From contig DASXPB010000013.1 in NCBI GenBank assembly GCA_036493875.1, positions 4,377 to 68,376 of the forward strand: a stretch of DNA of 64,000 bases, read 5' to 3'. A program made the translations under genes and the position numbers. Within the stretch, counting starts at the first letter, position 1; every line of letters begins with the position of its first letter. The DNA is from Thermoanaerobaculia bacterium. Lineage in GTDB: Bacteria; Acidobacteriota; Thermoanaerobaculia; UBA5066; Gp7-AA6. Below are positions 1-64,000 of this stretch, piece by piece. The notes under the pieces were generated by a model that saw only the letters and a list, made by a program, of their open reading frames with translations, was not told where the DNA came from and did not search any database.

Positions 1-13
1 CGCGGGAGAATGC

Positions 14-613
14 ATGGGACGAGCCGAAACTGAGCCCGAACGGGGAATCGAGAGCGGCGCGGAATCGACCGGCCGGGCGATCGTCGCCGGCGTGCCCGCG
101 CGGGACGAGTCCGCCGCCTACTACCACCGTTATATCGACCGGGTGATCGGCGCCGGCCCCGACGTCATCGGCATCCTCCAGAGCCAGCGCGAGGACACGC
201 TCGCGTTCCTCGAGCGCTTCTCCGAGGAGCAGTCGCGATTCCGCTACGCCCCCGGCAAGTGGACCGCGCGCGAGGTGCTCTCGCACGTCAACGACTGCGA
301 ACGGCTCTTCGTCTTCCGCGCGATGTGGTTCGCCCGAGGCTTCGAGAGTCCTCTGCCGAGCTTCGACCAGGAGGTGGCCGCGGTCTCGGCGCGCGCCGAC
401 GCGGTCGCGTGGGTCAGGCACGTCGAGGAGTTCCGGGGCATTCGGCTCGCGAGCGAGGCGTTCTTCGGAAACCTGCCCGAGGAGGCCTGGTCGCGCCGCG
501 GGCTCGCGAGCGACAATCCCTTCACCGTGCGCGCCCTCGCATACGTCACGGCGGGGCACCTCGTCCACCACCGCGAGATCCTGCGGGAGCGCTATTTGCC
601 GCCGGCCGGCTAG
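14..613 (+). CDS. DinB/YfiT-like (DinB_2 superfamily) protein
   Basis: 199-aa ORF with His-rich segments (HVNDCERLF, HLVHHREIL) typical of the DinB fold; first ATG in frame. Confidence 0.5.
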   Translation: MGRAETEPERGIESGAESTGRAIVAGVPARDESAAYYHRYIDRVIGAGPDVIGILQSQREDTLAFLERFSEEQSRFRYAPGKWTAREVLSHVNDCERLFVFRAMWFARGFESPLPSFDQEVAAVSARADAVAWVRHVEEFRGIRLASEAFFGNLPEEAWSRRGLASDNPFTVRALAYVTAGHLVHHREILRERYLPPAG

Positions 614-648
614 GCTCGGCGCCTCGGGTCATCTCCCTCGATGCGCCC

Positions 649-2337
649 CTAGGAATTCAGCCGGAACGTGACCGTGACCGTCAGGTAGACCCGGACCGGC
701 CGGTTATTCAGGGTCGCGGGCTGGTACTTCCACTGTGAGATCGCCTCAATGCCCATGACGTCGAGCGTGGGTGTGGCGCTCTTCAATAGTCTCGGGTCCA
801 CGACGCATCCTTGAGACGTGATGACGGCCTCGTAGATCGCGACGCCTTCCTCCCGATTCTTTCGCGCGGCCTTCGGATACAGCGGTTCGATCCTCTTGAT
901 CAGCTTCGGAGCGACGACGGGGCCACGGACGCGAACGGCATCCGTCTGATCCTGCGGGACGGCGGGCGCGGCGGCGGTCCGGTCGGCGCAGGCGTAGGCC
1001 TCGGGGTCGAACAGCGCCAGGAGCGACTGCGGACGAGCCGCGGCGTCGGCTTCCTCCGACGGAGCGGTCGAGAGGAGGAAGAGCGCCTGCGCGATGCGCT
1101 GACACGGCGGATCGGGAGGGATGGTCCCGACGGTGACGCGGCGCGGAAGACCGTCCGGACGGTAGTCCACGGATGCAAGACTCAACCAGCGAGTCAGGGA
1201 GGTGGAGTGACAACCCTCCAGGGCGAAGAGATCGCTCGCGACCCCGACCGGCAGGCCGGACACCAACCGCAGGAGCACTCCCTTAGGACCCGCCGACTTG
1301 ACCTCCTTGCCCTTCGGCGCGCCTTCGGGCCGATTCGCGTGGTTGCGCTTCTGGATGGCGGCCCGCTCGCGATCGGTCAGATAGTCGAGTAGCGGACTCT
1401 CCTCGAAGTCCGAATCGAGGTGACAGGTCAAACTCGTCTCCAGGCACGTGATCCAGTCCTCGTCCTCGACCGGCTTCTGGCCCAGCACGCGGCGCAGGAT
1501 CTGCCCTCCGAAGTGCAGCTCGGGACCGGCGGGCTGGGCGTCGCGCTCTCCGTCATCGAGAGCGGAGAGGATCGCCGCGGCATTCGACGGAGGCGCGCCG
1601 CTGTAGTGCCGCGCGGCATACCAGGCGGTCTCTCCGCGCAGCTGAGTCTGCTTGGAGCCTAGCGCGGCGATCATCATCGGCTCGTCGATCGAGACCTTGC
1701 TCTCGCCGGCGACCTCGAGAACAGCCCGCCATGCGATGTCGTCGTGCCGGCCGAGCGCGATGGCGGAGGCCGCGTTCAAGGCGTCGTGCTGGCCTCGCGT
1801 GGCCATCCGGAAGAAGCGGCGGAGAGCGTACTCGGACAGCTCGCCCTCGCGAAGGACGGCGAAATAGGTCGGGATCGCCTCGGGTCCGCGGGCGCGCGCC
1901 AGGACGTCCGCGAGCTCGGCGTCGAGCCGCGGAGAGAAGCGCTTCCGGGCGGCGAGCACCGCGTCGTCGTAGTTTCGGCCGCCGATCGTGACGAGTGCGC
2001 CGATCTGCTCCTCGGCGGCCGGGGCCTCCGTCTCCACATCGAGGGCTTTCTGCACGTCCGGAATCAGCTCTCGAATCGCACCGAGATTCACCAGACGCGC
2101 CGCCGTCGCGCGAGTCTTCCCGTCGGGGCTGGAGAGGCCGAGTTTCACCCGGTCCGCGACGCCGAGCTGATTCAGGTGTCCAGCCAGCAGCGCCATAGCG
2201 CCCGGGGACGGAGGGCGCGACAGGAGTTTGGCCAGGTCCTTCGCGTCATCGGCCTCCGCCGCGGAGGCGGAGACCAGGACGACGAGCAGAACCGAGCTCC
2301 AGGACGGGATCCAGCGGCCGCGGGAGCGGACTGGCAT
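649..2337 (-). CDS. TonB C-terminal domain protein with signal peptide and HEAT-like N-region
   Basis: C-terminus (...PKLIKRIEPLYPKAARKNREEGVAIYEAVITSQGCVVDPRLLKSA...) is TonB_C-like. Start moved to internal ATG at 2337 (MPVRSRGRWIPSWSSVLLVVLVSASAA signal peptide). The upstream part of the 730-aa ORF is low-complexity. Confidence 0.7.
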   Translation of the reverse strand: MPVRSRGRWIPSWSSVLLVVLVSASAAEADDAKDLAKLLSRPPSPGAMALLAGHLNQLGVADRVKLGLSSPDGKTRATAARLVNLGAIRELIPDVQKALDVETEAPAAEEQIGALVTIGGRNYDDAVLAARKRFSPRLDAELADVLARARGPEAIPTYFAVLREGELSEYALRRFFRMATRGQHDALNAASAIALGRHDDIAWRAVLEVAGESKVSIDEPMMIAALGSKQTQLRGETAWYAARHYSGAPPSNAAAILSALDDGERDAQPAGPELHFGGQILRRVLGQKPVEDEDWITCLETSLTCHLDSDFEESPLLDYLTDRERAAIQKRNHANRPEGAPKGKEVKSAGPKGVLLRLVSGLPVGVASDLFALEGCHSTSLTRWLSLASVDYRPDGLPRRVTVGTIPPDPPCQRIAQALFLLSTAPSEEADAAARPQSLLALFDPEAYACADRTAAAPAVPQDQTDAVRVRGPVVAPKLIKRIEPLYPKAARKNREEGVAIYEAVITSQGCVVDPRLLKSATPTLDVMGIEAISQWKYQPATLNNRPVRVYLTVTVTFRLNS

Positions 2338-2404
2338 CGTTTCCGTCAGAATACCGCAGGCGCGTTTCGGCGAGTCGAGGAAACCGAGGGCGAAAGGAGA
2401 CTCC

Positions 2405-2641
2405 GTGCTCGAGCTGAGGCCCGGTTGCGAGTGTTGCGACCGCGATCTGCCCCCGGATTCGGCCGACGCGCGCATCTGCTCCTTCGAGTGCACGTTCTGC
2501 GTGGACTGCGCGCGCAAGCTCCGCGGCGTCTGTCCCAACTGCGGCGGCGAGTTGGTCCACCGGCCCGTCCGTCCGGCGAGTGCGCTCGCCAAGAACCCGG
2601 CGTCGACGAAGCGGATCCACAAGCCGCAAGGCTGCGCCTGA
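2405..2641 (+). CDS. DUF1272 domain protein
   Basis: LELRPGCECCDRDLPPDSADARICSFECTFCVDCA...CPNCGGELVHRP matches the DUF1272 Cys-rich signature. GTG start at 2405 preceded by gaaaggaga RBS. Confidence 0.7.
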   Translation: MLELRPGCECCDRDLPPDSADARICSFECTFCVDCARKLRGVCPNCGGELVHRPVRPASALAKNPASTKRIHKPQGCA

Positions 2642-2655
2642 GGGCGAGGCGCGCG

Positions 2656-3294
2656 ATGGCGAACTCGAAGAGGGACTCCTCGACCGAGACCCGATGGGCC
2701 GCATCGGTCGCCGTCATCGGCCTGGGCGGCAGCACCCTCGCATTGCCCGACGACATGGTCCCGGGACCGCGCTGGCTGGTCCCGATCGTCGTTCTCCTGC
2801 TGTTGGTTCCGACGATCATCGCGCACCGCCGCGGGAATCACCGTGTCGACATGATCCTCGGCTACTCGCTCAGCGTCATCGTGACCCTCGCCCTCGCGGC
2901 CTCGCTGGCGTCGCTCCTACGCCTCGTCGGGTCCCGGACGGCGCACGAGCTCTTGAAGTCGGCCTCGATCCTCTGGATCACCAACATCCTGGTCTTCGCG
3001 CTCTGGTACTGGCGGCTGGACGCGGGCGGACCGCACAGCCGGGAGTCGAGGGACGCGCACACCGCGGGCGCGTTCTTCTTTCCGCAGATGATGGACAGCG
3101 CCCCGCACGTGGACCCGCGCTGGTCGCCCCGGTTCGTCGACTACCTGTTCCTGTCCTTCTGCACGAGCACCGCGTTCTCGCCGACGGACACCCCCGTGCT
3201 GTCCCGGTGGGCGAAGCTCCTCACGATGATCCAGGCCCTCATCTCGCTGCTGTGCGTCGGGGTGCTCGCGTCGAAGGCGATCGGGAGTCTCTGA
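2656..3294 (+). CDS. integral membrane protein (DUF1345-like)
   Basis: ATG 2656 (MANSKRD...), followed by 4-5 hydrophobic helices (LVPIVVLLLLVPTIIA, ILWITNILVFALWYW, ALISLLCVGVLA). Confidence 0.55.
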   Translation: MANSKRDSSTETRWAASVAVIGLGGSTLALPDDMVPGPRWLVPIVVLLLLVPTIIAHRRGNHRVDMILGYSLSVIVTLALAASLASLLRLVGSRTAHELLKSASILWITNILVFALWYWRLDAGGPHSRESRDAHTAGAFFFPQMMDSAPHVDPRWSPRFVDYLFLSFCTSTAFSPTDTPVLSRWAKLLTMIQALISLLCVGVLASKAIGSL

Positions 3295-3472
3295 TCGTCG
3301 CCGTCGCTGCGCTCCAGGATCTGCCTTCGGCACCGGCGGTCGGCTCGACCGACCGCCTGATCCCCTCGCTCCGCGGCGGCTCCCGCGTCGCGAACCTCCT
3401 CCCTCCCTTCGGTCGGGAGACTATTCGCGCCGCGAACGATAGAAACAGCGCCTCAGGACGAAGCGACAGCGA

Positions 3473-4342
3473 CTACTTCTCCCGCGTCCCCACGTCCACC
3501 ATGTCGCGGTGGAACAGCCAGGCTCCGTTCTCGCGGCGGAGAATCGCCTCCCCGTAGAGGTGATCGATGTAGGCGTTGCTTCCGTCGAAGAGGACCACGG
3601 CGTGGTCACCGCGCACGAAACCGCCGGTGATCGCGATGGTCTTCAGATCCGTGTGCTCGTCGTGCCAGCGGTAGTCGAGGTATCCCTCGAGCTTCCCCTG
3701 CGTCTCGTACTCGTGGAACCGCTTCTTCATGTCGGCATCCGACAACGCGAGGATCGCCTTCTGGTCGCGCTTCTCGAGCGCCGCGTGGTAGGCGAGGAAC
3801 GCCTTGCCGGGCTCGCCGCCGTCCTTGGGAAGCGGGTCACCCCAGGACTTCGGGGGGATCGGCAGGTCGAGCTGGATCCGGAACTGGACGCCGTCTCCCG
3901 CGAACGAGAGCTCGCCCTTGAGCCGTCCGTCCGCCGGGCGGACCGTAGACTTCACCTTGGAGTCGAAGCAGTAGCCGCAGCCGTCGCCGGACTCGAAGTA
4001 GTACGAGTACCCGTGATACCCGCCCTTCTCGTCCAGCTCGAAGTAGACGACCTTGGTCTCCTCGTCCGCGAAGAGCGTGTTGATCGCGTGGGTGCGGTCG
4101 TAATGCTCGTCGAGCGCGTCGGAGGGGATTTCGTCGTTGGAGACGGCGACGCGGATCGCCTGGCCGTCGTCCATCCACGCCTTCTCGCGGAAAGCGTAGG
4201 CGCCGTTGATCGGAACCTTGTAGTGCTTGTCCTCGAAGGTGCCGGAGGCGGTCGGAGGAGTGGGAGTCGGAGCCTTCGGGGCCGCCGCCGGATCTGGCGC
4301 GGCGAGAATTGCGACGCCAAGGAGCCAGGCGGGGAAGAGCAC
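3473..4342 (-). CDS. secreted hypothetical protein
   Basis: GTG 4342 gives VLFPAWLLGVAILAAPDPAAAPKAP signal peptide. The Arg-rich upstream part of the 519-aa ORF is non-coding-like. Stop of the upstream gene is at 4345, so the two are tightly coupled. Confidence 0.45.
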   Translation of the reverse strand: MLFPAWLLGVAILAAPDPAAAPKAPTPTPPTASGTFEDKHYKVPINGAYAFREKAWMDDGQAIRVAVSNDEIPSDALDEHYDRTHAINTLFADEETKVVYFELDEKGGYHGYSYYFESGDGCGYCFDSKVKSTVRPADGRLKGELSFAGDGVQFRIQLDLPIPPKSWGDPLPKDGGEPGKAFLAYHAALEKRDQKAILALSDADMKKRFHEYETQGKLEGYLDYRWHDEHTDLKTIAITGGFVRGDHAVVLFDGSNAYIDHLYGEAILRRENGAWLFHRDMVDVGTREK

Positions 4343-4344
4343 TC

Positions 4345-4953
4345 TCAGGCGCCGGCCTTCCGGTATTTCCACATCCGCGTCTTGCCCTCGCCGATCCACG
4401 CGACCGCGGTCTCGAGGCGCTTCGAGCGGGTCGCGTCGGTCTTGGCGTCGAGGATCCACTCCGAGTATTCGCGCTTCTGGCTCGGACTGAAGGCGGCGAA
4501 GTGCTTCTGCGCGTTCGCCCTCTTCGCGAGCGCCGCGGTCAGAACTTTCGGAACCGGCAGCGGCTTCTTCGCGCGGCGGATCGGGGCGAGCTTCTGGCCG
4601 GTCGCGTTCAGCCGCGCGGCCTCCCGGACGTAGCCGACCAGCACCCGATCCGCCGGCAGGTCCGCGACCGAGCGGAGGCTCCCGAACTGGCCCATCGCGC
4701 CGGCCTTGCCGGGGATCTTCAGCGCCCGATTCCAGAACCCGAACGCGCAGTGCGCCTTGAACGCGGCCATCCCGCAGAGCATGCCGTGATGCTCGAAGTG
4801 CGGGCTGCCCCACTTGATCGTCTCGACGGCCTCGGGGCATCCGCGGTGGACGACCGCGCGGAGCTTCTTGAGGATCGGCCGGGCGAAGGCGGCGGATTTC
4901 GCGATGTAGGCGTCGATGCGCGGGTCCTTCTGGATCATGGCGCGCATTATCAT
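4345..4953 (-). CDS. YdeI/OmpD-associated family protein (DUF1801-like)
   Basis: MIMRAMIQKDPRIDAYIAKSAAFARPILKKLRAVVHRGCPEAVETIKWGSPHF matches the YdeI-family N-terminus. Alternative start is M6 (4938). Confidence 0.65.
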   Translation of the reverse strand: MIMRAMIQKDPRIDAYIAKSAAFARPILKKLRAVVHRGCPEAVETIKWGSPHFEHHGMLCGMAAFKAHCAFGFWNRALKIPGKAGAMGQFGSLRSVADLPADRVLVGYVREAARLNATGQKLAPIRRAKKPLPVPKVLTAALAKRANAQKHFAAFSPSQKREYSEWILDAKTDATRSKRLETAVAWIGEGKTRMWKYRKAGA

Positions 4954-4959
4954 CCGGCC

Positions 4960-6867
4960 ATGAGAAAAGAGTGCCCCAGAATCCTCGCCGGGCCTTTCCT
5001 CGTCGGCCTCGTCGGGCTTGCCGCAGGGGCATCCGCGTTCGCCGCCACCAACAAGCCCGCCCTGCACGGCAAGCACTGGGTCGCCATCACGGGGAAGCCC
5101 CTGGCGGCGACGGCCGGCGCGATGACGTTCCAGAGGGGCGGCAACGCCGTGGACGCCGCCTGCGCCATGCTGGCCGCGACGACCACGATGTTCGACACGC
5201 TGTCGTGGGGAGGGGAGACCCAGGCGCTGATCTTCAATCCGAAGACGAAGAAGGTCATCGCGATCAATGCGCTCGGCGTCGCGCCCTCGGGAGCGACGCC
5301 CGAGTTCTTCCACGCGAAGAACATGAGCTATCCGCCGGAGTACGGTCCGCTCGCTTCGGTCACGCCCGGCACGCCGGGCGGCCTGCTGGTGATGCTGGCG
5401 GAGTACGGGAAGCTGTCGCTCAAGGACGTCCTCGCGCCGGCGATGCAGATGGCGGAGGGCTATCCGATCGAGGCGGAACTCGCCGATGCGATCGAGCGTC
5501 GGAAGGCGCAGATCAAGGAATGGCCGTACTCGAAGGCGCTCTTCCTGACGCATCCCGGCGACAAGCGAGAAGCTCCTCAGCCCGGCGAGGTCTTCCGCCA
5601 GCCGGACCTCCTCGCGACGCTCCAGAAGCTGGTCGACGCCGAGCAGAAGGCGCTCAAGGCCGGCAAGAACCGCAGGGACGCGATCCTCGCCGCCTACGAC
5701 CGTTTCTACAGGGGCGACATCGCGCAGGAGTTCGTGCGCGGCTCGCGCGAGCAGGGAGGCCTCCACACGCTCGAGGACCTCGCGAAGTGGAAGGTCAAGA
5801 TCGAGGAGCCGGTCAAGACGACCTACCGCGGGATCGATGTCTACAAGCTGGACGTCTGGACGCAGGGACCGGCGATGCTCCAGGCGCTGAACATGCTCGA
5901 GCCGATGGACCTGAAGGCGATGGGCTTCAACAGCACGCGCTACATCCACGCGCTCTACCAGGTGATGAACCTGGCCTTCGCCGACCGCGACTTCTACTAC
6001 GGGGACCCGGACTTCCCGCCGGAGGAGCCGCGGCAGGGTCTGCTCTCCAAGGACTACGCGCACGCGCGCGCGCAGACGATCGACTGGACGGAGAACGACG
6101 CGAAGGCGAAGCCCGGCGACCCGTATCCGTTCCAGGGTGGAACCAATCCCTACGCGGAGCTCCTCGCGAAGTGGCCGACCGCGTGGCCGCCGCCGAAGAC
6201 GCCCCAGGCCGCCTCAGCCGCGGAGCCGGCGGCGGGCCTGGTCGAGCCCTTGGCGAGCTCGCATGATGTCCCCGAGGGCTTCTACGCCGGCACGACGTCG
6301 ATCGAGGCGGCCGACGAGGAGGGCTGGGTCGTGTCGGTCACGCCGTCCGGCGGTTGGAACCCGGCGTGCATCGCGGGAAAGACCGGGATCGGGATGAGCC
6401 AGCGCATGCAGAGCTTCGTGCTGGACCCGGCCGAGGGCCCGTTCAACGTGCTCGTCCCGGGGAAGCGTCCCCGCGTGACGCTGACCCCGACGCTGGCGCT
6501 CAAGGACGGCAAGCCCTTCCTCGCGATGGCCGTGCAGGGCGGCGACACGCAGGACCAGAACCTCCTGCAGTTTTTCCTGGACATGGTCGAGTTCGGCATG
6601 ACCGTCCAGGAGGCCGTCGAGGCGCCCAACATCACGAGCTACCAGATGCGCAGCTCCTTCGGTGACCACGAATGCATTCCCGGACGCATCGACCTGCACG
6701 AGAAGACGCCGGAGTGGACGCGCCAGGAGCTGCGCAAGATGGGCTATCGCATCCGGCTCGAGCCCAAGACCTCGGGTCCGATCAACGCGATCTACCTCGA
6801 CCGCGAGCACGGCACGATGTGGGGAGGCTCCAGCGACTACGGCGAGGACTACGGGATCGCCTGGTGA
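4960..6867 (+). CDS. ggt: gamma-glutamyltransferase
   Basis: Signal peptide plus conserved GGT blocks (TTTMFDTLSWGG, SIEAADEEGWVVSVTPSGGW, autoprocessing Thr region, GGDTQDQNLLQFF). ATG 4960. Confidence 0.9.
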   Translation: MRKECPRILAGPFLVGLVGLAAGASAFAATNKPALHGKHWVAITGKPLAATAGAMTFQRGGNAVDAACAMLAATTTMFDTLSWGGETQALIFNPKTKKVIAINALGVAPSGATPEFFHAKNMSYPPEYGPLASVTPGTPGGLLVMLAEYGKLSLKDVLAPAMQMAEGYPIEAELADAIERRKAQIKEWPYSKALFLTHPGDKREAPQPGEVFRQPDLLATLQKLVDAEQKALKAGKNRRDAILAAYDRFYRGDIAQEFVRGSREQGGLHTLEDLAKWKVKIEEPVKTTYRGIDVYKLDVWTQGPAMLQALNMLEPMDLKAMGFNSTRYIHALYQVMNLAFADRDFYYGDPDFPPEEPRQGLLSKDYAHARAQTIDWTENDAKAKPGDPYPFQGGTNPYAELLAKWPTAWPPPKTPQAASAAEPAAGLVEPLASSHDVPEGFYAGTTSIEAADEEGWVVSVTPSGGWNPACIAGKTGIGMSQRMQSFVLDPAEGPFNVLVPGKRPRVTLTPTLALKDGKPFLAMAVQGGDTQDQNLLQFFLDMVEFGMTVQEAVEAPNITSYQMRSSFGDHECIPGRIDLHEKTPEWTRQELRKMGYRIRLEPKTSGPINAIYLDREHGTMWGGSSDYGEDYGIAW

Positions 6868-6919
6868 GGCGAGGGGATCGCCTGGTCGGAAGTCGGGCGG
6901 TGAGACTTCCGCGTCCGCG

Positions 6920-7468
6920 TTAGAGACGCCCCTCGTCGACGACTTCGAGCAGGCCGGTCGCGACGTCGTACATCAGGCCGTGAACCGGGACTCCGGGCGG
7001 AAGGAGCGGATGGCGCCGCACGCGTTCGACGGCGGCCTTCAGTCGGAGGCGCGGGTCGCGAAGGCTCAGCCACTCGAGGTCGTCCTCGTCGAAGAAGCCT
7101 CGCGCGGTCGAGCCGGCCGGTTCCAGCGCACGGAGGCTCTCCTCGAACTCCCCGCGCTCCGTCGGGTCGGTCAGGCTCTGCATGCCGCAGTCGGTGTGGT
7201 GAACGACGAGCCACTCCCGCGCTCCGAGCTTCCGGCACGCGATGACGATCGAACGGAGCGCGTCCTTGCTGGCGCGGCCGCCGGCGTTGCGCAGGATCTG
7301 GGCGTCGCCTTCGCGGAATCCCGCCATCGAGTCCGGGTCCAGCCGGCAGTCCATGCAGGTCAGGATCCCGAAGCCGCGGAGGGGGGGCGCCTTGAGCTCC
7401 GCCCTGGCGCCGAAGTTCGCGGCATAACGGGCATTGGCCTTCAGGACGGCCTTCAGGGTCTCGCTCAT
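6920..7468 (-). CDS. beta-class carbonic anhydrase
   Basis: CMDCRLDP and VVHHTDCGM zinc-ligand motifs. Confidence 0.9.
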   Translation of the reverse strand: MSETLKAVLKANARYAANFGARAELKAPPLRGFGILTCMDCRLDPDSMAGFREGDAQILRNAGGRASKDALRSIVIACRKLGAREWLVVHHTDCGMQSLTDPTERGEFEESLRALEPAGSTARGFFDEDDLEWLSLRDPRLRLKAAVERVRRHPLLPPGVPVHGLMYDVATGLLEVVDEGRL

Positions 7469-7506
7469 CGCGAGCGCGATCTTACTCGGCGAGTGGGGGC
7501 GCGTCG

Positions 7507-7875
7507 TTACGCTTCGCTCGGGCGGCGAGACGCGTCGAGCACGCCGGCCATCGCCTCGAGGAGCCGCTCCCAGCGCGAGCGCTCCTGCGACAGCTTCTTG
7601 CGGCCGGCCGTCGTGAGGCGGTAGACCTTGACGCGCTGCTTATTCTCGGAGACCTTCCACTCCGAGCCCACCGCGCCCTCGCGCTCGAGCCGGTGGAGCG
7701 CGGGATAGAGCGAGCCCGTGTCGACCTGGAGCGTCTCTCCGGATCCGGAGCGGATCGCCTGCGCGATGCCGTATCCGTGCTGCGGTCCCCAGGTCAGCGT
7801 CTGGAGGACCAGGAGGTCGAGGGTCCCCTGGAGGAGCTCGATCGGGTTCTTGTAGGGCTCGTTCTTCTCAGGCAT
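7507..7875 (-). CDS. PadR family transcriptional regulator
   Basis: LLQGTLDLLVLQTLTWGPQHGYGIAQAI...LYPALHRLEREG winged-helix PadR signature. Confidence 0.85.
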   Translation of the reverse strand: MPEKNEPYKNPIELLQGTLDLLVLQTLTWGPQHGYGIAQAIRSGSGETLQVDTGSLYPALHRLEREGAVGSEWKVSENKQRVKVYRLTTAGRKKLSQERSRWERLLEAMAGVLDASRRPSEA

Positions 7876-8026
7876 GTAGACATCCTACTCCCTTGGCGGC
7901 GCTTGCGGCTGACGGGCGCCGAGAGAAATCGGCGGCGTCGAGGCCGTGCCGGGCGCCCGCAGCCGAAGCGCCTTCCGGCGAAAAATCTCGCCGCCGCCGG
8001 CCGCTCCGCTGTCATAGGCTACGACC

Positions 8027-8845
8027 GTGAAGCGGCTGTCCGACCTGACCGTGGAAGACCTCATCGGGAGCCCGGTCTGGCGCTACGAGGGCGGCACGGG
8101 CGACGAGGCGCTGGTCGCCCCCTCCCCACGGCAGTCCCTGTCGCAGATGGACGACGAGATCTTCCTGGCGGCGACGGAGTTCGCGCTCGCGGATGGCAGC
8201 CGGCACATGGGATTCTGCTTCCCGGCGGACGACTCCGGGATCGACTACCTGCAGCCGGTGATCGTGGGGCGCGGGCGCCACGTGTCCTTCTGGTTCGACG
8301 GACCCGTGGCGGCCGAGAAGCTGGCGTCGCAGTGGTCCGCGCTTGGGAAGGAGCCCAAGCAGATCTTCCCCATCGCGTTCCGCTGCCTCGTGCCGGTCGA
8401 CGGCCGCACGGTGAGCGGGCGGATCCAGTCGGTCGAGTCCTCCGAGAGCCTGCCGCCCGAGCCGGAGCCCGTGTTCCGTCCGGAGGCGCTGGACGCTCGG
8501 CCCGGGCGCCGCCGCGGCGTCGGCACGGGGGAGAAGCGCACGGCGCGGCGCCTCCCGGCCGAGATGACCGTCGAGTTCTCCCAGGGCGAGCTGCAGGGCA
8601 CCGGGATCATCGGGGACGTCTCGCGCCGCGGAATGTTCGTGCAGACGACCCGCATTCCCGGCACGGGGCCGGTGCTGCGGCTCACGGTCAATCTTCCGGG
8701 CGGCCGCAAGCTCGTGCTCCGCGGCAAGGTCGTCCGCAATGCGGACGGGACGACCTCGACGCCGCCGAACGGATTCGGGCTTCGCCTGGTGGACGAGTGG
8801 CCAGATTACGAGAATCTGTTCCGGCGGCGCGACAAGCCGAAGTGA
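8027..8845 (+). CDS. PilZ-domain protein with uncharacterised N-terminal domain
   Basis: C-terminal ...AEMTVEFSQGELQGTGIIGDVSRRGMFVQTT...LRLTVNLPGGRKLVLRGKVVRN is PilZ-like. GTG start. Confidence 0.6.
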   Translation: MKRLSDLTVEDLIGSPVWRYEGGTGDEALVAPSPRQSLSQMDDEIFLAATEFALADGSRHMGFCFPADDSGIDYLQPVIVGRGRHVSFWFDGPVAAEKLASQWSALGKEPKQIFPIAFRCLVPVDGRTVSGRIQSVESSESLPPEPEPVFRPEALDARPGRRRGVGTGEKRTARRLPAEMTVEFSQGELQGTGIIGDVSRRGMFVQTTRIPGTGPVLRLTVNLPGGRKLVLRGKVVRNADGTTSTPPNGFGLRLVDEWPDYENLFRRRDKPK

Positions 8846-8862
8846 TCGAAGAGGCCTCGCGC

Positions 8863-9087
8863 ATGCTCGGCGTCGATCTGGGGAGCATCTCGCTGGCGAC
8901 GATCCTCATCGCGGTGTTCTTCAGCCTGGTCGGGTTCGCGGCGTTTCGGTACGGCCGGAAGAACGACGAGACTCGGCCGCTGGTGCTCGGGATCGGGCTC
9001 ATGGCCTACGGATACTTCGTGTCCAACGCCTGGCTGTCGTTCGGGATCGGTGCGGTCCTGACGCTCCTGCTCTTCTTTCCGTCGTGA
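8863..9087 (+). CDS. small membrane protein (2 TM)
   Basis: 74 aa, ATG 8863, two hydrophobic helices. 17 bp downstream of the PilZ gene. Confidence 0.4.
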   Translation: MLGVDLGSISLATILIAVFFSLVGFAAFRYGRKNDETRPLVLGIGLMAYGYFVSNAWLSFGIGAVLTLLLFFPS

Positions 9088-9133
9088 CGAGTCCTCGAGT
9101 CCCTCTTCAACCCTCAACCCTTCGAGGAGACCC

Positions 9134-9619
9134 ATGAACACCCGCGAATATTTCTCCCAGTGCTTCAAGGCCGAGAAGGACAAGTTCCTCCGAGTGCTGA
9201 AGGCCGTGCCGGCCGACAAGTCGGCCTACAAGCCCCACGAGCGCTCAACGTGCGCCGGCGACCTCGTGTGGCTGATCGCCAGCGAGTGGGGCGACGCGGG
9301 CGAGCTGATCGACAACGGGAAGGTCAACTACGTCGTGCGCCCCGCCCCGGCGAAGGTCGCCGACTCGGTTGCCGCGTTCGAGAAGAACGCGGACGCGATC
9401 GAGACGCGACTCGCGAAGGTGGACGACGCGGCCTGGGGCAGGAATTCTCAGTTCCTGATGGACGGCAACGTCGCGTGGGAGGCGCCGCTCGGCGACATGC
9501 TCTACGGCTTCCTCTTCGACGCGATCCATCACCGCGGCCAGCTCTCGAGCTACCTGCGGCCCATGGGCGCCAAGGTGCCGTCGATCTACGGTCCCTCCGC
9601 GGACGACCCGGGCGCCTGA
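9134..9619 (+). CDS. DinB family protein
   Basis: gaggaga RBS, ATG 9134. DinB-fold hallmarks (DAIHHRGQLSSYLRPMG). Confidence 0.8.
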   Translation: MNTREYFSQCFKAEKDKFLRVLKAVPADKSAYKPHERSTCAGDLVWLIASEWGDAGELIDNGKVNYVVRPAPAKVADSVAAFEKNADAIETRLAKVDDAAWGRNSQFLMDGNVAWEAPLGDMLYGFLFDAIHHRGQLSSYLRPMGAKVPSIYGPSADDPGA

Positions 9620-9670
9620 CGCTTAACGATAGCCCCGCCGGAAATCCATCGCCGAGGGCGTGGGCCGCAG

Positions 9671-10156
9671 ATGGTGACGCCGCCGCCTCCCGACCGCTCG
9701 ATGGGCGCCGTCCTGGTACGCGCCTTCCTCTTCTTCTCGGCCGGGTTCGTTGGTGTCTTCGTCCTCGCGTACGCCGTGCTCGGGATCTGGCGCGGAGGCG
9801 GCGCCTCGGCGAACGGCAGCGTCCTCGGAGATGCGGCGATCGCCGCCTACGTGTTCCTGGTGACGGCGATTCCGGCGGCGTTCGGGTTCGCGATCGTGGT
9901 CTCTCCGTGGCCGGCGTTTCGGGACCAGGCGCTCCGGCGCGTCGCCTGGCTGTCCGCGGCCGGCGGCGTGGCGACGTATCTCGCGCAGGCGACCGGAGTG
10001 GCCGGGTGGCTGTACTGGATTCCGATCCCCGGCGCCGCCGGACCGATCGGCGCGGCGTTTCGGGTACTCCTTCCGGGCGCGGCCGTGGGCCTGCTCGCGC
10101 TCGCGGCCGCGAGCCTGCTGCGCCTGCGCCCGCCTCCGTCATCCGCCGGCGACTGA
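9671..10156 (+). CDS. hypothetical membrane protein
   Basis: 4 predicted TM helices, no recognisable motifs. Confidence 0.4.
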   Translation: MVTPPPPDRSMGAVLVRAFLFFSAGFVGVFVLAYAVLGIWRGGGASANGSVLGDAAIAAYVFLVTAIPAAFGFAIVVSPWPAFRDQALRRVAWLSAAGGVATYLAQATGVAGWLYWIPIPGAAGPIGAAFRVLLPGAAVGLLALAAASLLRLRPPPSSAGD

Positions 10157-10171
10157 GCCGCCGCCGGAGAC

Positions 10172-12598
10172 CTATTCGTCGCGCAGCGCCGTCGTCGGGC
10201 TGATGCTCGCGGCCCGCCGGGCGGGAACGAGGCAGGCGATGACGGCGACTCCGGCGAGGAGCAGGGCCACCGTCGCGAGGGTCGCCGGGTCCGACGCGCG
10301 GACGCCGAAGATGAGGCCGGACAGGACGCGCCCGAGAGCGAGGGAACCCGCCAGCCCGATGGCCAGGCCGAGGATCGCCGGGCGCATTCCCTGGACGACC
10401 ACCAGGCGCAGCACGTCGGACGTCTTCGCGCCGAGGGCGATCCGGATCCCGATCTCCCGCCGCCGCCGGCGGACGCCGTAGGACAGCACGCTGAAGATGC
10501 CGACCGCGGCGAGGAGCAGCGCGAGAGCGGCGAACCCCGTCAGGAGCAGCATCCCGAATCGCTTCTGCGCGAGCGAGTCCGACCGGATCTCACCCAGGCT
10601 CCCGAGATTCGTGACGGGCTGGTCGGGATCGAGCGCGTGGACGGCCGAGACCGCCGCGGCCGCGACGCCGGCGCCGCGCGCCTGCGTTCGGATCGCCAGG
10701 TCGATCCCGCGCATCGGCTGCTGCGCGGCCGGCAGATACATGGCCGGGACGGGTTCGCGGACGTCGAGCCCGCTCAGCTTCAGGTCGGCGACCACGCCCA
10801 CGACCTCCCGCGGCACCGGCGCGAACGCGGTCGTCAGACGCTTTTGAAGTGCGCTCTCGTTCGGCCAGAAGCGCCGAGCCATCGATTCGCTCACCAGGAT
10901 GACGCCGGGCGAGTCCGCGTTATCCGCCGGGGTGAAGAGTCGTCCGCCGACGAGGCGGATCCGCAGCGCGCGGAAGTAGTCGCCGTCGACGATGCCTGTG
11001 GCGACGTTGGGCTGCTCGGCGACCGGCGGAGCGGGCCGGCCCTCGATCGCGATCGGCCAGTTCTGGTAGCCGGTCAGCGGAAGGTCGCTGACGGCGCCCG
11101 CCGCCTCGACGCCGGGCAGCGCGCGGAGCCGCTCGAGGAGCTGCGTCAGGAAGGCCTGCCGGCGGGCAGGGTCGGGGTACCGCGCCTTCGACAGCTCGAC
11201 GTGCATCGTGGTGACGTTCGTCGAGTCGAACCCGGGGTCGACTTTCTGCAGGAGCCAGAGGCTCCGGATCATCAGCCCCGCTCCCACGAGGAGGACCAGC
11301 GAGAGCGCGACCTCCGAGACCACGAGCAGGCCGCGGGTCCGCGATCCGGGATCTCCCTCGCCGGCCCCGCGCCCGGCGCCCTGCTTGAGCGTGCTCGCGA
11401 CGTCGCCCTTCGTCAGCCGCCAGGCCGGGACGATTCCCGCGAGGATCCCGGTCGCGAGCGCGACCGCGAACGTGAAGAGGAGGACGCGCGCGTCGAGGCC
11501 GACCTCGGCCGAGCGAGGCAGCTGGTCGGCGAGGAACGCCAGGATCGCATCCACGCCGTAGTGCGCGAGGAAGAGGCCGAGCGCGCCCCCGGCGAGGGCG
11601 AGTAGGACGGTCTCGCTCAGGAGCTGGCGCACGAGCCGGCCCCGTGAGGCTCCGAGTGCGCTGCGAAGCGCGAGCTCCTTGCGGCGGCCGAGGGTGCGCG
11701 CCAGCACGAGGTTCGCGATGTTGGCGCAGGCGATCAGCAGCACGAACGCGACCGCGCCGAGGAGGACGAGGAGGACCGGCCTCACGTCGGCGACGAGGTC
11801 CTGTCGCAGAGGGACTACGAGCGCGCCCCAGCCGGCGTCTTCCTCCGGGTACTGCCGCGCTAGGCGGTCCGAGATCACGCTCATCTCGGTCTGCGCGGCG
11901 CGGCGGTCGACGCCCGGCTTCAGGCGAGCCACCACCAGGGCGTTGTGGTTGGTGCGCTGTGCGCGCTGCTCCGGGCTCCAGTCGTAGGGAATCCAGAGCT
12001 GCGCGTAGTCGGGGAGCCGAACCTTCGGCCCCATCACTCCCACGACGTGGTAGGGCCGCCCGTCGAGGCGGATGTCCCGGCCCACGAGGGAGGGGTCGCC
12101 GCCGAAACGCGTCTTCCAGAGGTCGTAGCCGAGGACCGCCACGGCGCCGCCGCCGGTCTCGCTCTCCTCGCGCGTGAACGTCCGTCCGAGGATCGGCCGG
12201 GCCCGAAGAACCACGGGAAAGAAGGCGGCGGAGACTTGGGCTCCCCGCAGCGACTCGGGCTGGCCACTCCCCTCGAGGTTCAGGCCGGCGAGCCGCATGA
12301 TCGCCATCCCCTCGAACGACGCGCTCTGTCGCTCCCAGTCGAGGAAGTTCGCCGGCGAGACCGCGAACGTGCGCAGTCCGGGGAACCCCGACGGCGGCGG
12401 CGTATGCCAGATTCGGACGAGGCTGCCCGGATCGGGGTATGGCAGCGGCTGGAGGAGGACTCCGTTGACGACGGAGAAGATCGCGGTGTTCGCGCCGATC
12501 CCGAGAGCGAGAACCACGATCGCGGCGGCGCTGAACCCGGGGCTCTTCGCGAGGGTTCGGAGGCCCCTCCGTAGGTCTTGAACGAAAGACGTAACCAT
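10172..12598 (-). CDS. ABC transporter permease, duplicated FtsX (ADOP/MacB-like) family
   Basis: 808 aa from ATG 12598 (MVTSFVQDLRRGLRTLAKSPGFS...). MacB_PCD-like region plus two FtsX 4-TM modules (…ACANIANLVLARTLGRRKELALRSALGASRG… and …REIGIRIALGAKTSDVLRL…). No adjacent ATPase. Confidence 0.9.
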   Translation of the reverse strand: MVTSFVQDLRRGLRTLAKSPGFSAAAIVVLALGIGANTAIFSVVNGVLLQPLPYPDPGSLVRIWHTPPPSGFPGLRTFAVSPANFLDWERQSASFEGMAIMRLAGLNLEGSGQPESLRGAQVSAAFFPVVLRARPILGRTFTREESETGGGAVAVLGYDLWKTRFGGDPSLVGRDIRLDGRPYHVVGVMGPKVRLPDYAQLWIPYDWSPEQRAQRTNHNALVVARLKPGVDRRAAQTEMSVISDRLARQYPEEDAGWGALVVPLRQDLVADVRPVLLVLLGAVAFVLLIACANIANLVLARTLGRRKELALRSALGASRGRLVRQLLSETVLLALAGGALGLFLAHYGVDAILAFLADQLPRSAEVGLDARVLLFTFAVALATGILAGIVPAWRLTKGDVASTLKQGAGRGAGEGDPGSRTRGLLVVSEVALSLVLLVGAGLMIRSLWLLQKVDPGFDSTNVTTMHVELSKARYPDPARRQAFLTQLLERLRALPGVEAAGAVSDLPLTGYQNWPIAIEGRPAPPVAEQPNVATGIVDGDYFRALRIRLVGGRLFTPADNADSPGVILVSESMARRFWPNESALQKRLTTAFAPVPREVVGVVADLKLSGLDVREPVPAMYLPAAQQPMRGIDLAIRTQARGAGVAAAAVSAVHALDPDQPVTNLGSLGEIRSDSLAQKRFGMLLLTGFAALALLLAAVGIFSVLSYGVRRRRREIGIRIALGAKTSDVLRLVVVQGMRPAILGLAIGLAGSLALGRVLSGLIFGVRASDPATLATVALLLAGVAVIACLVPARRAASISPTTALRDE

Positions 12599-12817
12599 GG
12601 GCGAGGATGATGGCAAGGACGGTGCCAGCGGGGGACCGCGACGGACCTCCATCGAACGGCGGCACTTGCGGGCGAGGCGGCCCTCCCGAAGCGCGTCGGC
12701 CTGTCCGCCGCCGGACAGCGGCGTCCCGATCGCGGACGCCGACCCCTGCGGGGAATGCGGGTTTCGGGACCGGCGTTGGCACGAACGAAATCGTATGGGC
12801 CGCCAATTCGGCCGCCC

Positions 12818-13816
12818 ATGGAGCACCAAATGACACCTCGAGCGCCAGTTGTCTGCGTCGTCCTCCTCTGCGCCACTACGCTCCCGGCCCAGCCCACTCC
12901 AACGCCGACGCCGGCGCCGCCTACCAGCCCCGCACCGACGCCGCCGCCGATGATCGATCTGCGGTTCGTCCGCTACAAGATCTCGGCCGGCGACCTGCCG
13001 AGCGCGGAGTCGATCCTCGAGGTGCACCGCGCCGAGAAGGGAGAGGACGCGGAGTACCTGCTGGGCGTCGCGTGGGTCGCGCGCGGGGCCGCGCTCCTCG
13101 GCGACTGGCCCGCCGCGTCGCGATACGCGAGAGAGGCGCGCGAGGCCGCGCGGAAGAAGCTTGGCGCCCCGCCGGTCTGGGACGACCACTCCGAGGCCGC
13201 GTATGCGCTCGGGTCCGCGATCGAGGTCGACGCGCAGGCGCTGGTCGCGGCGGGTAAGAAGAAGGAGGCGCTGGAGCTCCTCGACCAGTCGTCGCGGACG
13301 CTGGAGACGGAGAAGGCGCCCTACAACCTCCGCGCGCGAGTCTGGAAGCGGCGCAACCAGATCGAGCTCGTGGGCGCAAAGGCGCCGGAGATCGCCGCGG
13401 AGGACCACCTGGGCGTCGCGCCGCCGCCGACGCTCGCGTCTCTGCGCGGGAAGCCGGTCGTCCTCTTCCTGTGGTGGGAGTCCTGCGGCGACTGTAAGGC
13501 GCAGGCGGCCGCGCTGCGCAAGACGGTCACGAAGTACGCCGACAAAGACGTCGTCTTCCTCGCGCCGACCCGGTACTACGGCTCGGCGGACGAGCGCGCC
13601 GAGGAGAGGGGAAAGATCGAGAAGGCGTGGAAGGAGATCTACGACCTTCCGTCCTCGGTCCCGGTCCCGATCAGCGACGCCGCCATGCTTCGCTACGGCG
13701 TCTCGGCCACTCCCACGTTCGTGTTCATCGATCGGAAGGGCGTCGTGACGAGCTATCTCCCGTACCGGATGACCGAGGAGCGGCTCTCGCAGGAGATCGA
13801 CCGGCTGCTGCGATAG
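12818..13816 (+). CDS. TlpA-like thiol-disulfide oxidoreductase with N-terminal TPR-like region
   Basis: Signal peptide plus Pro/Thr linker. WWESCGDCK CxxC thioredoxin-fold motif. Start 12818 (alternative 12830). Confidence 0.75.
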   Translation: MEHQMTPRAPVVCVVLLCATTLPAQPTPTPTPAPPTSPAPTPPPMIDLRFVRYKISAGDLPSAESILEVHRAEKGEDAEYLLGVAWVARGAALLGDWPAASRYAREAREAARKKLGAPPVWDDHSEAAYALGSAIEVDAQALVAAGKKKEALELLDQSSRTLETEKAPYNLRARVWKRRNQIELVGAKAPEIAAEDHLGVAPPPTLASLRGKPVVLFLWWESCGDCKAQAAALRKTVTKYADKDVVFLAPTRYYGSADERAEERGKIEKAWKEIYDLPSSVPVPISDAAMLRYGVSATPTFVFIDRKGVVTSYLPYRMTEERLSQEIDRLLR

Positions 13817-13825
13817 GCTCCGCGC

Positions 13826-14662
13826 ATGCGCGAAACGAAGGAGCTGCGCGTGAAGGCGGAGCGCCTCCGCGCCCTGCACGAGCCGGGTAAACCGCTCGTC
13901 CTCGTCAACGTCTGGGACTGCGCGAGCGCGCGCGTCGTCGAGAAGACGGGCGCCCCGGCGATCGCGACGACGAGCGCGGGCGTCGCGTTCGCCAACGGCT
14001 TTCCGGACGGTCAGCGGATCCCGCCGGAGCGGATGCTCGAGGCGGTCGCACGGATCTGCGACGCCGTGTCGGTGCCCGTCACCGCGGACCTCGAGTCGGG
14101 CTACGGCGACTCCTCGGAGAGCCTCGACCGAACCGTCGCCGGGATGCTGGAGGCGGGCGCGATCGGGCTCAACCTGGAGGACCACAGCGGGGCGCCGTCG
14201 GACCCGCTCGTGGAGCCGGAGCTCCAGCTCGACAAGATTCGCGCGGTCCGGGAGGCGGGGGAGAAATGGGGCGTTCCCATCGTCCTCAACGCACGCACGG
14301 ATTCCTACCTGAGGGGGCTCGGCTCCAAGGACGAGATGTTCGAGGAGACGATCCGCCGCGGCGAGGCCTACCGCGACGCGGGCGCGGACTGCATCTTCGT
14401 TCCGGGCGTCACCGATCCCGCGGTCATCGGCGAGATCGTCCGCCGCCTGAAGTGTCCGGTCAACGTCCTCGCCGTCGCCGGGGGTCCTCCGATCGCGGAG
14501 CTCGCGCGCCTCGGCGTCGCGCGCGTGTCGCTGGGGTCGGGTCCCATGCGCGCGGCGATGACCGTCGTGCGCCGGCTCGCCGAGGAGCTAGCCGCGAAGG
14601 GCACGTTCTCCGCCCTCGAGGGGATCGACGCGCACCGCGTCTTCAACGAGCTGATGGCATGA
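13826..14662 (+). CDS. isocitrate lyase/PEP mutase superfamily protein (carboxyvinyl-carboxyphosphonate phosphorylmutase / methylisocitrate lyase-like)
   Basis: VNVWDCASARVVE...ATTSAGVA...DLESGYGD...GLNLEDH...CIFVPG signature blocks. Confidence 0.85.
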   Translation: MRETKELRVKAERLRALHEPGKPLVLVNVWDCASARVVEKTGAPAIATTSAGVAFANGFPDGQRIPPERMLEAVARICDAVSVPVTADLESGYGDSSESLDRTVAGMLEAGAIGLNLEDHSGAPSDPLVEPELQLDKIRAVREAGEKWGVPIVLNARTDSYLRGLGSKDEMFEETIRRGEAYRDAGADCIFVPGVTDPAVIGEIVRRLKCPVNVLAVAGGPPIAELARLGVARVSLGSGPMRAAMTVVRRLAEELAAKGTFSALEGIDAHRVFNELMA

Positions 14663-15399
14663 AGCTCTCCGGCAACACCGTCCTCGTCACCGGCGGCGCC
14701 TCGGGAATCGGACTCGGGCTGGCCGAGCGCTTCCGGCGGGCGGGCAGCGAGGTGATCGTCTGCGGCCGCCGCGAGGAGAAGCTGCGCGAGGCGCAGGAGA
14801 GGATCCCGGGACTCCGCGTCCGGATCGCGGACCTCGCCGGGGAGGACGGCCGCGTGGCGCTCGCCGAGTGGGTCGTGCGGGAGTTCCCGGCGTTGAACGT
14901 GCTGGTCAACAACGCCGGGATCCAGGTTCACACCTCGCTCCTCGAGGCGTCCCACTGGGACCAGTTTCGCGAGGAGCTCGCGATCAACCTCCATGCCCCG
15001 ATTCAGCTGTCGATGCTGCTCCTTCCGCACCTGCGCCGCCGGGAGCGCGCCGCGATCGTCAACGTCAGCTCGGGCCTCGCGTTCGCGCCGCTCGCGCGGA
15101 CGCCGGTCTATGCCGCCACCAAGGCCGCGCTCCACTCCTTCACGCAGTCGCTCCGGCGCCAGGTCGAAGGATCGGGCGTCGAGGTCGTCGAGCTGATTCC
15201 GCCGGCCGTGGATACCGACCTCGGCGGCCCGGGTCTGCACACCTTCGGTGTGAAGGTCGACGAGCTGCTCGACGCGGTCCTCCCCCGGATCGAGGCGGGC
15301 GAGCGCGAGGTGGCCTACGGCTTCGCGCAGCAGTCGAGCCAGGCGTCGCGGGCCGAGCTCGACGCGCTCGCCGAGCGGATGAACCAGGCCTCGCGCTAG
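14659..15399 (+). CDS. SDR family oxidoreductase
   Basis: TVLVTGGASGIGLG Rossmann motif, NNAG, and Y-x3-K (YAATKAAL). ATGA overlap with the upstream stop. Confidence 0.85.
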   Translation: MKLSGNTVLVTGGASGIGLGLAERFRRAGSEVIVCGRREEKLREAQERIPGLRVRIADLAGEDGRVALAEWVVREFPALNVLVNNAGIQVHTSLLEASHWDQFREELAINLHAPIQLSMLLLPHLRRRERAAIVNVSSGLAFAPLARTPVYAATKAALHSFTQSLRRQVEGSGVEVVELIPPAVDTDLGGPGLHTFGVKVDELLDAVLPRIEAGEREVAYGFAQQSSQASRAELDALAERMNQASR

Positions 15400-15432
15400 G
15401 CGCGATTCAGAGTCCGCGCTGAGCGCGAAGAC

Positions 15433-16017
15433 TCACTTCCCGGTGTGGAAGACGTTCTTGACGGCGCCCGTCCGGGCGTCGATCACGACGCTCAGGACCT
15501 CGCGTCCGCCGGCGTCTTGATAGTTCAGGTACCAGCTCTCGGTCCCGTCCTTCCGCCGTTCGGGAACGAGGCCGGCCATGACCTTCGCGCCGGGCCCGAC
15601 GGCCGAACCGCCCGCCTTCTGCGCGGTTTCGTAAAGCGCCTTCGTGTCGAGGAGGATCTTCTCGTCGAAGTGGATCGGCTGACCTCCTTCGCCCGCGATG
15701 GCGAAGCAGCGGATCTGGCCGTCGCTGATGCTGATCATGTCCACGGCCTTCCCGGCGGCCGACGAGAACTTCACGTCCCAGTCGGTGGACCGTCCGGCCG
15801 CGTCGAGCGGTCCGCTGGAGGTCGTCGTCAGGTCGAACGGGACGGCGTCCTTCTGCCAGGTGCGAGCGCGCGCGCTGGCCAGATCCCACGCCTCCTTCGC
15901 GGTGATGGCGGCGGGCTTGCCGGTCTTGGCGGCGGGGCACGCGGGCGTCATCTGGGCGTGTAAGGCGCGCGAGAGCGCGAGGACGGAAAGGGCCGCGAGG
16001 AGACGCCGCATGATCAT
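15433..16017 (-). CDS. secreted hypothetical protein
   Basis: gagaaagga RBS, signal peptide MIMRRLLAALSVLALSRALHA. Confidence 0.5.
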   Translation of the reverse strand: MIMRRLLAALSVLALSRALHAQMTPACPAAKTGKPAAITAKEAWDLASARARTWQKDAVPFDLTTTSSGPLDAAGRSTDWDVKFSSAAGKAVDMISISDGQIRCFAIAGEGGQPIHFDEKILLDTKALYETAQKAGGSAVGPGAKVMAGLVPERRKDGTESWYLNYQDAGGREVLSVVIDARTGAVKNVFHTGK

Positions 16018-16067
16018 CTGGTCGTCCTTTCTCCGGTTTTCTCCGTGGTTGCTCTACCCGATCGTCG

Positions 16068-16496
16068 TCATTGTTCCGGATCGTGCCGGACTCGTGCTCG
16101 CCCGGTCTTGAGGCGGGCGCGGGCCGACTTGGATTCGAGCCGCTTCTCCTTCGCGCCCCGGGTCGGGCGGGTGGCCCGGCGCCTCTTCGGCGGGCTGGCG
16201 GCGCGGCGCAGGAGCTCGCGAAGACGCTCGCGCGCGGCCTCCCGGTTGCGCGACTGGGTTCGATGCTCGCGGCTGTCGATGAGGAGGACGTCGTCGGCGC
16301 CGATCCGTCTCCCGGCGAGGGCGCGCAACCGCTCCTTCACCTCGTGGGGAAGCGCGGAGGCGGCCAGGTCCAACCGCAATTCGACGGCCGTGGCCACCTT
16401 GTTGACGTTCTGGCCGCCCGGGCCGGAAGCCCGGACGAAGCGCTCCTCCAGCGCGCTCTCCGGGATCGAGAGCGCCCGGGAGCCGTGAATCCCCAT
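16068..16496 (-). CDS. arfB: alternative ribosome-rescue factor ArfB (peptidyl-tRNA hydrolase, GGQ)
   Basis: ERFVRASGPGGQNVNKV GGQ motif plus basic C-tail. The upstream 350 codons of the 492-aa ORF are antisense to a real phosphoesterase gene and are rejected. Confidence 0.85.
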   Translation of the reverse strand: MGIHGSRALSIPESALEERFVRASGPGGQNVNKVATAVELRLDLAASALPHEVKERLRALAGRRIGADDVLLIDSREHRTQSRNREAARERLRELLRRAASPPKRRRATRPTRGAKEKRLESKSARARLKTGRARVRHDPEQ

Positions 16497-16601
16497 CGTC
16501 ACTTCGATCCTCACGACGTCATTCTCGCAGGGACCCTGCGCGACGGAGCCGGCAAGAGGACCTCCCGCGCCCGTGGAACGCTTCTTGCTCATCCCCTGCG
16601 C

Positions 16602-17579
16602 GTGTTCGTGCTGTCCCCGGAACCCGTCCCCGCGGCGCGCTGCGGGGACGAGGAAGAGCTTCCCGTCGTCGGGGGGAGCTTCGTCGTTCTCGGCGATCTG
16701 CAGCCCACCTCCCGGCTCGAGGCGTGGCGCGAGTCGAACGATCCCGAGCGGGCCCTCATCGTCGAGCGCATCGCGCGGATCCGGCCCGACTTCGTCGCCC
16801 TCCTGGGTGACCTCGTCTTCTGCGGGTCCTCCCGGTCGGCCTGGGCCGGCTTCGACGCGCTCTGGGCGCCGGTCGCGGCGGCGCACGTGCCGACGTTCCC
16901 CGTGCTCGGCAACCACGAGTATTGGATGTCGCGAAACGCCGGGCTCGTGCAATTCTTCCGTCGTTTCCCGCGCCTTCGCGGACGGCGGTGGTACGCCGCG
17001 AAATACGGCCCGGTGGGCCTCGTGTTTCTCGACTCGAATCGCCACGCGCTCACCGGCTTTCTCTGGGAGACGCAGATTCGCTGGCTCAACCGCACGCTCG
17101 CGCGCTTCGATGCGTCGCCTGAGATCCGCGGAGTCGTCGTCCTGCTCCACCACCCGCCGTTCACCAACAGCACCGTGACCTCCGACGCGCGCCACGTGCA
17201 GCGGCAGATCCTTCCCTTCTTCACCGCCGCGGAGAAGACGCTCGCGATGATCGCGGGGCACGTCCACAGCTACGAGCACTTCGCACGCGGCGGCAAGCAC
17301 TACATCGTCGCGGGCGGAGGCGGCGGGCCGCGCGTGCGGCTGGCCCAGGGCCGGCGCCGCCGCCACGTGGACGACGCCTTCGGGGGCGCGGCGGTCCGCT
17401 CGTTCCATTTTCTCCGGCTCACTCCCTCGTCGGAGGGGCTCGAGATCACCGTGTGCGGCCTCGAGAAGGGGGGAGGCGACTTCGCTCCGATGGAACGCTT
17501 TCGGTTGTCCTGGCCGACCGCCGCTTCGGACGCCGGCGAGGTCCACGCGCCGTCTCGCGTCCGCGCCGCGATCCCGTGA
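16602..17579 (+). CDS. metallophosphoesterase (calcineurin-like)
   Basis: VVLGDL..., GNHEY, and GHVHSYE metal-ligand motifs. GTG start (no in-frame ATG). Confidence 0.75.
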   Translation: MFVLSPEPVPAARCGDEEELPVVGGSFVVLGDLQPTSRLEAWRESNDPERALIVERIARIRPDFVALLGDLVFCGSSRSAWAGFDALWAPVAAAHVPTFPVLGNHEYWMSRNAGLVQFFRRFPRLRGRRWYAAKYGPVGLVFLDSNRHALTGFLWETQIRWLNRTLARFDASPEIRGVVVLLHHPPFTNSTVTSDARHVQRQILPFFTAAEKTLAMIAGHVHSYEHFARGGKHYIVAGGGGGPRVRLAQGRRRRHVDDAFGGAAVRSFHFLRLTPSSEGLEITVCGLEKGGGDFAPMERFRLSWPTAASDAGEVHAPSRVRAAIP

Positions 17580-18577
17580 CGAAGCTCGGAGGCGGCTGGC
17601 TCGCTCGCGCGGAGACGGCGCTCGCCGGGCTGTGGGAGCGGCCGTCGCCGCCGCCAGACGGGCCGGTCGAGCCCCTCGTCGTCGCCCATCGCGGCGCGTC
17701 GAGGCTCCAGCCGGAGAACACGCTCGCGGCCTTCGCCGCCGCGCTCGACGAGGGCGCGGACGCGATCGAGACGGACGTCTGCATGACGAGCGATCGCCGC
17801 TACGTGCTCTGGCACGACGCCGATCCCGACGAGAAGGTCTCGATCGCGCACCGCTGGGGGCTCGTCCCCGGACTCTACCTTCCCGAGATTCCGCCGGTCG
17901 GCTCCCGCCTGCGGCGTCCGGTCCGGGACCTTTCGTGGCCGGAGCTTCGCGCGAACTTCCGCTACCGCCGCTCCTCCGGGGACGACCGTCCCGGCGCCGC
18001 GGTTCGTCCGAACGCGACGATCGACACGCTCGAGGATCTTCTCGACTGGGCGATCGCGGAGCCGGAGATCGGGGACGTCTTCCTGGACCTGAAGCTCGCG
18101 GCGGATCAGGTGGGCGCGGCGGTCGGCCTCTACGTGCGGGTCGAGCAGGCCCGGCTCAGGAACGACCGCCTCGTCTTCCACCTGCTGACACCGCAGAGGG
18201 AGATCGCACGGGCTCTCGTGGAGCGCTCGCGCGCACGGCCGGATCCGGGACTCCGCATCTCGGCGGATTTCGAGCGGCCGGGGGCATCCGACCTCGCGCC
18301 TCGCACCGGCGCGGTCGACGCGAGCCTCGGCTGCCGCGGACGGTTCTGGAGCGCCTTCCGTGCCGACGTCCACCGCGCGGTCTACGCCCGCTCGCGGGGG
18401 CGCCTGGAGTCGGTCGCCGCCTGGACGATCAACGACCGGGACCGGCTCCTCGAGATGCTCGACTGCGGCGTGGACGCCATCCTGACCGACGAGCCGGGAC
18501 TCCTGCGCTCCCTGATGCCGCTGTCGTCTCCCTGGGACTGGGGCCGCGTCCGCGCCTCAGCCCCGCGGTCCGTCTGA
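17576..18577 (+). CDS. glycerophosphodiester phosphodiesterase family protein
   Basis: VVAHRGAS...PENTLAAFAAALDEGADAIETDV GDPD motif. GTG overlapping the upstream TGA (GTGA). Confidence 0.75.
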   Translation: MTKLGGGWLARAETALAGLWERPSPPPDGPVEPLVVAHRGASRLQPENTLAAFAAALDEGADAIETDVCMTSDRRYVLWHDADPDEKVSIAHRWGLVPGLYLPEIPPVGSRLRRPVRDLSWPELRANFRYRRSSGDDRPGAAVRPNATIDTLEDLLDWAIAEPEIGDVFLDLKLAADQVGAAVGLYVRVEQARLRNDRLVFHLLTPQREIARALVERSRARPDPGLRISADFERPGASDLAPRTGAVDASLGCRGRFWSAFRADVHRAVYARSRGRLESVAAWTINDRDRLLEMLDCGVDAILTDEPGLLRSLMPLSSPWDWGRVRASAPRSV

Positions 18578-18895
18578 GCGCGGCCTCCAGCGAAACCGCT
18601 CGAGCGCGATCCGCTCCTCCGAATCGAAGCGCACCTTCTCGCGCTCGAGCCGCAGCCGCTGGACGATGTGTCCCGGCCCGCCGTCGCCGCGCGGGCTGCA
18701 CCGGCCGGAGGCGTTGACGACCCGGTGCCACGGGACCCGCGTGCCGTCGGGGAGGGCGGCCATCGCGAACCCCACGAGGCGCGCGCGTCCCGGGAGGCCC
18801 GCCAGCCGCGCGATCTGTCCGTAGGTGGCGACGCGGCCGCGGGGAATGCGTGCGATGACGGCGTATATCGTCTGAAACCTTCCCTCGCCCGCCAC
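18557..18895 (-). CDS. MGMT-family DNA-binding domain protein (alkyltransferase-like, ATL)
   Basis: IYAVIARIPRGRVATYGQIARLAGLPGRARLVGFAMA...PWHRVVNASG. No catalytic PCHRV Cys visible (PWHRV), so ATL-like. GTG start. Confidence 0.6.
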   Translation of the reverse strand: MAGEGRFQTIYAVIARIPRGRVATYGQIARLAGLPGRARLVGFAMAALPDGTRVPWHRVVNASGRCSPRGDGGPGHIVQRLRLEREKVRFDSEERIALERFRWRPRSDGPRG

Positions 18896-18934
18896 GAACG
18901 TAAGAATAGTGCCGTGAAGCAGCGGAGGTCGTGC

Positions 18935-19660
18935 ATGCCGATTTCGTTCGTGTCTACCCTCGTCTTCCTCGCGGTGGCGTCCCCGCAAACCGCCGAGACC
19001 GTCCCCGTCCTCCTGCAGCGGCAGTCCCAGGAGCTGGCGGACGCGCTCGGGACGGGGAACGCCGCGGTCTGGGAGAAGTACCTCGACCCCGACGTCCGCT
19101 ACGTCGACGAGAGCGGCGATGTGCAGAGGAAGAAGCCGCTCGTCGACGACGTGAGGCCGTTCCCGCCGGGGATCTCGGGATCGATCGGGATCCTCGACTA
19201 CGAGGCCGTCCTGCATGGCGATACGGCGTTCGCCACCTACGTCAACGACGAGAACGAGGACTACCACGGCGCGAAGCTCCATTGTCAGTACCGCACGACC
19301 GAGACGTGGGTGAAGCGCCCGGAGGGCTGGCGCCTGATCGGGGCGCAGGTTCTCGCGATGCGGACGGACCCGCCCGCGGTGGCGCTCTCCGCCGAGCGGC
19401 TGCGCGAGTACGCCGGAAAGTATGCGCTGACGCCCGAGCTCGCCTACGAGATCCGGCTCGACGGCGATGCCCTCCAGGGACAGCAGACGGGCCGGAAGCC
19501 CGAGGCGCTCCGCGCCGAGGCGCCGGATGTGCTCTTCATCCCCGGGAAGCCGCGCTACCGCTACGTTCTCCTGCGGGACGCGGAGGGGAAGATCACCGGG
19601 CTCGCGCAGCGGCGGGAGGCCTGGGGCCTCGTCTGGAAGCTGGTCGCTCCTTCATCCTGA
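18935..19660 (+). CDS. secreted SnoaL-like/DUF4440 plus DUF3471-like protein
   Basis: ggagg RBS, ATG 18935, signal peptide, NTF2-like fold features. Confidence 0.55.
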   Translation: MPISFVSTLVFLAVASPQTAETVPVLLQRQSQELADALGTGNAAVWEKYLDPDVRYVDESGDVQRKKPLVDDVRPFPPGISGSIGILDYEAVLHGDTAFATYVNDENEDYHGAKLHCQYRTTETWVKRPEGWRLIGAQVLAMRTDPPAVALSAERLREYAGKYALTPELAYEIRLDGDALQGQQTGRKPEALRAEAPDVLFIPGKPRYRYVLLRDAEGKITGLAQRREAWGLVWKLVAPSS

Positions 19661-19694
19661 GGAGCGGCGGCGGCGCTTCGTGGCGTCGCGCGCT

Positions 19695-21809
19695 TCATTT
19701 CTCGTCGGCGGAAGAGGTCGAAAAGACCGGCTTCTCCATGGGCCTGCCGCCGAGGTACCGGGTGAGCCATTGCCGGACCTCGTAATACCAGTAGATGGAG
19801 TTCTGGGGCGTCAGCACCCAGTGGTTCTCGTTCGGGAAGAGCACCAGGCGCGAGGGCACGCCCATCGCCTGCAGCACGCCGTAGAGCCCGGTGGCGTTTG
19901 CGTACGGCACGCGGTAGTCCATCTCGCCGGCGGTCACGAGCGTCGGCGTCTTGAAGTTCCTCGCATAGGCCATGGGGTTGTTCTTCTGAAGCGTCTCGGC
20001 GTTCTCCCAGGGCGTGCCGCCGAAGGTCGCTTCGCCGAAGTAATACGTCAGGTCCATTCCGTACTCGGAAGTGACGTCGTTCAGGCCGGAGTGGTCCACG
20101 ATGCATCGGAATCGGTCGGTGTGTCCGAGAAGCCAGGCGGCGAGGTATCCGCCGTAGCTCGCACCCGCAGCCGCGACGCGATCGCCGTCGACGCCGGGAA
20201 CGTGCGCGGCGAGCTCGTCGGTCCCGGCGAGGACGTCCGCCATCGGGCGGTCGCCCCAGTGCCGATCGATCGACTGGGCGAACGCCTCCCCGAACCCCGT
20301 GGAGCCGTGCCGGTTGACGCGCGCCACGACCCAGCCGGCCGCCGCGAACACGTGCGCATTCCAGCGCAGAGAGAAGTCATCGCGCGCCATCGTCCAGGGC
20401 CCGCCGTGAAGGAGCTGAACCAGCGGATACTTCTTCGCCGGGTCGAAATCGGGCGGATAGGTCACCCACATCTGGACGCGGTCGCCCTCGGCGCCGGTGA
20501 ATTCTCGCGATTCCGTCTTGCCGAGCGCCAGGCGGGTCATGAGCGCGTCGTTGAAGTGCGTCAGGCGGCGGGCCATCCCCATCGCGCCCTTCGCCGGATC
20601 GAGTGCGAAGAGCTCCCCGGGACGCGAGGAGGTCTCGTTCAGGAACACCACGGCGCCCGCCCGCGCGCGAAGGCCCGTGCTCGTCCCCTCGCCATAGATC
20701 CGCGAGAGGCCCTTGCCGTCGGTGCCCATGCGAAAGAGGGCGACCCGTCCGCGGTCCTCGGCGACGAGAAACAGGGTGCGGCCATCGGGCGAGAACTCGT
20801 GATCGTCGAAAGACAGGTCGACGCCGTCGGTGAGAGGGACGCTCGTCTCGGCGGCCAGATCGCGGCGCCAGAGCCGCTGATGCTCGTAGGCCTTCTTTCG
20901 GGTGCGGGAGAAGACGATCGAGCGGCCATCGGGCGAGAAGCGCGGACGGTCGTCGCTCCACTCGTTCTCGGGGGTCAGGTTCTTCAGAGAGCCCGAACCG
21001 TCCGTGGGGATGAGGTAGACGTCCAGATTCGGGTGGTCGTGGTACGGCGGCGCCGTGCTGTTGATCGCCATGGCGATCGACTTTCCGTCGGGAGAAACCT
21101 CGAAGCCGGGCTCCATCACGGTCGAGAAGACCCGTTTCCAGCCCGGAGTCAGGTCCTGGAAGGCTCCGGTCTCGGCGTCGATTGCGACGAGCTTGTCGGC
21201 CACGCCCTCGGCCAGCGGGTGATCCCAGAAGCGGTACTGTCGGTCCTCCGTCACGCGCGCGGTCAGAGGAGCGTCCTTGCGGCGCTTCATCTCGTTTCGC
21301 ACGGCGTCGAGGTCGGCGCCGGACAGCTCGCCCGCGAGCTCTGGGATGACCTGCGTCAACGCCGCCAGGCGTCGGTTCGTCAGCCATTTCGGCGCGCGCA
21401 GCCCGTAGGGTGCGCCGGCCACGCGCCGCGCTTCGCCTCCGTCGGCCGCGATGACGTAGAGCGCTGCGGCGTCGTCGTCGCCGCGTTTGGAGACGAAGGC
21501 GATGCGCTTCCCGTCCGGACTCCAGACCGGCGCCGCGTCCGAACCGCCCTGAGTGAGGCGGCGCGTGGTGGCGCTCGCAACGTCGACGAGCCAGAGGCTC
21601 GATGTGCTCTTGCTCCTGGGTATCGACCACCCGGTCACGGCCACGACGGCGGTGCGGCCATCGGGGGAGAGTGCGGGGGCTCCCACCCGTTGGATCGCCC
21701 AGAGATCCTGGGCCGTGATCGGCCGGTGCTCCTCCGCGGCCGAAGTCGCCGCGAGGAGTCCCGTGAGCAGCCCGAACACGAAGAGACGCGTCCTGCGCAT
21801 TTCTCTCAT
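19695..21809 (-). CDS. S9 family peptidase (prolyl oligopeptidase/acylaminoacyl peptidase type) with beta-propeller
   Basis: 704 aa. TolB-like repeats (SPDGKRIAF, SPDGRSIVF, SPDGRTLF) plus catalytic GASYGGY (GxSxGG) and the C-terminal D/H region. Confidence 0.9.
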   Translation of the reverse strand: MREMRRTRLFVFGLLTGLLAATSAAEEHRPITAQDLWAIQRVGAPALSPDGRTAVVAVTGWSIPRSKSTSSLWLVDVASATTRRLTQGGSDAAPVWSPDGKRIAFVSKRGDDDAAALYVIAADGGEARRVAGAPYGLRAPKWLTNRRLAALTQVIPELAGELSGADLDAVRNEMKRRKDAPLTARVTEDRQYRFWDHPLAEGVADKLVAIDAETGAFQDLTPGWKRVFSTVMEPGFEVSPDGKSIAMAINSTAPPYHDHPNLDVYLIPTDGSGSLKNLTPENEWSDDRPRFSPDGRSIVFSRTRKKAYEHQRLWRRDLAAETSVPLTDGVDLSFDDHEFSPDGRTLFLVAEDRGRVALFRMGTDGKGLSRIYGEGTSTGLRARAGAVVFLNETSSRPGELFALDPAKGAMGMARRLTHFNDALMTRLALGKTESREFTGAEGDRVQMWVTYPPDFDPAKKYPLVQLLHGGPWTMARDDFSLRWNAHVFAAAGWVVARVNRHGSTGFGEAFAQSIDRHWGDRPMADVLAGTDELAAHVPGVDGDRVAAAGASYGGYLAAWLLGHTDRFRCIVDHSGLNDVTSEYGMDLTYYFGEATFGGTPWENAETLQKNNPMAYARNFKTPTLVTAGEMDYRVPYANATGLYGVLQAMGVPSRLVLFPNENHWVLTPQNSIYWYYEVRQWLTRYLGGRPMEKPVFSTSSADEK

Positions 21810-21837
21810 TCTACGGGCGACCCGAACGAGACCGCTC

Positions 21838-23109
21838 CTAGGCTTCCTTTTCCGCCCGCTCCAACAGCAGGGCGCGCTCGCGCGCGTTCTTCGTGAGCGC
21901 CGCGGCACGCTCGAACTCCGCGCGGGCCTCGTCGCGGCGGCCGAGCCTCGCGAGCAAATCGCCGCGCACCGCGGGCAGCAGGTGGTACGCCGCGAACGCA
22001 GGCTCCGCGGAAAGCGGCTCGACGAGCTCGAGGCCCGCGGCCGGGCCGAAGGCCATCGCGACCGCGACCGCACGGTTGAGCTCGACGACGGGGGAGGGGA
22101 AGACGCGCGCGAGCTCGTCGTAGAGCGAGGCGATCCGCTCCCAGTCCGTCTCCGCGACCGACGCCGCGCGCGCATGGCAGGCGGCGATCTCCGCCTGCAG
22201 CACGTACGATCCGCGACCGCCGGGTTCGGGTGCCAGGAGCTGGGCGGCGCGCGCGAGCGCATTCAGCCCCCGCTGGATGAGCAGCCGGTCCCAGAGCGCC
22301 CGGTTCTGGTCGGCGAGCAACACCGCCTCGCCCGACGGCCCCGTCCGCGCCCGCAGCCGCGAGGCCTGGATCTCCATGAGGGCGACGAGCCCGTGGACCT
22401 CGGGCTCTGCGGGAGCGAGCTCGGCGAGCACGCGCCCGAGGCGCAGCGCGTCCTCGCAGAGACCGGGCCGCAGCAGGTCCTCTCCGGCGGTCGCCAGATA
22501 GCCTTCGTTGAAGACGAGGTAGAGGACCTCGAGGACGGATCCGAGCCGCGAGCCGCGATCCGTGTCCCGGGGGACCTCGAACGGAATCCGTTTCTCGGCG
22601 AGCGTCCTCTTCGCGCGCACGATGCGCTGGGCGATCGTGGGTTCCGGGACCAGGAACGCGCGGCCGATCTCGTCGGTCGTGAGGCCGCCGATCAGGCGCA
22701 GCGTCAGCGCGACGCGCGCCTCCGTCGAGAGCACCGGATGGCACGCGGTGAACATCAGCCTCAGCAGGTCGTCGCCGATGTCGTCGTCGATGGCGTTTTC
22801 GAGCTCCTCCACCTCGGCCTGCCGCCGCTCGTCGATCGTGCGTCCCAGCTCCTGGTGCTTGCGGTCGGCAACCTCTCGATGACGCAAATGATCGATCGCC
22901 CGGTGTTTCGCCGCCGCCATCAGCCACGCTCCGGGCTTCTCCGGGATCCCGTCCGTCGGCCACTTCTCGAGCGCGGTCACGAGCGCGTCCTGCGCCAGGT
23001 CCTCCGCGAGGCCGACGTCCCGGACGATGCGCGCCAGGCCGGCGATCAGCCGCGGAGACTCGATCCGCCAGACCGCGTCGATGGCGCCGTGTGTATCGGG
23101 GGGAGGCAT
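21838..23109 (-). CDS. ECF-type RNA polymerase sigma factor with long C-terminal extension (DGPF-associated type)
   Basis: sigma2 (DLAQDALVTALEKW) and sigma4 (LTTDEIGRAFLVPEPTIAQRIVRAKRTL) regions, plus a ~250-aa C-extension. Confidence 0.85.
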   Translation of the reverse strand: MPPPDTHGAIDAVWRIESPRLIAGLARIVRDVGLAEDLAQDALVTALEKWPTDGIPEKPGAWLMAAAKHRAIDHLRHREVADRKHQELGRTIDERRQAEVEELENAIDDDIGDDLLRLMFTACHPVLSTEARVALTLRLIGGLTTDEIGRAFLVPEPTIAQRIVRAKRTLAEKRIPFEVPRDTDRGSRLGSVLEVLYLVFNEGYLATAGEDLLRPGLCEDALRLGRVLAELAPAEPEVHGLVALMEIQASRLRARTGPSGEAVLLADQNRALWDRLLIQRGLNALARAAQLLAPEPGGRGSYVLQAEIAACHARAASVAETDWERIASLYDELARVFPSPVVELNRAVAVAMAFGPAAGLELVEPLSAEPAFAAYHLLPAVRGDLLARLGRRDEARAEFERAAALTKNARERALLLERAEKEA

Positions 23110-23269
23110 TCCCCCCGATTACAGCACGGCGCTAACGGGCGAGGATCGCCAGGACGATCAGGAGCAGGGCCGCGAGGGAACCGAAGAGCCGGCCGGCCCA
23201 GGGGCCGATCGACGGCAAAGTCGGGATGGACGGAGTCGAAGTGGTCATGGAGTCGCCTCGTCGTCCGCG

Positions 23270-23653
23270 TTACTGTTCGCAGAACTTCGCGAAGTCCGGC
23301 GTGCCGTCGAAGAGCTGCCGGACTTCGGTCTCGCCGACCCAGCCCGGCCAGTGCTTGCGGTGCAGCTCCATGAAGGACTTCGCACCCTCGAGCGCCTCCT
23401 CCTTCGATGCGAGCTCGAAGATCGCGAAGCCGCCCACGACCTCCTTGGCCTCCGCGTAGGGACCGTCGGTGACGCTGAGCTTTCCGCCGTCGATCCGTAC
23501 TCGGAACCCGGTGGCAGGGGGATAGAGACCGCCGGTCATCACCATCGTGCCGTTCTTCGTGGCCTCGATCCCAGACTGCGCGATCGCCTCCATGAGCGCC
23601 GCGGGGGGCTGCCCCTGACCTTCCTTCGCCTTGACGATCATCATGAACTTCAT
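23270..23653 (-). CDS. YCII-related (DGPF) domain protein
   Basis: aaggagga RBS, MKFMMIVKAKEG... and VTDGPYAEAKE motif. Confidence 0.8.
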   Translation of the reverse strand: MKFMMIVKAKEGQGQPPAALMEAIAQSGIEATKNGTMVMTGGLYPPATGFRVRIDGGKLSVTDGPYAEAKEVVGGFAIFELASKEEALEGAKSFMELHRKHWPGWVGETEVRQLFDGTPDFAKFCEQ

Positions 23654-23768
23654 GACCCAATCCTCCTTGCCTCGTCCAATCTCGGGTAGGCGCCTCTCGC
23701 CCCCCTTCACTCATACGTCGAGCGACGGCCCCTGGAATCGACACGGGCGAGGCGTTCCTCCCGGGGTT

Positions 23769-25379
23769 TTACCGCGACCGACGCACCCGGTCCGAGCAGG
23801 GAGGCTTGAGCGGGCCCCGAGGCGCCAGGGGGAACGTCTCCGGGGACGCCGACGCGAGCCGCACCGGGTCGCTCAGGTCGTAGAGCTGCGCGGCGACGGG
23901 ATCCAGGTTCGGCAGGGACGGGATCGAGATCCGATCCCCGGCGACCCCGATGGCCGACAGATAGCCCTCGACGCTCCGGCGGTCCGCCGTCATGGAGGGA
24001 ACGCTCCCCACGAGGAGCCAGACCCGCGGCCGCCCCCGGTACCGGTCCACGTCTCGGAGGAACAGGCGGGGGTCCTCGGCCGAGCAGCCGCCGACCTCGT
24101 AGTCGACCGGTGCCAGGCCGTACTCGGGGCCGTAGCGCTCGACGGCCTCGACGGCGTACGGAAAGACGAACACGGCGTCGCCGGGCCGCCGGTGCTCGCG
24201 GAAGAACGCGAAGACCGTCTTGAAGTCCTCCACCCAGTAGGGCGGCGGGTACTCGATGAAGGACCACGTGGGAATCACGAAGAGGGCGGCCATGACGGCG
24301 GCTCCCACGACGGGATGTAGCCGCGAAGCCTGCCGGCGAATCCACTCCGCGCCCTGAGCGGCGGCGAGCATCAGGATGGGAAACACGAACAGGGCGACGC
24401 GGGTCTTGAACGGAAACTGCTGCGCGACCGCGGCGAGCACGCCCGCCCCGAACGGGCAGAGCAGCACGAGCGCTCCGAAGCGGTTGCGCCGCCAGAGGGC
24501 GGCCGCGCCGACGACGGCCAGCGCGGCGCTGAGCGCGGGCCAGCGGTAGCGCAGCAGCATCGGGTCGCCGAAGAACTCCACGATCCGGTTCCAGAGCCAG
24601 AGCGCGTCGCCGGGCCTGCGGAAGGGCCGCGGAAAGAAGCCGTCGCGAAATCGCCAGAAGGCGTCCATGTACGCGCGGGTGGTGGGCGTGACGCGGCGAA
24701 TGGCCACGACCGCCGCCGCGGCGGAGGCCACGGCCCAGACCGGGACGACGGCGACCACCGCGCGCCTCGTCGGCGCGTCGCGGTCCCGAAGCCAGGCCAG
24801 TACCAGCGCGCCCCCGAGGCCCGCGACCACGAACAGCGTCGGCTGGGAGAACCACACGAGCACGGCTCCCGCCGCCGCGGCGAGCCCGCGCCGCGCCGCC
24901 GTCGCGTCGGCGTCGCGAAGCCGCAACGCCAGCAGCGACAGGGCGATCGTCGCGAAGACGTCGATCCCGTACGACTTGACCTCCGCGCTGTAGCGGATGA
25001 ACGGAGCGCCGATCGCGAACGCCGCCACGGCGAAGGGGACCGCGTAGCCGTCGAGAAGACGCCGCGCGAGCGGGACGAAAAGAACCAGCGAGGCCAGGCC
25101 GACGAGCAGGAGGAGGAGCCGAAACGCGAGGTCGCTCTCGCCGAGCCACCGGCTGATCGCCTTCTCGGCGACCATGAACCCGACCGGCGCGACCTGGTCG
25201 TAGCCCAGCGGAGCCCGGAGAAGCTGCGAGGCCGAGCGCTCGACCAGGTTTCGGACGATCGAGAGCTCGTCGTACCAGAGCGAGGTGTCGGACGCGTACT
25301 GGAAGAGGCGCAGCGCCGCACCGAGGACGACGAGCGTCCAGAGAAACGGGCGGCGGCACAGGAAGGGGAGACGGTTCAA
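23769..25379 (-). CDS. GT39/ArnT-like membrane glycosyltransferase (PMT_2-like)
   Basis: Around 12 TM helices, N-terminal DE-like region (LWYDELS). Confidence 0.65.
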   Translation of the reverse strand: MNRLPFLCRRPFLWTLVVLGAALRLFQYASDTSLWYDELSIVRNLVERSASQLLRAPLGYDQVAPVGFMVAEKAISRWLGESDLAFRLLLLLVGLASLVLFVPLARRLLDGYAVPFAVAAFAIGAPFIRYSAEVKSYGIDVFATIALSLLALRLRDADATAARRGLAAAAGAVLVWFSQPTLFVVAGLGGALVLAWLRDRDAPTRRAVVAVVPVWAVASAAAAVVAIRRVTPTTRAYMDAFWRFRDGFFPRPFRRPGDALWLWNRIVEFFGDPMLLRYRWPALSAALAVVGAAALWRRNRFGALVLLCPFGAGVLAAVAQQFPFKTRVALFVFPILMLAAAQGAEWIRRQASRLHPVVGAAVMAALFVIPTWSFIEYPPPYWVEDFKTVFAFFREHRRPGDAVFVFPYAVEAVERYGPEYGLAPVDYEVGGCSAEDPRLFLRDVDRYRGRPRVWLLVGSVPSMTADRRSVEGYLSAIGVAGDRISIPSLPNLDPVAAQLYDLSDPVRLASASPETFPLAPRGPLKPPCSDRVRRSR

Positions 25380-25416
25380 CTGTGCCTAGAGTATGTTGCG
25401 GGCGAGCTGCCCGCGA

Positions 25417-26271
25417 ATGATCGTTCACCTTCTCGACGGTACCTACGAGCTCTTCCGCCACTTCTACGGGCTTCGCCGGGGTCTCGGTGACAAGCCCGAT
25501 CCGCCGATGGGCGCGGTCGCCGGACTTCTCCACACGGTCGCGCAGATGCTCGAGGGCGGGGCGACGCACCTCGGCGTCGCGACGGATCACGTCATCGAGT
25601 CGTTCCGCAACGGCCTGTGGCCTGGATACAAGACCGGCGAAGGCATCGATCCGGCGCTCTGGCGGCAGTTCCATCCGCTCGAGGACGCGCTCGCGGCGAT
25701 GGGCGTCGTGGTCTGGGCGATGGTCGAGCTCGAGGCCGACGACGCGCTCGCCTCGGCGGCCCGGCTGGCCGAGCGCGACCCGCGGGTGGAGAAGGTCTGC
25801 ATCTGGACGCCCGACAAGGATCTCGCGCAGTGCGTCGTGGGAAGCCGCGTCGTCCAGGTGGACCGCAAGAGCGGCCAGATCCGAGACGCGGAGGCGGTGC
25901 GCGCAAAGTTCGGCGTCCCGCCCGAGCGCATCGCCGACTACCTGGCTCTGGTGGGCGACGCCGCGGACGGATTCCCCGGCATGCCCGGCATCGGGCCCAA
26001 GACCGCCGCCCAGCTCATCGGCCGCTACGGGCCGCTCGAGGCGTTTCCTCCGGACGCGCTCCGCGGCCGGGTGGAGGAGGCGCTGCTCTTCAAGCGGCTT
26101 GCCACCCTGCGCACGGACGCGCCGCTCTTCGACGACGTGGAGCAGTTGCGCTGGCGCGGGCCGACGGCGGCCTTCGAGGTCGCTGCGGGAAAGATCGGCG
26201 ACGCGAGGATCCTTCCCCGCGTCGCCGCCCTGCAACCCAAAATCCAAAATCCAAAATCTAAAATCGGCTAG
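25417..26271 (+). CDS. 5'-3' exonuclease (Pol I-like 5' nuclease / flap endonuclease domain)
   Basis: MIVHLLDGTYELFRHFY...GYKTGE...EADD...DKDL...GIGPKTAAQLI H3TH motif. Confidence 0.75.
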   Translation: MIVHLLDGTYELFRHFYGLRRGLGDKPDPPMGAVAGLLHTVAQMLEGGATHLGVATDHVIESFRNGLWPGYKTGEGIDPALWRQFHPLEDALAAMGVVVWAMVELEADDALASAARLAERDPRVEKVCIWTPDKDLAQCVVGSRVVQVDRKSGQIRDAEAVRAKFGVPPERIADYLALVGDAADGFPGMPGIGPKTAAQLIGRYGPLEAFPPDALRGRVEEALLFKRLATLRTDAPLFDDVEQLRWRGPTAAFEVAAGKIGDARILPRVAALQPKIQNPKSKIG

Positions 26272-26684
26272 CGCTTCGTCCCGGTCTGCCGGCGGAAGTT
26301 CTCGTACCTCTCGCGGTGCTCGGGCGTGATGTTCTCGCCGAAGTCCTCGGCCTCGAAGACCTGCCGGATCTCGACCTCCGTGTCCTCGAAGGGGGCGCGC
26401 TTCAACCACTCGACCGCCTCCTCCATCGACTTGACTTGCCACAGCCAGAACCCGGCCACGAGCTCCTTGGTCTCACCGAAGGGCCCGTCGACGACGGTCT
26501 TCTTCCCCCCCGCGAAACGCACTCGCTTGCCCTTGGAGCTGGCTTGGAGCCCGTCCGCCGCCAACATCACGCCGGCCTTCAACAGCTCCTCGTTGAATTT
26601 GCCCATCTCGGCCAGCAGCTTGGGATCGGGGAGGACGCCCGCCTCCGAATCCTTGTTCGCCTTCACCAGGACCATCACGCGCAT
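26268..26684 (-). CDS. YCII-related (DGPF) domain protein
   Basis: aaaggag RBS, MRVMVLVKANKDSEAG...VVDGPFGETKE. Confidence 0.8.
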   Translation of the reverse strand: MRVMVLVKANKDSEAGVLPDPKLLAEMGKFNEELLKAGVMLAADGLQASSKGKRVRFAGGKKTVVDGPFGETKELVAGFWLWQVKSMEEAVEWLKRAPFEDTEVEIRQVFEAEDFGENITPEHRERYENFRRQTGTKR

Positions 26685-26820
26685 TTCGTAACTCCTTTCG
26701 TTTGCGAGCCTTACTCGGGCGCCATCCGCCCGGCCGGATCCTCGCTCTGTTATCACGACGGACGAGGCCAACCCGGATCGACAGGCCGCGTAAGGGCAGG
26801 GGCCAGCGCGGAGGATGCGC

Positions 26821-27222
26821 TCAGGCGATGCGACGGGACGCGATCCGCGCGTCCAGGCTGACGGGCCCCGGGCCATGGGCCCACAGATAGAGGAAGAAGA
26901 AGCAGTACACCACGGCGAGCTCGCCGTGATTCTGGATGGGCCAGAAGCCTCCCGGAAGGCGGAAGTGTCCGTAGAAATAGGCGACCGCCATCTCGCCCGA
27001 GCAGACGAACGCGATGGGACGGGTGAAGAGCCCGAGCACGATCAGGACGCCGCCCACGACCTCGATCGCGCCCGCCGCCCAGGTGAGCGGGGTCATCGGG
27101 ACGCCCGGCGGCATTCCTCCGAACCACCCGAAGAGCTTCAGCGCCCCGACCTGGAAGAACATCACCCCGACGACGAAGCGCAGCAGGAAGAGGGTGAGCC
27201 CGGACAACGTTTGTCGGTTCAT
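26821..27222 (-). CDS. DoxX family membrane protein
   Basis: MNRQTLSGLTLFLLRFVVGVMFFQVGALKLFG... DoxX-like 4-TM pattern. Confidence 0.75.
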   Translation of the reverse strand: MNRQTLSGLTLFLLRFVVGVMFFQVGALKLFGWFGGMPPGVPMTPLTWAAGAIEVVGGVLIVLGLFTRPIAFVCSGEMAVAYFYGHFRLPGGFWPIQNHGELAVVYCFFFLYLWAHGPGPVSLDARIASRRIA

Positions 27223-27675
27223 CGCGTTCAGCCTATCTGATGAGCCGAAGAAGTCCCTTGCGCATGTCGATTCCGACCCCCGCCGCACGTCTCCAGAGAG
27301 AGGCGACAGGAATGAAACCAATGCGAGCCCGAAGATCGCTTTCGATTCGGACCATTATCGGTTCCGCTCCGGCGCACAAGCCCTTTGCCCCGAGTGAGCT
27401 GCGAAGATTTCACTTCCGCGGGCGAAACCAGGAATCTTGGAACCGGCCGGGCGCATATACACTGAGTGATGGCTCAGGCGATTCGCATCCGGTTCCGGTC
27501 GAGCCGGAAACTCTCGGCGGGAGTGGCCGTAACCGTCTAATGCGCCGCCGATTCCGGCGAGGCCGCGCCCCCCGATATCTCAGAGCTCCCGGTGGGACTC
27601 CCAGAGCGTGGCGGTCGGGTCGGATCGGCTCGTTCTCGAGATGCATCGTGGGTTGAAGGTGGAGGTTTAGCTCGC

Positions 27676-28800
27676 ATGAAAAAGCGCATGTTCGTGGTGG
27701 TGTTGGCGGCGTTCGTCTTCATCGCGGCCATCGGCGCGGTGAAGTACGGCCAGATCAAGAAGGGCATCGCGCAGCAGAAGGCCTTCAAGATGCCGCCCGA
27801 GGCGGTCACGACGACCGTCGTGAAGGACGCGGCGTGGGCGGGATCGCTCGACGCGATCGGCACGGTCGCGGCCGTTCACGGCGTCACCGTCAGCGCGGAT
27901 CTGCCTGGCCTCGTCTCGAAGATCCTGTTCGAGTCGGGCCAGACCGTCAAGGAGGGCCAGGTCCTGGTGCTGCTCGACACGAAGCAGGAGCAGGCGCAGC
28001 TCGCCTCGGCCGAGGCGCAGGTCGAGTGGACCAAGGTGAGCCTCGACCGTCTGACCGGCCTCCGCAAGAAGGGCATCAGCGCGCAGGCCGACTGGGACAA
28101 GGCGGACGCGGAGCAGAAGCAGGCGGTCGCGAGCGTCGACGAGATCCGCGCGACGATCTCGCGCAAGACGATCCGAGCGCCCTTCACGGGCGTCCTGGGG
28201 ATCCGCCAGATCAATCTCGGCCAGTACCTGCCGGCGGGGGCGCCCATCGTGCCGCTCCAGTCGCTCGATCCGATCTACGTGAACTTCTCCGTCCCGCAGC
28301 AGGACGCCGGCCGCCTGAAGGTCGGCAACGACGTGAAGGTCCGGCTGGAGAACGTGGGCCTCGAGGAGACCGGCAAGGTGACGGCGCTCAACTCGGTGAT
28401 CGATCCGGCCACCCGCAACGTCGAGATCCAGGCCACCTTCGCCAACCCGAAGGCGAAGCTGCAGCCCGGCGCGTTCGTGACGACCTCCGTCGCGCTCGGC
28501 ACATCCGCGAAGGTCATCCCGATCCCCGCCTCGGCCATCAACTACGCGCCGTACGGCGACTCGGTCTACGTGGTCGAGGCGATGAAGGGCCCGGACGGAT
28601 CGGAGTACAAGGGCGTCCGGCAGCAATTCGTGAAGCTCGGCTCGGGGCGCGGCGACCAGGTGGCCGTCCTCGAGGGCCTGAAACCCGGCCAGGAGATCGT
28701 GACTTCCGGAGTGTTCAAGCTCCGCCAGGGCGCGGCCGTCCAGGTCAACAACGTGACGCAGCCGTCCAACAACCCGGCGCCGAAGCCGGAAGACAGCTAA
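27676..28800 (+). CDS. efflux RND transporter periplasmic adaptor subunit
   Basis: RBS plus ATG 27676. Lipoyl/biotinyl-like, coiled-coil and beta-barrel regions typical of the MFP/HlyD family. Confidence 0.9.
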   Translation: MKKRMFVVVLAAFVFIAAIGAVKYGQIKKGIAQQKAFKMPPEAVTTTVVKDAAWAGSLDAIGTVAAVHGVTVSADLPGLVSKILFESGQTVKEGQVLVLLDTKQEQAQLASAEAQVEWTKVSLDRLTGLRKKGISAQADWDKADAEQKQAVASVDEIRATISRKTIRAPFTGVLGIRQINLGQYLPAGAPIVPLQSLDPIYVNFSVPQQDAGRLKVGNDVKVRLENVGLEETGKVTALNSVIDPATRNVEIQATFANPKAKLQPGAFVTTSVALGTSAKVIPIPASAINYAPYGDSVYVVEAMKGPDGSEYKGVRQQFVKLGSGRGDQVAVLEGLKPGQEIVTSGVFKLRQGAAVQVNNVTQPSNNPAPKPEDS

Positions 28801-28819
28801 GCGACCGGGGGAGGACCCC

Positions 28820-31800
28820 ATGAAGTTCACCGATCTCTTCGTCCGGCGGCCGGTCCTCGCGATCGTCGTCAACCTCGTGATCCTGATCGCCGGTCTGCAG
28901 GCGATCCGGACGCTGTCGGTCCGCCAGTACCCGCGCAGCGACATCTCGGTCGTGACGGTCACGACCGTGTACGTCGGCGCGAACGCGGACCTGGTGCGGG
29001 GCTTCATCACGACGCCTCTCGAGCGCGTCATCGCGAGCGCTGACGGCATCGACTACATCGAGTCCTCCAGCGCTCAGGGCGTCTCGACGATCACGGTCCA
29101 CCTGAAGCTCAACTACGACACCAATGCCGCGCTCACACAGGTCCAGGCCAAGGTCGCGCAGGTCCGCAACGACCTGCCGCCGGAGGCCGAGGCACCGATC
29201 ATCGACCTCGCGACAGCGGACCAGCAGTTCGCGGCGATGTACCTCGGGTTCTCCTCGAAGGAGCTCGACCAGAACCAGATCACCGACTACCTGACCCGCG
29301 TCGTGCAGCCCAAGCTCTCGGCGGTGTCCGGCGTCCAGCGCGCCGACATCCTGGGCAGCCGTACCTTCGCCATGCGCGTTTGGCTCAAGCCCGAGCAGAT
29401 GGCCGCGCTCGGCATCTCTCCGAGCGACGTCCGCAACGCCCTCTCCCAGAACAACTACCTGTCGGCGATCGGTCAGACCAAGGGCACGATGACGTCGATC
29501 AACCTGGTCGCGAACACCGACCTGAAGACGGCGGAGGAATTCCGCCAGCTCGTCGTCAAGCAGAAGGACAGCGTCGTCGTGCGCCTCGGCGAGATCGCCG
29601 ACGTCGAGCTGGGCGCCGAGAACTACGACTCGGACGTGCGGTTCAACGGGCAGGCCGCGACGTTCATGGGCGTCTGGGTGCTCCCCAACGCCAACGCCCT
29701 CGAGGTCATCAAGCGGGTGCGGGCCGAGATTCCCGACATCCGCGCGCAGCTGCCGGCCGGGATGGACGTCGGGATCCCGTACGACTCGACGGCGTACATC
29801 GAGGACGCCATCCACGAGGTCCTGTCGACCCTGACGGAGACGCTCCTCATCGTCATCGTCGTCATCTTCCTCTTCCTCGGCTCCTTCCGCGCGGTCCTCA
29901 TCCCGATCGTCGCGATTCCGGTGTCGCTTATCGGCGCCGTGTTCCTGATGCTGATCGCCGGCTTCACGATCAACCTGCTGACCCTTCTCGCGATCGTGCT
30001 CTCCGTCGGTCTCGTCGTCGACGACGCGATCGTCATGGTCGAGAACGTGGAGCGTCACCTCCAGCTCGGCGAGAAGCCCTTCGAGGCCGCGCTCAAGGCC
30101 GCGCGCGAGCTGGTCGGCCCGATCATCGCTATGACGATCACGCTCGCGGCGGTGTATGCCCCGATCGGCATCCAGGGCGGACTCACCGGCGCGCTCTTCC
30201 GCGAGTTCGCCTTCACCCTGGCCGGCGCCGTCATCGTGTCGGGCATCGTGGCCCTGACACTCTCGCCGATGATGGGCAGCAGGCTCCTGCGCACGGGCGA
30301 CGCCGAGAAGGGCTTCGCGGGCTGGATCAACCGGCGCTTCGAGAAGGTCAAGACGACCTACGCGCGCCTGCTCACCGGAAGTCTCAACTACCGGCCCGTC
30401 GTCTACGTTCTGTGGTTCATCGTCGTGCTGCTGATGTTCCCCTTCTACATGTTCTCCGCGAAGGAGCTCGCGCCGACGGAGGATCAGGCGGTCGTCTTCG
30501 GTGTCATCCAGGCGGCGCCCAACGCGACGATCGACCAGACGAACCTCTTCGCGCAGAAGGTGTACGACGTCTACCACGCGATGCCGGAGCACCAGAGCGT
30601 CTTCCAGATCACGAGCCCGACGGGCGGTTTCGGCGGCATGGTCACGAAGCCTTGGAGCGAGCGGAAGAAGAGCACCCAGAAGCTCCAGGTCGAGGCCTCG
30701 ATGGGTCTATCCAAGATCCCCGGGGTGCGCGTGATCTCGCTCGTGCCTCCGCCGCTGCCGGGCGGCGGCAGCTTCCCGGTCGACTTCGTCATCGCGTCCA
30801 CGGCGGAGCCCCAGAGGCTCGTCGACTTCGCGAACGACCTCGTGGGCAAGGCCTACCAGAGTGGCCTCTTCATGTTCGCCGACTCGGACTTGAAGTACGA
30901 CCAGCCGCAGGCCGAGGTCGTGTTCGACCGCGACAAGCTGCGCGCCCAGGGCGTCGACCTCGGACAGGCCGGCCGCGACCTCTCGACGATGCTCGGCGGC
31001 AACTACGTCAACCGCTTCTCGATCCAGGGGCGCAGCTACAAGGTCATTCCGCAGATCAAGCGCGCCGACCGGCTCACGCCGAGCCAGCTCCAGGACATCT
31101 ACGTGACGGGAGCGGGCGGGAAGCTCGTCCCGCTCTCGACGTTCGCGACCGTCAAGACCTCGACGCAGCCGCGCGACCTCAAGCGCTTCCAGCAGCTAAA
31201 CGCCGTGCGCATCCAGGGCGTCATTCCGCCCGGCGTACCCCTCGACAACGCCCTCAAGGTCCTCGAGACCGAGGCCAAGCGGATCCTGCCGAAGGGCTTC
31301 ACCGTCGACTACGCCGGCGAGTCGCGGCAGCTGCGCACCGAGGGCAGCAAGTTCCTCTTCACGTTCATGCTGTCGGCGATCCTGATCTACCTCGTGCTCG
31401 CGGCGCAGTTCGAGAGCTTCCGCGACCCGTTCATCGTGCTCGCGGGCTCGGTTCCGCTGGCCCTGTCGGGATCGCTGCTGTTCTCGTTCCTCGGCTTCAC
31501 GACGCTCAACATCTACAGCCAGGTCGGACTCATCACGCTCGTCGGCCTGATCGCGAAGAACGGCATCCTGATCGTCGAGTTCGCCAACAAGCTCCAGGAG
31601 CAGGGCCGCGACAAGGTCAAGGCCGTCATCGAGGCCGCCGAGACCCGGCTGCGCCCGATCCTGATGACCACCGCGGCCACCGTCATGGGCCACATGCCGC
31701 TCGTCTTCGCGAGCGGTCCCGGCGCCGGCGCCCGAAACAGCATCGGCACCATGCTGGTCACCGGCATGATCATCGGCACGGCGTTCACCCTCTTCGTCGT

Positions 31801-31903
31801 CCCGTCGATCTACGTGCTCGTGGCGAAGACGCACCGGGTGATCCGCAACGAGGATCAGGTCGGGCCGAAGGACGTCGGGCTCGAGGAGGAAGTCGCCGTC
31901 TGA
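28820..31903 (+). CDS. efflux RND transporter permease (AcrB/HAE1-like)
   Basis: 1027 aa, 12-TM AcrB architecture. Conserved TM4 (…VGLVVDDAIVMVENVERH…) and TM10 regions. Confidence 0.95.
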   Translation: MKFTDLFVRRPVLAIVVNLVILIAGLQAIRTLSVRQYPRSDISVVTVTTVYVGANADLVRGFITTPLERVIASADGIDYIESSSAQGVSTITVHLKLNYDTNAALTQVQAKVAQVRNDLPPEAEAPIIDLATADQQFAAMYLGFSSKELDQNQITDYLTRVVQPKLSAVSGVQRADILGSRTFAMRVWLKPEQMAALGISPSDVRNALSQNNYLSAIGQTKGTMTSINLVANTDLKTAEEFRQLVVKQKDSVVVRLGEIADVELGAENYDSDVRFNGQAATFMGVWVLPNANALEVIKRVRAEIPDIRAQLPAGMDVGIPYDSTAYIEDAIHEVLSTLTETLLIVIVVIFLFLGSFRAVLIPIVAIPVSLIGAVFLMLIAGFTINLLTLLAIVLSVGLVVDDAIVMVENVERHLQLGEKPFEAALKAARELVGPIIAMTITLAAVYAPIGIQGGLTGALFREFAFTLAGAVIVSGIVALTLSPMMGSRLLRTGDAEKGFAGWINRRFEKVKTTYARLLTGSLNYRPVVYVLWFIVVLLMFPFYMFSAKELAPTEDQAVVFGVIQAAPNATIDQTNLFAQKVYDVYHAMPEHQSVFQITSPTGGFGGMVTKPWSERKKSTQKLQVEASMGLSKIPGVRVISLVPPPLPGGGSFPVDFVIASTAEPQRLVDFANDLVGKAYQSGLFMFADSDLKYDQPQAEVVFDRDKLRAQGVDLGQAGRDLSTMLGGNYVNRFSIQGRSYKVIPQIKRADRLTPSQLQDIYVTGAGGKLVPLSTFATVKTSTQPRDLKRFQQLNAVRIQGVIPPGVPLDNALKVLETEAKRILPKGFTVDYAGESRQLRTEGSKFLFTFMLSAILIYLVLAAQFESFRDPFIVLAGSVPLALSGSLLFSFLGFTTLNIYSQVGLITLVGLIAKNGILIVEFANKLQEQGRDKVKAVIEAAETRLRPILMTTAATVMGHMPLVFASGPGAGARNSIGTMLVTGMIIGTAFTLFVVPSIYVLVAKTHRVIRNEDQVGPKDVGLEEEVAV

Positions 31904-31934
31904 GGCGGCGGCTCGCCCCGGGTCGCGCGAAGCG

Positions 31935-32636
31935 CTAGACCCGGGGAGTGAACTGCGCGAGGTCGTAGATGCCGAGCGCCTTCTCGATGGAGGCGACGCG
32001 GTCGACCATCTTCTCGAAGCCGTCCTCGCCGAAGAGCTGGTGCTCCTTCTTCTCGAACTCCTCGCCCAGCGCGTCGTATTCGTGGCCGCGGACGATCTCG
32101 CGGAAGGCGGGGAACAGGACCGTGTCCTCCCGCGCCTCGTGCGGCGAATACATCCGGATGAACTCCGCCATCGCCGTCCGGAGCCGCCGGCTGTCGTCCC
32201 GGTCGCGTAGAGCCTTCGCTGTCGCGAGCCGGGAAATCTCGGCCGTCACCTTGCGCCCCGCCTTGTGCTGCTTGTCCAGCACGTCGACGAGCTCGACGAG
32301 CCGGTTCGCCTTGCGGAAACGCGGGAAGATCTGATCCTCCTCGAGCTTCTCGTGGTACTCCTCAATGAAGTCGTGGATGATCTTCGCCGAGTCCGCGATG
32401 GGCTCCGGCGGCAGATCCGCGTGCGCGTCGATGCGCCGGATCGCCTCGCCGTAGACGAGGAGGACCCGCTTCAGGACCCCGTGCTCGCGCATGAGGTCCT
32501 CGGCCGGAGAGACCTCCTCTTCTTCCTTCTCGGGCCTGGCCGCCGCGTAGCCCGCAACCAGGGCTCCGGTGCCCGCGGCGCCGACCGCGAGACCCAGGAA
32601 CCGCCGGCGCGTGGATTCGATGGAAAGAGTAGCCAT
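31935..32636 (-). CDS. hemerythrin-domain protein with Tat signal peptide
   Basis: TRRRFLGLAVGAAG twin-arginine motif. HxxxE...H...HxxxE hemerythrin-like His/Glu pattern (LMREHGV, HDFIEEYHEKLEE, HEARED). Confidence 0.7.
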   Translation of the reverse strand: MATLSIESTRRRFLGLAVGAAGTGALVAGYAAARPEKEEEEVSPAEDLMREHGVLKRVLLVYGEAIRRIDAHADLPPEPIADSAKIIHDFIEEYHEKLEEDQIFPRFRKANRLVELVDVLDKQHKAGRKVTAEISRLATAKALRDRDDSRRLRTAMAEFIRMYSPHEAREDTVLFPAFREIVRGHEYDALGEEFEKKEHQLFGEDGFEKMVDRVASIEKALGIYDLAQFTPRV

Positions 32637-32691
32637 GTTTCCTCCTCGAGCCCCCGGGCTTGGAGGTGCAAGGTCCCGGCCAACCGCGCGG

Positions 32692-33372
32692 TCAGGCCGA
32701 GCGAGGCTCCCTCGAGCGGTCGACCCACTCCGCCAGGGCGGCCAGCACGCCGTAGAGGACGAGCGCCTGGACCGCGAAGGCGCGGTCGCTCGGCGGATCG
32801 GGCATGAGAGGAGTGGCGACCGTGATCAGCACGAGGGCGACCGCGAACGCTCCGGCGCCCAGAGCCGCCCGGCGGCTGCGCGCTCGCGTCGCACGAAGAT
32901 AGACGGCCGCGCCGCCGGCGAGCACGAGGAGCTCCGCCATGACCGCCGCCCACCGGTGGTTCCACAGGCCGAGGCCGATGCGCGGCGAGTCGGCGGCGAG
33001 GCCGAGCGGCAGATCCGGCGTGTGCATCGGGACGTCCAGCAGGAAGTGCGAGAAGACTGCAGCTCCGAGCAGCAGGGCGGCGATCCGCCGGTCGCGGGAT
33101 CGGAGCCGGCGAAGGCTCGCGAGTGCGACGAGGGTCGTCGCCGCCGACCAGAGGAGCGCGCCGAGAAGGCTGTGCGTGTACGGCATCCGGTAGAGGTCAT
33201 ACGGGTTGTAGGCCGTGAATCCGTGCACGATCCGAAGGCTCTCGATCCCGAGCAGAACGAAGAGCGCGAAGAGGATGTCGAGAAGCTGGACGGCCAAGAA
33301 GAGCAATCCCAGGGACAGCCGAGGCGCAGGCTTCTTGCTCGCTAAGGCGACGCCGTAGTGTCCGACGAACAT
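32692..33372 (-). CDS. membrane-bound metal-dependent hydrolase (DUF457/YdjM-like)
   Basis: MFVGHYG... start and His residues in TM loops. Confidence 0.6.
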   Translation of the reverse strand: MFVGHYGVALASKKPAPRLSLGLLFLAVQLLDILFALFVLLGIESLRIVHGFTAYNPYDLYRMPYTHSLLGALLWSAATTLVALASLRRLRSRDRRIAALLLGAAVFSHFLLDVPMHTPDLPLGLAADSPRIGLGLWNHRWAAVMAELLVLAGGAAVYLRATRARSRRAALGAGAFAVALVLITVATPLMPDPPSDRAFAVQALVLYGVLAALAEWVDRSREPRSA

Positions 33373-33424
33373 GCTCTGGCACAGAGCAAATCCCAGTCCG
33401 CGTCCGCCTGCAAGCGGCCAGTCG

Positions 33425-34000
33425 TCAGGCCGCCCCGAGGAAGGTCACGTGGCAGTACGTGCCGAGCCGGACGTTGTAGGCGAGGTACCAGCCCGGATGA
33501 TCGGGATCCTCGTAGATCACGACCTCGTCGCTGTTCCAGGCCCAGTCGTCGCAGTAGCCCACGTCGAACGGCGCAACCGCGAAGGCGAATCCTCCGAAGA
33601 AGAACCTCCCGGGGCCGCCGCCACGCAGGACGAAGACGTGGCTCGGACCGACTCCGCCCGTGAAGCGGCCGTGCTCCCAGGGGTGCGCCAGGTGGAAGCG
33701 GGCGTCGTCACGCGCGAACTCGTGACCGACCCAGCGGTCGCCCTCCGGCTCGACATGGGGTCTCACGCGGGCGCCCGCCGCCTCGTGAGGCGGTTCGGCC
33801 GGGTGCGCGGGAGCTCCGTGCTCGACGGGCCTCGCCGGCTGGGGGCCGTGAGCGGGAATGTGCCGCGGAGCGGCCTGCGGCGGCCGGGCTGCCGGGGGTG
33901 CGGGTGCGGGTGCTGGACGTTCGCGGTTTTCCTGAGCAAGCGCGGGCAGAGACAGGGACCCGAGGAAGAAGGCTCCGAGAATGAGGTGGGTACGCTTCAT
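33425..34000 (-). CDS. secreted Pro-rich hypothetical protein
   Basis: ggagg RBS, signal peptide [22 protein letters not shown]. Confidence 0.5.
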
Positions 34001-34080
34001 GACGGCCTCCTCGATTCCGGTGCCGCAAAAATCGTTCCAGAGGCGGCGCCGCCCGGGTCCCGCGGTGATGTAATCGAACG

Positions 34081-36069
34081 ATGAAACTGCGAAACATTTT
34101 CGGCTCCCTGCTCGTTGCCTCGGCCGCCCTCTCTCTGTCTTCCTTCGCGCTGCAGGCGCAGACGAGCCCACCTCCTCTTACTCTTCTTCCGCCGGACAAG
34201 GCGAGCGGCTCCGCCCGGCAGGTGGAGCTCACGAAGCTCATCACGGCGATCGAGGATGCGTTCGCCGACAGCGCGCCGGTCTTCACCCGCGACGGAAAGA
34301 CGGTGATCTTCTCGTCGTTCCGGGACGGCCTGCCGCAGCTCTATTCGTCGCCCGCGGACCGCCCCGACGCCCCGGCCACGCGCCTCCTGAAGACGACCGA
34401 ACGGATCCCCGGCGCGTTCCCGCTGCCCGACGGGAAGACGCTGCTCTACCGATCCGATCATGGGGCCGACGAGAACTGGTCCCTCTTCCGCTGCGCGGTC
34501 GACGGAACCGGCGCCACGGAGCTGACTCCGGGCGCCCGGATGCAGCGCGATTTTCCGATCGTCCCCGAGGGCGCGCCGGCCACGGCTTTCTATTCGGCGC
34601 GGATCCTCTCGCAGGCGGACTCCACGGCCTCCCCGGGTTCCGCGCTCTATGCTGTCGCCGTCGCGGGGGGATCGCCCGAGAAGAAGGTCTGGTCGGATTC
34701 CGTGCCGGGCTTCCTGACCGATGTCAGCCGCGACGGCAAGCGGGCCCTCTGGCTCCAGTACCGCAGCCAGGGAGACTGCACGGAGCTCCTGCTCGACCTC
34801 GCCACGGGAAAGGCGACTCCGCTCTACCCTCCACCGGGTGGGCCCAAGGTCCAGATCAACGTGGCGCGTTTCGCGACCGACGGCAATCGGATCTATCTCG
34901 CCACGGACGGGGGGAGCGAGCAGGCCCTGTTGCTCGCGCTCGACCCGGGCGGCAAGGAGCTCGCGCGCTACACGGAGACGCATCCCGCGACGGCCGACAT
35001 CGAGGACGTCGCCGTCGCGAAGACGGGAGATCGGATCGCCCTCGCGATCGGCGCGGGCAACCACAACGACGTCCGCCTCCTCGACGCGAAGACGCTCGCC
35101 CCGGCGGCCTCGGTCTCCCTGCCGCTCGGGACCGGCGGCATCGGCGACTTCTCGGAGGACGGCAGGCGCCTGACCGCGAGCTGGTCGACCCCCGACTCTC
35201 CGGGGGAGATCTACGCGATCGAGGCCGCGACCGGCCGGGCGGCGCCGCTGCGCCGAGAACCGCGCCCCTCTCTCGCGAGCCTTCCCAAGGTCGTGGCCTC
35301 GATCGCCGACGTCCCCGCCTTCGACGGCTTGAAGCTGCCGACGAACGTCTACCTGCCGGCCGACGCCACCGGCAAGAAGCTGCCGGTCCTCGTCGTGTAT
35401 CACGGAGGGCCCTCCGGCTCCTCGCAGATCCGCTGGTCGATCGCGGCGCGCTTCTTCACCGGTTTGGGTTGGGCCGTCGTCGAGCCCAACGTCCGCGGCT
35501 CGGGCGGCTTCGGGCGCGCCTTCGAGGCGGCGGACAACGGGCCCAAGCGGCTCGACGCATTCAAGGACGTCGAGACGACGTCTCGGTGGGCCGCCTCCCA
35601 GCCGTGGGCCGACTCCAACCGGATGGTCGTCTACGGCGGCAGCTACGGCGGCTACACGGTCCTGATGGCGCTCGAACGATGGCCGGGGATCTGGAGAGCC
35701 GGCGTCGACCTCGTCGGCGTGGCCAACCTGACGACGTTCCTGCAGAGCACGAGCGGCATCATCCGGGAGATCTTCAAGGTGGAGTTCGGCGATCTCGAGA
35801 AGGATGCCGCCTTCCTGAAGACGATCTCGCCGATCGAGGAGATCGACAAGATCGTCGCACCCCTCTTCGTGTATGCGGGCGCCAACGATCCTCGGGTTCC
35901 GCGGACCGAGTCGGACCAGGTCGTGCGCGCTCTGCGGGCCCGGAAGATTCCGGTCGAGTACATGGTCGCCGACAACGAGGGCCACTCGATGGACCGTCGC
36001 GAGAACACGATCGAGTTCTACAGCCGCGTGGGCGAGTTCCTCGAAAAGCAGACGGCGGCGCCGAAGTAG
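34081..36069 (+). CDS. S9 family peptidase with N-terminal beta-propeller
   Basis: Signal peptide, propeller repeats, catalytic GGSYGGY, and C-terminal ...ANDPRVP...EGH triad region. Confidence 0.9.
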
Positions 36070-36134
36070 GAATTCGCGCCGCCGCCGGTCCATGGGGCGG
36101 CCGCGAGGCCGCCCCTCCTCTGGTCTCGCCTGGT

Positions 36135-36761
36135 CTAGGAGTGGATCAGTCCGTCCTTCTCCATCTGCTCGGCGCACGCCTTGGCGACTTCCGTGACGAA
36201 GGAGTCGACCTGCGTGGGTTCGACCGTCCGGCTCACGCCTGCCCAGACGAGCTTGTCCTGGTCGAGAGAGTAGACGAGCGTCTCGATCTTCACGACCTTC
36301 TCGACGGTCAGGTAGCCCGGGCTGTAGGCCGCTCCCCAGCCGTAGCCCCAGTAGCCGCCCCACGTCCGGTAGTACGGCGAGCCATAGTACGTGCCGGGAG
36401 TGGAGGTCACCTGAGTTTCCTTCCCCGCGACCCGCATGACGACGATGCCGGCGAAGCCCAGGCTCTCGAGCTTTTTGCGCACCATGGCCTGGTCGCGGAT
36501 GTCCTCGTCTCCGAAGATCGAGTAGGCGGCGACGCCCTGGGCGCCGTGGGCCGAGATCTGGCGGGCCAGCGCGTCCTCGGCCGTGCGCCGGAGGGTCATG
36601 TTCTTGTTCACGAAGATCGCGACCACTTTCTTGTTCGCGAGCTGCAGCGGCCGGGCGTCCGGCGCCCGCCACGTGGAGTCGAACGTCGTAGACGAACACG
36701 CCACGATCCCGAGGACAGCGGCGGCGACGGTGGCGTGAACCCAGAGTCGGGATTTCTTCAT
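36135..36761 (-). CDS. lipoprotein (DUF4136-like)
   Basis: aaggagg RBS. Lipobox LGIVAC. Gly/Tyr/Trp-rich segment (YYGSPYYRTWGGYWGYGWGAAYSPGY). Confidence 0.6.
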   Translation of the reverse strand: MKKSRLWVHATVAAAVLGIVACSSTTFDSTWRAPDARPLQLANKKVVAIFVNKNMTLRRTAEDALARQISAHGAQGVAAYSIFGDEDIRDQAMVRKKLESLGFAGIVVMRVAGKETQVTSTPGTYYGSPYYRTWGGYWGYGWGAAYSPGYLTVEKVVKIETLVYSLDQDKLVWAGVSRTVEPTQVDSFVTEVAKACAEQMEKDGLIHS

Positions 36762-36793
36762 GGCGCCTCCTTCATTCAAGGCCTTCGGAACTT

Positions 36794-37627
36794 TCATATC
36801 AGAGGTTCGGGGCGCGTTCCAGACGTCCGGACGGGCAATCCCGCGCGGCGGACGCGGCGCGCCGTGACGAGGAGGCGCGAGGAGTCTCGCCGGAAGGGCC
36901 GCCGGTCGAAGTCGCCCCACAGGGAGACGATCTCGAGCCCCGCCTCGGCGAAGAAGGCGCGGATCGTCGCGGGATCCCACGCGCGGGCGAGGAACGCGGC
37001 CATCCGACTGCGCACGGCGCCGTCGTCGCCGCGGTCCTCGTACCGGTAGCGCGCGTGCCAGAGGTCTTCCTGCCCGATCGGGAACCAGGCCTCCTCGATC
37101 CGGAGCACGCCCTGCGAATGACGGATCCGGCGCCGCGGCATCGCGATCTCGTTGCGGCGGCGGTAGAGACCTTCGAGGACGAAGAAGCCGCCCGGGGCGA
37201 GCTGCCGGGCGACTGCGCGCAAGGTGCGCCGGCGGTCCGCGAGGGTCGTCATGTGCGAGATCGGATCGCCCGGCGCGACGATCAGGTCGAAGACGGGTCC
37301 GAACGCGGCCCTGCGTGCGTCCGCGGCGACGAAACAGGCGCGCCGCGTTTCCGCGGCGACGAACCTCGCGTGTCCGGCGCGGCGGCTCGCCGCGGACAGC
37401 ATCTCGAGGGAGACGTCGAGGCCGACGGCCTCGCCGACGCGTGCGAGTTCCGCGGTGATTCGCCCCAGCCCGGCGCCGATCTCCAGGATCCGGCGGTGAG
37501 CGTGCGACCTCGCGACGTGGCGCCAGAACGCGAGGTGGGCGCGCGCGACCGACTCCTTCTCGTAGAAGGGAAGGATCGTGCGGTAGTAGTCGCGCGCGCT
37601 CGAGATCTCCGCCGCGTCGGTTTCCAA
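36794..37627 (-). CDS. class I SAM-dependent methyltransferase
   Basis: Motif I ILEIGAGLGRIT. Start uncertain (TTG 37627 proposed). The longer ORF would overlap the upstream gene by about 130 bp. Confidence 0.65.
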   Translation of the reverse strand: METDAAEISSARDYYRTILPFYEKESVARAHLAFWRHVARSHAHRRILEIGAGLGRITAELARVGEAVGLDVSLEMLSAASRRAGHARFVAAETRRACFVAADARRAAFGPVFDLIVAPGDPISHMTTLADRRRTLRAVARQLAPGGFFVLEGLYRRRNEIAMPRRRIRHSQGVLRIEEAWFPIGQEDLWHARYRYEDRGDDGAVRSRMAAFLARAWDPATIRAFFAEAGLEIVSLWGDFDRRPFRRDSSRLLVTARRVRRAGLPVRTSGTRPEPLI

Positions 37628-37632
37628 AAGCC

Positions 37633-38292
37633 TCAGGCCGCGGCGATCCGGTTCCGGCCCTTCGGAAGATGCCGACCGAAGAGAAGGAAGGCCGCGGGGA
37701 TCGTCGTCAACGCGCCGAAGGCGAGAAGCCCGAGGCCGATGCGCTGGCGCGTCTTGCCACACAGGTGCCGCGTCGCCAGCAGACCCACGCCGGCGCCCAG
37801 GGCCGCCCGCGTGGCGACGACGAATCCGAACTCCGGAAGGGACAGGTCCACTCTCTTCATCGTTCCTCCTTTTTCCTTTCGCGGTGCGGGCCGCCGCGAG
37901 TCGTCTCCGCGCGGGGTCTCGTAAGCCTTCTCGCCCGGGAGCTCCCCGTCCACCATCTCCGGCGGCAGGGCAGAGCGGAACGAGAGCAGCGTCGTCTCCC
38001 CGCCGGAGGATTCGATCTGGAGGGAGAGATCGGCGCCCTCCTCCTCCTGTACCCGCAGGTGCGATGGGCTCTGGATGACGTGTTCGGCGGGCCGCTCGCT
38101 CGGGCCCAGGGTGATTGCGATGCGCCGGCCGTCGTGCTCGGAGGAGATTCCTTCGAGCGGGCGCTCGTGGGCCTCGGTCTGCGCGCCCAGGCCGCCCAGC
38201 ACCTCGACGTCGACGAGCCAGCCCTCGTGCCGGCGGGAAAAACCGTTCAGGAACTCGATCCAGGACTCGCGCGGAATTTCTCGGGTCTCCAT
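37633..38292 (-). CDS. DUF5335-like protein fused in-frame to a 2-TM C-terminal module
   Basis: gaggag RBS plus ATG 38292 (METREIPRESWIEFLNGFSRRHEGWLVDVEV...). An internal in-frame ATG at 37860 has a strong aaaggagga RBS. Confidence 0.55.
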   Translation of the reverse strand: METREIPRESWIEFLNGFSRRHEGWLVDVEVLGGLGAQTEAHERPLEGISSEHDGRRIAITLGPSERPAEHVIQSPSHLRVQEEEGADLSLQIESSGGETTLLSFRSALPPEMVDGELPGEKAYETPRGDDSRRPAPRKEKGGTMKRVDLSLPEFGFVVATRAALGAGVGLLATRHLCGKTRQRIGLGLLAFGALTTIPAAFLLFGRHLPKGRNRIAAA

Positions 38293-38553
38293 GGTCAGCG
38301 TCTCCTCTTCTCTAAAGGGTTGAGCCGCAAGATCCTTGCCAGCCCGCGAGGCCATCAGGGACCGGCCCGGGCGCCGAAGCTCCGCCGGCGCATGCGAATG
38401 GTGGGCCACGAGATGGCGCGAAGGCGCACCCCGAGCGGGTGAAGGATCGATTCGACGGGTCGACCGGAGGCGACGCGGCGCGAGCTCGCCGGTGCGAAGG
38501 AGCCCGCGAGGGGCGGCCGCTTCGAGGCGGCCACCCCTCCGAGCGAGGGACCC

Positions 38554-39735
38554 CTAGTTCACGTCCTGGCCCGCCTCGAGCCTCTTGATCAGACCCTCGA
38601 GGTTCTTCTTGTTCCCGGCATCGGGAGCCTGCGCGACGGCCAGCTTCGCCTCCGCCAGCGCCTTCGTCTTCTCTCCGGTCGCGGAATACGCGCGCATCAG
38701 CCCGACGTGCACGGGCCACTGGTTCGGAAACCGTTTGGCGTTCAACTGGAAGAGGCGCACGGCCTCGTCCTTCTTGCCGTCCGTCAGGAGCTGCCGCGCC
38801 GCGACGTGGATCTGGACCGGGGTCGCGGTCTTGTGGTTGACGGCCTTCTCGAAGGTGGCCTTCGACTCGTCGCCCTTTCCGTTGAGCTCCTGCAGCGTCG
38901 AGAGCGTCATGAGCGTGCCGAAGTTCTCGTCTCCGCCGGACCACGTGGGGTCCGAGACCGCGCGCTGCGCCCAGGTCAGTCCCTCCGCCAGATTGACCTT
39001 CTTCTGCGCGCAGAAGTCCGCCGCCTGCTGCCAGTTCTGCCACGAGAAGCCGGCCGAGCCGTGCAGCTCGCGCCGCAGGCCGTCGATCCAGAGGGCGTTG
39101 ACGTCGTCGACCGACACGGTGAAGGGGATCTGCAGGTTCTCCCACTCGAGGCTGGCCGTGACCTTGTTGGGATCGCGCTCGATGAACTCGTAGGTCAGCC
39201 ACTCGTGGTAGTCGGTCTTCGCCGGCTTCGTCGTGACGCGGAGCGCGTCGAGCTTGGGGTCGTACCAGAAGCTGCCCCAGGCGTCCGCGTCCCTCGAGAA
39301 GATGACCGTCCACTCGGATTCGCCCGGAATGAAGTGCAGCCCGTAGCGCCCCGCGGGCAGAGGCTGACCCTGCACCTTGACGTCGTGGCTGACGGTGAAG
39401 ACCGTGTTCTCGTTGGCGCCGCCGCGATACGGGCACTCCTTGCATCCGTTGAAGCCCAGATCCGAGAGGCCGTTCGGCACCAGCTCGCCCCAGATCTTGC
39501 CCTTCCGGTCGTTCTGGCCGCGTACGACGCGCGGGCTCGAGTAGTCGATCGTGACCCTGACCGGGCCGAGGGCCTGGCTGACCGAGGCCTGCGGGTTGTC
39601 GCCGTTGGGCGGCAGCGAGAGGGTCGTCGCCGCCTGGAGCGGGACCGAAACCGCCAAAACGAGGACGAGAGAGGCGAGAGCGAATCCGCCTGCGGAAAGA
39701 CGTGCATTGATCCCGATCCCAATCCGACGTCGCAT
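38554..39735 (-). CDS. DUF2911 domain protein with C-terminal TPR
   Basis: ggagga RBS, signal peptide, DUF2911-like beta region, C-terminal TPR-like helices. Confidence 0.7.
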   Translation of the reverse strand: MRRRIGIGINARLSAGGFALASLVLVLAVSVPLQAATTLSLPPNGDNPQASVSQALGPVRVTIDYSSPRVVRGQNDRKGKIWGELVPNGLSDLGFNGCKECPYRGGANENTVFTVSHDVKVQGQPLPAGRYGLHFIPGESEWTVIFSRDADAWGSFWYDPKLDALRVTTKPAKTDYHEWLTYEFIERDPNKVTASLEWENLQIPFTVSVDDVNALWIDGLRRELHGSAGFSWQNWQQAADFCAQKKVNLAEGLTWAQRAVSDPTWSGGDENFGTLMTLSTLQELNGKGDESKATFEKAVNHKTATPVQIHVAARQLLTDGKKDEAVRLFQLNAKRFPNQWPVHVGLMRAYSATGEKTKALAEAKLAVAQAPDAGNKKNLEGLIKRLEAGQDVN

Positions 39736-39825
39736 AGTTCTCCTCCAATCGCGTAGGAAGGGGCCGGATCTCCATACGGGCGCGGGGCGCCGGTGTTTTG
39801 CAAAGGGGAAGGTTAGACTTCCGCC

Positions 39826-41175
39826 ATCGCAAACCGCGTCGGCGCTTCCCGCGAGCTCGGGCTCTGGTCGGCGACGGCTCTGGTCGTCGGCCACACGATC
39901 GGCGTCGGCATCTTCCTGACGCCGGCGGAGCTCATCGGGGCCGTCGGATCCCCCGGTCTCACCCTGGGGCTCTGGCTCGCCTGCGGCGGGATCCTCCTGG
40001 CCGGAGCGCTCACCTTCGGCGAGCTCGGGTCGAGGTACCCGCAGGCGGGCGGCCTCTACGTCTACCTGCGCGAGGCGTGGGGCCGGCGAATCGCCTTTCT
40101 GTACGGCTGGCAGAGCCTGTTGATCATGGATCCGGGAGTGACCGCGGCTCTCGCCATCGGCCTCGCGCCGTATCTCGTCGCGGTCTGGCCCGCGGCGGCC
40201 GGACACGAGCGATGGGTGTCGCTCGCGACCGTCTGGGCGCTCGCGCTCCTCAACATGTCCGGCCTTCGCCTGAGCTCGCGGACGCTCAATCTCCTGACGG
40301 CGTTCAAGGTGCTGGCGCTTCTCGCCGTGGTCGCGGGCGCGTTCACGATCGGGACGGGGAGCTGGTCGCACTTCTCGCCGTGGCTCACCCGTCGCCCCGG
40401 CTCTCCGCCGCTCGGGCAGGCGCTGGGGCTCGGACTCATCGGCGCGTTCTACTCCTTCGGCGGGTTCTGGGAGGCGAGCCGCGTGGCGGGGGAGATCCGC
40501 GAGCCGCGCCGGACGCTGCCCCGGGCGCTCGTGACCGGCGTCGCGGCCGTGACGGCGCTCTACGCCCTGACCACTCTCGCGTTCGCGTATCTCGTGCCGC
40601 CGGAACACACGGTGGACGCTCGCGATTTCGCCCGCCGCGTGGGTCAGGGCCTGCTCGGCCCGGCGGGGCCCGGCGTGCTCGCGGCCGTCGTCGTCGTCTC
40701 CGCGTCGGCGAGCATTCTCGCGCTGCTCCTCATGGCGCCGCGCCTCTACGTCGCCATGAGCCGCGACGGACTCTTCCCGGCGGCGCTCGCGGCGCTCTCT
40801 CCTCGAACCGACAGCCCCGCGCGCGCCACCGCCTTGCTCGCCGCGCTCGCGAGCCTCCTCGTGCTCACGGGGAGCTTCTCGCAGGTCGTCGCGCTGTTCA
40901 TGTGCACGACGCTGGTCTTCATCGGACTGGCGGCCGCGGGCCTCTTCGTCGTGCGGCGGCGGGCGGCGGGCATCACCGCGTTTCTTGCGCCGGGCTACCC
41001 GGTGACGCCGGCGATCTTCGTCCTCCTCGTCTTCGTCGTGATCGGGTTGATCGCGCTTGCCCGGCCGATTCCCGCTCTGGCAGGATTCGTTCTGATGCTG
41101 ATCGGCGTACCGGTCTACGCGGTGCTGACGCGCCGCGCGCGGGCCGGACCCGTTTCTCTGGGAGGGGCGAGATGA
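39826..41175 (+). CDS. APC family amino acid permease (start codon unresolved)
   Basis: RELGLWSATALVVGHTIGVGIFLTPAE... APC N-terminal signature through 12 TM. An in-frame stop at 39814 leaves no ATG/GTG/TTG before the first TM. 39826 is an ATC codon and is only a placeholder. Confidence 0.65.
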   Translation: MANRVGASRELGLWSATALVVGHTIGVGIFLTPAELIGAVGSPGLTLGLWLACGGILLAGALTFGELGSRYPQAGGLYVYLREAWGRRIAFLYGWQSLLIMDPGVTAALAIGLAPYLVAVWPAAAGHERWVSLATVWALALLNMSGLRLSSRTLNLLTAFKVLALLAVVAGAFTIGTGSWSHFSPWLTRRPGSPPLGQALGLGLIGAFYSFGGFWEASRVAGEIREPRRTLPRALVTGVAAVTALYALTTLAFAYLVPPEHTVDARDFARRVGQGLLGPAGPGVLAAVVVVSASASILALLLMAPRLYVAMSRDGLFPAALAALSPRTDSPARATALLAALASLLVLTGSFSQVVALFMCTTLVFIGLAAAGLFVVRRRAAGITAFLAPGYPVTPAIFVLLVFVVIGLIALARPIPALAGFVLMLIGVPVYAVLTRRARAGPVSLGGAR

Positions 41176-41738
41176 CCTGGATCAAGACCATTCCGTTCGC
41201 GGAGGCGGATCGGAAGCTGCGCGAAGCGTTCGAGAGGGAACGGGCGCTCTATCCGCGCGAGTACGCGCAGCCCACCGGGATCACGGACGAGGCCGGCGGC
41301 ATCGCCGCCTCGCATTCGCTGATTCCGGACGCCCTGTTTCACGCCTTCGCGACTTTCGGAGTGCTGATGGCGCCGGAACTGCCGCTGACGCGGCGGCAGC
41401 ACGAGATGATCACGACGGTCGTCTCCGTTACGAATTGCTGTCATTATTGAATCGAGTCTCACGCAGAGTTTCTGCGTCGGGTGACCGTGGACGAGGAGCT
41501 GGTGGCCGCGATCCGCCGCGACTACCGAACGGCGCCGATCGACGAGCGCGACCGCGTCATGCTGGACTACGTCGCCCAGCTGACTCGCGATGCGACGCGG
41601 ATCACGCCCGCGCACCACGAGGGTCTCCGCGCCGCCGGGTTCGACGACCGCGGCATCCTCCAGATCACGCTGATCGCGTCGTGGTTCAACTACATCAACC
41701 GCGTGGCCGATGCGCTCGGCGTCGGTCGGGAGCCGTGA
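41172..41738 (+). CDS. AhpD-like peroxidase-related enzyme, candidate selenoprotein (in-frame TGA at 41448-41450 read as Sec)
   Basis: ggagg RBS plus ATG 41172, ATGA-coupled to the permease stop. The CMD/AhpD-like fold continues in frame across TGA (…[20 protein letters not shown]…), so TGA sits at the second position of the CxxC/CxxU redox motif. A hairpin lies 11 nt downstream. Confidence 0.55.
41456..41482 (+). ncRNA. candidate bacterial SECIS-like stem-loop (cis element within the CDS)
   Basis: acgcag-agttt-ctgcgt hairpin (core 41461-41477) starting 11 nt after the in-frame UGA. The loop contains G and U. Confidence 0.35.
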
Positions 41739-41744
41739 GCCGGG

Positions 41745-42167
41745 CTATTCGAGCTTCCAGGTCAGACTGATCTTCGCGTTCAGGAGCTTCGAGATCGGGC
41801 AGTTCGCCCTGGCGGTCTCGGCCGCCGTCCTGAACGCCTCCTCCGACGCCCCGGGGACCTGGGCGACCAGGTCGAGACGCGACTCGGTCACTCCCCAGCC
41901 GCCGCCGTTCTTCTCGAGGGAGACGGCCGCGGTCGTCCGCAGGCTTCGCGCGGTCAGGCCGGCCTTGCCGAGCTCGGCCGACAGCGCCATCGTGAAGCAT
42001 CCGGCGTGCGCCGCCGCGACGAGCTCCTCGGGATTCGTCCCCTTCTCGCCCTCGAAGCGGGTCGAGAACGAGTAGGGGGTCTGCGACAGCACGCCGCTGT
42101 CGGTCGTGAGCGAGCCCTTTCCGGTCTTGAGGTCTCCCTGCCACTCCGCGGTCGCCTGTCTCTTCAT
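41745..42167 (-). CDS. OsmC/Ohr family peroxiredoxin
   Basis: ggaggg RBS. ...AAAHAGCFTMAL...ETARANCPISK, the two conserved Cys of OsmC. Confidence 0.9.
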   Translation of the reverse strand: MKRQATAEWQGDLKTGKGSLTTDSGVLSQTPYSFSTRFEGEKGTNPEELVAAAHAGCFTMALSAELGKAGLTARSLRTTAAVSLEKNGGGWGVTESRLDLVAQVPGASEEAFRTAAETARANCPISKLLNAKISLTWKLE

Positions 42168-42213
42168 CGTCGTTCCCTCCGCCCCGGGCGATCACGGCCT
42201 TGCCTCGGCCGTG

Positions 42214-44295
42214 TCAGCGAGACGGCTGGCGTGGTGCTCCCGGAGGCGCGACCGACTCTATCGGAGATCGGGAGGACGGAGAGAGCGAGAGGGTGGCGAC
42301 GCCGCCGCCGAAGAGTCCGGCGTAGAGACGGCCGCCCGAGGCGTCGCGGGCTATCGCATGGACCGACTCCGCCTCGAGCCCGCTGCCGACCGCGGTCCAG
42401 GTCGCACCGGCGTCCGTCGAGCGGAAGACCCCGCCGGTTCCGCCGGGCACCAGAGGCTCCGCCCCCGCGTAAATCGTTCCCGTGCCGGTCGACGGGTCGG
42501 CGAAGAAGGTCGTCACGGACGCGAGGGGCGCGACCGGGATCGCGGTCCAGGTGTTTCCGGAGTCGGTGCTGCGACAGATCCCTCCGGCGGCCCCGACGAG
42601 GACGGCTCCGCCGGGATCGTCGTAGAAGACCGCGTTGACGGACCCGCAGGACGGGTTCGGCGTGATCGTGGACCAACTCCCGCCGCCGTCGTTGCTCTGG
42701 AAATAGACGATCGTCCCCGGCGACACCGCCGCGACCTGGGCCGGCTTCGAGGGATTCACCGTGATGGCGAAGATCGTGGCGTCCTGCGCGTCGAGGCTGG
42801 TCTGCGTCCAGGTGGCGCCGCCGTCCGTGCTCTTGAAGACGCGCTCCGAGTTGGTGCCGTCGAAGGGATGCGCGGTTCCGGCGTAGACCGTTCGGGAATC
42901 GGACGGATCCACCGCGACCGCGCCGATGTCCGCGTCGGTCAGCCCGCCCGCGCTCGTGGTCCAGCTCGAGCCGCCGTCCTTGCTCGCGAGGACCCCGCCG
43001 CCGATCGTTCCCGCGAGCAGCATCCCTTCGGCTCCGAAAGCGAGCGAGGAGACGGGAGCGGTCGGTCCCGACGGAGCGGCGGTCCAGTCGAGCCCGCCGT
43101 CCGACGTGAGGTGGATCCCGTCGTAGGCTCCGGCCACCGCGCGGCCCGCCGTCTGCGGATCGGCGACGAGCGCTGAGATGAGGCTCGCGTCGAATCCGGC
43201 GCTGGACGGCGACCAGGTCGAGCCGAGATCCGTGCTCCGAAAGACGCCGTCGCCGTGCGTTCCCACGAGGGCCGTGGAGGTCGTCCTGGAGAACGCGACG
43301 CTGTCGACGACGGCCACGACCGGCCCGGACCCCGCGGGAGCCCACGTTCCCGCTCCATCGAGGCTGACGAAGATGCCTTGGCCCGCCGTGCCGGCGATCA
43401 CGACCCGCGGATCGTTCGGGTCCACGGCCACCACGCCGACCGCGGCAATCGCGCCGGCCACCGAGAGTCCCTCGTTCGAGGCGGTCCAGTGCGCCCCGGC
43501 GTCGGTGCTCTTGTACACGCCTCCGCCCACGGGATTCGCGGCATAGAGGACGCCCTGCGTCGAGGGATCCGCGACGAGGTCCGTGAAGCCGACGAGGGCG
43601 TCGCCCGCGAACGCCCAGCTGAGGCCGCCGTCGGTGCTCACGGCGAACCCCAGGTTGGTGGCTGCGTAGACGAGGGTCGCGTCGAAGGGGTCGAAGGACA
43701 GCGCCTCGGTCACGAGGCCCTGAACGAAGCCGCTCGAGGTCTGCGGCGTCCAGGTCGCGCCGCCGTCGATGCTCCGGAAGATCTCGCTGAAGCGGGTGCC
43801 GATCACGAGCACCGACGGGTTCGTGGGATCAATCGCGATCGCGGAGACGTCGAGCGGCTCGGCGCCGGTGGTGGGATCGATGAGGCCGTCGCTGATCGAA
43901 GTCCAGTGCCCTCCGGCGTCTTCGCTCTTGAAGATCCCCACGCTCGGCGTGCCGGCAGGCGTGACGGTCCCCGCGTAAAGGGTCTGCGGATGGGCCGGGT
44001 CGATGGCGAGTGACTGGATGCGGAGCCCGGCGATCCCGGCGATCCCCCCGTTCGCCTTCGTCCAGGACTCGCCGTCGCGTCGCCCGACGAGGACCCCGTC
44101 GTCGGTGCCGGCGTACAGCAGGTCGGAGGAGGAATCCTCCGACAGGCAGTACGCCGTCCCGCCGGGGGGGCCGGCGACGCTCCACGCGCCGTCCTGCGCG
44201 GGCAGCCTCGAGGCGGACGCCAGGGCTCCCAGCAGGGCGGCGACCGCGAGCCGGACGAAACTGCATCGGGCGGTCAACAGACCGGGCTCAACCAT
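42214..44295 (-). CDS. secreted BNR/Asp-box repeat (sialidase-like/Ycf48-like) protein
   Basis: Signal peptide. Many SxDxGxTW repeats (STDGGATW, STDSGNTW, SKDGGSSW, …). Confidence 0.75.
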   Translation of the reverse strand: MVEPGLLTARCSFVRLAVAALLGALASASRLPAQDGAWSVAGPPGGTAYCLSEDSSSDLLYAGTDDGVLVGRRDGESWTKANGGIAGIAGLRIQSLAIDPAHPQTLYAGTVTPAGTPSVGIFKSEDAGGHWTSISDGLIDPTTGAEPLDVSAIAIDPTNPSVLVIGTRFSEIFRSIDGGATWTPQTSSGFVQGLVTEALSFDPFDATLVYAATNLGFAVSTDGGLSWAFAGDALVGFTDLVADPSTQGVLYAANPVGGGVYKSTDAGAHWTASNEGLSVAGAIAAVGVVAVDPNDPRVVIAGTAGQGIFVSLDGAGTWAPAGSGPVVAVVDSVAFSRTTSTALVGTHGDGVFRSTDLGSTWSPSSAGFDASLISALVADPQTAGRAVAGAYDGIHLTSDGGLDWTAAPSGPTAPVSSLAFGAEGMLLAGTIGGGVLASKDGGSSWTTSAGGLTDADIGAVAVDPSDSRTVYAGTAHPFDGTNSERVFKSTDGGATWTQTSLDAQDATIFAITVNPSKPAQVAAVSPGTIVYFQSNDGGGSWSTITPNPSCGSVNAVFYDDPGGAVLVGAAGGICRSTDSGNTWTAIPVAPLASVTTFFADPSTGTGTIYAGAEPLVPGGTGGVFRSTDAGATWTAVGSGLEAESVHAIARDASGGRLYAGLFGGGVATLSLSPSSRSPIESVAPPGAPRQPSR

Positions 44296-44385
44296 CCACT
44301 AGGAACAACGGCGGATTGGCCCGAGGGATTGCACCGGGGACCTCGGAAATCTGCCTCGAATCCTGCGCGGGCCTCCGCCAGGTCC

Positions 44386-44844
44386 CTAGGAGGAGCGCTT
44401 TCGGGTCCGCGCCGCCTTCTGCGCCGCCCGGGAGCGGGCCGAGGCTCCGCGCTTTCGTGCGCTCGAGCGGGCCTGACGCGCCAGCGCGCCGGGGCTCGCG
44501 GCCCGATGCCCTTCGCGGCGCAGCGCCTTCGACGTCGCCCGCGAGCGGGTCCTCGAGGCCGGACCCGTCTTGCCGCGGCCGCTTCGTCCCTTCGCCGCGT
44601 CGCGCCGAGCGCTCTTGCGGGTCTCGGCGGACACCGAGCCCTTCTTGGGAGGCGACAGCTCGACTCCCGCTCGGCGGGCCTTCGAGAGCCCGATCGCGAT
44701 GGCCTGCTTGGTCGATCGGGCGCCGTGCTTGCCTTCCCGGATGTGATCCATCTCCTCGTGGACGAACTCGCCCGCCTGCGTCGAGGGCGACTTGCCCTCC
44801 CGCTTGTCTTCCCGGGCGCGCTTCAGGGTCTCCTTCTCGGGCAT
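44386..44844 (-). CDS. DUF6496-like basic protein
   Basis: aaggaga RBS. MPEKETLKRAREDKREGKSPSTQAGEFVHEEMDHIREGKHGARSTKQAIAIGLSKARRAGV conserved N-domain, Arg/Ser-rich tail. Confidence 0.55.
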   Translation of the reverse strand: MPEKETLKRAREDKREGKSPSTQAGEFVHEEMDHIREGKHGARSTKQAIAIGLSKARRAGVELSPPKKGSVSAETRKSARRDAAKGRSGRGKTGPASRTRSRATSKALRREGHRAASPGALARQARSSARKRGASARSRAAQKAARTRKRSS

Positions 44845-44918
44845 CGTGTCTCCTTTCGACACGAGGTGCCGCAAGATTCGTTCCAACGAAGAGGAATCCT
44901 CGGGGCTCGTCCGAGCCG

Positions 44919-47114
44919 TCAGCGCTGCGATTTCGGCGGCGACGTCAGGCCGCGCTCCTCGAGCAGCGGCTCGACGATCGGGTCGCGGCCCCGGAACGCG
45001 CGATACATCGCCGCGACGTCCTGCGTCCCGCCGCGCGAGAGGATCATGTCGCGGAAGCGCTGTCCGTTCGCGCGCGTCATTCCGCCGTTCTCCCGAAACC
45101 AGTAGTACGCGTCGTCGTCGATCAGCTCGCTCCAAAGATAGGCGTAGTAGCCCGCGGCGTAGTCGCCCTGCCAGATGTGCGAGAAGTAGGTCGTGTGGTA
45201 CCGCGGCGGCACCTGCGGCAGATCGATCCGGAACCGCTGCAGCGCCGCGCGCTCGAAGGCGTCGACGTCCGGCGCCGGTGCGCCCGCCGGGAGCTCGTGC
45301 CAGGCGATGTCGAGGAGCGCCGAGGCGAGGTACTCGGTGGTCGCGTATCCCTGGTTGAACGTCTTCGACTTCTTGATCTTCTCGACGAGCGCCGGGGGCA
45401 TGGGCGCGCCGGTCTGGTAGTGCTTCGCGTAGTTCGCGAACACCGTCGGCTCCAGCGCCCAGTGCTCGTTGATCTGCGAGGGGAACTCGACGAAATCGCG
45501 CGGGACGTTCGAGAGCGTGGGATACCGCACGTTCGCGAACATGGCGTGCAGCGCGTGCCCGAACTCGTGGAAGAGACCGGTGACCTCGCCGAACGACAGG
45601 AGACACTTCTGACCGGGCGCGGGCTTCGTGAAGTTGAGGACGTTGATGACGGCGGGCTTCGTGTCGAGGAGACCGCTCTGGTCGACGAAGCTGTCCTGCC
45701 AGGCGCCGCCCTGCTTGCTGGGTCGCGCGTAGTAGTCGCCGTAGTAGAGCGCGAGCGGCTTGCCGTCCGCGTCGAGCACCTCGAAGACGCGCACGTCGGG
45801 GTTGTAGACCGGGATGTCCGTCCGCTCGCGGAAGGTGATCCCGTAGAGCCGGTTCGCCGCGAAGAAGACTCCGTCGCGGAGCACGCGGTCGAGCTCGAGG
45901 TAGGGGCGAATCTGGGACTCGTCCAGGTCGAATTCGGCCTTGCGGACTCTGTCGGCGTAGAAGTCCCAGTCGTACGGCTGCAGGGCGAAGCCGCCGGACC
46001 CCTTGTCGTTGTCCCCGTCGATCTCTCTCTGGATGCGCGCCGCTTCCTCACGGGCCTTCGCCGTCGACGCCGGCACGAGGCCGGTCATCAGCCGGAGCGC
46101 GTTCTCGGGCGTCTTCGCCATCTGGTCGTCAAGAACGTAGGCCGCGAAGCTCGGGAAGCCCAGGAGCTTCGCGCGCTCGGGCCGCTCCGCGGCGAGGCGC
46201 TGGATGATCGCGCGCGTGTCGTTCTCGCCGCCGTGGTTGCCGCGCCGCACGGACGCCTCGAACAGTCGCGCCCTCAGCGAGCGATTCCGGAGCGACTGGA
46301 GAGGCGGCTGCTGGGTCGTGTTCTGCAGCGCCAGCATCCATTTCCCCGCCAGGCCCTTGTCCTTCGCCGCCTCCGCCGCCGCGGCGAGGTCGCCCTCGCT
46401 CAGACCGTCGAGCTGCGCCCGGTTCTCCACGACGACCGCCGACGCGTTCGTGTCCGCGAGGATCTTGTCGGAGTACTCGGTCGTGAGCGTCGACTCCTCC
46501 TGGTTCAGGCGCGTCAGCGCGGCCTTTTCGGAATCGGACAGCTTCGCCCCGTCGCGCACGAGGTGCCGGTAGGTGCGTTCGACCAGGTACTTCTCCTCGG
46601 GCGGGAGCGCATCGCGGCCGTCGTACACGGCCTGGACACGGGCGAAGAGCCGAGGGTTCAGGGAGATCGCATCCTGGTGCGCCGCGAGCCGCGGCGCCAG
46701 CTCCGCCTTGACCTTCTGCAAGGTGTCGTTGGTATTCATCTGCGTGATGTTGGAGAACACCTTCCAGACGCGGGTCAGGAGCTCGCCCGAGCGCTCCATC
46801 GGAACGATCGTGTTGTCGAAGGTCGGCGGCGCGGGATCGTCGGCGATCGCCGCGATTTCGGCGAGCTGCCGCCGCATGCCCTCCTCGATCGCCGGGGCGT
46901 AGTCGCCGTCGTGGATCCGGTCGAACGGTGGCGCCTCGAAGGGGAGGGTGCTCCGAGAGGCGAACGGGTTCGACGGCGAGAACGACGCGACCGAAACCGC
47001 CGTGCCCGGCGGGGTCCCGGGCGCGTTCGTCGTTGCGTTCGGGAAGGGCGGCGCCCCCGTGCAGGCTGCGACGCATAGGAGAAGGGGAAGCCGAAGCCCG
47101 AGTCGACTCTTCAT
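44919..47114 (-). CDS. dcp: M3 family peptidyl-dipeptidase (Dcp-like)
   Basis: Lipoprotein-like signal. HEFGHALH zinc motif plus downstream E, with Dcp/oligopeptidase A-like length and blocks. Confidence 0.9.
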   Translation of the reverse strand: MKSRLGLRLPLLLCVAACTGAPPFPNATTNAPGTPPGTAVSVASFSPSNPFASRSTLPFEAPPFDRIHDGDYAPAIEEGMRRQLAEIAAIADDPAPPTFDNTIVPMERSGELLTRVWKVFSNITQMNTNDTLQKVKAELAPRLAAHQDAISLNPRLFARVQAVYDGRDALPPEEKYLVERTYRHLVRDGAKLSDSEKAALTRLNQEESTLTTEYSDKILADTNASAVVVENRAQLDGLSEGDLAAAAEAAKDKGLAGKWMLALQNTTQQPPLQSLRNRSLRARLFEASVRRGNHGGENDTRAIIQRLAAERPERAKLLGFPSFAAYVLDDQMAKTPENALRLMTGLVPASTAKAREEAARIQREIDGDNDKGSGGFALQPYDWDFYADRVRKAEFDLDESQIRPYLELDRVLRDGVFFAANRLYGITFRERTDIPVYNPDVRVFEVLDADGKPLALYYGDYYARPSKQGGAWQDSFVDQSGLLDTKPAVINVLNFTKPAPGQKCLLSFGEVTGLFHEFGHALHAMFANVRYPTLSNVPRDFVEFPSQINEHWALEPTVFANYAKHYQTGAPMPPALVEKIKKSKTFNQGYATTEYLASALLDIAWHELPAGAPAPDVDAFERAALQRFRIDLPQVPPRYHTTYFSHIWQGDYAAGYYAYLWSELIDDDAYYWFRENGGMTRANGQRFRDMILSRGGTQDVAAMYRAFRGRDPIVEPLLEERGLTSPPKSQR

Positions 47115-47247
47115 GGCGTCTTTGTATCAGTTCCGGCGCCGCGGCCGGTCGGGGTGACAACGTGTCGCATCGTGGCTCCGGTTGGCCCGAATTCTGCAGT
47201 TTCCGACAAGCGTACGGCGAATTCGGACGAGAACCGGGAGGTCAATC

Positions 47248-48264
47248 ATGAAACGTTTCTTAGGAATGGCGATGGGTGCGGTGATGATCCCGGCGCTCGC
47301 CGCCGCGGCAGTCCAGGCGCGCTACAGGATCACGCTCCAGGACGGGACACAGGTTGTCTCGAGGGATCTTCCAGTGCATCGCGGGTCGGTCGTTACTTTT
47401 CATGACGCGCGGTCTGGCGCGCTCACGGGACTGCCGGCGGAGGAGGTCCTGAGGATCGAGACGGGCGCGTCCACGGTTTCCGAGCCCGCGGCCGCCGTTC
47501 TCGTTCGCGGCAGCTCCGCGGCCGCTCAGACGCCGGCGCAGCCGATGCAGCCGGGTGACGTCGTCGAGCTCGGGCCGACGGGAGGTAGTCCCGCGCTCCC
47601 GAGTATGACCGCAAACGGAATGTCTCAGCCGCAGAGCGGGGGCGCCGGGAACGGCGCGTATGGTCAGCTGCCGGTCGGCGCCTACGGCGGCGCGTACGCC
47701 CCGGGCACGATCGGATCCAACGGACAGCCGATGGCCACGCCGAGCGCGATTCCAGGAGCGCCTCCGACGGTCGGTCCGAATGGCTTCCCGTTGATGAGCG
47801 GCAATCCACCGACGGTCGGGCCCAACGGCACGCCCATTTCTTCCTCGGACCAGCCGGTGATCGGCGCGAACGGCACGCCCCTCACGCCGGGGACCGCGGG
47901 CGCGGGGCAACCCGTCATCGGCGCGAACGGAACTCCCGTGACGGCGGGGACGGCGGGCGCCGCGCAGCCGGTGATCGGGCCGAATGGGACGCCGGTCCTC
48001 GCTCAGCCCGGCACGCCGGGCTCGGTTCAACCCGGTGCCCCCGGCTCGGCCCAACCCGTGATCGGGCCGAACGGCACGCCGGTGCTCGCGCAGCCCGGCA
48101 CGCCGGGGTCGGTTCAACCCGGAACGCCCGGCTCAGCCCAACCCGTGATCGGACCGAACGGGACCCCCGTGCTGGCTCCGGCCGGCTCGCCGGGAGCCGC
48201 GCAGCCCAATACGGCGCCGAACGGAACGCCGGCCTCGCCTCCGCCGGCAGCGCCTCACCGGTAG
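47248..48264 (+). CDS. secreted Pro/Gly-rich repeat protein
   Basis: gggagg RBS, signal peptide. Tandem PVIGPNGTPVLAQPGTPGSVQPGxPGSAQ repeats. Confidence 0.6.
   Translation: MKRFLGMAMGAVMIPALAAAAVQARYRITLQDGTQVVSRDLPVHRGSVVTFHDARSGALTGLPAEEVLRIETGASTVSEPAAAVLVRGSSAAAQTPAQPMQPGDVVELGPTGGSPALPSMTANGMSQPQSGGAGNGAYGQLPVGAYGGAYAPGTIGSNGQPMATPSAIPGAPPTVGPNGFPLMSGNPPTVGPNGTPISSSDQPVIGANGTPLTPGTAGAGQPVIGANGTPVTAGTAGAAQPVIGPNGTPVLAQPGTPGSVQPGAPGSAQPVIGPNGTPVLAQPGTPGSVQPGTPGSAQPVIGPNGTPVLAPAGSPGAAQPNTAPNGTPASPPPAAPHR
47969..48211 (+). repeat. about 2.8 copies of an 87-nt in-frame tandem repeat inside the CDS
   Basis: Near-identical units beginning cc(g/c)gtgatcgggccgaa(t/c)gg(g/c)acgccggt… seen directly in the sequence. 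Confidence 0.8.
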
Positions 48265-48288
48265 GACTGGGACTCGAGACGCAGGCGC

Positions 48289-48729
48289 TCAAACCTTCGG
48301 CCGAAGCGACAGCGGCGGGCGCGCCCGTGAGGACGCGCCCGACCGCGTCTTGGGCGAGGAGCCACTCCGCGAGCGGGAAATCGCCCGACCGCAGAACTCG
48401 ATGTCCGGGCACTCGCAATCGAGGAGCTTCTCGAGAAGGTTGGTCATGACACGCAGGCGCCTGGAGGCGGAGCGGATCTCGCCGAGCTTGCGTTGCGCCA
48501 GCTTCCGCCAGCGCTCGCGCCCGAATTCGGTCACGAGGCTCCGCACCTCCGCGATCGAAAACCCGGAGTCGCGGGCGAGCTGAACCACAACGAGCTGAGA
48601 CATCGCGCCGGAATCGAAGTCCCGCCGGCCGGAGCGGCGCCGCGGCGGGGGGATGAGCCGTTCCACTTCGTAGTAGCGAATCGCCGAGGCGGAGAGCCCC
48701 GTGCGCCGCGTCAGCTCGCCGATCGTCAT
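48289..48729 (-). CDS. MerR family transcriptional regulator (metal-sensing-type C-terminus)
   Basis: MTIGELTRRTGLSASAIRYYE HTH. C-terminal DCECPDIEFCG Cys cluster after the dimerisation helix. Confidence 0.85.
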   Translation of the reverse strand: MTIGELTRRTGLSASAIRYYEVERLIPPPRRRSGRRDFDSGAMSQLVVVQLARDSGFSIAEVRSLVTEFGRERWRKLAQRKLGEIRSASRRLRVMTNLLEKLLDCECPDIEFCGRAISRSRSGSSPKTRSGASSRARPPLSLRPKV

Positions 48730-48795
48730 TCGCAGAATCCTCTTGACCTAAAGTGTACTTGAAGTCCTAGCGTGGGTCTTCGAAAGGAGACCCGC

Positions 48796-49281
48796 ATGAA
48801 CCTCGTGCCCCTTCTGTTTCCCATCCTCGCGGCCTCCGCCTCCGCCGCCGCTCCCGCCTCCCTCTCCGTGAACCCGGCCCCGGCGCCGTCGGCGGCCGCG
48901 CCCGCCGACGAGCCGCTCGCCTGCCGGCTCGACGCGCTCTCGCCGGCGCAGCGCGCGCGGCATCAGAAGCTCACCGCCCTCCTCCAGCGCGCCGTCGCCG
49001 GGACCCGCGAGCTGCCGGATGGCTACGAGTTCGCGCTGGACCTGTCGAGGCTCCCCGCGGACGCGCAGGGAGATCCGGTCTGCGTCGTCGAGATCGCCGA
49101 GTGGGTGGACCTGGAAGCCCGGTGTTGTCCCTTCCTCGACTTCGGCATCGCCGTCCGCGGCAAGGGGCCGGGCTCCGTCGCCCTCACCCTCACGGGCGGT
49201 CCCGGCGTCAAGGAATTCCTGACGACGGAGGTCGCGCCGGCCCTGAAAGGAGACGAGAAGAAACTACAATCCCGACCCTAG
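48796..49281 (+). CDS. secreted Cys-containing hypothetical protein (divergent from MerR)
   Basis: gaaaggaga RBS, signal peptide. Cys at CRLD, PVCVVEI, EARCCPFLDFG. Confidence 0.5.
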   Translation: MNLVPLLFPILAASASAAAPASLSVNPAPAPSAAAPADEPLACRLDALSPAQRARHQKLTALLQRAVAGTRELPDGYEFALDLSRLPADAQGDPVCVVEIAEWVDLEARCCPFLDFGIAVRGKGPGSVALTLTGGPGVKEFLTTEVAPALKGDEKKLQSRP

Positions 49282-49308
49282 AAGATCCCGAGGATCGAAG
49301 GAGGACGG

Positions 49309-50727
49309 ATGAAGGGGCAGAAACTCGCCCGGATCGCTCTGGCCGCCGGCGCTCTCGCGGTGTTTCTCCTGTCGCGCGCCGCTCGCGCCTCGCCGCCCGA
49401 GGCGGACGCGGACGCCGCGTTCCGGGAGCGGGTGGACCGCGCCGTCGCGGAGGTCCTGGCGTCGACCGGTTCGCCGAGCGCCTCGATCGCGATCGTGAAA
49501 GACGGCAAGATCGCCTACGTCAGGACCTACGGCGACGCCAAGCTGTCGCCGAAGGCGCCGGCCGGTCCCGAGATGCGCTACAGCATCGGGTCGAACAGCA
49601 AGCAGTTCACCGCGACGGGGATTCTGATGCTCGCGGAGGAGGGCAAGCTGTCGCTCGACGATCCCGTCTCCCGCTTCGTGCCCGACCTGACGCGCGCCGG
49701 AGACGTCCGCGTCCGTCAGCTCCTTTCCCACACGTCCGGCTACCAGGACTACTGGCCGCAGGACTACGTGCCGCCCTTCATGACGCAGCCGGTCACCGCG
49801 GCCGAGATCCTGAACCGCTGGGCGAAGAAGCCCCTCGACTTCGAGCCGGGAACGCAATACCAGTACAGCAACACCGGGTACGTCATCGCGGGAGTCATCC
49901 TGGAGAAGGCGAGCGGCGAGAAGCTGCTGCCGTTCCTCACGGCCCGCATCTTCAGGCCTCTGGAGATGAACGGCGTCGTCAACGTCGACCAGGACCGGCT
50001 AACCGAGAGCGATCCCGTCGGCTACCTGCGCTACGCGCTGGGTCCGTCGCGGCCGGCGCCGAAGGAGGGCAAGGGCTGGCTGTTCGCGGCCGGAGAGCTG
50101 GCGATGACCGCGGAGGATCTGGCGAAGTGGAACGTCGGCATGCTCGAGCATCGGCTGCTCAAGCCGGAGTCCTACCGTGAGATGCAAACCGAGGTCCTGT
50201 TGAAGAGCGGCCTCGGGGCGGGGTACGGTCTGGGTCTCGACGTCCAGAAGGTGGCCGGCCACCGCGCGCTCGCGCACGGCGGCGCGGTGTCGGGCTTCAC
50301 GTCGCACAACACCGTGTTCCCCGACGACGGCGCCGCGATCACGGTGCTGACGAACGGCGAGACGGTCGCCCCGGATCGCATCACCGAGCGGATCGCGCCG
50401 CTGCTCTTCGAGAAGCGGGACGCGGTCGCCGGGAGCGAGAAGCGGGCCCGCGAGATCCTCTCCGGCCTTCAGGCGGGCAGGATCGACCGGTCCCTGTTCA
50501 CGGCCAACGCCAACAGCTACTTCACCGACCAGGCCGTGGGCGACTTCGCGGCGAGCCTCGCCCCGCTTGGATCTCCGACCGCGCTCAAACAGACGCAGCA
50601 GAACGACCGCGGCGGCATGACGTACCGTCTCTTCAAGGTCACGTATCCGAAGAAGGCGGTCGATGTCTGGGAGCGGGACATGCCGGACGGCAAGATCGAG
50701 CAGTTCCAGGTGGGGGCCGCCGACTAG
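49309..50727 (+). CDS. serine hydrolase, beta-lactamase/S12 peptidase family
   Basis: ggagga RBS. SxxK (SNSK), YSN-like (YQYSNTGY), and HGG-like (AHGGAVSG) motifs. Confidence 0.85.
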   Translation: MKGQKLARIALAAGALAVFLLSRAARASPPEADADAAFRERVDRAVAEVLASTGSPSASIAIVKDGKIAYVRTYGDAKLSPKAPAGPEMRYSIGSNSKQFTATGILMLAEEGKLSLDDPVSRFVPDLTRAGDVRVRQLLSHTSGYQDYWPQDYVPPFMTQPVTAAEILNRWAKKPLDFEPGTQYQYSNTGYVIAGVILEKASGEKLLPFLTARIFRPLEMNGVVNVDQDRLTESDPVGYLRYALGPSRPAPKEGKGWLFAAGELAMTAEDLAKWNVGMLEHRLLKPESYREMQTEVLLKSGLGAGYGLGLDVQKVAGHRALAHGGAVSGFTSHNTVFPDDGAAITVLTNGETVAPDRITERIAPLLFEKRDAVAGSEKRAREILSGLQAGRIDRSLFTANANSYFTDQAVGDFAASLAPLGSPTALKQTQQNDRGGMTYRLFKVTYPKKAVDVWERDMPDGKIEQFQVGAAD

Positions 50728-50810
50728 GCGGGGAGGAGAGCGAAAAAACGGTCCGAGCCCGCTTTGGACGCGTGGGGCTCAGGCTCGGACCGTGGTCGAG
50801 ACCTCAGGAA

Positions 50811-51284
50811 TTACTGGGCCGGCTCCTCCGAGAGGCTGGCGCCGCCCTTCCCGCCGCGCGACTCCATGCAGGACTGCACGGCGCTCTGCTGGTCGGGGTG
50901 CAGCTGGGCGAGGATCTTGTCGTGAGTTTCCTTGTGGTCGCTCTTGATCTTGTTCATCGCCGCGTCCTTGTCGAGGACGTCCTGTCCGAGGACGCTCTTG
51001 TCGGCGCCGCTCGCGAGGTCGTTCTGAAGCTTGTCCTGGGCCGCCTTCAGCGCGGCGAACTCGGCCTGGAAGGTGGGTCGGGCGTCGGACTGGATCTGCT
51101 CGATGGCGGCCTGCTGCTCGGTCGAGAGACCGGCGGAGGCGAGGCACTTCTGGAAGTGTCGGGCGGCGAAGCCCCGCCCGCCGTGGCCGTAGCCCGCGGC
51201 CGCCGGGCCGTCCGCCATGGCGGTCGCGGCGAGGCCGGCGACTCCGATCAGGGCCGATGCGAAGAGACGAGGGAACCGGTTCAT
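50811..51284 (-). CDS. Spy/CpxP/ZraP-family periplasmic chaperone (LTXXQ)
   Basis: aaaggag RBS, signal peptide, LSTEQQAAIEQIQ LTXXQ motif. Confidence 0.7.
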   Translation of the reverse strand: MNRFPRLFASALIGVAGLAATAMADGPAAAGYGHGGRGFAARHFQKCLASAGLSTEQQAAIEQIQSDARPTFQAEFAALKAAQDKLQNDLASGADKSVLGQDVLDKDAAMNKIKSDHKETHDKILAQLHPDQQSAVQSCMESRGGKGGASLSEEPAQ

Positions 51285-51480
51285 TGTGTGATCGCTCCTT
51301 TTCGTCGGCCACCGGAAACCGTTCCGGCGCCTTCGTTTCACACATAAAGACGGCCGGGGGGCATCGAAGATTACGCCCGCCGCCGAAATTCCGGGGGGGC
51401 CGCTCGGGTCTCGGGCGGGCCTCCGGCAGCCGTCCGCGGCGGCACCGATTTCGCATCTCCGAGAAGTAAGAGGAGGAGCC

Positions 51481-51924
51481 ATGCAAACGACGCGGCCCCC
51501 CTACCGGGAAGTGACGTATGCGCTGATGCGGTTGGTGCTGGGAGCGCTGTTCATCTGCCATGGGGCGCAGTTGCTTTTCGGCGCGTTCGGCGGCCCGGCG
51601 GCCGACAAGCCGCTGATGGTCGCGGGCGGCGTGATCGAGTTCTTCGGCGGGATCCTGATCGCGGTCGGCCTCATGACGCGCGGCGCCGCATTCCTGGCGT
51701 CCGGGACGATGGCCGTCGCCTATTTCCTGTCCCACGCGCCCAAGGGATTCTGGCCCATCGTCAACGGCGGCGAGATGGCGGTCTTCTATTGCTTCGCCTT
51801 CCTGTTCATCGCGGCGTACGGGGGTGGGCGGTTCAGCCTCGACGCCGTGGTCCGCCGGGCCAATGCCCAGCCCGACGAAGCCGGTGTCGGCGGGCACGTG
51901 ACCGTACCCGCGACTCGGGTCTAA
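51481..51924 (+). CDS. DoxX family membrane protein
   Basis: aagaggagga RBS. ...LMRLVLGALFICHGAQLLFG... DoxX topology. Confidence 0.8.
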   Translation: MQTTRPPYREVTYALMRLVLGALFICHGAQLLFGAFGGPAADKPLMVAGGVIEFFGGILIAVGLMTRGAAFLASGTMAVAYFLSHAPKGFWPIVNGGEMAVFYCFAFLFIAAYGGGRFSLDAVVRRANAQPDEAGVGGHVTVPATRV

Positions 51925-51959
51925 GATTTCCCACAGCGTCCTGATCCCGAGGAGGCGCT

Positions 51960-53990
51960 GTGGGTCCTCTCGCATGGTTCTCTCGTCGCCCCGGATCCGC
52001 GCTCGCCGCGGACCTGGCGAGAGGACTTCTGCTCGCGGCGCTCTACGTCTTCCTGGCGCGCTTCGGTCTGGGAAGACACGCGATCAACGTCTTCGCCACG
52101 CTGGTCTGGGCGCCGAGCGGCCTCGCGCTCGCGGCGATGCTGATCCTGGGGACGCGGTTCTGGCCGGCCATCTTCGTGGCGGCGACGGTCGTGAACCTCT
52201 GGACCGGCGCCCCGCTCCTCACCGCCGCCACGATCGGCGCCGGCAACACGCTCGAGGCGGTGCTCGGCGCCTGGGTCCTCCACCGCCTCCCGGACTTTCG
52301 CCGCTCGCTCGACCGGGTCGTCGATGCGGTCGGCCTGATCCTTCTCTCGGCCATCGGCAGCGCCGTCGTCAGTGCCACGATCGGCGTCGCGAGCCTGGCG
52401 CTGTCTGGCCTCGCGGCGCCGGCGAACTTCTACCGAACCTGGGGCGCATGGTGGCTGGGCGACGCGATCGGCATCCTCGTGGTCGCACCGCTGATCCTGA
52501 CGTGGATCCCGTCGCGCGAGGCGGCGTCCCGGCGTCCCCGGATGCTCGAGGGCCTGGCCCTTGCGGTCGCCATCGTGGGGATGAGCGTCTTTCTCTTCGG
52601 CACCACGCGGGGAGGGATGACCTCCCTCCTCGCGCCGCTGCTCGTCTGGGCGGCGCTCCGCTTCGAGCAGCGCGGTGCGGCGCTCGCGACGTTCGCGGTG
52701 GCGGCCGTCGCCCTCTGGGGCACCGAGCGCGGCCACGGTCCCTTCGCGCGCGGCACGATCGAGCTCTCCCTCTTCGACCTCCAGGCGTTCATCGGCGTCA
52801 CCGCGGCGACGTTCCTCGTGCTGGGGGCCGCCACCGCGGAGCGCCGCCGGGCGCGAGAAGAGTCGGAGGCCGCGAGCCAGGCGAAGGACCGTTTCCTCGC
52901 GACGCTGTCCCACGAGCTCCGAACGCCGCTGACGCCGGTCCTCGCGCTCTCTTCGGTCCTGGAGAAGAGCGCGTCCCTGCCGAGTTCGGTGCGCGCGCAG
53001 ATGGAGGTCATTCGCCGCAACGCCGAGCTCGAGGCACGACTGATCGATGACTTGCTCGACCTCACGCGCATCGCGCGGGGCAAGCTGCGGGTCAAGCCCG
53101 AGCCGGTTCGGCTGACCGAGGTCCTCGAGAGCGTGATCGAGATCTGCCAGCGGGAGGCCGCCTCCAAGGGCGTCCTGATCGAGCGCGAGGGAACCCTCGA
53201 CGACGTCGACGTGAACGCGGACCCGTCGCGGCTGCGGCAGATCCTCTGGAACGTGGTCAAGAACGCCGTGGAGTTCACGCCGCCGGGCGGACGCATCCGC
53301 GTGCGCACCGTTCCCGTCCCGGTCGATGCGCGGCGCATCGCCGTCGAGATCCAGGACAACGGCGCGGGCATCGATCCGTCCGACCTCGGCCGCATCTTCG
53401 AGCCCTTCGAGCAGGCGGGTCCGAGCAGCCGGGGGCTCGGCCTCGGGCTCTCGATCTCCCGGGCCCTGGCCGAGGCGCAGTCCGCGTCGCTCACGGCGGA
53501 GAGCGGCGGGCAGGGGCGCGGGGCCACGTTTCGCCTGGAGCTCCCGACGCTGACCGGCCAGGTCGCGGCGCCGCCGCCCGTGGCCCCACCGGCCAGAGGG
53601 TTCGCCCTCGAGAAGCGGCGCGTCCTGCTGGTCGAGGACCACATCGACACCCTGCGGGCGGCGCGCGCTCTCCTCGCGGAGCTCGACTGCGACGTCGTCG
53701 TGGCGAGCTCGGTTCGGGAGGCGATGGCGGCCGCCCGGACGCAGAGCTTCGACCTCGTCCTCTCGGACCTCGGTCTGCCCGACGGCAACGGCCTCGAGCT
53801 CATGGCGCACCTGCGCGAGCGGTACGGGCTGTCGGGCATCGCGGTGACCGGATACGGGATGGAGGAGGACGTCCGGCGCAGCCTCTCCGCCGGCTTCGTC
53901 GACCACCTGGTCAAGCCCATCACGTTTGCCCGGCTCGAGAGCGCGATCGACCGCTTTTTCGACCGGAAGAACTCGGCCAGGGTGGTGTAG
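51960..53990 (+). CDS. hybrid sensor histidine kinase/response regulator with MASE1 membrane sensor domain
   Basis: gaggagg RBS plus GTG. Multi-TM MASE1-like N-terminus. H-box FLATLSHELRTPLT, N/G1/G2 boxes, and C-terminal REC (VLLVEDHIDT...DLVLSDLGLPDGNG...KP). Confidence 0.85.
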   Translation: MGPLAWFSRRPGSALAADLARGLLLAALYVFLARFGLGRHAINVFATLVWAPSGLALAAMLILGTRFWPAIFVAATVVNLWTGAPLLTAATIGAGNTLEAVLGAWVLHRLPDFRRSLDRVVDAVGLILLSAIGSAVVSATIGVASLALSGLAAPANFYRTWGAWWLGDAIGILVVAPLILTWIPSREAASRRPRMLEGLALAVAIVGMSVFLFGTTRGGMTSLLAPLLVWAALRFEQRGAALATFAVAAVALWGTERGHGPFARGTIELSLFDLQAFIGVTAATFLVLGAATAERRRAREESEAASQAKDRFLATLSHELRTPLTPVLALSSVLEKSASLPSSVRAQMEVIRRNAELEARLIDDLLDLTRIARGKLRVKPEPVRLTEVLESVIEICQREAASKGVLIEREGTLDDVDVNADPSRLRQILWNVVKNAVEFTPPGGRIRVRTVPVPVDARRIAVEIQDNGAGIDPSDLGRIFEPFEQAGPSSRGLGLGLSISRALAEAQSASLTAESGGQGRGATFRLELPTLTGQVAAPPPVAPPARGFALEKRRVLLVEDHIDTLRAARALLAELDCDVVVASSVREAMAAARTQSFDLVLSDLGLPDGNGLELMAHLRERYGLSGIAVTGYGMEEDVRRSLSAGFVDHLVKPITFARLESAIDRFFDRKNSARVV

Positions 53991-54088
53991 CGAGCCCGGA
54001 AGCGGGATCTCGAAGGAACCTTCGCCTCCCTCGAGCGTCAATCCCTGCGATGGCCGGAGCGCGCTCGCCCGGACCGAGGAGGAGGACC

Positions 54089-56542
54089 GTGGAAGACTTC
54101 GTTGCCGACGTACGGTTCGCGTGGCGCGGCCTGAGGCGCTCGCCCGGCTTCGCCGTGGCCGCCATCCTGACCCTGGCGCTCGGGATGGGCGCCACGACCG
54201 CGATCTTCTCGGTCATTCGGGCGGTCCTGATGTCCCCGCTGCCCTATGCGCAGCCCGAGCGGCGGGTCATGGTCTGGAGCCGCTGGAAGGACTTCCCCAA
54301 GACGTGGGTCGCCACGGGCGAGGTCGCCGACTACCGGCGCGCGATCCCGAGCTTCGCGAGCGTCGCGGCCTGGGAGATCGACCAGGCGAACCTGACCGGC
54401 GGACGCGATCCCGTCCGCGTCGGCGTCGCGGGGATCACGGCGAACACTTTCGAGACCCTGGGCGCGCGGCCGCAGCTCGGGCGGGGATTCACGGAGGCCG
54501 AGGATCGCCCCGGCGGCCCCCCGGTGATCGTCCTCGGATACGGCGTCTGGCAGAACCGCTTCGGCGGCGATCCGGGCGTGATCGACCAGGTGGTCGAGCT
54601 CGACGGCGTCGCGCGGCGCGTCGTCGGCGTGATGCCGCGCGGGTTCGCGCTGCCGACCGACTTCACCGAGGACGCGGCCGAGCCGACGCAGGTCTACGTC
54701 CCCGACCAGGTGGACTTCTCCCAGGGCGATCACGGCAACCACGGCTACTACGCGGCCGCCACGCTGGCGCCGGGGGCGACCGCCACGCGCGCCACCGCGG
54801 AGTTGAAGGCCCTCACAGCCGCCTCCACGCGAGCGGGTCTGTATCCGGAGCCGATGCGGTTCGACGCGTTCGCCGTGCCGGTCGAGGAGGAAATCCGCGG
54901 AGGCGCGCGCCGGGCGCTCGTCCTGGTCTTCGGCGCGGTCGGGTTCCTGCTGCTGATGGCCTGCGCCAACGTCGCCAACCTGCTCCTCGCGCGCGCGGAG
55001 GGCCGGCAGCGCGAGATCGCCGTGCGCGCGGCGATCGGAGCGGGCAAGGCGCGGCTGACCCGGCAGCTCCTGACCGAGAGCCTCGTGCTCGCGGCGGCGG
55101 GCGGGACCCTGGGACTCGCGCTCGCGTGGGCCGGCGTGAAGATCATCGCGGCCAGGGGGGCGGCCGGGCTGCCGGCGCTCTCGCCGATCGGGATCCACCC
55201 GCGGATGCTGCTGTTTGCCGCCGCGCTGATCCTCCTGACGACGCTCCTCTTCGGCTTCGCGCCGGCGGTGCAGACGCTGCGTCTGAACCTGACGGAGTCG
55301 CTGCGCGACGGCGCCATGAACGCGTCGTCCGGCCGCCGCCGGCAGAGCCTTCGCGCCGCGCTCGCGGGAGTCCAGATGGCGCTGGCGGTGGTGCTCCTCC
55401 TCGGCGCGGGGCTGATGCTCCGCACGCTCGACGCGCTGCTGCACGTCGACCTGGGCTTCCGGCCGGAGCACGTCCTGACGCTGCAGCTGAGGCCGCCCGA
55501 GGCGACCTACAAGACGCCCGAGTCCGTGGTCGCGTTCTACCGCGCGCTGCTCGAGCGCGTGCGCGGCCTGCCCGGAGTGCACGCCGCCGGCCTCGTGCGC
55601 TCGCTGCCGCTCGCCACGTCGATCGGCGACTGGGGGCTTGCCGTCGAGGGATACGTTCCACCCCCGGGCGTCAATGCCAAGGGCGACTGGCAGGTCGTAT
55701 CGGACGGCGCCTTCGAGGCGCTCGGCGAGCGGCTACTGCGCGGCCGAACTCTCCTTCCGAGCGATACCGCGGAGTCGCAGCCCGTGGTCCTGATCAACGA
55801 GACGCTCGCGCGGGCCTACCTCCCCGGCCAGGATCCGATCGGCCGGCGCATCCGCATGGGATCGAGCAACCCCAAGCGCCCGTGGCTGACGATCGTGGGT
55901 CTCGTCCGCGACGAGCGGCACAACGGCGTGACCGCCGCGATCAAGGAGAAATTCTTCGTGCCCTATGCGCAGTTCCCGGCCGCCCGCAGCGGCGACGCGG
56001 CCCGGGGCATGACGCTCGTGCTGCGCGTCGCCGGCGAGCCGATGCGGCTCGTGGACCCGATCCGCGCCGAGGTGCGCGGGCTCGACCCGCGCCTCCCGGT
56101 CGCCAACGTGCGGCTGATGACCGACGTGGTCGACGCGTCGATGGCCACGCCGCGTCTGACGGGGACGCTCCTCTCGATCTTCGCCGGCCTCGCCCTCGTC
56201 CTGGCTGCGGTCGGCGTGGCCGGCGTGCTGTCCTACCTCGTCAGCCGGCGGCGCCGCGAGATCGGGATCCGCATGGCGCTCGGCGCGTCGCGGGCCAACG
56301 TCCTCGCTCTCATCGTCCGGCGCGGCGTGCTCTACGCCGCCGTGGGCATTGCGGCCGGAGTCGCGGTAGCGCTCTTCCTGACGCGGCTGATGGAGGGGCT
56401 GCTCTTCGGCGTGGCGCCGCGCGACCCGTTCACGTTCCTGTCGGTCAGCGGGATCCTGCTCGTGATCGCGGCCGCGGCGAGCCTGGTTCCGGCTCTGCGC
56501 GCTTCGCGCGTCGATCCGCTGGAGGCGCTCCGCTCGGAGTGA
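54089..56542 (+). CDS. ABC transporter permease, duplicated FtsX (ADOP/MacB-like) family
   Basis: aggaggagga followed by GTG 54089 (EDFVADVRFAWRGLRRSPGFAV... parallels the other permease's N-terminus). Two FtsX modules. No ATPase nearby. Confidence 0.9.
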   Translation: MEDFVADVRFAWRGLRRSPGFAVAAILTLALGMGATTAIFSVIRAVLMSPLPYAQPERRVMVWSRWKDFPKTWVATGEVADYRRAIPSFASVAAWEIDQANLTGGRDPVRVGVAGITANTFETLGARPQLGRGFTEAEDRPGGPPVIVLGYGVWQNRFGGDPGVIDQVVELDGVARRVVGVMPRGFALPTDFTEDAAEPTQVYVPDQVDFSQGDHGNHGYYAAATLAPGATATRATAELKALTAASTRAGLYPEPMRFDAFAVPVEEEIRGGARRALVLVFGAVGFLLLMACANVANLLLARAEGRQREIAVRAAIGAGKARLTRQLLTESLVLAAAGGTLGLALAWAGVKIIAARGAAGLPALSPIGIHPRMLLFAAALILLTTLLFGFAPAVQTLRLNLTESLRDGAMNASSGRRRQSLRAALAGVQMALAVVLLLGAGLMLRTLDALLHVDLGFRPEHVLTLQLRPPEATYKTPESVVAFYRALLERVRGLPGVHAAGLVRSLPLATSIGDWGLAVEGYVPPPGVNAKGDWQVVSDGAFEALGERLLRGRTLLPSDTAESQPVVLINETLARAYLPGQDPIGRRIRMGSSNPKRPWLTIVGLVRDERHNGVTAAIKEKFFVPYAQFPAARSGDAARGMTLVLRVAGEPMRLVDPIRAEVRGLDPRLPVANVRLMTDVVDASMATPRLTGTLLSIFAGLALVLAAVGVAGVLSYLVSRRRREIGIRMALGASRANVLALIVRRGVLYAAVGIAAGVAVALFLTRLMEGLLFGVAPRDPFTFLSVSGILLVIAAAASLVPALRASRVDPLEALRSE

Positions 56543-56572
56543 GGCTCGGCCGCGACGAAGCGCCGAAAGTTT

Positions 56573-57052
56573 CTAAACCGAGGCTTCGAGCTCCTCGAGA
56601 AGCTTTTTCGGGGCGATCGATCGGTAGCTCTCGGCGATCCAGGCCTTGAGGATGTCGACCGGCGGAGCGTCCTTCGCCCCGAAGCTCGCCGAGACCCATC
56701 CGGCCTTCCCGAGGCCGTAGCCCGTGGGCTTGGTGAAGGGAAGCTCGAGAGCCTCCTCGCAGGAGACCGGCAGCTTGACGCTGAAACCCATCTCGCCGGC
56801 CGGGCCCTTCGCGGGCTCGCAGCCCAGGAACACGAAGACCTTTCCATTGACCTTGGCGACGCGCTCGCCCCACGGGAAATCCTCGGTCGCGCCGGGGAAG
56901 GCCATCGCGTAGTCGCGGAGCTCGCGGGCGAGCGACCGCAGGTTCGCGCTTCGCGCCGGGCTCTTGCGTAGCGACGCCGGACTCCTGCGCGGCGGCGGCG
57001 GCCGCGCGCTTCGCGCCGGCCGTGCTGCTGATTTCGCTTTGCGCTGGGGCAT
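56573..57052 (-). CDS. MmcQ/YjbR family DNA-binding protein with basic N-terminal tail
   Basis: ...LRDYAMAFPGATEDFPWGERVAKVNGKVFVFL... matches the YjbR fold. Start chosen at ATG 57052. Confidence 0.65.
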   Translation of the reverse strand: MPQRKAKSAARPARSARPPPPRRSPASLRKSPARSANLRSLARELRDYAMAFPGATEDFPWGERVAKVNGKVFVFLGCEPAKGPAGEMGFSVKLPVSCEEALELPFTKPTGYGLGKAGWVSASFGAKDAPPVDILKAWIAESYRSIAPKKLLEELEASV

Positions 57053-57114
57053 CGACTGCAGTCTATGCGATGGGCCCGGCACGAGACCGCGACGCCCCAT
57101 ATAATCCCGGACCC

Positions 57115-60100
57115 GTGACGCGCTGGCGACGGACCGTACGGGGAGTCGGAGCCGCGTTTCTGTTCGCGGCCGTCGCCGCGGCGCTCCCGGGCCAGGCCTA
57201 CGATTCCGAGCTCCTGTCGTCCCTGCGGTGGCGGATGATCGGGCCGTTCCGCGGCGGGCGCGTCCTGACCGCGGCCGGCGTTCCGGGAGAGCCCGACCGC
57301 TTCTACTTCGGCGCGGTCGGCGGGGGAGTCTGGCGGAGCGACAACGCCGGGCGCACGTGGCGGCCGATCTTCGACGGCCAGCCGATCGCCTCGATCGGCG
57401 CGATCGCAGTGGCGCCATCGAACCCGAGCATCCTCTACGTCGGCTCGGGCGAGGCGGACATGCGCTCCGACATCTCGTACGGAAACGGGATGTACAAGTC
57501 GACCGACGGCGGCGAGACGTGGCGGCGGATCGGGCTCGAGGACACCCGGCAGATCGGCAAGGTCGTCGTCGACCCGAAGGACCCGAACCGCGTCTTCGTC
57601 GCGGCGCTGGGGCACGCGTACGGTCCCAACGCGCAGCGCGGCGTCTTCCGCTCCACAGACGGCGGCGCGACGTGGTCGCGCGTCCTCTTCCACGACGAGA
57701 ACACCGGCGCGATCGACTTCGCCGTCGACCCGCGCGACTCGCGGACGCTGCTCGCCGCGCTCTGGCAGACGCGCCGGCCGCCCTGGAACGTCTACCCGCC
57801 GTCGAACGGCCCGGGCAGCGGGCTCTACCGGTCCGCCGACGGCGGCGACACCTGGAAACCCGTGGTCGGGACCGGTCTGCCGTCCGAGAAGCTCGGCCGC
57901 ATCCGGCTGGCGTTCGCGCCGAGCCGGCCGGGCCGCGTCTTCGCGCTGGTCGACGCGAAGCAGGGCGGCCTCTTCGTCTCCGAGGACGGCGGCCTCGCGT
58001 GGAAGCGCGTCAGCGGCGATCGCCGCATCTGGGAGCGGGGCTGGTACTTCGCGGGCGTGACGGTCGACCCGAAGAACGCCGACGTCGTCTACGCCTGCGA
58101 CACGGCGATGTACCGGTCGACCGACGGCGGGAAGACGTTCCTCCCGTTCAAGGGCGCTCCGGGCGGCGACGATTACCACCAGCTCTGGATCGATTCCGCC
58201 GACTCGCGCCGCATGATCCTCGCGAGCGATCAGGGCGCGGCGGTCAGCGTCGACGGCGGGCTCACGTGGAGCTCCTGGTACAACCAGCCGACGGCTCAGT
58301 TCTACCACGTCGCGACCGACGCGCAGTTCCCGTACTGGATCTACGGCGCGCAGCAGGACACGGGAGCGGCGGCGACGCCGGTGCGGACGGACACGATCGC
58401 GATGACGCAGCGCGACTGGCGTCCCATCGCGGCGGGAGGCGAGAACGGCTACATCGCGCCGGACCCGGCGCACCCCGAGATCCTCTTCGGCGGCGGCGTT
58501 GGGCGGTTCGACGCGACGACGCTCCAGGAGCAGGACGTGGATCCCACCCTGGCCCACCCGGGAAGCTACCGCGGCGAGTGGACGCTCCCGCTGTCGTTCT
58601 CGCCGCGGAATCCGAGCGCACTGTACTTCGGCAATCAGTTCGTCTTTCGCACGACCGACGCCGGCCGCCACTGGGATCGCATCAGCCCGGACCTGACGCG
58701 AGAGGCTCCCGAGGTGCCGGCCACTCTGGATTCCGTCACGGCGGAAGACTCGGCGGAGCGCGATCCGCGCCGCGGAGTGGTCTATGCGATCGCGCCCTCA
58801 TTCCTTCGCGACGGGATGATCTGGTGCGGCACCGACGACGGCCTCCTCTGGTTGACGCGCAATGACGGCGCGCACTGGGAGAACGTCACGCCGCCTGCGC
58901 TGACGGCGTGGTCCAAGGTCGGCGTCCTCGAGCCCTCGCACTTCGATCCCGAGGCCGCCTACGCCGCGATCGACCGGCACCGCCTCGACGACGTCGACGC
59001 CCACATCCTGCGGACGCGCGACGGCGGGAGAAGCTGGACCGAGATCGCCGCGGGGATCCCCTCCGGCAGCTACGTCAACGTCGTGCGCGAGGACCCGGAC
59101 CGCCGCGGCCTGCTGTACGCGGGGACGGAGACGGGAGTCTTCGTCTCCTTCGACGACGGCGATCACTGGCAGAGCCTCCAGGCGAACCTGCCGAACTGCT
59201 CGATCCGGGACATCTCGGTGCGGCAGGGCGACGTCGTGCTCGCGACGCACGGCCGCGCCTTCTGGGTCCTCGACGACGCGAGCCCGCTGCGTCAGCTCGA
59301 CGCGAACGTCACGGCCGCGCCGGTGTGGCTCTTCGCGCCGCGAAAGGCGATCCGGCTGAACCCGGCGCCCTTCCAGGGCACGCCCGATCCGAAGGACGAG
59401 CCCCGCGCGGAGAACCCTCCGAACGGCGCCGTCCTCGACTACGTGCTGAAGACCGCGTCGGCGACGCCCGTCTCGATCGAGATCCTCGATGCGAAGGGCG
59501 GGCGCGTCCGGAGATTCTCGAGCGACGACCCCGAGGAGGGGCCCGACCTGCAGAAGATTCAGACGACGCCGGACTGGTCCCCGGTGCGGCGGCCTCCCTC
59601 CGCGGCCGCCGGCGCGCACCGCTTCGTGTGGGACCTTCAGTACGAGACGCCGAAGGCGCTCGTGTCGCGGCGCCGCCGGGAGGCCGGCAGCCTCTGGGCC
59701 GCGCCGGGAAGCTACACGGTTCGTCTCACCACCGGTGGCCGCACCGTGCAGCAGCCGCTCGTCGTGGCACGGGATCCGCGCATCTCGGCGACCGATGCGG
59801 ACCTCTCACGCCAGCTCGAGCTCGCGCTGCAGATCCAGGCCGAGCGCGTGCGGGTCGCGGAGGCGCTCCGCGACGCGGATGGAATTCGCCGGCGCGTCGC
59901 GAGCCTGCCGCTGGCGGCCGACGACGCGGTGCGCCAGGCGCTCGCTTCGTTTTCGCGCGCGCTCGAGGACGCCGCCGGGCCGCCCGCCGAGTCCGAGGAG
60001 TTCTTCGAAGAGAACGAGGCCTCGCCGACGAATCTCCGCCGCATCGCGGCCCGGCTCGCGCGCTACGAGCGGACCGTCGAGAGCGCCGATGCGGCTCCGA

Positions 60101-60246
60101 CGCCCGACGCCGAGGCCGCCCTCGCTCAGCGTCGCGAGGAGACCGCGGCCGGGCTCGCCCACTGGCGAGGCTTTCTGGAAAAGGAACTCCCCGCCGTCAA
60201 CTCCGCGCTTCGCGCGGCCGGGATGCCGGTCCTGGCGAAGAACTGA
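57115..60246 (+). CDS. secreted Sortilin/VPS10-like BNR-repeat protein (glycosyl-hydrolase-like beta-propellers)
   Basis: RR-containing signal (TRWRRTVRGVGAAFLFAAVAAA). Repeated S/TxDGGxTW motifs (STDGGETW, STDGGATW, SADGGDTW, STDGGKTF, TRDGGRSW). GTG 57115 (alternative ATG 57070). Confidence 0.75.
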   Translation: MTRWRRTVRGVGAAFLFAAVAAALPGQAYDSELLSSLRWRMIGPFRGGRVLTAAGVPGEPDRFYFGAVGGGVWRSDNAGRTWRPIFDGQPIASIGAIAVAPSNPSILYVGSGEADMRSDISYGNGMYKSTDGGETWRRIGLEDTRQIGKVVVDPKDPNRVFVAALGHAYGPNAQRGVFRSTDGGATWSRVLFHDENTGAIDFAVDPRDSRTLLAALWQTRRPPWNVYPPSNGPGSGLYRSADGGDTWKPVVGTGLPSEKLGRIRLAFAPSRPGRVFALVDAKQGGLFVSEDGGLAWKRVSGDRRIWERGWYFAGVTVDPKNADVVYACDTAMYRSTDGGKTFLPFKGAPGGDDYHQLWIDSADSRRMILASDQGAAVSVDGGLTWSSWYNQPTAQFYHVATDAQFPYWIYGAQQDTGAAATPVRTDTIAMTQRDWRPIAAGGENGYIAPDPAHPEILFGGGVGRFDATTLQEQDVDPTLAHPGSYRGEWTLPLSFSPRNPSALYFGNQFVFRTTDAGRHWDRISPDLTREAPEVPATLDSVTAEDSAERDPRRGVVYAIAPSFLRDGMIWCGTDDGLLWLTRNDGAHWENVTPPALTAWSKVGVLEPSHFDPEAAYAAIDRHRLDDVDAHILRTRDGGRSWTEIAAGIPSGSYVNVVREDPDRRGLLYAGTETGVFVSFDDGDHWQSLQANLPNCSIRDISVRQGDVVLATHGRAFWVLDDASPLRQLDANVTAAPVWLFAPRKAIRLNPAPFQGTPDPKDEPRAENPPNGAVLDYVLKTASATPVSIEILDAKGGRVRRFSSDDPEEGPDLQKIQTTPDWSPVRRPPSAAAGAHRFVWDLQYETPKALVSRRRREAGSLWAAPGSYTVRLTTGGRTVQQPLVVARDPRISATDADLSRQLELALQIQAERVRVAEALRDADGIRRRVASLPLAADDAVRQALASFSRALEDAAGPPAESEEFFEENEASPTNLRRIAARLARYERTVESADAAPTPDAEAALAQRREETAAGLAHWRGFLEKELPAVNSALRAAGMPVLAKN

Positions 60247-60319
60247 GCCTCGGGACCGGAAAAGCGGGCGGGACCGGGCCGGGTCCCGCCCTTGCGAAGA
60301 GTAAAGAGCGAGGCCCGGC

Positions 60320-60625
60320 TCAGCGACCCGGGGCGGACTTCGCTTGCGCCGTGGCCTCCGGCATCGAGCACTGATACGCGGTTCCCGTACGCGCGCCATC
60401 GGCGGAGATCAGGAGCGTGTTGGCGCCCTTGTTCCGAACCGCCTCGGTGAGGTCGCGCTGGATGTCGTAGTCCGGTGTGAGGTCGTTCGCGTGGACCTCT
60501 CCCTTCGACTGGCACGACGCGACCGTGGCCGCGTTCTTCGTCACGGCCACGGCCTGAAATCCGCTCTGCGCGCACGCTGCCGTCAGCAGCACGAGAGAGG
60601 CTGTGGCCAAAAGTCCCATCGTCAT
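60320..60625 (-). CDS. small lipoprotein
   Basis: RBS. MTMGLLATASLVLLTAACAQ lipobox. Confidence 0.5.
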   Translation of the reverse strand: MTMGLLATASLVLLTAACAQSGFQAVAVTKNAATVASCQSKGEVHANDLTPDYDIQRDLTEAVRNKGANTLLISADGARTGTAYQCSMPEATAQAKSAPGR

Positions 60626-60920
60626 CGATCGTTTCACTTTGTCCCCCTTTGGTTTCGGTTGCGTTCCATTCCCTTCATCCAAGACGAACGCGGAGCGCGA
60701 AGGTTTCGTCTCCGCGCGGTCCAGATTCGCGAAGCGCGCTGGCACAGTCGGTGCAACTCTCGTTCCGGTGATGGCGGGCGCGCGCGTTGCAAGTCGCAAG
60801 CTTTCTCGCGTGTACCGTGGGTGTGATCATCGCCGCGCGGCGGCGACGCGTCGCCGATCGCCGATTTGCGAATCGGGATGCGGCACTCACCATCCGATCG
60901 TGCATCGATGGCAACGATGT

Positions 60921-61025
60921 GACGCGCGACTCGCGATGCGCGATGCGCGGCGCGCGACTCGCGAATCACGACGACGGTGGCGCGACTCCTCGCCGCTCGT
61001 CTCCGCGACTCGCGACTCGCGATGC
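60921..61025. repeat. cluster of five or more copies of the (c)gcgactcgcga motif (contains palindromic TCGCGA) plus a perfect 16-nt palindrome cggcgacgcgtcgccg at 60841-60856
   Basis: Direct inspection: gcgcgactcgcgatgcg, gcgcgactcgcgaatc, ccgcgactcgcgactcgcgatgc. Confidence 0.6.
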
Positions 61026-61134
61026 CGGCCCGTGAAGAGGCCCGGGTTTCGCCTGCACAACTCCGTGTGCAGACTGTCGTCGTGGCTCGCGGATTCCGCG
61101 ACGGAGCGCGCGAACGAGAGCCCTGCCGAAGCCC

Positions 61135-61164
61135 AAAAAAAAGACGCCCTCGGCTTTACGGCGT
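61135..61164 (-). terminator. candidate intrinsic terminator (minus strand): hairpin acgcc/ggcgt followed by U8
   Basis: A8 at 61135-61142 on the plus strand immediately 5' of an inverted repeat at 61144-61164. Confidence 0.35.
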
Positions 61165-61205
61165 GTTATAACGAGATGAAAATTCTGTTCGAGGTGGATC
61201 CGCAG

Positions 61206-61229
61206 AATGTGTCGCTACACATTTTTTTT
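61206..61229 (+). terminator. candidate intrinsic terminator (plus strand): aatgtgt-cgct-acacatt hairpin plus T8
   Basis: Perfect 7-bp inverted repeat followed by tttttttt. Confidence 0.4.
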
Positions 61230-61310
61230 CGAGATCAGGCGGGCGCGATGAAGCGCCCGCTTCTCGTTTCAGAGCCCAACCGGGCCAATACATTCGAACG
61301 GAGGACATGA

Positions 61311-61805
61311 ATGAAGCAGACGCGCTGGATCCGCGAATCGGTGGCGCGCAGGGGGAGGACCCTCGCGCGGATCGCCGGCCTCGTGTTTTATCTCTTTGCG
61401 GCTCAGGCGCTTCTCACCGCGGCGGTCGGGCTCGAGGTCTTCTTCGGGGGCGGCTCCGCCGCGGATCTCCTGCTCCCCGCGGCCTCCGTCGTGCTCGCGG
61501 GATGCTACGCCTTCGTCGGGTTCTTCCTGCGCCGCTACCGCGTCTGGGCCCGCAATTTCGCGTTCGCGTTCTCCGCCGTCATCCTTTTCGCGTTCCCCTA
61601 CGGCACCGCGCTCGGCGCCTTCGTCGTTCTGTGCGTCGTGCTGGCCAACCGGGCCGACGCGTTCGGAACGCGACCGGTCGCCGCAAGACCGGTGGGACCC
61701 GCTTCCGCCAGACCCGCGACGCTCATCCCGCTCGCCGGCGCCGCCGCCGACGGGACTCCGCATCCCGCCTTTGAGCTGGAGTTCGCCTCCGAACACGCGG
61801 GCTGA
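61311..61805 (+). CDS. hypothetical membrane protein (4 TM)
   Basis: ggagg RBS plus ATG. Hydrophobic helices (IAGLVFYLFAAQALLTAAVGL; AASVVLAGCYAFVGFFL; FAFAFSAVILFAFPYGTALGAFVVLCVVLA). Confidence 0.55.
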   Translation: MKQTRWIRESVARRGRTLARIAGLVFYLFAAQALLTAAVGLEVFFGGGSAADLLLPAASVVLAGCYAFVGFFLRRYRVWARNFAFAFSAVILFAFPYGTALGAFVVLCVVLANRADAFGTRPVAARPVGPASARPATLIPLAGAAADGTPHPAFELEFASEHAG

Positions 61806-62535
61806 GGCCGCTTCGGACTCCGCCCGGCGGGTCTTCCCGGCCACGGTTCCGATCCCGGGCGGCTCCCTGCCGGCCCCCGGTCTCGCGGAGATCGCCGGGC
61901 CGCGCCGGATCGATCCGTTCCGCCTGGGGCGGACCCCCGTCACCAACCTCGAGTTCGGCGCCTTCCTCGCGGCCGGCATCGTCGCGGCGCCCCCGTGGTG
62001 GGGCGATCCCCGATTCGCCGGCGACCGCAGACCCGTCGTCGGGGTGAGCTGGGACGACGCAACAGCCTTCTGTGCGTGGCTGAATGGAGGCGGGGAGCAC
62101 GCGGAGGAGGAACCGGCGCCCGGCCGCTGGCGATTGCCGAGCGACGCCGAATGGGAGTTCGCGATGCGGGGCGGACAGCTCGTGCCCGACCCGCGCACGC
62201 CGTGGGGGGACGCGGTGCCGGAAGGCGAGATCCCGCAGGGGCCGCTCGAGGGGCCCTGGGAGACGGGCCGGGGCACGCCCAACGGGTACGGGATCCTGGA
62301 CCCCGGGACCATGGTTCACGAGTGGTGCCTGAACTGGAGCCTGGACGCGTCCGGCGCCGCACCGCGACGCCGCGCGAGCAAGGGCGGATCCTGGCGTCAC
62401 GCGGTCCGCTGGTCCGCGCCCTCCGCCTCGAGCAGCCTGCCGCCCGAGTTTCGCTACTCGGACTATGGGTTCCGCGTGCTCTTCGAGCCCGACGGCTTCC
62501 GCGTTCTGCGCGAGATTCCCGCGCCGGCGCCGTAG
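61806..62535 (+). CDS. formylglycine-generating enzyme (SUMF1/EgtB/PvdO) family domain ORF with no canonical start codon
   Basis: FGE blocks: VPIPGGS…, VVGVSWDDATAFCAWL, WRLPSDAEWEFAMRGG, GTMVHEWCLNW, KGGSWRHA, FRYSDYGFRV. It begins immediately after the stop of the 61311 gene in the +1 frame. The first in-frame GTG is deep inside the domain. Confidence 0.55.
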
Positions 62536-62544
62536 ACCGGAGGC

Positions 62545-63195
62545 TCAGTCCGTGACGACCTGAAGCTGATTGTCGACGCCCATCACGCCGAAGACGCCGC
62601 GTGCGTCCATGCCGGCCTTGGTCTTGTCGACCTCGCTGTTGACCGTTCCGTAGAGGCCGACCTGTCCGCCCTTGACGACGATGTGGATCGCGTAGTTGCC
62701 GATGGGCTCGGATCCGGGGAAGTTGCCGAAGCCCGACCCCGGGCTTCCGAATCCCCGCAGGCCGCGCCCCCAGAAACGGCGGCCCCACCGTGCGCCGTCG
62801 ATGCCGGGGATCGGCGTTCCGTACTTCTGCAGGAAGTCGTCCGAATAGATCGCGCGGAAAACTTCTCGCCGGATCTTGTCGTCGCTGATAGAGACGGGCA
62901 GCACCTGGATGTCGTCGACGACGTTCGTGACGCCCTGGACGCGCCGGACCGCCGCCTCGGCTTCGTCCTTGTTCATCGCCTGGTAGACCCAACCATTCAG
63001 CGTCACCGTGGAGGCCTTCACGGTGAACCCGATGATGTCGTAGGGGCCGTAGTAGGGCAGCTGCTGGAGCCGGACGCGGACGTGATCGGTGATCTCGAGC
63101 TGCTGGAGCGGCGGCTGCTGCGCGTGCGCCGACGCGGCGGCCAGGACGCCGAGGACGAAAACGGAGAGAAGAGCGCCGAGGTTCCGGAGTCGCAT
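62545..63195 (-). CDS. secreted BON domain protein (two BON domains)
   Basis: aaggagg RBS, signal peptide. Two BON-like repeats (…AVRRVQGVTNVVDDIQV… and …ARGVFGVMGVDNQLQV…). Confidence 0.75.
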   Translation of the reverse strand: MRLRNLGALLSVFVLGVLAAASAHAQQPPLQQLEITDHVRVRLQQLPYYGPYDIIGFTVKASTVTLNGWVYQAMNKDEAEAAVRRVQGVTNVVDDIQVLPVSISDDKIRREVFRAIYSDDFLQKYGTPIPGIDGARWGRRFWGRGLRGFGSPGSGFGNFPGSEPIGNYAIHIVVKGGQVGLYGTVNSEVDKTKAGMDARGVFGVMGVDNQLQVVTD

Positions 63196-63301
63196 TCGCT
63201 GCCTCCTTTCGACCCTTCGACCGTTTCCACTGTATGCAAATCCGCGACCCGTCGTACAGTAGGGCGAGGCGCGATCCGGCAGCGCCGCCGAAGGAGGAGC
63301 C

Positions 63302-63637
63302 GTGCTCAACCGTGCCCTCACGACCACCGCCCTGGATCTGCCCGGCCACCGGATCACGCGCAACCTCGGCATCGTTCGAGGGATCGTGGTGCGCTCTCGG
63401 AGCATCGTCGGGACGGTCGGCGCCGGCATCCAGAGTCTCTTCGGCGGCAACATCACGCTCTGGTCGGAGATGTGCGAGCACGCGCGGCAGGAGGCGTTCG
63501 AGCTCATGTCCCGCCATGCCGAGCAGATGGGCGCGAACGCCATCATCGGATTCCGCTACGACGCGACCGAGGTGTCGGCGGGCGTCACGGAGGTGCTGGC
63601 CTACGGCACCGCGGTCATCGTCGAGATGGATCGCTGA
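63302..63637 (+). CDS. YbjQ family protein (UPF0145)
   Basis: aaggaggag RBS plus GTG. ...[65 protein letters not shown]... Confidence 0.85.
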
Positions 63638-63650
63638 GGCTGAGGAGAAG

Positions 63651-64000
63651 ATGAGCGGCGAGGGACCGACCCAGGGCATCGGGATCGTGATGCTGGGAGT
63701 GCGTGAGCTCGCACGCTCGATCGCGTTCTACCGCGACACGCTGGGACTGCCGCTCTCGTTCGCCTCGGACGAGTTCGCGTTCCTCCGCGCCGGCGGAATC
63801 ACCCTGGGTCTGCGCGAGGCGGCGGACCTGCTCGAGGCCCGAGAGGACGGGCGGACCGAGCTCGTCTTCGGCGTCGACGACGTGGACCGCGCCTATGCGC
63901 TCCTTCGGGAGCGGGGCGTCGCGTTCCGGATCGCGCCACGGGTCGTTACGGGCGACCAGCTCGCCGCGGACTTCCGCGACCCGGACGGGCACGTGCTCTC
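63651..64000 (+). CDS. VOC (glyoxalase/bleomycin-resistance) family protein, 3' end beyond the window
   Basis: gaggagaag RBS plus ATG 63651. ...GIGIVMLGVRELARSIAFYRDTLGL... No stop before the window end. Confidence 0.6.
   Translation, partial: MSGEGPTQGIGIVMLGVRELARSIAFYRDTLGLPLSFASDEFAFLRAGGITLGLREAADLLEAREDGRTELVFGVDDVDRAYALLRERGVAFRIAPRVVTGDQLAADFRDPDGHVL

Follow-up and report, generated by a model that had tools for sequence, protein, structure and literature searches.

Acidobacteriota of the Thermoanaerobaculia type are abundant in soil and mostly uncultured, and to our knowledge almost nothing is known about the regulation of their genes. Among the closest described systems to the locus presented here are short leaders upstream of bacterial genes, in which translation decides whether transcription continues. 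In the pyrBI leader of Escherichia coli, the leader open reading frame (ORF) overlaps the terminator and a closely following ribosome blocks the hairpin, with no need for an antiterminator; this leader ORF is long and extends beyond the terminator. In the case of MsrDL, a ribosome that has stalled hinders a terminator from forming, and the leader peptides MefAL (MTASMRLR, 8 codons) and ErmDL bear an R/K-x-R/K arrest motif (PMC10314930). Additionally, the ilvB-II motif of Corynebacterium, a conserved intergenic motif, proved to be an attenuator with an upstream ORF (uORF), and its peptides are enriched in amino acids made by the regulated operon (PMC10272879).

Here, we present an analysis of a 685-bp intergenic gap (60626-61310) in a stretch of 64,000 nucleotides from a Thermoanaerobaculia bacterium, hereafter the window. 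Judged by sequence conservation, the features of this gap fall into two classes, namely a conserved right part (61135-61310) and a set of unconserved repeats with a palindrome, and the most eye-catching features, the repeats and the palindrome, are also the least meaningful. The conserved right part is likely a terminator-bearing cis-regulatory region comprising the promoter and 5' leader of a membrane-protein operon. The full reading that we propose from the sequence, a ribosome-dependent transcription attenuator upstream of the membrane-protein gene, stands at about even chances of being correct.

The intergenic gap and its neighbouring genes

The gap is delimited by the ATG of a minus-strand lipoprotein gene at 60626 and the ATG of a plus-strand gene at 61311. 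A preliminary description of the DNA had singled it out as exceptional among gaps mostly shorter than 100 bp, which is roughly right for the gaps in general (median 54 bp; 25 of 40 below 100 bp), but uniqueness cannot be claimed for this one, because the crude gene caller misses genes. The predicted lipoprotein gene (60320-60626, minus strand) was recognised from its ORF and translation, with a signal peptide ending in LTAAC, and is also called as a 101-aa gene in an identical JGI contig; it could not be placed in a family, as a Pfam search gave a weak DUF4156 match alone (E 0.096). On the other side, the RBS GGAGG (61300-61304) and the ORF of a 164-aa membrane protein together span 61300-61805 on the plus strand. 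No Pfam or NCBIfam family was matched by this protein, and its AlphaFold2 model has four helices at moderate confidence (mean pLDDT 66). According to the gene calls in the identical contig, an FGE-sulfatase gene lies downstream and overlaps the 3' end of the membrane-protein gene. Two further frames, a 235-aa ORF across the gap (60603-61310) and a 41-aa frame from the ATG at 61185, were rejected as genes, both being Arg-rich junk translations with no family, and the frames of both are shifted by an indel between relatives. No tRNA or tmRNA genes were found.

A conserved probable promoter and structured leader

The block at 61135-61310 precedes all homologues of the 164-aa membrane protein for which sufficient upstream DNA is available, amounting to about 43 loci at 45-91% protein identity. 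These are L002-L005, L007 and, among L008-L052 from metagenomes, the loci with sufficient upstream sequence, all from uncultured Acidobacteriota and all gathered through membrane-protein homology. The element always lies immediately upstream of the membrane-protein family, about 40 nt from its RBS, and the gene on the far side of the block varies, being the divergent lipoprotein, an SPW gene or the FGE gene. A covariance model (R1) has one strong copy in the window (149.5 bits) and matches the leaders of the subgroups B and C at the exact promoter-to-ATG coordinates (13-56 bits); it gave no second copy of the element, either in the window or across the 175 kb of related loci. No known RNA family matches the gap: in Rfam 15 there was no match at gathering score in the window, 60500-61500 yielded no meaningful match even with E up to 10, and the leaders of 20 relatives were likewise without a match. 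The sub-threshold matches included miRNA-type chance matches and RsmY at 19.8 bits against a gathering score of 57, on which grounds an RsmY/RsmZ-type CsrA-sequestering RNA at 60571-60682 (minus strand), which would cover the lipoprotein UTR and start, was rejected. No description of the leader element was found in the literature.

The AT-rich island noted in the preliminary description is real, with a GC fraction of 0.48-0.55 across 61100-61299 against 0.70 in the window, and the -10-like TTATAAC within it (61166-61172) turned out to be part of an invariant TGnTATAA box. As an extended -10 element, TGtTATAAC (61164-61172, plus strand), this box has the form TG[T/C]TATAA[A/G/C] in 36 of the 38 aligned leaders, with TGA-TATAAA in L017 and just GATATAAGG in L014 as the exceptions. 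Upstream lies a UP-element-like A8 tract (61135-61142, plus strand); with a transcription start near 61179, it would occupy about -44 to -37. An A/T tract recurs at this distance from TGnTATAA in most of the 38 promoters aligned, the A/T frequency reaching 0.8-0.9 in the columns 22-30 nt upstream of the TG. In extended -10 promoters, TGn immediately precedes a TATAAT-like hexamer and the proximal UP subsite is located at about -44 to -37. The window has this arrangement of a sigma-70 extended -10 promoter with UP element, as TGn, a TATAAT-like hexamer and an upstream A/T tract are all found in the sequence. Together, the A8 tract and TGtTATAAC would initiate transcription near 61179, where we infer the start site. 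A strict consensus scan reported no promoter and no terminator; the latter is explained by its rules, which would exclude both of the hairpins described below (judged by hand), since the G-C pairs of one stem are too few and the other stem is prolonged into the T tract via G-T and A-T pairs.

The predicted 5' leader RNA of the membrane-protein operon (61179-61310, plus strand, start site as above) is about 130 nt long and folds at a minimum free energy of -54.7 kcal/mol (z -3.88); the leader block is common to the window, L002, L003 and L004. Two plus-strand hairpins with T-rich ends had been pointed out in it, and both held up. The upstream one (61204-61225; -7.0 kcal/mol, z -2.0) pairs AGAAUGUGU with ACACAUUUU, encloses the start codon of a uORF and is followed by a U8 run reaching 61229; its place is retained in group A with different inner sequences. 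The other is an intrinsic-terminator-like hairpin (61230-61269, plus strand) composed of CGAGA..GGCGGGCGC, the loop GAUGAA, GCGCCCGCU..UCUCG and the T-rich tail TTCTCGTTT, with its stem at 61230-61266 (-26.4 kcal/mol, z -4.9). None of the 39 leaders tested lacks this terminator stem, the family consensus being GGGCGCC, a GNRA-like loop and GGCGCCC followed by a T run. Covariation is seen in the lowest pair of the stem (GC 10, AU 9, GU 3), and L010 has one C-G to U-A double change in the lower helix. Of the 10 positions that follow the stem, T takes up 7 in the family median but 5 in the window, where the weak U tract is partly paired with the upstream CGAGA. The hairpin plus U8 that had been read as a terminator on the minus strand did not survive the same scrutiny (-7.3 kcal/mol, z +0.08), as it folds no better than shuffles and is unconserved in relatives. 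Comparative alignment thus divides the features first reported for the gap, conservation being found for the plus-strand leader hairpins but not for the motif copies, the palindrome or the minus-strand hairpin.

Other structures in the leader are less uniform across the family. The interval between terminator and RBS contains a second hairpin, GCCC-AACC-GGGC (61274-61285, plus strand; -6.9 kcal/mol, z -2.0), and by inspection some 30 of the 39 leaders fold one from unrelated sequences, with modest statistical support. A family-wide helix masking the RBS, derived from group-A RNAalifold and a covariance-fitted alignment, was rejected after a duplex test gave a median z of -0.29 with only 5 of 39 leaders at p <= 0.05; because this independent test failed, the high pair counts on the covariance-fitted alignment are partly a fitting artefact. 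This long-range helix, from the 5' end to the RBS, is kept as a possibility for the window alone (z -3.87). The central leader differs strongly between groups A, B and C. In RNAalifold on the 22 group-C leaders, the terminator was the only consensus helix; these leaders also carry two additional 5' hairpins with visibly compensatory sequences and a highly conserved purine-rich block, GAGGGGAGCGCAGACGAGCUUGG; in group A these hairpins are missing, as is most of that block. The folding of truncated leaders in search of an antiterminator gave no discrimination, because the GC-rich arm finds a partner in every sequence, and inspection of the leaders revealed no conserved segment complementary to either terminator arm.

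The upstream open reading frame

The window's uORF comprises 14 codons and a UGA (MCRYTFFFEIRRAR; 61207-61251, plus strand). Its stop codon lies in the terminator loop, and its last three sense codons, CGG GCG CGA (Arg-Ala-Arg), constitute the 5' arm of the terminator hairpin. The start codon, which sits within the upstream hairpin, is preceded at 9-10 nt by the Shine-Dalgarno (SD)-like GAGGTGG (61191-61197, plus strand). Of this motif, GAGGTG is invariant in 8 group-A leaders, and groups B and C have GAGGAG, GGGGAG or AAGGAG at the equivalent place. The spacing from SD to start is 9-13 nt for the uORF, more than the 6 nt seen before the main gene; L013 has its motif at a still greater distance. 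Across the 8 group-A leaders there is not one indel in the AUG, the UGA or the intervening 39 nt, and in L005 the frame is retained via two offsetting indels (-5 and +2 nt, placed by hand). In groups B and C, an AUG or UUG at the homologous position opens a frame of 7 or 8 codons; frames of exactly 8 codons pass the filter in 17 of the 22 group-C leaders, L017 being an 18th.

Taking as criterion an end between -20 nt and the terminator loop, a uORF of 5-14 codons is present in 31 of 39 distinct leaders as against 6.3 in shuffles, a count that overstates the independent events because the sequences are related. Of the 8 leaders in which no uORF satisfies the criteria, two, namely L017 (8 codons) and L013 (7 codons), fall short solely on SD distance, and L030, L033 and L007 have longer ORFs running through the terminator instead. 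Group A and L005 have the stop within the loop. Groups B and C have it about 7-10 nt upstream of the stem, its first base preceding the conserved GGGCGC by 9-18 nt (10-13 nt for every 8-codon uORF). The loop tracks this architecture, having 6 nt with the UGA where the uORF ends there and 4 GNRA-like nucleotides where the uORF ends upstream. An ATG at 61176, which would give 24 codons and is in frame in 7 of the 8 group-A leaders, was rejected as the uORF start; it is out of frame in the window and probably untranscribed, because it lies only 3 nt past the -10 hexamer.

Arg accounts for 20% of the residues in the encoded peptides, and 19 of 31 of them, against 5.7 expected, contain R/K-x-R/K; the sequences are related, and in group A the motif is confounded with the stem. 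In the window the motif takes the form R-A-R-stop, and in many group-C members R-x-R stands at codons 4-6. The Arg-Ala-Arg-stop of group A is dictated by the GC-rich stem and therefore need not be selected as peptide.

The left and middle parts of the gap

In addition to the uORF, the preliminary description had missed a sigma-54-like promoter and two conserved inverted repeats. The 5' UTR of the lipoprotein gene (60627-60681, minus strand) is nearly invariant, purine-rich and endowed with several GGA motifs, and is near-identical in the window, L002, L003 and L004. Next to it, the inverted repeat AGACGAA-N16-TTCGTCT (60682-60711) is the same in the window, L002 and L003 and has one change (GTTTCGTTT) in L004; folded as RNA it reaches -14.7 kcal/mol with a z of only -1.2, and it is a candidate for a regulator site or for a hairpin within the lipoprotein UTR. 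The other repeat, CTGCACA-N6-TGTGCAG (61053-61072; fold z -3.1), lies about 110 nt upstream of the -10 box and is a candidate operator or enhancer site. All group-A loci lacking the SPW gene have it, 87-133 nt upstream of the box; L007 has two related sites, and the repeat is absent in L003, L005 and group C.

The sigma-54-type promoter motif TGGCAC-N5-GTGCA (TGGCACAGTCGGTGCA; 60740-60755, plus strand) is directed at the membrane-protein gene from about 570 nt before its ATG, and it agrees with TGGCAC-N5-TTGCW in having GG and GC elements 10 nt apart. The motif is conserved 540-630 nt before the ATG in about 10 related loci, including L002-L005, L008-L011 and L051, and a relaxed pattern has only 3 occurrences in the 64 kb on both strands. 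In L003 and L005 the motif is followed by an SPW-repeat gene, which is absent from the window; the motif may be the promoter of this gene in some relatives, the gene itself being missing here. The middle of the gap holds no recognisable remnant of the SPW-repeat gene by tblastn (best E 0.03 over 17 residues).

Between these elements the sequence is poorly conserved, with about 20% of columns identical to relatives over 60797-60979. The cluster of at least five motif copies that had been taken for iterated binding sites consists of four exact copies of CGACTCGCGA (60927, 60955, 61006 and 61013) and one degenerate copy, gcgactcctcgc, near 60982. Four exact copies inside 100 bp, with one elsewhere in 64 kb, would speak for such sites, as would a separate cluster in L004, made up of GACTCGCGA and TTCGCGA units. 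However, the four copies are part of a degenerate tandem array with periods of 7, 14 and 28 (60906-61022, Tandem Repeats Finder), and they are missing in most relatives: CGACTCGCGA is found in none of L002, L008, L009 and L010, and the counts of GACTCGCGA are 4 in the window, 2 in L004 and 0 in L002, L008, L009 and L010. A search of the window did not bear out an enrichment either, since CGACTCGCGA with <=1 mismatch occurs 7 times against 15.8 expected, and 5 of these 7 lie inside 100 bp because they are members of the array. The 16-nt perfect palindrome cggcgacgcgtcgccg is present at 60841-60856 as described, but it is not significant, as the window has 6 such palindromes compared with 4.5 in dinucleotide shuffles; it falls in an unconserved stretch of a three-way alignment and is probably due to chance. 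Based on these patterns, the CGACTCGCGA copies look like products of chance or replication slippage, and the array appears as a rapidly evolving spacer within some 250 bp of fast-evolving, CG-rich sequence that includes the palindrome. A reading of the left half as iterated binding sites with the palindrome as operator is barely credible, being largely refuted by the lack of conservation.

Proposed attenuation and alternative readings

The sequence contains the elements of an attenuator, that is, a short ORF downstream of the promoter that has an SD and a start codon of its own, and an intrinsic terminator ahead of the main gene. A leader or attenuator for the membrane-protein gene had already been considered, and the AT-rich island, the two plus-strand hairpins and the occurrence of the block upstream of the same family in about 43 loci all fit it. 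According to the proposed mechanism, the 5' arm of the terminator would be covered by a ribosome that translates, pauses or terminates where the uORF ends, the terminator would be unable to fold and RNA polymerase would continue into the gene. If the ribosome were absent, due to sequestration of the start codon in the 61204-61225 hairpin, poor translation or lag, the terminator would form and the transcript would end at about 61269. The positions of the uORF stops relative to the terminator are compatible with such control, and the uORF is about as likely as not to be the controlling element of the leader.

With the same promoter, leader and terminator, control could instead be exerted by RNA structure alone, as in a riboswitch or a protein-bound or temperature-sensitive leader, and the uORF would be incidental. 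A promoter, structured leader, terminator and RBS before a membrane protein make up a typical riboswitch architecture, the leader in the window is markedly more stable than its shuffles (z -3.88), and group C adds 5' hairpins with compensatory sequences and the conserved purine block GAGGGGAGCGCAGACGAGCUUGG, which is rather far from the uORF start for an SD role. We nevertheless consider this explanation rather unlikely, as there is no Rfam match, the central leader varies by subgroup in a manner unlike a ligand-binding core (group A being without the 5' hairpins), and the terminator is the sole family-wide RNAalifold helix. No aptamer with covarying helices and an invariant core is conserved across groups A, B and C, no segment complementary to the terminator arms was seen by inspection, truncated folding was undiscriminating, and what is conserved across subgroups is the arrangement of uORF start, frame and stop.

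A small RNA gene of about 90 nt that acts mainly in trans, with read-through being secondary, is a very unlikely reading of the unit that extends from the -10 box to the terminator (about 61179-61269). The unit does have promoter-like and terminator-like signals of its own in the sequence, and small RNAs that derive from attenuators and function in trans have a precedent in rnTrpL of Sinorhizobium (PMC7968998). Yet at every locus examined, all found via the protein, the element is directly upstream of the same gene family, neither the window nor 175 kb of related loci contains a second copy, and the gene is necessarily transcribed through the terminator, since there is no space for a separate promoter between the two. 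The independent small RNA gene entertained at the outset is therefore less likely than a cis-acting leader, given that the element is always about 40 nt from the RBS of the same gene, and a prematurely terminated leader product may act in trans. The hairpins could also be constitutive, terminating upstream transcription from the sigma-54 promoter or the SPW gene and serving as stabilising stem-loops with no conditional control, in keeping with the conserved sigma-54-type promoter oriented toward the leader and with the same-strand SPW-repeat gene that ends just before the A tract in L003 and L005. This we regard as highly improbable: the invariant TGnTATAA box of the gene is upstream of the terminator, so that the gene's own transcripts must cross it, the terminator is retained where there is no same-strand upstream gene (window, L002 and L004), and the conserved uORF geometry would be left unexplained.

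For the ribosome-dependent attenuator, the Arg-rich R/K-x-R/K peptides suggest arginyl-tRNA supply, or ribosome arrest of the drug type or by translation stress, as the putative signal. More specifically, but with a low probability, the leader could be a new sensor of translation stress or antibiotics, in which the Arg-rich R/K-x-R/K peptide stalls the ribosome on or beside the terminator and thereby induces the membrane protein; if so, this hitherto unrecognised family of small membrane proteins in soil Acidobacteriota would be a candidate new resistance or stress determinant. Alternatively, it may be an arginine-sensing attenuator for a basic-amino-acid transporter or exporter. Sensing of drugs or arginine by these peptides would in either case hint at the role of the membrane protein. 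The leader would be a clearly delimited, conserved and unannotated cis-regulatory entry for RNA and leader-peptide catalogues, and it attaches a regulatory signal to a functionally uncharacterised membrane-protein family. Further, the locus offers a putative promoter architecture for the lineage, consisting of a UP-like tract and an extended -10 box.

Comparison with known systems

With regard to initiation, the window resembles extended -10 promoters with UP elements in its TGn box and in the A tract at about -44 to -37, and differs from them in the poorly defined -35 region and in belonging to a lineage whose polymerase and sigma factors are uncharacterised. Terminator-type riboswitches are similar in position and size, in the order of terminator and RBS, in the association with a membrane protein and in the extra conserved hairpins seen in group C. 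Unlike in riboswitches, the subgroups share no conserved aptamer core, a conserved antiterminator was not found and Rfam gave no match.

As in the leaders of MefAL, MsrDL and ErmDL, a short leader ORF is placed between the promoter and an intrinsic terminator, and the window peptide ends in R-A-R-stop, in resemblance to MefAL and ErmDL, with the motif in 19 of 31 family peptides. The regulated gene differs, as it encodes a small uncharacterised membrane protein beside an FGE-like enzyme and is no known resistance gene, and so does the host, an uncultured Acidobacteriota lineage in which stalling and drug response are putative. In contrast to MefAL and ErmDL, the group-A motif coincides with the GC stem and may lack selection at the peptide level.

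The pyrBI leader is similar in that the uORF overlaps the terminator and a U-rich stretch lies upstream of the terminator, represented in the window by U8 at 61222-61229; this U8 run is specific to the window, and relatives have UUCUUUC. Compared with pyrBI, the uORF is shorter, its stop lies in the loop (group A) or before the stem (groups B and C), and there is no link to pyrimidine metabolism. From ilvB-II the locus differs in its Arg-rich peptides and an operon with no known arginine link. What it shares with ilvB-II is that the leader was found as a conserved intergenic motif, a reminder that such a block can be a uORF attenuator instead of a riboswitch.

Gene setting and related loci

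An extended -10 element (the box, TGnTATAA), a terminator hairpin and the geometry of a small upstream reading frame (uORF) are conserved upstream of the gene for a 164-aa membrane protein, and the whole block is tied to this one gene family, whatever the upstream neighbour. In the window, the membrane-protein gene (61311-61805, +) forms the right border of the gap and is followed by an FGE-sulfatase-domain gene, while a predicted lipoprotein gene of 101 aa (60320-60626, -) forms the left border and is convergent with a Sortilin/BNR gene ending at 60246. Between the latter two genes lies a long GC inverted repeat (approximately 60266-60292; GCGGGCGGGACC..GGTCCCGCCC), which resembles a bidirectional terminator but lacks a clear T run. 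A JGI metagenome contig (sample 3300036806) matches the gap region identically, and on that contig the called FGE-sulfatase gene overlaps the last 35 nt of the membrane-protein gene (window 61771-61805), which suggests one operon.

The membrane protein, for which a moderate-confidence structure model gives four helices and a search for a family assignment returned none, belongs to a small family of 39 protein clusters. Its nearest genome-resolved relatives are from an Acidobacteriota MAG (L002, 75% identity) and a Thermoanaerobaculia MAG (L003, 68%); further loci came from assemblies (L004-L007) and JGI metagenomes (45 loci, L008-L052), all related loci being collected via membrane-protein homology. 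The FGE gene lies upstream of the membrane gene in L006 and L007, so that only the association of leader and membrane gene is constant. The leaders were divided into group A (the window, L002-L004, L008-L012 and L051), group B (L005, L013, L031 and L038) and group C, which comprises most other leaders and is distinguished by two further hairpins at the 5' end and by a purine-rich block that is conserved.

Conservation across the gap

The window was aligned with L002 and L004, and the middle of the gap was compared in five genomes. Nearest the lipoprotein gene, its 5' untranslated region (60627-60681, -) is conserved, as is AGACGAA-N16-TTCGTCT, an inverted repeat at 60682-60711. Further right, the conserved blocks are the motif TGGCAC-N5-GTGCA (60740-60755, +; TGGCACAGTCGGTGCA), a small island that contains CGTGAAG and, at 61053-61072, the palindrome CTGCACA-N6-TGTGCAG, and the entire region from an A8 tract (61135) to the ATG. 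The lipoprotein 5' untranslated region, preceded by the inverted repeat (60627-60711 together, -), is near-invariant along with the first codons among genomes with differing coding sequences, and includes several GGA motifs and a weak RsmY-like match (19.8 bits).

Every feature listed in the preliminary description was found in the gap sequence, and their significance was assessed against chance and conservation. The 16-nt palindrome at 60841-60856 is present but not unusual, as the window has six against a mean of 4.5 in dinucleotide shuffles. The motif described as at least five iterated binding sites occurs at 60927-61022 as four exact CGACTCGCGA copies and one degenerate copy, without overall excess across the window (7 matches with at most one mismatch vs 15.8 expected), and its clustering arises because the copies form a degenerate tandem array with a period of 7/14/28 (60906-61022). 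Copy number also varies among relatives, with GACTCGCGA counts in the equivalent stretch of 4 in the window, 2 in L004 and 0 in L002, L008, L009 and L010, and only approximately 20% of the columns are identical at 60770-61005, which contains the palindrome and most motif copies. Because the stretch is unconserved and copy number varies, we read the repeats as probable slippage products in a fast-evolving CG-rich spacer, and not as binding sites. Across the gap, none of the six frames was coding-like or gave a family match, a tRNA search found none, and Rfam gave no match, whether at the gathering score or with E relaxed to 10.

The motif TGGCAC-N5-GTGCA has sigma-54 promoter spacing and is kept in ten related loci. 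Downstream of it, L003 and L005 carry an SPW-repeat membrane gene. The window lacks this gene, with approximately 370 bp of unconserved spacer in its place and no detectable remnant. All group-A genomes without the SPW gene have the palindrome CTGCACA-N6-TGTGCAG, located 87-133 nt before the -10 box; its core TGCACA-N6-TGTGCA resembles NtrC-type enhancer-binding-protein (activator) sites. L007 has two related CTTGCACAAGnATCGTTGCAT units.

Predicted promoter

Anchored on the box, 38 distinct upstream regions have an A/T-rich tract 22-30 nt upstream of the TG, and 36 of them share cgCG-TG[T/C]-TATAA[A/G/C], the exceptions being L017 (TGA-TATAAA) and L014 (partial match only, GATATAAGG). Alignment on the box places these elements in the window at 61164-61172 (TGtTATAAC, +) and 61135-61142 (the A8 tract, +). 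Judged from the sequence, transcription would start at approximately 61179, about 7 nt after the hexamer, which puts the A tract at about -44 to -37, the location of the proximal UP subsite. The AT-rich island noted in the preliminary description is evident (GC 0.48-0.55 at 61100-61299 vs 0.70 for the window), as are TTATAAC and the hairpins, and the promoter reading accounts for both the island and the A8 run, with no need for a minus-strand terminator. The minus-strand hairpin before U8, earlier proposed as such a terminator, is no better than shuffles (z +0.08). Seven of eight group-A leaders (L002, L003, L004, L008-L010 and L012) have an ATG just past the -10 box that shares the uORF frame (24 codons, MKFLSRWF.RMC...), and in the window one extra A puts this ATG in a 44-codon frame with its TGA directly before the main ATG; the early ATG probably sits upstream of the transcription start.

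Predicted leader and terminator

In all relatives, the box is followed by a 70-130-nt leader, the terminator hairpin, GGAGG and the start codon. The terminator stem follows the consensus GGGCGCC/GGCGCCC and leads into a T run (median 7 T in the next 10 nt across the family, 5 in the window's subgroup); the pair at its foot covaries (GC 10, AU 9, GU 3), and the lower helix CGAGA/UCUCG shows one C-G to U-A double change in the window's subgroup. By inspection, approximately 30 of 39 leaders have a second hairpin of variable sequence between terminator and GGAGG. Both plus-strand hairpins of the window exceed chance (61204-61225, -7.0 kcal/mol, z -2.0 vs shuffles; 61230-61266, -26.4 kcal/mol, z -4.9), and the whole stretch 61176-61320 folds at -54.7 kcal/mol (z -3.88).

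R1, a covariance model of the eight closest leaders, scored 149.5 bits for the window, 151-174 bits for close relatives, 27-56 bits for group B and 13-27 bits for group C; the group-B and group-C matches coincide exactly with the promoter-to-ATG coordinates. The model found no second convincing leader copy in the window; the weak matches at 30435-30569 (+, 18.6 bits, E 0.013) and 38508-38539 (-, 15.7 bits, E 0.071) are probably chance matches to GC hairpins within coding sequence. No Rfam family matched in 20 of the related loci, and a mir-23 match in L039 (1950-2042, +; 36.5 bits, gathering score 52), a bacterial metagenome contig, is presumably a false positive. A long helix from the leader 5' end to the ribosome-binding-site region, suggested by RNAalifold for group A and by pair counts from a model-fitted alignment, was not supported as a family feature by an independent duplex test (median z -0.29, 5/39 at p <= 0.05; window alone, z -3.87). 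We found no conserved antiterminator in the leaders.

Upstream reading frame

Eight group-A leaders share an invariant GAGGUG, 9-10 nt, and an invariant AUG (61207 in the window), from which a uORF of 14 codons runs without indels to an invariant UGA (61249-61251) within the six-base terminator loop (GAUGAA, UAUGAA or GAUGAG). In group B, L005 preserves a 13-codon frame from AUG to loop UGA via two offsetting indels (-5 and +2 nt), and L013, L031 and L038 have AUG, six codons and UGA. In group C the homologous position is occupied by UUG, followed by seven codons and a UGA inside a conserved CGUGA motif, beginning 10-13 nt before the terminator's conserved GGGCGC in the 8-codon cases; 17 of 22 leaders passed the filter with exactly 8 codons, or 18 counting L017, whose Shine-Dalgarno-like motif narrowly misses the search window. 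In leaders whose uORF ends upstream, the terminator is capped by a GNRA-like loop of 4 nt that contains no stop codon.

Such a uORF is found in 31 of 39 distinct leaders (dinucleotide shuffling of these leaders predicts 6.3), and the peptides are Arg-rich (20% of residues), with R/K-x-R/K in 19 of the 31 against 5.7 expected; as the leader sequences are related, these counts are not independent trials. The reading is also tempered by the long Shine-Dalgarno-to-start spacing, by a start codon within a hairpin and by the terminator stem sequence, which imposes the R-A-R-stop reading in group A. In L030 (1352-1503) and L033 (90-241), the homologous uORF misses its usual stop because of a 1-nt deletion, and the shifted frame of 27 codons passes through the terminator to end in UGAUG, overlapping the main start codon; a 22-codon uORF in L007 also traverses the terminator.

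Proposed mechanism and known systems

We propose that transcription would begin near 61179 and that the hairpin at 61230-61269 would end a share of transcripts. The last codons of the uORF form the 5' arm of this hairpin, and a ribosome there would block folding and lead to read-through; the signal could be the supply of arginyl-tRNA, or an arrest of the drug or translation-stress type. No prior description of the leader element was found in the open-access literature. The proposed mechanism resembles that of the pyrBI leader. It is also like that of MsrDL and MefAL, where a stalled ribosome obstructs a Rho-independent terminator (PMC10314930), and, as a conserved intergenic motif read as a uORF attenuator, the leader parallels ilvB-II, a conserved intergenic motif that proved to be one (PMC10272879).
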